DNA of 64,000 bases. Source: Octopus sinensis (lineage: Eukaryota). The DNA lies in assembly GCF_006345805.1 (NCBI RefSeq), contig NC_042997.1, forward strand, positions 24,490,001 to 24,554,000, read 5' to 3'. Shown piece by piece: positions 1-64,000 of the stretch (position 1 is the first letter of the stretch; each line of letters begins with the position of its first letter). Both the position numbers and the translations under genes were made by a program. Below the pieces are notes generated by a model. It worked only from the letters and a program-made list of their open reading frames with translations, did not search any database and was not told the DNA's origin.

Positions 1-40493: not shown

Positions 40494-41140
40494 TAGGGAT
40501 GAAGTACAAGAAGGTAATTCATAAAATCGAAACAAAATTTTCAATCCCAGAACACGCTAGGTTTATAAAACAAAGGAAAATAATTTTCTAATGCTTGTGA
40601 CATTATCCATTATTTTAACGGTATGTGTATGTGGAGTTTAGCTTCACAAACACATAAGTTCTTGATTAGCTGAATTATTACAACTTACACCACCTGCTTC
40701 GAGTCATTTCATCTAGCTCGCGGTGTTCGGTTTTCAATGTCTCGGAGAAGAAACGATGAATATCAAACACATCATTTCTCTTCTGTAAATCTAAGCTTTG
40801 GTGCATATGTGAGAAATGGTGAATATCAAACATATAATTTCATTTCTTCGGCGAATATAAGTCTTGATGTATATAGAAGAAATGGTTTATCCTCGTTTGA
40901 TCACACATGTTGTGTTAACTATATGATATGTCTTCCTTGCTGACTCACCATATATACTACAATATACATATAACGATACATATAACATAATGAATATTAT
41001 CCTGTTTTTGTTTTCCATCTTTTTCTTTCATATCTGCAGAAAATAAGCGTTCTTGCATAGGATAACACTGGAACTGGCAGAAATTATATTTTGCTTCTTT
41101 TATTCAATTACTTTCATTTTACAGTTCTGTATTTCAAAAA

Positions 41141-41459
41141 GACTCCGCCGGTTACGACGACGAGGGTCCCAGCTGATACGATCAACGGAACAGCTTGCTC
41201 GTGAAATTAACGTGCAAATGGCTGAGCATTCCACAGACACGTGTACCCTTAACGTAGTTCTCGGGAATAATCAGCGTGACACAGAGAGTGACAAGGCTGA
41301 CCCTTTGAAATACAAGTACAACTCATTTTTGCCAGCTGAGTGGACTGGAGAAACGTGAAATAAAGTGTCTTGCTCAAGGACACAACGCGTCGCCGGGAAT
41401 CGAACTCACAACCTTACGATCATGAGCCGAATGCCCTAACCACTAAGCCACGCGCCCTC
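41141..41459 (-). mobile_element. SINE with family-A 3' half but a different head/core
   Basis: The 3' half matches family A; the 5' half reads ...ccttgagcaagacac...ccagtccactcagctggcaaaaatgagt; TSD acagttctgYattt at 41121 / 41460. Confidence 0.85.
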
Positions 41460-41500
41460 ACAGTTCTGCATTTAAGAGATGAGGAATTATCTACATTATT

Positions 41501-41656
41501 TACATTATTTACATTTGACAGATATATGTTCCCATCTTCTTTGTTGTTAAAACAACGTTTCGGCTGATATACCCTCCAGACTTCATCATGTGTCTTGGGG
41601 GAAATTTCTAACCTAGGTTCTCATTCCTAAGGTATTTTTCGATATTATTATTATTA

Positions 41657-41701
<45 letters not shown>

Positions 41702-42129
41702 CATTATTATTATTGTTGTTGTTCAGGTCACTGCTTGGAATCGAACTCGGAATCTTGCGGTTAATAGCCCGCGCTCTTAACCACTACTGGAAAATACAAA
41801 AACGAAAAGAAGCAGCACAAATGTTAGGACACAGCAACCTCTTAAACAGACCGAGTACAGATATGAGTAGCATATGGGAACCGGTAATAAGGAAGGATAG
41901 GGCATATGGCTTAGTGGTTAAGAGCGTGGGCTACTAACCCCAAGATTCCGAGTTTGATTCCTGGCAGTGACCTTAATAATGATAATAATAATAATGATAC
42001 TGAAAAATACATTAGGAATGAGAACCTAGGTTCGAAATTTCCCCAAGATGAAGGGTGAAGTGTATATCAGCCGAAAGTTGTGTTAGCAAACAAGATGAGG
42101 ACAAATATCCGTCAAATGTAAATAATGTA
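41501..42129. mobile_element. Penelope-like element 3' end with inverted pseudo-LTRs (arms 41501-41786 and 41912-42129)
   Basis: The arms are inverted copies. The spacer translates to WKIQKRKEAAQM...LNRPSTDMSSIWEPVI, resembling the C-terminus of PLE GIY-YIG proteins. Each arm has a tRNA-like head, (TAA)n and a hammerhead-like motif. Confidence 0.75.
41551..41593 (-). ncRNA. Minimal hammerhead ribozyme motif (mutated core)
   Basis: Minus strand reads acac-aTGATGA-agtctg-gagggtatat-cagcc-GAAA-cg-TT-gtt; the partner arm has cagccgaaa-g-ttgtgt at about 42068-42083. Confidence 0.55.
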
Positions 42130-42399
42130 CTTTGATGCCAAAAACCGTCACCATTATATATATATATATACGTGCTTTATAAATTCCAGGGTGTTCGATG
42201 GTTTACAAAATCGGTTAGCTCTTCAAAGACGTAGCTATATTGATGGCCCATATAATAAAGGATTATTAGATAATATGTCCCCTTAATAAATTCTATGTAA
42301 GGATAAGAAAAACTACCAGTCATTTTCGCCTCTAAACCTGCTACTCATATAAAACAATGATGAATACATCGAATCTAAACGCAGCTGCAGAATATACAT

Positions 42400-42430
<31 letters not shown>

Positions 42431-42461
42431 CATACACACATAATCATATATATATATACAT

Positions 42462-42493
<32 letters not shown>

Positions 42494-42565
42494 CATACAC
42501 ACATAATTATATATATATATATATATATAATATATATATATAATATATATACATACACACATAAT

Positions 42566-42612
<47 letters not shown>

Positions 42613-43085
42613 ACATAAACACATACATACTCGCACACACACACACGCACGCACACGCACACACACACACACACATACACACACACACAACACACACACA
42701 CACACATAATATATATATATATATATATACAGAACGAGAAATAAGGGTTACGAATAAAAGAATAAAAATGAAAGGCATATATGAAGTAAATAATTCGGTT
42801 TTAAGTAAAGTACGGTTGTTTAATTACGTGGAATGTGCGGAGTGAGATCTAGTTACTAAAATAAGGTCAATTGCTGTTTGAACTTGTCGCCGATTCTCTT
42901 GTAATATTTCATATATTCTTTAAAACATCCGCGATATTCTCAAGGGATCTTAACAACATTCAGTAAATCCTTAAGATTAGAGCTTGTCTCCTAACCTGGT
43001 TGTCATCGTCTGAGATGACTTATCTCATTTTTCCCCTCACACCCTCTGTCTTTCTGTCTCTCTCTCTCTCTCCTTTATGTAACTG

Positions 43086-43482
43086 CTAGCAGTGTCGCCC
43101 GGCGTTGCTCGGCTTTGTAAGGGAAATAACTATATAAGCATTTTTAGAGAATTATAGCCAAAAAATAGCAAAAAAATGCATTAAAAATAGAAAAAAAAAT
43201 GATGGTAAAATTTTTTTTTAATCGTTGACTCATCGTAGACCTTTTTAGGGAGTTACTTCCCGTATATAATAGCGAAAAAATGCATTAAAATGGAAAAAAA
43301 TGATGGTAATTTTTTTTTAAATCGTAGACTCATCGTAGACGCGCGCTAAAACCCAGAAGGGCTCGATATGAATCACGACTATAAGATACCCGGTTTTGGT
43401 TAAACTGCACCGCAAAATGTGGAAGTAGTTAGGAATCTAAATCGTAGGAGACAGACACACAACCTTACTTTTATATATATAA

Positions 43483-43485
<3 letters not shown>
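43086..43485 (-). mobile_element. Non-autonomous Helitron sharing its 3' end with 36872-37245
   Basis: Same ctagcagtRtcgcccggcgttgctcgg terminus, TC at the other end, and an internal ~105-bp duplication. Confidence 0.7.
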
Positions 43486-43575
<90 letters not shown>

Positions 43576-43840
43576 TGTATGTATGTATGTATAAATGTGT
43601 ATGTGTATCTATACGTGTGTGTCTGTGCGTGTGTGTGTATAAATCCTAAATTTTATTTTAGAATTTATGGGACCAATTGTTTTTTAAGACACATATTGTA
43701 CTTGAATGCTCGAAATGAGGAGTACACAGACAGCCGACAACTGCTGAAGGGTCGCTCTTTCTGTTACTTGTCCTGTTTTCCATATATTTCTCTCGTTGTT
43801 TGCGTAATCAACTCATCTGTTTTCGTATTTCATGTTGTTT

Positions 43841-46254
<2,414 letters not shown>

Positions 46255-46453
46255 CATGTACAGTTATATACCAATATCTACCCTCATTATTTTAATTTAA
46301 AATAGCAATGATCTCAAACCGGTAAATTACCTACGGAAATTTATTATCTGCAGGCATATTTCCAGCCCTAGCGCGCGAAAATGAAAGCATTTGAAAAATA
46401 CCACAAATATATTTTGTAGAACTCTATATGGGTTGCATTTTGTTTTATTGCAG

Positions 46454-46712
46454 AGGCGCTCGGTTTATTGGTTAGGGCTGCTGGAGTCATGATCTTAAGA
46501 TTGTTGTTTCGATTCTTGGACCGCGAGCGACGCTTTGTGTTCTTGAGCAAAACACATCATTTCAGGTTGCTCCAGTCCACACAGCTGGCAAAAATGAGTA
46601 ATACGGCGACGGTCCGGCGTCCCGTACAGGTAGGGAATATATACGCCATGGAAATCGAAAAAACCGGCCCTTATGAGTCGGTCTTACTCGAAAAGGAAAC
46701 TTTACCTTTACT
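46454..46712 (+). mobile_element. Old tRNA-headed SINE with a V-domain-like segment
   Basis: Degenerate A/B boxes; ttgagcaaaacac...ccagtccacacagctggcaaaaatgagt followed by gcgacggtccggcgtcccgtacagg; tttacc tail. Confidence 0.6.
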
Positions 46713-47330
46713 TTTACTATTTACTTCCTCATATTACATCGTATGTAACACAAATTGTATTTGTAACAATTCCTTAACTAAGAGAAGTTATATGCACTGA
46801 AGCAATATGCGTAGCGCTAACCAAAGTATACCTAACTGTAAGTACATCAGCAGCAGAACTTCACGAGGAAGCTGCGTTGTTCACCTGGAATAGCGTAATA
46901 TCGCCTTTTATAATACTAGTACAATAATTGTACACCTGTTGGTTGACACCAACCTCACTAACCTAAGCGACCAAAGAACTGCATTTTCCTCAAAGCATAC
47001 CATGTTAAAATCACAAATGTGTGTCTCTCCTTTATTTCAATGACATGCAATTCATAAAACAAATGATCTCCTCTTCAAGCAAAAGCAAAAACAACCCGGA
47101 TATCTGCTAACGAGGAAATTATTCACGTGAATCTTCTCTGATCATTAAGACAAAATGCGTAGCTCAAGGAAACATAAGACGCAGATGTTGGTAGACTTCA
47201 ACCTAAATTTGTTCAAACTGAAATTCTAAATTTCTCCAGGGTTCAAGTAAAATCAATCTAGAGAAAAGTATTTAAGATAAACTAGACTCAGACATTCTGT
47301 ATGAAGGACAATAATATAAAAATGAATAAT

Positions 47331-48142
47331 CTTTTCTACTCTAGGGGCAAGCTCCGATATTTTAGGGGAGTTGGGGAGCAGTTGATTAGCTCGACCCCAG
47401 TACGCAACTTGTACTTAATTTATCAGCCCCGAAAGGATGGAAAGCAAAGTCGACCTCAGCGGAATTTGAACTCAGAACGTAAAAACAGATGAAATACCGC
47501 TAAGCATTTCGCCCGGTGTGCCAATGTTACTTATTTCTTTATCGTCCACAAGGGGCTAAACATAGAGGGAACAAACAAGGACAGACAAAGAGGGTAAGTC
47601 GATTACATCCACCCCAGTGCGTAACTGGTACCTAATTTATTGTCCCCGAAAGGATCAAAGGCAAAGTCGACCTCGGCGGAATTTGAACTCTTTACTACCC
47701 ACAAGGAGCTCAACGCAGAGAGGACAAAGAAGGACAGACAAACGGATCAAGTCGATTATATCGACCCCAGTACGTAACTGGTAATTAATTTATCGACCCC
47801 GGAAGGATGAAAGTCAAAGTCGACCTCAGCGGAATTTGAACTCAGAACGTAACGGTAGACTAAATGCGGCTACGCATTTCGCCCGGCGTGCTAACGTTTC
47901 TGCCAGCTCACCGCCTTAATTAATATGGAATAAGCTTTTCTACTCTAGGCACAAGGTACGAAATTTTGGGGGAGGCGGGGTCAGTCGATTAAATCGACAA
48001 CAGTAAGCAACTGGTACTTAATTTATCGACTCCGAAAGGCAAAGTCGACCTCGGTAGAATTTGATCTCAGAACGTAAAGACAGACGAAATATTGCGAAGC
48101 ATTTCGCTCGGCGTCCTATCGTTTCTGCCTGCTCGCCGCCTT
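47331..48142 (-). mobile_element. Multimeric SINE family C array
   Basis: About 4 core units in two elements (47331-47917, 47936-48142), separated and flanked by taatatg(g)aataa-like repeats. Confidence 0.88.
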
Positions 48143-48399
48143 AGTTAATATGAATAATGCCAATGGAATGAAAATACATGGCGTTGAAAAGAATTTCAAT
48201 TCCAAAGGCAGAAACATTTTCACGAGACTAAGAAATCATTTCAAATACTTTAAATAAACGAATGAATGAGAATGAAATAATTACTTAAATTGTCACTCAT
48301 TTACTATGAAAAATCGAATTAAGCTTTCCATCAAAGGGAGAGTAACGATGGGCTTTAGAAAACATTAACCCGAACGTTTTCAAATGTATAGCAATGGAA

Positions 48400-48788
48400 G
48401 TGGAGGCGCAATTGCCCAGTAGTTAGGGCAGCGGACTCGCGGTCATAGGATCGCGGTTTCGATTCCCAGACCGGGCGTTGTGAGTGTTTATTGAGCGAAA
48501 ACACCTAAAAAAGCTACACGAGGCTCCGGCAGGGGATTGTGGTGATCCCTGCTGTACTCTTTCACCACAACTTTCTCTCACTCTTACTTCCTGTTTCTGT
48601 TGTACCTGTATTTCAAAGGGCCGGCCTTGTCACTCTCTGTGTTACGCTGAATATCCCCGAGAACTACGTTAAGGGTGCACGTGTCTGTGGAGTGCTCAGC
48701 CACTTACACGTTAATTTCACGAGCAGGCTGTTCCGTTGATTCGGATCAACCGGAACCCTCATCGTCGTAATCGACGGAGTACTTCCAC
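48400..48788 (+). mobile_element. SINE family A with 12-bp TSD atagcaatggaa (48388-48399 / 48789-48800)
   Basis: Family match and TSD. Confidence 0.92.
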
Positions 48789-49400
48789 ATAGCAATGGAA
48801 ACAGCTTCTGTGCACCACTGAAGAAGGCCGCAGTTTGAAAGAAGTGATTCCCATCTGACTCTTGCTTGTGAGTAAAGAATTCAATGAAGACTTCAATTGT
48901 ATGGTTGACAAACTGCTGGTATAAATATAAATGGTTGAGTTAGCGGAATCTTTCAATACTATAGCCTTCCTTGTAGCTCTAAAATACCTAAACATAGAAG
49001 GAATTGATGGACCACTGCCGTAGACACAATGATTAAGGGTGCACGTGTCTGTGGAGTGCTCAGCCACTTACACGTTAATTTCACGAGCAGGCTGTTCAGT
49101 TGATTCGGATCAACCGGAACCCGCATCGTCGTAATCGACGGAGTGCTTCCACATAGCAATGGAAACAGCTTCTGTGCACCACTGAAGAAGGCCACAGTTT
49201 GAAAGAAGTGATTCCCATCTGATTCTTGCATGTGAGTAAAGTATTCAATGAAGACTTCAATTGTGTGGTTGACAAACTGCTGGTATAAATATAAATGGTT
49301 GAGTCAACGGAATTTTTCAATACTATAGCCTTCCTTGTAGCTCTAAAATACCTAAACGTAGAAGAAATTGATGGACCACTGCCGTAGACACAATGATTAA
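48669..49400. repeat. Tandem duplication, 364-bp unit with TTAA at the junctions
   Basis: ttaagggtgcacg occurs at 48669 and 49033; the copies differ by multiple substitutions. Confidence 0.93.
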
Positions 49401-50190
49401 AATATTTATAGCAGCCCTGTTTCCCAGCGTTTCTCTCAAAAACTGTAAAGAGGCCTTAGTCAAGAGACATCGGTTATTCCAAAATATTTTGTTAATAGTA
49501 AAGTCACTCAAAATTTGAGTGTAGTATGCCTTATCCACAAGGGTAGAAACAGAGATGTCAAAAAAAACAAAAAACAACACGAGTCAATATAATTGATTTC
49601 ACGTATAAACAATGTCGTCGAACGAATCATCAAGAAGAAAATATATTCCTAGAGGAACATGGCACCTAACGTGGTTTTCAAGAAGCTTTGCAAAAATGCC
49701 ACGGAATAATATCTAGCTGCGAAAGCAGCTACTCGATCATGTAAAATGAAGGTATGATATACCTGAACATTACACTGGATTTCAACAAATTTAAATACAG
49801 AGTAATATGTCACAAACTAATTGGTCTTAGTATAGTTCGAAAAGAATTTGCTAAAATACAATATTTAAAATGTAGCTGTCATTGCCGTCTCTGAATAGTC
49901 AAAAATCTAAGATATGTCATAAACATATCTAAGGGGCTGCTATTGTTTGTAATAACTCTCCAATACAAAGACCTACTGGAATATCGACATTGTAACAACT
50001 GAAGGGTGGTAACGTTGTACCAGTATCAGGGTGAGATTCAGTTACAGGTGAATGGATTTGAGTGACGGTGAAATGGATTAAGTACCATACACAAGGATAC
50101 AACGTGACGCTTGAACCAAGATTTGAACACATGATCTCGAAATTAATACAATAACCTGTAGGATACGCACTTTCGCGCGCACACACACAT

Positions 50191-50270
<80 letters not shown>

Positions 50271-50931
50271 TGTATGTATGTATGTATGTACGTATGTATG
50301 TATGTATGTGTGTATGTGTGTATATATACCGGGGTGATTTGTGTTACGCGTACTTTTATATTTTAATCGGTAGAAATTTTAAAAAGTAACTCAGGGGTCG
50401 ATACCTAAATATATGCACGCATATGTATATGTACTCAGAGAAACATATGATATGTGCGTATGCGTATGTATAAATACGTGAATATATATAGTTCATACAT
50501 ATATATACATGTGAGTGTGCCTATGTGTACACACGCATAGATACATATGCAGATGTGCTGTGTATGATAGTGAAGTAGAAAGTGACACTAGAGAAAACTG
50601 CCTGTGGATATAAAGATATGCAACTCGTCTCTTATCTTGCAGAGTTAACAGAGAAGAAAATATCAAAATATACAGAAAATATCTTTTATAAAGATTTCTT
50701 ACAGAGTTTGTTCCATGAGAAATAGTTTAAAAGCGAAATGAAATAAACAAAGAGAAATAGTAAAAATGAAAGTTGTAAATTTTTTTCTGCATTTCGCATA
50801 TCAGATTTGGCTTATTACTGCTATGATGCTGTACTCCGTGGATTTGGACGTAAATTTAAGAGTTCATTTTCTTTTCATTGTTTTTTTTTCATTTATTTTG
50901 TAGCCACTGAGTTTCTTATAAAGAAACTTAC

Positions 50932-50961
50932 CTGTTGATGAGGAGGAAACCTTCAAGTATA
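50932..50961 (-). other. Candidate 30-nt microexon
   Basis: Minus strand: tcttccattgtttgcatctcttatctcag|TATACTTGAAGGTTTCCTCCTCATCAACAG|gtaagttt. Confidence 0.4.
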
Positions 50962-52079
50962 CTGAGATAAGAGATGCAAACAATGGAAGATTTGGAATTG
51001 CTAATCGTATGCGCGAAACAACTCATGCTTCGCCTCATAAATGCGAGTGAGAAATTTAACATACGAAAACCTTAAAATAGGTAACTTGAAGTCAGATCTG
51101 TTCAAAGATTATATTCTCTTGGCTCTGTTATGAGGACAGAGATTGTAAGACTAACGTTAACGTAAATCGAAAGTAAATAAATAAATGAAAGACAAAGGAC
51201 AAATGAATAAAGGTAACGAAAGTAAATGAAACTACAGGATAATATATATATATAAAAAAAAAAAGGATTTCTCTCTGACACACGATAAGTATTGCCATAA
51301 GAAATATGAGCTTTTACGGACCGGAGCTGAATGTTAATAGTGGAAAGTACGTTATATATAAACCCTGACAACAGAGCGTACAGGAATATATAGGCAAATA
51401 TAAAAGACGATAATAGCCAATGAATGTCAAGTTTAAGACAAAATAGCTGTACATTAGAAGATACTTCAACTCACGCACATGCATATATATATGTGTGTGT
51501 GTGTGTGTGTGTCTGTGTGTGTGTGTTATGAGCGTGTGTATATTATGTGTCTGAATGTATGTATGTATGTATGTATGTATGCATGTGCGTGTTTATGCGT
51601 TTGTGTATTTGTGCGTATGTGTGTATGTATATATTATGTATGTATATATATATATATATATATGCATACACACACATACGCATATATGTATATGTATATA
51701 TATTTTATGCACTCACAAAAGTACACACACACCTACACACGCATATACACACACATATAGGTACATTTTATACCAGTATATCAGTGGGTGTGAAAGTATG
51801 TTGCCTAGTGCTTTGGTTCATTTTCATAAAGGCGTGTGTTCGACTGCTGTAACCGTAAGGCACCTTGTTTCCTTAAGAAAAGTTTTTCCTTTCCCCTTTC
51901 TTCAGGAAATTTGAAAGCAATTGCGTTTACCTTTTCAGCAAGAGTCACCAGCAATTCCCACTAGAATATTGTTTCCTTTCTTCAACTATCGGCCCGTTTT
52001 TTGTATTAATATTAGCTCGTTATATGTTTTTTTAAAAGGTGATGGCTGTTCTGGTTTAGTTGTTCAGCCAGCCCAAATC

Positions 52080-52600
52080 TCATCAATCATTTTCATCTAG
52101 AGATGTTGGTTGATATTGTTGTAGGTGAGCAGAAATTTGAGTTACTCAATATAAACATTGGAGTTAAACAATGTTGCATACTTGTTCTTACGCTATTTAA
52201 AATTTGCTTCCTCTGCGAAAATAATTACACAGGATTATGATATGAAAGAAGCGTGTTAAATTCCGGCTCTGAATGAATGTGTTTCAATTTCGGAAAGCTA
52301 TCGGCCACCATCTGATCAAAACTTATCATTGAACTATATAGGTGATGACTTTGCTCAGGAACCACAAACCCTGGAGTTATTATGCATCATTAGCTCGGCA
52401 ACTGTTGCACCCTCTAAAGAAAGTGCGTAATAGTTATCTAACAGTGATTCACTGCAGTGCTCTCTACCAATCTACTTTCTCAGAACAACACATTCTTCAA
52501 ATGTGTTATCTAACCGGGCATTTCCATCTAAGCATCATCATTTACAACGAATGCAATTTAGACGAGATTTTAAACCACCTGAGATATTTATAAGGAATAA
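52080..52600 (+). pseudogene. Highly decayed RTE-like reverse transcriptase fragment
   Basis: GVKQCCILVLTLFKI (~52159) resembles GVKQGCVLAPTLF; a downstream tataggtgatgac may be a relic of YADD. Confidence 0.5.
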
Positions 52601-53309
52601 GTACAAAAAGAGTTTGAAATTTAAAGGTTAATAGTTCAACGACAGGGTCTTAAAATGATACTGAAACGGACAAAAATTTTACCCGTGATTTTAAAAATAG
52701 TGTCAAGATTTTTTTTTAAATGTCACGTTCATATTCAAATATTAGCCAACAGAAGATTTTATATCCTGAGTAGGGCAGCCTCAACCGTTTTTTGGTCCAC
52801 TAACTCGAGCTATGGATCACACTGATGAAAAAAATTATAAAGATATTTGAGAACTAGATACAAGTAGAATCGACACAAATTCCCGAACATTCGAAACCGG
52901 TGGCGATTCTCCAAACTTGCCTTAGCCATGACATCTACAAGCTTAAGAACTATGTAGACATCGCAAGTACATTTATATACTGATAACGGAACAAGTATAC
53001 GAACAGGCAACCGCAGTTAGTATACAAAGCCATATGATCCGTCATGGTTTACCTTTCTTTAGCCATCATTCAAGCTCAAATAAACTAGAAATCCTTAGAA
53101 TGATATGTAATCTCACTCTCTATAAAGGTCAGTTCATACGATATCCTTTCTGTGCTTGAAGGTTTCAAATAGTTTCTGACATGCTATATAAGTGTTAAAG
53201 GGGAGAGCATTAGCAGACTTTATAATCTCTATATAGTAAAGGCAAAAATCACCAGTCAACTTTTGCTTGTTCAGTTCATACAGATCCTATCGAGCTAACT
53301 AGACAAATG

Positions 53310-53338
53310 GATAGATAGATAGATAAATAGATAGATGA

Positions 53339-53398
<60 letters not shown>

Positions 53399-53516
53399 GT
53401 AGGTAGGTAGAAAGGTAGGTGGGTAGGTAGGTAGGTAGGTAGATAGATAGGTAGGTAGGTAGGTAGGTAGGTAGGTAGGTAGGTAGTAGGTAGGTAGGTA
53501 GGTAGGTAGAAAGGTA
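53310..53516. repeat. (GATA)n grading into (GGTA)n
   Basis: Directly visible. Confidence 0.95.
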
Positions 53517-53771
53517 GAAAGAGTGTGAGAGAGAGACAGAGAGAAACAGAGAGAATGAGTGCAAAGGAGGGAGGGATAGAGAGAGAGAGTAATATAAAGA
53601 CTGGTGGATAAGGTAGATATTGACAGATTATGAAGGAAATGGTGAAAGAGTGAGAAAGGAACAGAAAGCGTGATTAATAAAGTAAGAGTGTCGGTTGGAC
53701 CGAAGAAATAGTGCACTAGACTAGGGGAGGTAGATTGGAGAGGAAAAGGGATAACATAATGGTGATGTATT

Positions 53772-54163
53772 CTTTTTTTCTTTTTTTCTTTTACTTGTTT
53801 CAGTCATTTGACTGTGGCCATGCTGGAGCACCGCCTTTAATCGAGCAACTCGACCCCGGGACTTATTCTTTTGTAAGCCCAGTACTTATTCTATCGGTCT
53901 CTTTTGCCGAACCGCTAAGTGACGGGGACATAAACACACCAGCATCGGTTGTCAAGCAATGCTAGGAGGACAAACACAGACAAAAACACACACACACATA
54001 TATATATACATATATACGACGGGCTTCTTTCAGTTTCCGTCTACGAAATCCACTCACAAGGCTTTGGTCGGCCCGAGGCTATAGTAGAAGACACTTGCCC
54101 AAGGTGCCACGCAGTGGGACTGAACCCGGAACCATGTGGTTGGTAAACAAGCTACCTACCACA
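53772..54163 (-). mobile_element. SINE family B
   Basis: Family match. Confidence 0.9.
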
Positions 54164-55666
54164 AAGACGTGGAATTGTGAATGATGCAGAGTTCAAGCAG
54201 AAAATAAACCACATGTGGCTGGGGGCCGACTCGAATTTAAGCAAAAAAACTTGGGAAGTACATACATGTGCATGTGTGTGTTTGTGCTTGTGCGTGTGTG
54301 TGTTTGTGCTTGTGCGTGTGTGTGGGGTGTTTGCGTATTTGTAAGTGTGTGGGGGCGTATGTACTGAGAGAGAGAGAGAGGATGGAATGATGAAGAAATT
54401 GAGCGAGAATAATAATGGAGATGACGAAACTGGAGTGAAAGAGGAAGTAAATAACTTACGAATTATACAAAATGAAAATTGAAGTGAAAACTCGAGAGCT
54501 TTTCAGTTGGATTTATACTTTTTGACCTTGAATTGCAGAAAGACGAATATAACAGACAAAAAAGTCAATATTTGACCTGAAGTGAATAGAAGATACATCA
54601 CAAAAGTACATGAAGACAGGTAAGAAGAAACAAGGGAATAAAGACAAAGGTAATACAAAGAAGACAAGATGAAACACAAGCTACAATAGAGCAATGCTTG
54701 AAGTAGATAATGAATAATTACTGAAACGAAACAGAAATACAATCCAAACATTTTTACTTAATTTATAATTAATTATAATTTATCTTACGGCAGAGACTTA
54801 CAAATAGCAGAATGCCAAACAACATATATTGCAGAAATTAGAATTACGGCTCTTTTCACCTGCGTTTAACTCCTGGTAATCATTAATCTTGCATGAAATA
54901 ATTCTAAAAGTATGAAATAAGTACCAGAAATATAGCTAGAGTCAGTTTGATCACATGTACTCAGGCAAAACATGGACGCAGGTGTTAAAATATTGGTAAA
55001 GAAACTGAAATACTTATGGACTTATAGCATGTACAGTTATTTCATGTCCACTTACGGGTAGCATTATCCGTTTGTTGAAATTCCTAAAAATATCGGAGAA
55101 ATTTAAAGAAAACTTCCCATTTTTTAAATATCTTTCGTCATTGGTGGTAGGCAGCGAATAAGAGCGTTAAACAAGCTCCCCGAAACTGATGGGAATAGGG
55201 GAAGAAATTTCTTCAAACTGAAGACCTCATCCAAATGTACGCAATAGCAGGGACTCCGGTAGACAAATAATTCAGATTGCTATGTTGTGTCGTAAGCCCG
55301 AGCGATGGATTAAGTGTACCGCTCGTGTACCGCACATATTCATCACGTTGGGATATGAACTCAGAACGCAAGGGTCTAAAGCAAATAGCGCAACGCACGC
55401 ACATACACACACACACACACACACAGAGTAGTCAATTACTATGTATTGCAAAGTAATGAGAATGTAACATGTAACTAAAAATCGAAAAAATCCGAGTGGG
55501 AAACTTTCAATGCGTTGTTATAAGGAATAATTCAGTAGGTGTGAGATTAAGATAGATTTCTCTTTTTTTTTCGTATGACTTCTAAATGACTACAGCCGTT
55601 TCGTAAAACTCTTCATGCAGTATTACTTTCAGTAAGCAAAAATTATATACGAGCATCTTTGCATCA

Positions 55667-55722
<56 letters not shown>

Positions 55723-56213
55723 TAATAATAATGGGGACTGGTAACCACTAAAAGTTGTGGTTCAGAATAATTCACACGTGTACTGAGGCTGGCTAAATGA
55801 TTTTACATTTAGATATGACTGGGGTACTTATGTGTACACATGACTCTTGTTTTTGCCTTTTTTCGTGGGTGCGTGTAAGTATTTCATTTATTTCTTATAT
55901 ATGCTGAGTGTCGTACGATACAGTTGCAAAGTTGTTATGCTAGTAAAAGCAGCTAACTCATCAGACCAGTGGAACATCATGTACAAAAGAAAACGAAAGT
56001 ACATAACAAAACGTTTGCGGATGATATATCTACATTCTACAGATATCTCTGTAAAGTGAGACGAGTAATGCACTAGTAAGACTCTTTTTACGAACGGGTC
56101 CAAGATCCGATCATAATGACTCAATCAGTTGCTTTGCCACTAATGAAGAAATAGTGGCGAGTGTTCAATACCATTAATCCTCAAAAGGAGATTATGAATG
56201 TCTAGAGACATAC

Positions 56214-56251
56214 GTTGATGATGAAGGTGAGAACTTCTTGTTCCCGCACGC
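56214..56251 (-). other. Candidate 38-nt exon
   Basis: Minus strand: gttttttcttttgtcttttctag|GCGTGCGGGAACAAGAAGTTCTCACCTTCATCATCAAC|gtatgt. Confidence 0.4.
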
Positions 56252-56397
56252 CTAGAAAAGACAAAAGAAAAAACGACGGCAAGAAATTCACACATATTTG
56301 AAAAGATCCTTGATAACAGAGTTAAAATGACAAACACTAATTGTATTACCATTTCAACGCACACACATACACATACACGTATATGCACACAAACACA

Positions 56398-56440
<43 letters not shown>

Positions 56441-56525
56441 AATATACATAGCGTATCTTCTGAAAGTTTGGCATATAGAATCGACATTCGATTTCGTCAA
56501 TATCTGTCTGTCTGTTTCTCTATCA

Positions 56526-56594
<69 letters not shown>

Positions 56595-56647
56595 ATATCT
56601 ATCTATCTATCTATCTATTTGTCTATCTATCTATCTATATCTATCTA

Positions 56648-56687
<40 letters not shown>

Positions 56688-56718
56688 TTATCAATCTATC
56701 TATCTATCTATTTATCTA

Positions 56719-56749
<31 letters not shown>

Positions 56750-56832
56750 GTCTGTCTGTCTGTTTATCTATCTATCTATTTATCTGAATAGATAGATAAA
56801 TAGTTAGAGAAATAGATAAAGATAGATAGATA

Positions 56833-56865
<33 letters not shown>

Positions 56866-56880
56866 TAGATAGATAGATAT

Positions 56881-56913
<33 letters not shown>

Positions 56914-57361
56914 AAGATAGATGTAGATATAGATACACATGTACAAATATGATTTTTACCTAACCTTCTTATACAATGTGTGCAACACGGATCTTTCTTT
57001 TCCATGCGCTTCGTTTGTAAAATATATCTTATGGAGTCTTTCTGTCCGTAAATATACCGTTAAATAAGAGCACAGAGATGCGAAAATATGACGTTTATCC
57101 TTTTTTTTATGACACTTATGAAAGAGAGCAGCTGGTTGTAGCATTTGCATAACCCACATCCACGGCAAAAAAAAAGAAGCGAATAGAAAACAGTAGAAAA
57201 CTTTGCGCAATAAAATATAAAAATGTGCATCCATATACACAGGCAAACACACGCAAGCCCAACCACACACACACACACACATGGTCATATAAGCATATAT
57301 ACATATATATATTACATATATTCGTATGTATAGATTTACATTTATGTGTATGTATATACGC

Positions 57362-57392
<31 letters not shown>

Positions 57393-57460
57393 CATCTATG
57401 TACTTATGTTGTGTGTATGTGTATATGTATATATGTATATGTATATATATATATTATATA

Positions 57461-57510
<50 letters not shown>

Positions 57511-58248
57511 ATATGTATGATGCATGTATGTATGTATGTATGTATGTATGTATGTATGTATGTATGTATGTATGTATGTGTATGTATGTATGTATTCAGA
57601 GTGGCAAACAATACAAATATCAGTAACACCTGATATGCGACAAAACAGAATGAATGTGAGTCGAGAATACATGCAGAGAGACAGAAATATTGTTAGTAAT
57701 AGACACAGAAAGTTATGTAGTGTGCGGGAAAGAAAGATACAGGGAGAAACAGAAATCATAGTCGTAAATACAAATATACAGGCATGACAAGTTCTAGATA
57801 TAAAACAGAAAGGTGTGAAGGTAGAATTGTTATGGATAATCGTATTTGGTTATTTATTCATTTATTTATTTGAGTTATGGTAGATATATTTAAACAAGGA
57901 AAAGTAATATAGAAAGTACTTGCAGAATTTCAGAGAAGGCAAAAGATAATAATTATTGAATATATCGCGTTCTTACTGGAACGTATATATATGTACCAGT
58001 GCAAATGTGCTTTTGTGTAGCATTGGTGAAGGTTACAAAGAGACAATAGCGCTGACATGAGAACAGCTTCTATGGAGCGGGGGAAAAGGATTGGAAACGA
58101 AGCTACATACATAGATGGAAAAGAAAAACATATACACACATGCATGCATATATATATATATATATATAATACACAAACACATACGTACGCGCATGCACAC
58201 ACGCACACATACATACATTCTTACATATATGTATGTTATATATATAAT

Positions 58249-58305
<57 letters not shown>

Positions 58306-58570
58306 TCTTTTACACTTTTATTCTTTTATTTGTTTCCGTTATTTGACTGCGGCCATGCTGGAGCAACGCCTTTAGTCAAGCAAATCGACCCCAGGACTTA
58401 TTCTTTGTAAGCCTAGTACTTATTCTATCGATCTCTTTTGCCGAAATGCTAAATTACGGGGACGAAAACACACCAGCATCGATTATCAAGCGATGTTTGG
58501 GGGCCAAACACAGACACACAAACATACACACACACACATACATACATACATACATACATACATACATACA

Positions 58571-58602
<32 letters not shown>

Positions 58603-60211
58603 CAGTTGCGGCCAAAATGTTCAGAACGGCATTGTTTTCGCCAGAAAAGTAGGTATAAATTTTTATCAAAGTCGTTTTATATTCTATAATTTTCACAGAA
58701 AATAAATACGATATTAATTGTTATTGTCTGAGATTTTGGTGTGATTTGAGAGAATAATACAAAAGTTATGGATGATTTAGTGATTTACTGCAAAATCCAT
58801 GGCGGCTAAAATGATCAGAACGGTTGAAAAAATAACAAAATAATCAAAAATGACAGAGAATACTGGAATTATTTAATATTTAGTGTGAAGCCCTTTAGCT
58901 TCTATCACACTTTGACATCTTCGACTGCATGAGGAAATTAAATTTTCAATTTCTTGCTAGGTGATCTTATTCCATTCTTCCTGAAGGGCATTCCATAATT
59001 GCTCGGTTGTTTTAGGATTTCTGGCTTTCGAACGTTCTCCTAGAATATTCCACACATTTTCAATAGGATTGAGATCTGGGCTTTGAGCAGGCCAATCCAT
59101 AATAATAACCTTTTCAGCCTTGAGGAAGTTCATGACCACATTAGCCTTGTGACATGGGGCATTTTCCTGCATGAATATGGGTGGTCGCTTAGTTGAATTT
59201 CTCAGCACAGGCAAGACAAGTTGTTTATAAACTCCTGCATTTACCTTTCCATGTAATCGCACCAAAGGGCCCACACCATCTCCAGATATCATCCCCCAAA
59301 CCATGACACTTCCTCTGTCGAATTTAACACGAGTCTTAAGGCATTTAGGCGACAATTTTTCGCCTACTTTTCAACTAACCTACCTTTTCCCATCTGAGGC
59401 AAATAACATAAACTTAGATTCATAACTGAAATGCACCATTTGCCATTTTTCTTGAGACCACAACACATGTTCGGTTGCAAAGATAAGACGACACTTTTTA
59501 TTTTTGGAGCTGATCAGTGGCTTCACTGCTGGTGATCTTGCTTGTAGGTTATGTTCAACTAAACGATGAGACAAGTTTTTCGAGATAACGTTTTCTTCAG
59601 TACAATGCTCAATTCCCAAGAAACAGCAGCAGCAGTTTTAAATCTGTCCTTTTTAACCAACTTTACCATAGCACGATCTTCTCTCTTGGTCATTTTTCTT
59701 GGCCTATCTGTAGACTTTTTGCTTCACACGAACCACAATCATCAAAGACCTTAAGAATACCGTGAACAACACTTTTTGACTTGTTAACAATCTTTGCAAT
59801 AGACCCAATACTTAAATTATCCTTCTTTCGAAGCTTAATAATCTGCTGACGAATTGATATCGGAGTAAGTGGCATTATATTAACAAAGTACACTGCAGAT
59901 ATTCTTACTAATGTTTAGTAAACGAACCGTCACGTAAACAAATTCAAAAAGTTCGCCGGTTAAATATACTAAAACATGGAGTAAAAGCAACCGTTATGAT
60001 CATTTTGGCCGTCATGGGTTTTGCAGTAAATCACTAAATCATCAATAACTTTTGTATTACCCTCTCAAATTACACCAAAATCTCAGAGAATAACAAGTAA
60101 TATTTTATGTATTGTCTGTAAAAATTATAGAATATAAAACAACTTTGATAAAAACTTATACTTACTTTTCTGGCGAAAACAATGCCGTTCTGAACAGTTT
60201 GGCTGCAACTG
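58603..60211 (-). mobile_element. Full-length Tc1-like DNA transposon (IR/DR type), 1609 bp, TA target duplication
   Basis: TA|cagttgcggccaaa ... tttggctgcaactg|TA; ~225-bp TIRs (58603-58826, 59988-60211), each with two direct repeats gcggcYaaaatgWtcagaacgg. Confidence 0.95.
58873..59875 (-). pseudogene. Tc1 transposase pseudogene
   Basis: HTH N-terminus, FSYESKF, GSVMVWG, FMQENAPCH, WPAQSPDLNPIENVW and C-terminal KGLHTKY*; split across frames with an in-frame stop. Confidence 0.93.
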
Positions 60212-60216
60212 TATAC

Positions 60217-60273
<57 letters not shown>

Positions 60274-60400
60274 CATATATACGATGGGTTTATTTCAGTT
60301 TCCAGAGGCTTAGAGTAGACGACAGTTGCCGAAGGTGCCACGCAGTGGTACTGGACCCGGAACCATGTGGTTGGTAAGCAAGCTACTTACCACTCAGCCA

Positions 60401-60448
<48 letters not shown>

Positions 60449-60785
60449 GTCATATGTATTTTCAGGATTGTCAAAAGTATTGTTATTATATATAAAACGT
60501 CCGCCGAGTTCGACTTTGCGTATCATCATCAGTGTTGATAATTTGAGAACCAGTTGCGCACTGGTGTCGATCTAATTGTCTGCCCCCCGCCCCTAAAATT
60601 TCGGGCCTTGTACCTAGACTAGAATAGAATATATATATAAAACGTTTATGAAGTTCTTGTATTGAGATCCATATACGATACAAACTATAAATGCGCCCAT
60701 CTGTATGTGTATATGTATCTACACACACACACACACATGTACGCACATATGCATATGCTGTCACGTGTACATATCTACACGATGT

Positions 60786-61030
60786 AGTCCAATGGAGTGC
60801 AGAGCATTACATTTGGCACCAGCTTGGTTGCAGGAGCAGCCGGAAGAGTGTCGAGTTGAACACTAAACCACCTACGAGGCTCCACTCCGGATTTTTTTGA
60901 ACGTTGCCTCCTTTACGTAATCCTGGATAGGGACCCATACCGGCAACTATCAGCCGGAGCCAGCTGAGCCCGGGACTCATGTCAGGCAGGGTCGTCACTC
61001 CCTGAAGTAGTGAAGAAAATCGCTACCCAC
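60786..61030 (+). mobile_element. GC-rich repeat fragment, possibly the 5' UTR of an RTE-type LINE
   Basis: Sharp GC step; tttggcaccagcttggttgcaggag...ctccactccgg recalls RTE 5' regions (from memory, unverified). Confidence 0.3.
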
Positions 61031-61696
61031 TACCTAATGAATATAGGTATACCGAATGGATATAGTAACTCGATCCAAACAACAATATGCTTGATATATT
61101 TCTATAGAACAAGGAAGACAAATCATGCAATGATGCACAATCAGATCACCTGCGTATGTGATTTGCCTTGTTTAAAACTGGGAAAAATAATACGTGCAGG
61201 CGTAGGAGTGGCTGTGTGGTAAGTAAGAGACATGTACATCTATTCCATGAGACGAGAGCAGGTATATTGCCATATGCATCCACATATATTTCTACACACT
61301 CACGCGCTGCATATTCACAAATCCCGACTTAAACAAAAGAGACTTGCCTGCTTTGAATTTTGCGAAGAACTTAAATACCAAAAGAAAGTATACATACATA
61401 CATAAATATATATACATACATAAGCTCTATCTCAAAAGAAGACACGTAAATTCAATGCAGAAATCCTTTGTGTGTAGTATGGTATCATTCAGTGTCTGCT
61501 AAACAACGGCTATAAAATATAAAAACCTCAACCAAACACTCAAAATTGAAGTTGTCTATTTTATAACATTTCCTTAGATGATGCTAAATGTGATTAGCAG
61601 CTGTCCCAAAACGTGATCAATATATTAGCTCCCATTGTAGATGATGTTGTTGAAACAATATACAATGGTTTTCACAAGAAATAATGTCTAAATATA

Positions 61697-61751
<55 letters not shown>

Positions 61752-61839
61752 GTGAATAACCATTTTATTGAAAGCATACGCATATCAAACTAAGAATATT
61801 GGTGGAGTAACGCTGTCGAATTTTCTGCCGCGTGCAAGC

Positions 61840-62200
61840 ATAATAGACCTGCTACAGTTGTGTTGTATAGAAAAATACTATATCGAATAACATAGAGCAG
61901 CTGCCCTACAGATCCTAATATATCTTACAATATCACTATCCCCTCTTTCTACTTTCTCTACTGATATTCATATGGCCACTCCACTTTGGATGCTGTATCT
62001 ACTCAGAAATTCCCATCTACTCCCCTATCCTCCTCTCATCAGATTTTTGTTTCTAACTCCTAGGCCTTATATAAATCATTAGATCTTATTCTTACTTTTT
62101 TCAGAAAATCCCGTTTCTAGAATTCCCTATCTGCTCAGGTCTTTCCTGTCGATATTGACTAATTCAAGAAGAATACTAATTTCATCGATCTCACCGGTGT
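61840..62200 (+). mobile_element. Decayed LINE (CR1/L2/Jockey group) ORF2 3' end
   Basis: F*NSLSAQVFPVDID*FKKNTN resembles WNSLP..VFP...DL..FK..VN. Confidence 0.5.
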
Positions 62201-62534
62201 ATGAGACTCTGCAAAGGCGATGCCAACTGCACTTTTCTTCAGATCCAACAATTAAATGTGTGTGAGATATGTTAGAAACAAAATATAAAACTAATAGCGA
62301 AAATACAAAAGTATGATGTTAGTTTTAGGCACTTATACACACACACACACACACACACACGCACAGGCACGCGCGCAAACACACACATACACACACATGT
62401 ATATTCACACATAACAGACACAGAATTAGAAAGATATATATGTACTTATATAAATGTGTGTGTGCGAGATTGTGGTTTTCTTTTTTTTTTGTGTGTGTGT
62501 GTGTGAATGTATAGTGTAATAACCGCCAGATAGC

Positions 62535-62822
62535 ATCTAGAAATTTTCCTTTCGAGGCACAAGTCCAGGCTAGGTTGTTTATGGAAGACCAACAGTCACC
62601 CATCCATACAAGCTTCCTCTTTCTGCACCACTAATGTTATGCAAGGTAAAAGATAAATGATACAGCTTGGCACCAGTGACGTCGCAACTCATTTCTTCCG
62701 TTGAGTAAACTGGAGCAACATGAAATAAAAGTGTTTTGCTCAGGAACACAATACACTACTCGGTCCGAGAATCGAACTCAGTATCTCCTGATTGAGGGCT
62801 CGACGCTTTAACCACTAAGTCA
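62535..62822 (-). mobile_element. Old tRNA-headed SINE (same core as 41141 and 46454, third tail type)
   Basis: Minus strand reads acttagtggttaaag...gagttcgattctc...ctgagcaaaacac...ttgctccagtttactcaac...aaatgagt. Confidence 0.65.
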
Positions 62823-62842
62823 TCATGAATATTTGTCTAAAT

Positions 62843-63422
62843 AAGGTGGCGAGCTGGCAGAACCGTTAGCACACCGGGCGAAATGCTTAGCGGTATTTCG
62901 TCTGCCGCTACGTTCTGAGTTCAAATTCCATCGAGGTCGACTTTGCCTTTCATCCTTTCGGGGTCGATTAAATAAGTACCAGTTACGCACTAGGGTCGAT
63001 ATAATCGACTTAATCCGTTTGTCTGTCCTTGTTTGTCCTCTATGTGTTTTGTTCCTTGTGGGTAATAAAGAAATAGGTATTTCGTCTGCCGTTACTTTCT
63101 GAGTTCAAATTCAATCGAGGTCGATTTTGCATTTCATCCTTTCGGGGTCGACAAATTAAGTACCAGTTACGCACTGGGATCAGTGTAATCGACTTAATCC
63201 GTGTGTCTGTCCTTGTTTGTTCCCTCTGTGTTTTGCCCCTTGTGGGTAGTAAAGAAATTGGTATTTCTTCTGTCTTTACGTTCTGATTTCAAATTCCGCC
63301 GAAGTCGACTTTGCTTTTTATCATTTCAGGGTCGATAAATTAAGTACCAGTTGCGCACTGAGGTCGATCTAATCGACTGGCCCCTCCCCCAAAATTTAGG
63401 GCCTTGTGCTTAAATTAGAAAG
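62843..63422 (+). mobile_element. Trimeric SINE family C
   Basis: One head plus three core units, the last with the alternative ccccaaaattt.gggccttgtgc tail; gaatattt...taaat on both flanks. Confidence 0.9.
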
Positions 63423-63651
63423 GAATATTTAAGTAAATTTAAGACTTTCAATTGCTTATATGCCATTTACTTCATGATCGTTTTCTCTTTTTCAAAAAAT
63501 CTCTCACTCTCTCTCTGTTCCGCTGATTGATTGATGGGCAACGCTTAGAAAGCAACATAGTAATTAGCAAAAGTCAAAATATAGAAAAAAATAATATTTT
63601 CTCCTGTTACCCACCTTCCATCATTATTCTACCACACTTTAATAGCATATG

Positions 63652-64000
63652 TGGAGGCGCAATGGCCCAGTGGTTAGGGCAGCGGACTCGCGGTCGTAGG
63701 ATCGCGGTTTCGATTCCCAGATCGGGCGTTGTGAGTGTTTATTGAGCGAAAACACCTAAAAGCTCCACGAGGCTCCGGCAGGGGGGGTGGTGATCCCTGC
63801 TGTACTCTTTCACCACAACTTTCTCTTACTTCCTGTTTCTGTTGTACCTATATTTCAAAGGGCCGGCCTTGTCACTCTCTGTGTCACGCTGAATATCCCC
63901 GAGAACTACGTTAAAGGTACACGTGTCTGTGGAGTGCTCAGCCACTTACACGTTAATTTCATGAGCAGGCTGTTCCGTTGATCGGATCAACCGGAACCCT
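63652..64000 (+). mobile_element. SINE family A (runs off the window)
   Basis: Family match. Confidence 0.92.

Follow-up and report, generated by a model that had tools for sequence, protein, structure and literature searches.

The locus analyzed in the window, which is the whole 64,000-nt stretch of Octopus sinensis DNA, contains a Penelope/Poseidon-type element (PLE) with a tRNA-like head, which is inserted in head-to-head form and is dead. The head is a part of an autonomous coding element and not a free SINE. Judging from its sequence and from the ends of its copies, it is probably a captured internal RNA polymerase III (Pol III) promoter that sets the 5' end of the element RNA, the 5' part of which would be copied by the reverse transcriptase (RT).

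Structure of the locus in the window

The features of the locus are listed in Table 1. The units are numbered on the family consensus, in which the G of the head is +1 and the preceding base is 0. Repeat comparison and alignment confirmed the two inverted arms described in the original prediction; the arms show 81% complementarity over 113 nt and 92% over 60 nt, lie 125 nt apart, and were also aligned end to end. The A box, the B boxes of both arms, and the (TAA)n tracts and hammerhead-like motifs were found where they had been placed. The left arm is present, but it does not start at 41501, as had been assumed, and continues 41 nt farther. Its tRNA-like head also exists, although not as a whole head: it begins at +12 and has lost the A box except for its 3' half. 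The right arm as a whole corresponds to unit +1 to +241 (41900–42129).

Both window copies are mutated, in agreement with the prediction, since alignment to the family consensus shows that both hammerheads are broken. In the left one, core C3 is changed to A (41589), with one further change in stem II and one in stem I, while the right one has a 7-nt deletion in which stem I lost its 5' strand and the core its start.

The spacer between the arms had been proposed to encode a peptide similar to the C-terminus of a PLE endonuclease. This homology, set beforehand as a point on which the prediction could be refuted, was detected, as were the consensus hammerhead core and the family-wide head. The peptide shares 14 of 38 residues with the relative P0003 (E = 3e-8 for the pair), and the spacer DNA is 81–87% identical to family copies with the endonuclease region upstream, one of which (L003) includes the RT too. 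The spacer and the left arm meet at a short microhomology (41782–41787). The observation that the head begins at the peptide end holds for the window copy, but it is not a rule of the family: a local 47-nt deletion removed the last codons, the stop codon, a TATA-like motif, and a 10-nt palindrome, and in the family the peptide and the head are separated at this spot by the final codons, the stop codon, and a short 3' UTR. No target-site duplication for the PLE insertion is evident at the locus.

The tip of the left arm carries, 14 nt from its end, a younger tRNA-headed SINE of a different family, flanked by a 14-nt duplication at 41121–41134 and 41460–41473, the latter being the last bases of the left arm. 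The 3' 180 nt of this SINE have seven further occurrences in the window at 88–92%; the SINE gave no match with the loci of a LINE that we take to be RTE-like (see below). The window also contains three degenerate direct repeats about 63–66 nt apart (40749–40886) and a long (TA)n/(CA)n tract (42360–42730), where Rfam microRNA matches were rejected as low-complexity artefacts.

Table 1. Features of the PLE insertion and of the adjoining SINE (window positions)
Feature	Positions	Strand	Basis
Younger tRNA-headed SINE of a different family, in left arm tip	41135..41459	-	14-nt duplication
Left arm, inverted pLTR copy, unit +12 to +282, long tail end	41460..41787	-	consensus alignment
Long 3' end with optional PLE tail, belonging to ORF N-terminal coding region	41460..41500	-	
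Left minimal type I hammerhead, predicted dead	41550..41593	-	core per PMC4209133
Left (TAA)n tract, ~55 nt longer than consensus	41645..41723	-	
Left tRNA-derived head, 5'-truncated; 3' half of A box, B box GTTCGATTCC intact (41737-41746)	41724..41787	-	
PLE ORF 3' end (end of GIY-YIG endonuclease, ~40 codons)	41782..41899	+	
Junction with 47-nt deletion; downstream break exactly at head +1	41899..41900	+	
Right tRNA-derived head; A box TGGCTTAGTGG (41907-41917), B box GTTTGATTCC (41952-41961) with one CpG-type change	41900..41972	+	
Right (TAA)n tract	41973..41996	+	
ATG upstream of the hammerhead; in the family consensus it opens the 838-codon ORF	42018..42020	+	
Right hammerhead remnant, predicted dead	42040..42084	+	
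Right pLTR end, unit +241, short 3' end without tail	42085..42129	+	

The coding element and its terminal repeat

The exact 36-nt hammerhead word occurs 1,703 times in the 2.72-Gb genome, and the exact 33-nt head word 1,313 times. Scaling by the share of arms with the exact word (7/78 for the hammerhead and 7/106 for the head, in sets not chosen by these words) gives an estimate of approximately 19,000–20,000 pLTR arms, with a wide error. The copies have an average divergence of 7–8% from the consensus, and no intact copy of the element was seen among those examined.

The polished consensus unit (coverage of at least 7, excluding a SINE that interrupts the seed copy L055) has a length of 2,664 nt and contains an 838-codon frame, the ATG of which is located at +119, upstream of the hammerhead. 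The unit consists of the head, the (TAA)n tract, the ATG, a minimal hammerhead, the RT-endonuclease ORF, and a short UTR, after which the head appears again. In the relatives P0003 and P0149 (56–57% identity), the same frame is kept through the hammerhead region. L055 (about 1400–4600, minus strand) is a full-length decayed copy with an inverted arm upstream and a direct 5' pLTR, in which the head, (TAA)n, hammerhead, and tail lead directly into the ORF; its 3' head is interrupted by a 230-nt repeat. The hammerhead and tail of L038 likewise run directly into the ORF.

The sample chosen by RT comprised 40 of 150 RT matches, mostly top-ranked, and in 25 of the 26 copies reaching the ORF end this end is followed by the head. 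When loci were chosen by the head, 27 of 30 ran on into pLTR sequence beyond (TAA)n; one of the remaining loci ends 12 nt after the tract, and in the other two, nothing downstream of a long microsatellite matches, but an inverted tail arm is present. No other SINE body was found behind the head in these 30 loci. On both counts the head and the hammerhead co-occur family-wide, as had been supposed. Contigs from three of four other runs (labelled as three further species) also bridge the head and the ORF end.

The RT domain was recognized by Pfam (PF00078, E = 2.5e-9 in L003). The GIY-YIG match in Pfam is weak (E = 0.23, in a relative), and the motif region aligns with those of the relatives. 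The sequences contain PADKG, a CxC between the GIY-YIG half-motifs, and later His residues, with no Cys-rich linker. In PMC8557442, the Penelope/Poseidon clade is defined by DKG, a CCHH motif of which two Cys lie within the GIY-YIG core, and no linker Zn finger. By these motifs, on which the call rests, the element fits the Penelope/Poseidon clade of EN+ PLEs.

An apparent 5' extension, which reached to about 2.2 kb upstream of the RT, proved to be a different common repeat; a very common 430-nt repeat, found in many loci and often present as inverted pairs, mimicked such an extension in L056 (about 4300–5150). A PLE protein with 53% identity (cluster P0006) bears a barnacle as its source name (Amphibalanus amphitrite), and other relatives reach 66–70% identity. 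Since this identity is high for distant animals, horizontal transfer is possible.

The family consensus contains the CUGAUGA and GAAA core expected from the prediction, and its minimal hammerhead is intact in sequence and predicted fold. It also has the extra base before stem II, the G10.1-C11.1 pair, the palindromic 15.2-16.2 positions, and a short stem I; criteria for minimal type I hammerheads of PLEs, including the CUGANGA/GAAA core, are given in PMC4209133. The cleavage site is predicted at +188. The folding of individual copies was not informative (the L018 copy used carries a core deletion), and the Rfam hammerhead models gave no match in the window or in the other copies scanned. The same layout with an extra base before stem II was seen downstream of the ORF in the distant PLEs L072, L081, L088, L096, L125, and L146, which have no tRNA head; in several of them, T-rich UTRs (T5–T7 runs) precede the hammerhead.

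The head has A and B boxes at tRNA spacing in the type 2 pattern, does not form a cloverleaf, and folds no better than shuffled sequences. Since the boxes match the pattern and the cloverleaf does not fold, the boxes have apparently been kept and the structure lost. For standard tools the head is weakly tRNA-like: ARAGORN called no tRNA in it, the Rfam tRNA model gave the window head 22.8 bits (E = 0.13), which does not reach its cut-off of 29, and the same model found no match in any of eight other head copies. Because both programs miss intact heads, the blank Rfam scan of 12 control loci is not evidence. A profile built from 27 tRNA sequences of the same genome, representing only seven amino-acid types, detects the head (E = 9e-6) and matches all 30 head-chosen loci with 10.7–21.3 bits; in 80 other PLE loci (295 kb, many of them fragments) it gave no sense-strand match of at least 10 bits. 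No donor tRNA could be assigned from the 27 sequences, the best of which was Arg(TCT). Between the head of the neighbouring SINE and that of the PLE, 47 of 67 columns match, and the donor may therefore be a relative of this SINE.

Copy ends and the origin of the RNA 5' end

Of the 1,703 hammerhead matches, the ends were determined for the first 90; these 90 belong to one contig (C1) and were chosen regardless of upstream sequence. The features of a pLTR are present in this sample: 87 of the 90 3' ends fall into two clusters about 40 nt apart (45 at +235–257 and 42 at +278–292), and 57 insertions have an inverted arm. Both clusters lie 50–100 nt beyond the predicted cleavage site, which indicates that the integrating templates were uncut, with a length of approximately 240–290 nt, and were not the 180-nt cleaved product. 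The short unit is thus about 240 or 285 nt, and the short transcript of about 180 nt in the original prediction does not agree with the data.

At the other end, 38 of the 46 insertions reaching +10 stop within -17 to +10. The rate of 5' ends at the head is 0.051 per nt versus 0.003–0.006 elsewhere, i.e., about 15 times the background, and eight of the 90 insertions extend farther upstream than the head start. Such a sharp pile-up is what a Pol III start would give.

According to the mechanism proposed here, Pol III would start about 6–12 nt upstream of the head, and the element's RT-endonuclease would bind the RNA just inside the ORF start. The cDNA would begin at one of two internal sites (about +240 and +285), and the RT, running off the RNA 5' end, would generate SINE-like copies of 240–290 nt. 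For the RT of the anole PAc element, cDNA initiation at internal sites and a two-site tail pattern have been described in vitro (PMC11167929). The head-to-head form might result from two cDNAs joined at their 3' ends or from snap-back at the 10-nt palindrome, which spans the head start. For snap-back at this palindrome, the template has to extend 6 nt or more upstream of +1; given the spacing between the Pol III start and the A box, this fits a Pol III leader. In the window copy, one cDNA may have reached +1, jumped to an ORF 3' end, and joined a second cDNA ending at +12; a later deletion fits equally. The hammerhead would stay uncut in the integrating templates, and cutting would sever the head and the ATG from the ORF.

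Among the other explanations, a Pol II start at the same place survives best, although we regard it as unlikely. In this case, transcription would be directed by a TATA-like motif in a partial-tandem copy lying upstream, where this motif overlaps the stop codon of the ORF, and the head would be a relic of a captured SINE in the 5' UTR. A TATAA motif does lie 34 nt upstream of +1, at a distance fitting a start there, and a capped RNA would easily be translated from the ATG at +119, with one upstream frame of only two codons. In characterized PLEs, the promoters used are those of the pLTR, and they have introns in the 5' UTR or TATA/Inr motifs (PMC8557442, PMC3846280), rotifer Penelope pLTRs without a tRNA part begin with palindromes (PMC3846280), and Kojima argues that Pol III processivity limits such promoters to short elements (PMC10886601). 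However, a start set by the TATA motif would match the 5' edge of the head by chance, and the retention of both boxes while the stems decayed argues against a relic. In addition, L055, the one full-length copy seen with a 5' head, has the inverted arm upstream and not a TATA motif.

The distribution of T runs was also considered. The 2,664-nt sense consensus contains no T4 run; for the 2,651-nt first consensus, the probability of this absence was 0.007 with mononucleotide, 0.05 with dinucleotide, and 0.037 with synonymous-codon shuffling. Copies of the family contain 27 T4 runs versus 130 expected (39 segments; ratio 0.21), and other PLEs contain 334 versus 223 expected (62 segments), with nine families ranging from 0.54 to 1.87 of expectation. 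G4 runs are also absent from the sense consensus (0 versus 3.4 expected), and only 1.0 T5 run is expected in it. The RTE-like LINE of the same genome is T4-depleted too (1–2 versus 4.7–5.9 in the consensus; 0.52 in the copies); a Pol II start does not predict the stronger depletion in the PLE (0.21 versus 0.52). This LINE (L243:4600–5800, minus strand, and L311–L340) is abundant, has an RT with a Cys-rich insert and about 90% identity between copies, and its sense consensus has few T runs, with one T5 kept. A distant-protein search for head-less PLE families in the same genome returned the tRNA-headed family in all ten loci fetched (of 58 matches), so these loci provide no same-genome PLE control for T runs. 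The absence of T4 would allow full-length Pol III transcription, although the signal is modest and is weakened by the controls. It is conceivable, if doubtful, that Pol III also reads the whole ORF. The most far-reaching version is somewhat unlikely: an autonomous element with a captured tRNA promoter would be transcribed end to end by Pol III over 2.66 kb purged of T4, its uncapped RNA would be translated, the 5' end of this RNA would give rise to tens of thousands of SINE-like copies, and the hammerhead would be able to cut the promoter and the start codon off.

Three raw RNA runs from one study, labelled as a related species (about 6% of each), contained no pile-up of RNA 5' or 3' ends, and no read ends at the cleavage site in data that are unable to show such ends reliably. 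The mate orientations were equal in these runs, for which library strandedness is not given, and 64–68% of reads continue into unrelated flanks. The RNA signal represents passive transcription of copies and is uninformative on the promoter.

It is improbable that the pile-up of 5' ends is an artefact of reverse transcription, in which the palindrome or an RNA structure at the head causes snap-back or fall-off on a longer RNA. This was assessed on 100 head-bearing arms (the 90-insertion set and the head-chosen loci, with three duplicates dropped), which were classified automatically. Indeed, 24 of the 100 arms join through the palindrome region, the same fold-back occurs in RNA reads and contigs labelled as four other species (loose ends at L056:1802), and palindromes at inverted junctions have been interpreted as self-priming (PMC3846280). 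Of these palindrome-type junctions, 17 of 24 start at the head, as do two of three microsatellite-flanked arms. However, the same start was found in 22 of 31 solo arms (one starts upstream and eight inside; a few carry short hairpins) and in 33 of 42 arms joined to a partner ending elsewhere. Since 55 of these 73 arms start at the head, the palindrome alone is insufficient for the pile-up. If structure caused the stop, it should fall on the 3' side of the head, but the rate there equals the background (0.004 per nt), and the folding of the head, no better than that of shuffles, does not favour such a stop.

Least probable of all is that a non-autonomous SINE or retrozyme exists separately, having source genes of its own and living as a parasite of the PLE: 82 of the 90 hammerhead-chosen insertions lack ORF 3' sequence, short copies have retained both boxes, so that their transcription is conceivable, and non-autonomous pLTR derivatives are known (bioRxiv 10.64898/2026.07.22.740005), but the head is located in the coding element, and a comparison of 105 short with 56 long arms gave no position that distinguishes the two groups once multiple testing is taken into account (lowest p = 0.009). 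Both kinds of copies belong to a single sequence pool, which argues against a separate SINE. Full direct tandems of the short unit were found in one of the 90 insertions (L204), with one partial tandem (L206), unlike in retrozymes. The copies form neither the independent non-coding lineage of a tRNA-derived SINE nor the head-to-tail arrays with a hammerhead per unit that define non-LTR retrozymes; the distinct SINE/retrozyme family of the original prediction was therefore not recovered.

Relation to known retroelements

Hammerheads, tails, and inverted arms of PLEs are already known, as are the combination of a Pol III promoter with a hammerhead and Pol III heads in terminal repeats. Like Penelope/Poseidon PLEs, including the anole PAc, the octopus element has a single ORF with an RT and, at its C-terminus, a GIY-YIG domain (PMC11167929, PMC8557442). 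It shares with PAc and Penelope PLEs the minimal type I pLTR hammerhead with an extra base after A9 (PMC4209133), two 3' ends (optional 30–40-nt tail), and inverted 5'-truncated arms. In PAc the ORF start also overlaps the hammerhead region, so the overlap is already known (PMC11167929). In contrast to these elements, the octopus pLTR opens with a tRNA-derived head and (TAA)n, and the PLE promoters described have the 5' UTR introns or TATA/Inr motifs mentioned above.

The schistosome Sm-alpha and Sj-alpha repeats similarly combine, within one unit, a Pol III promoter with a hammerhead located downstream of it, but they are non-coding and often tandem, and their hammerhead cleaves in vitro (PMC6765202). 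Unlike in these repeats, the head-hammerhead pair of the octopus element is the terminal repeat of a coding element, and the short copies are by-products. The TRIMp3 elements Cassandra, Helenus, and Ajax carry a small-RNA-derived Pol III promoter inside the terminal repeat, probably obtained by SINE capture; they are non-autonomous LTR elements of 0.3–1.3 kb, the autonomous partners of which are expected to use Pol II (PMC10886601), whereas the head described here is on an autonomous element. Animal non-LTR retrozymes are likewise pLTR-derived hammerhead repeats moved by PLE enzymes (bioRxiv 10.64898/2026.07.22.740005; PMC7761336). They differ in being defined as tandem arrays, and no tRNA promoter is mentioned in the available part of their description (bioRxiv 10.64898/2026.07.22.740005), whereas the octopus copies are solo or head-to-head and form no separate lineage. 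Full-text literature searches found no description of a tRNA head on an autonomous PLE; Repbase, Dfam, or supplements may list one.

The prevailing view restricts Pol III promoters to short retroelements that are non-coding (PMC10886601), and the way in which PLE RNAs are started, like the role of the hammerhead, is an open question in the field (PMC7761336, PMC11167929). With its thousands of copies, its recognizable promoter, and the sharpness of its 5' edge, the octopus family makes the question of the polymerase testable, as well as whether an uncapped Pol III RNA can encode a retroelement protein of 838 residues. The family shows, moreover, one way in which SINE-like copies come straight from a coding element.
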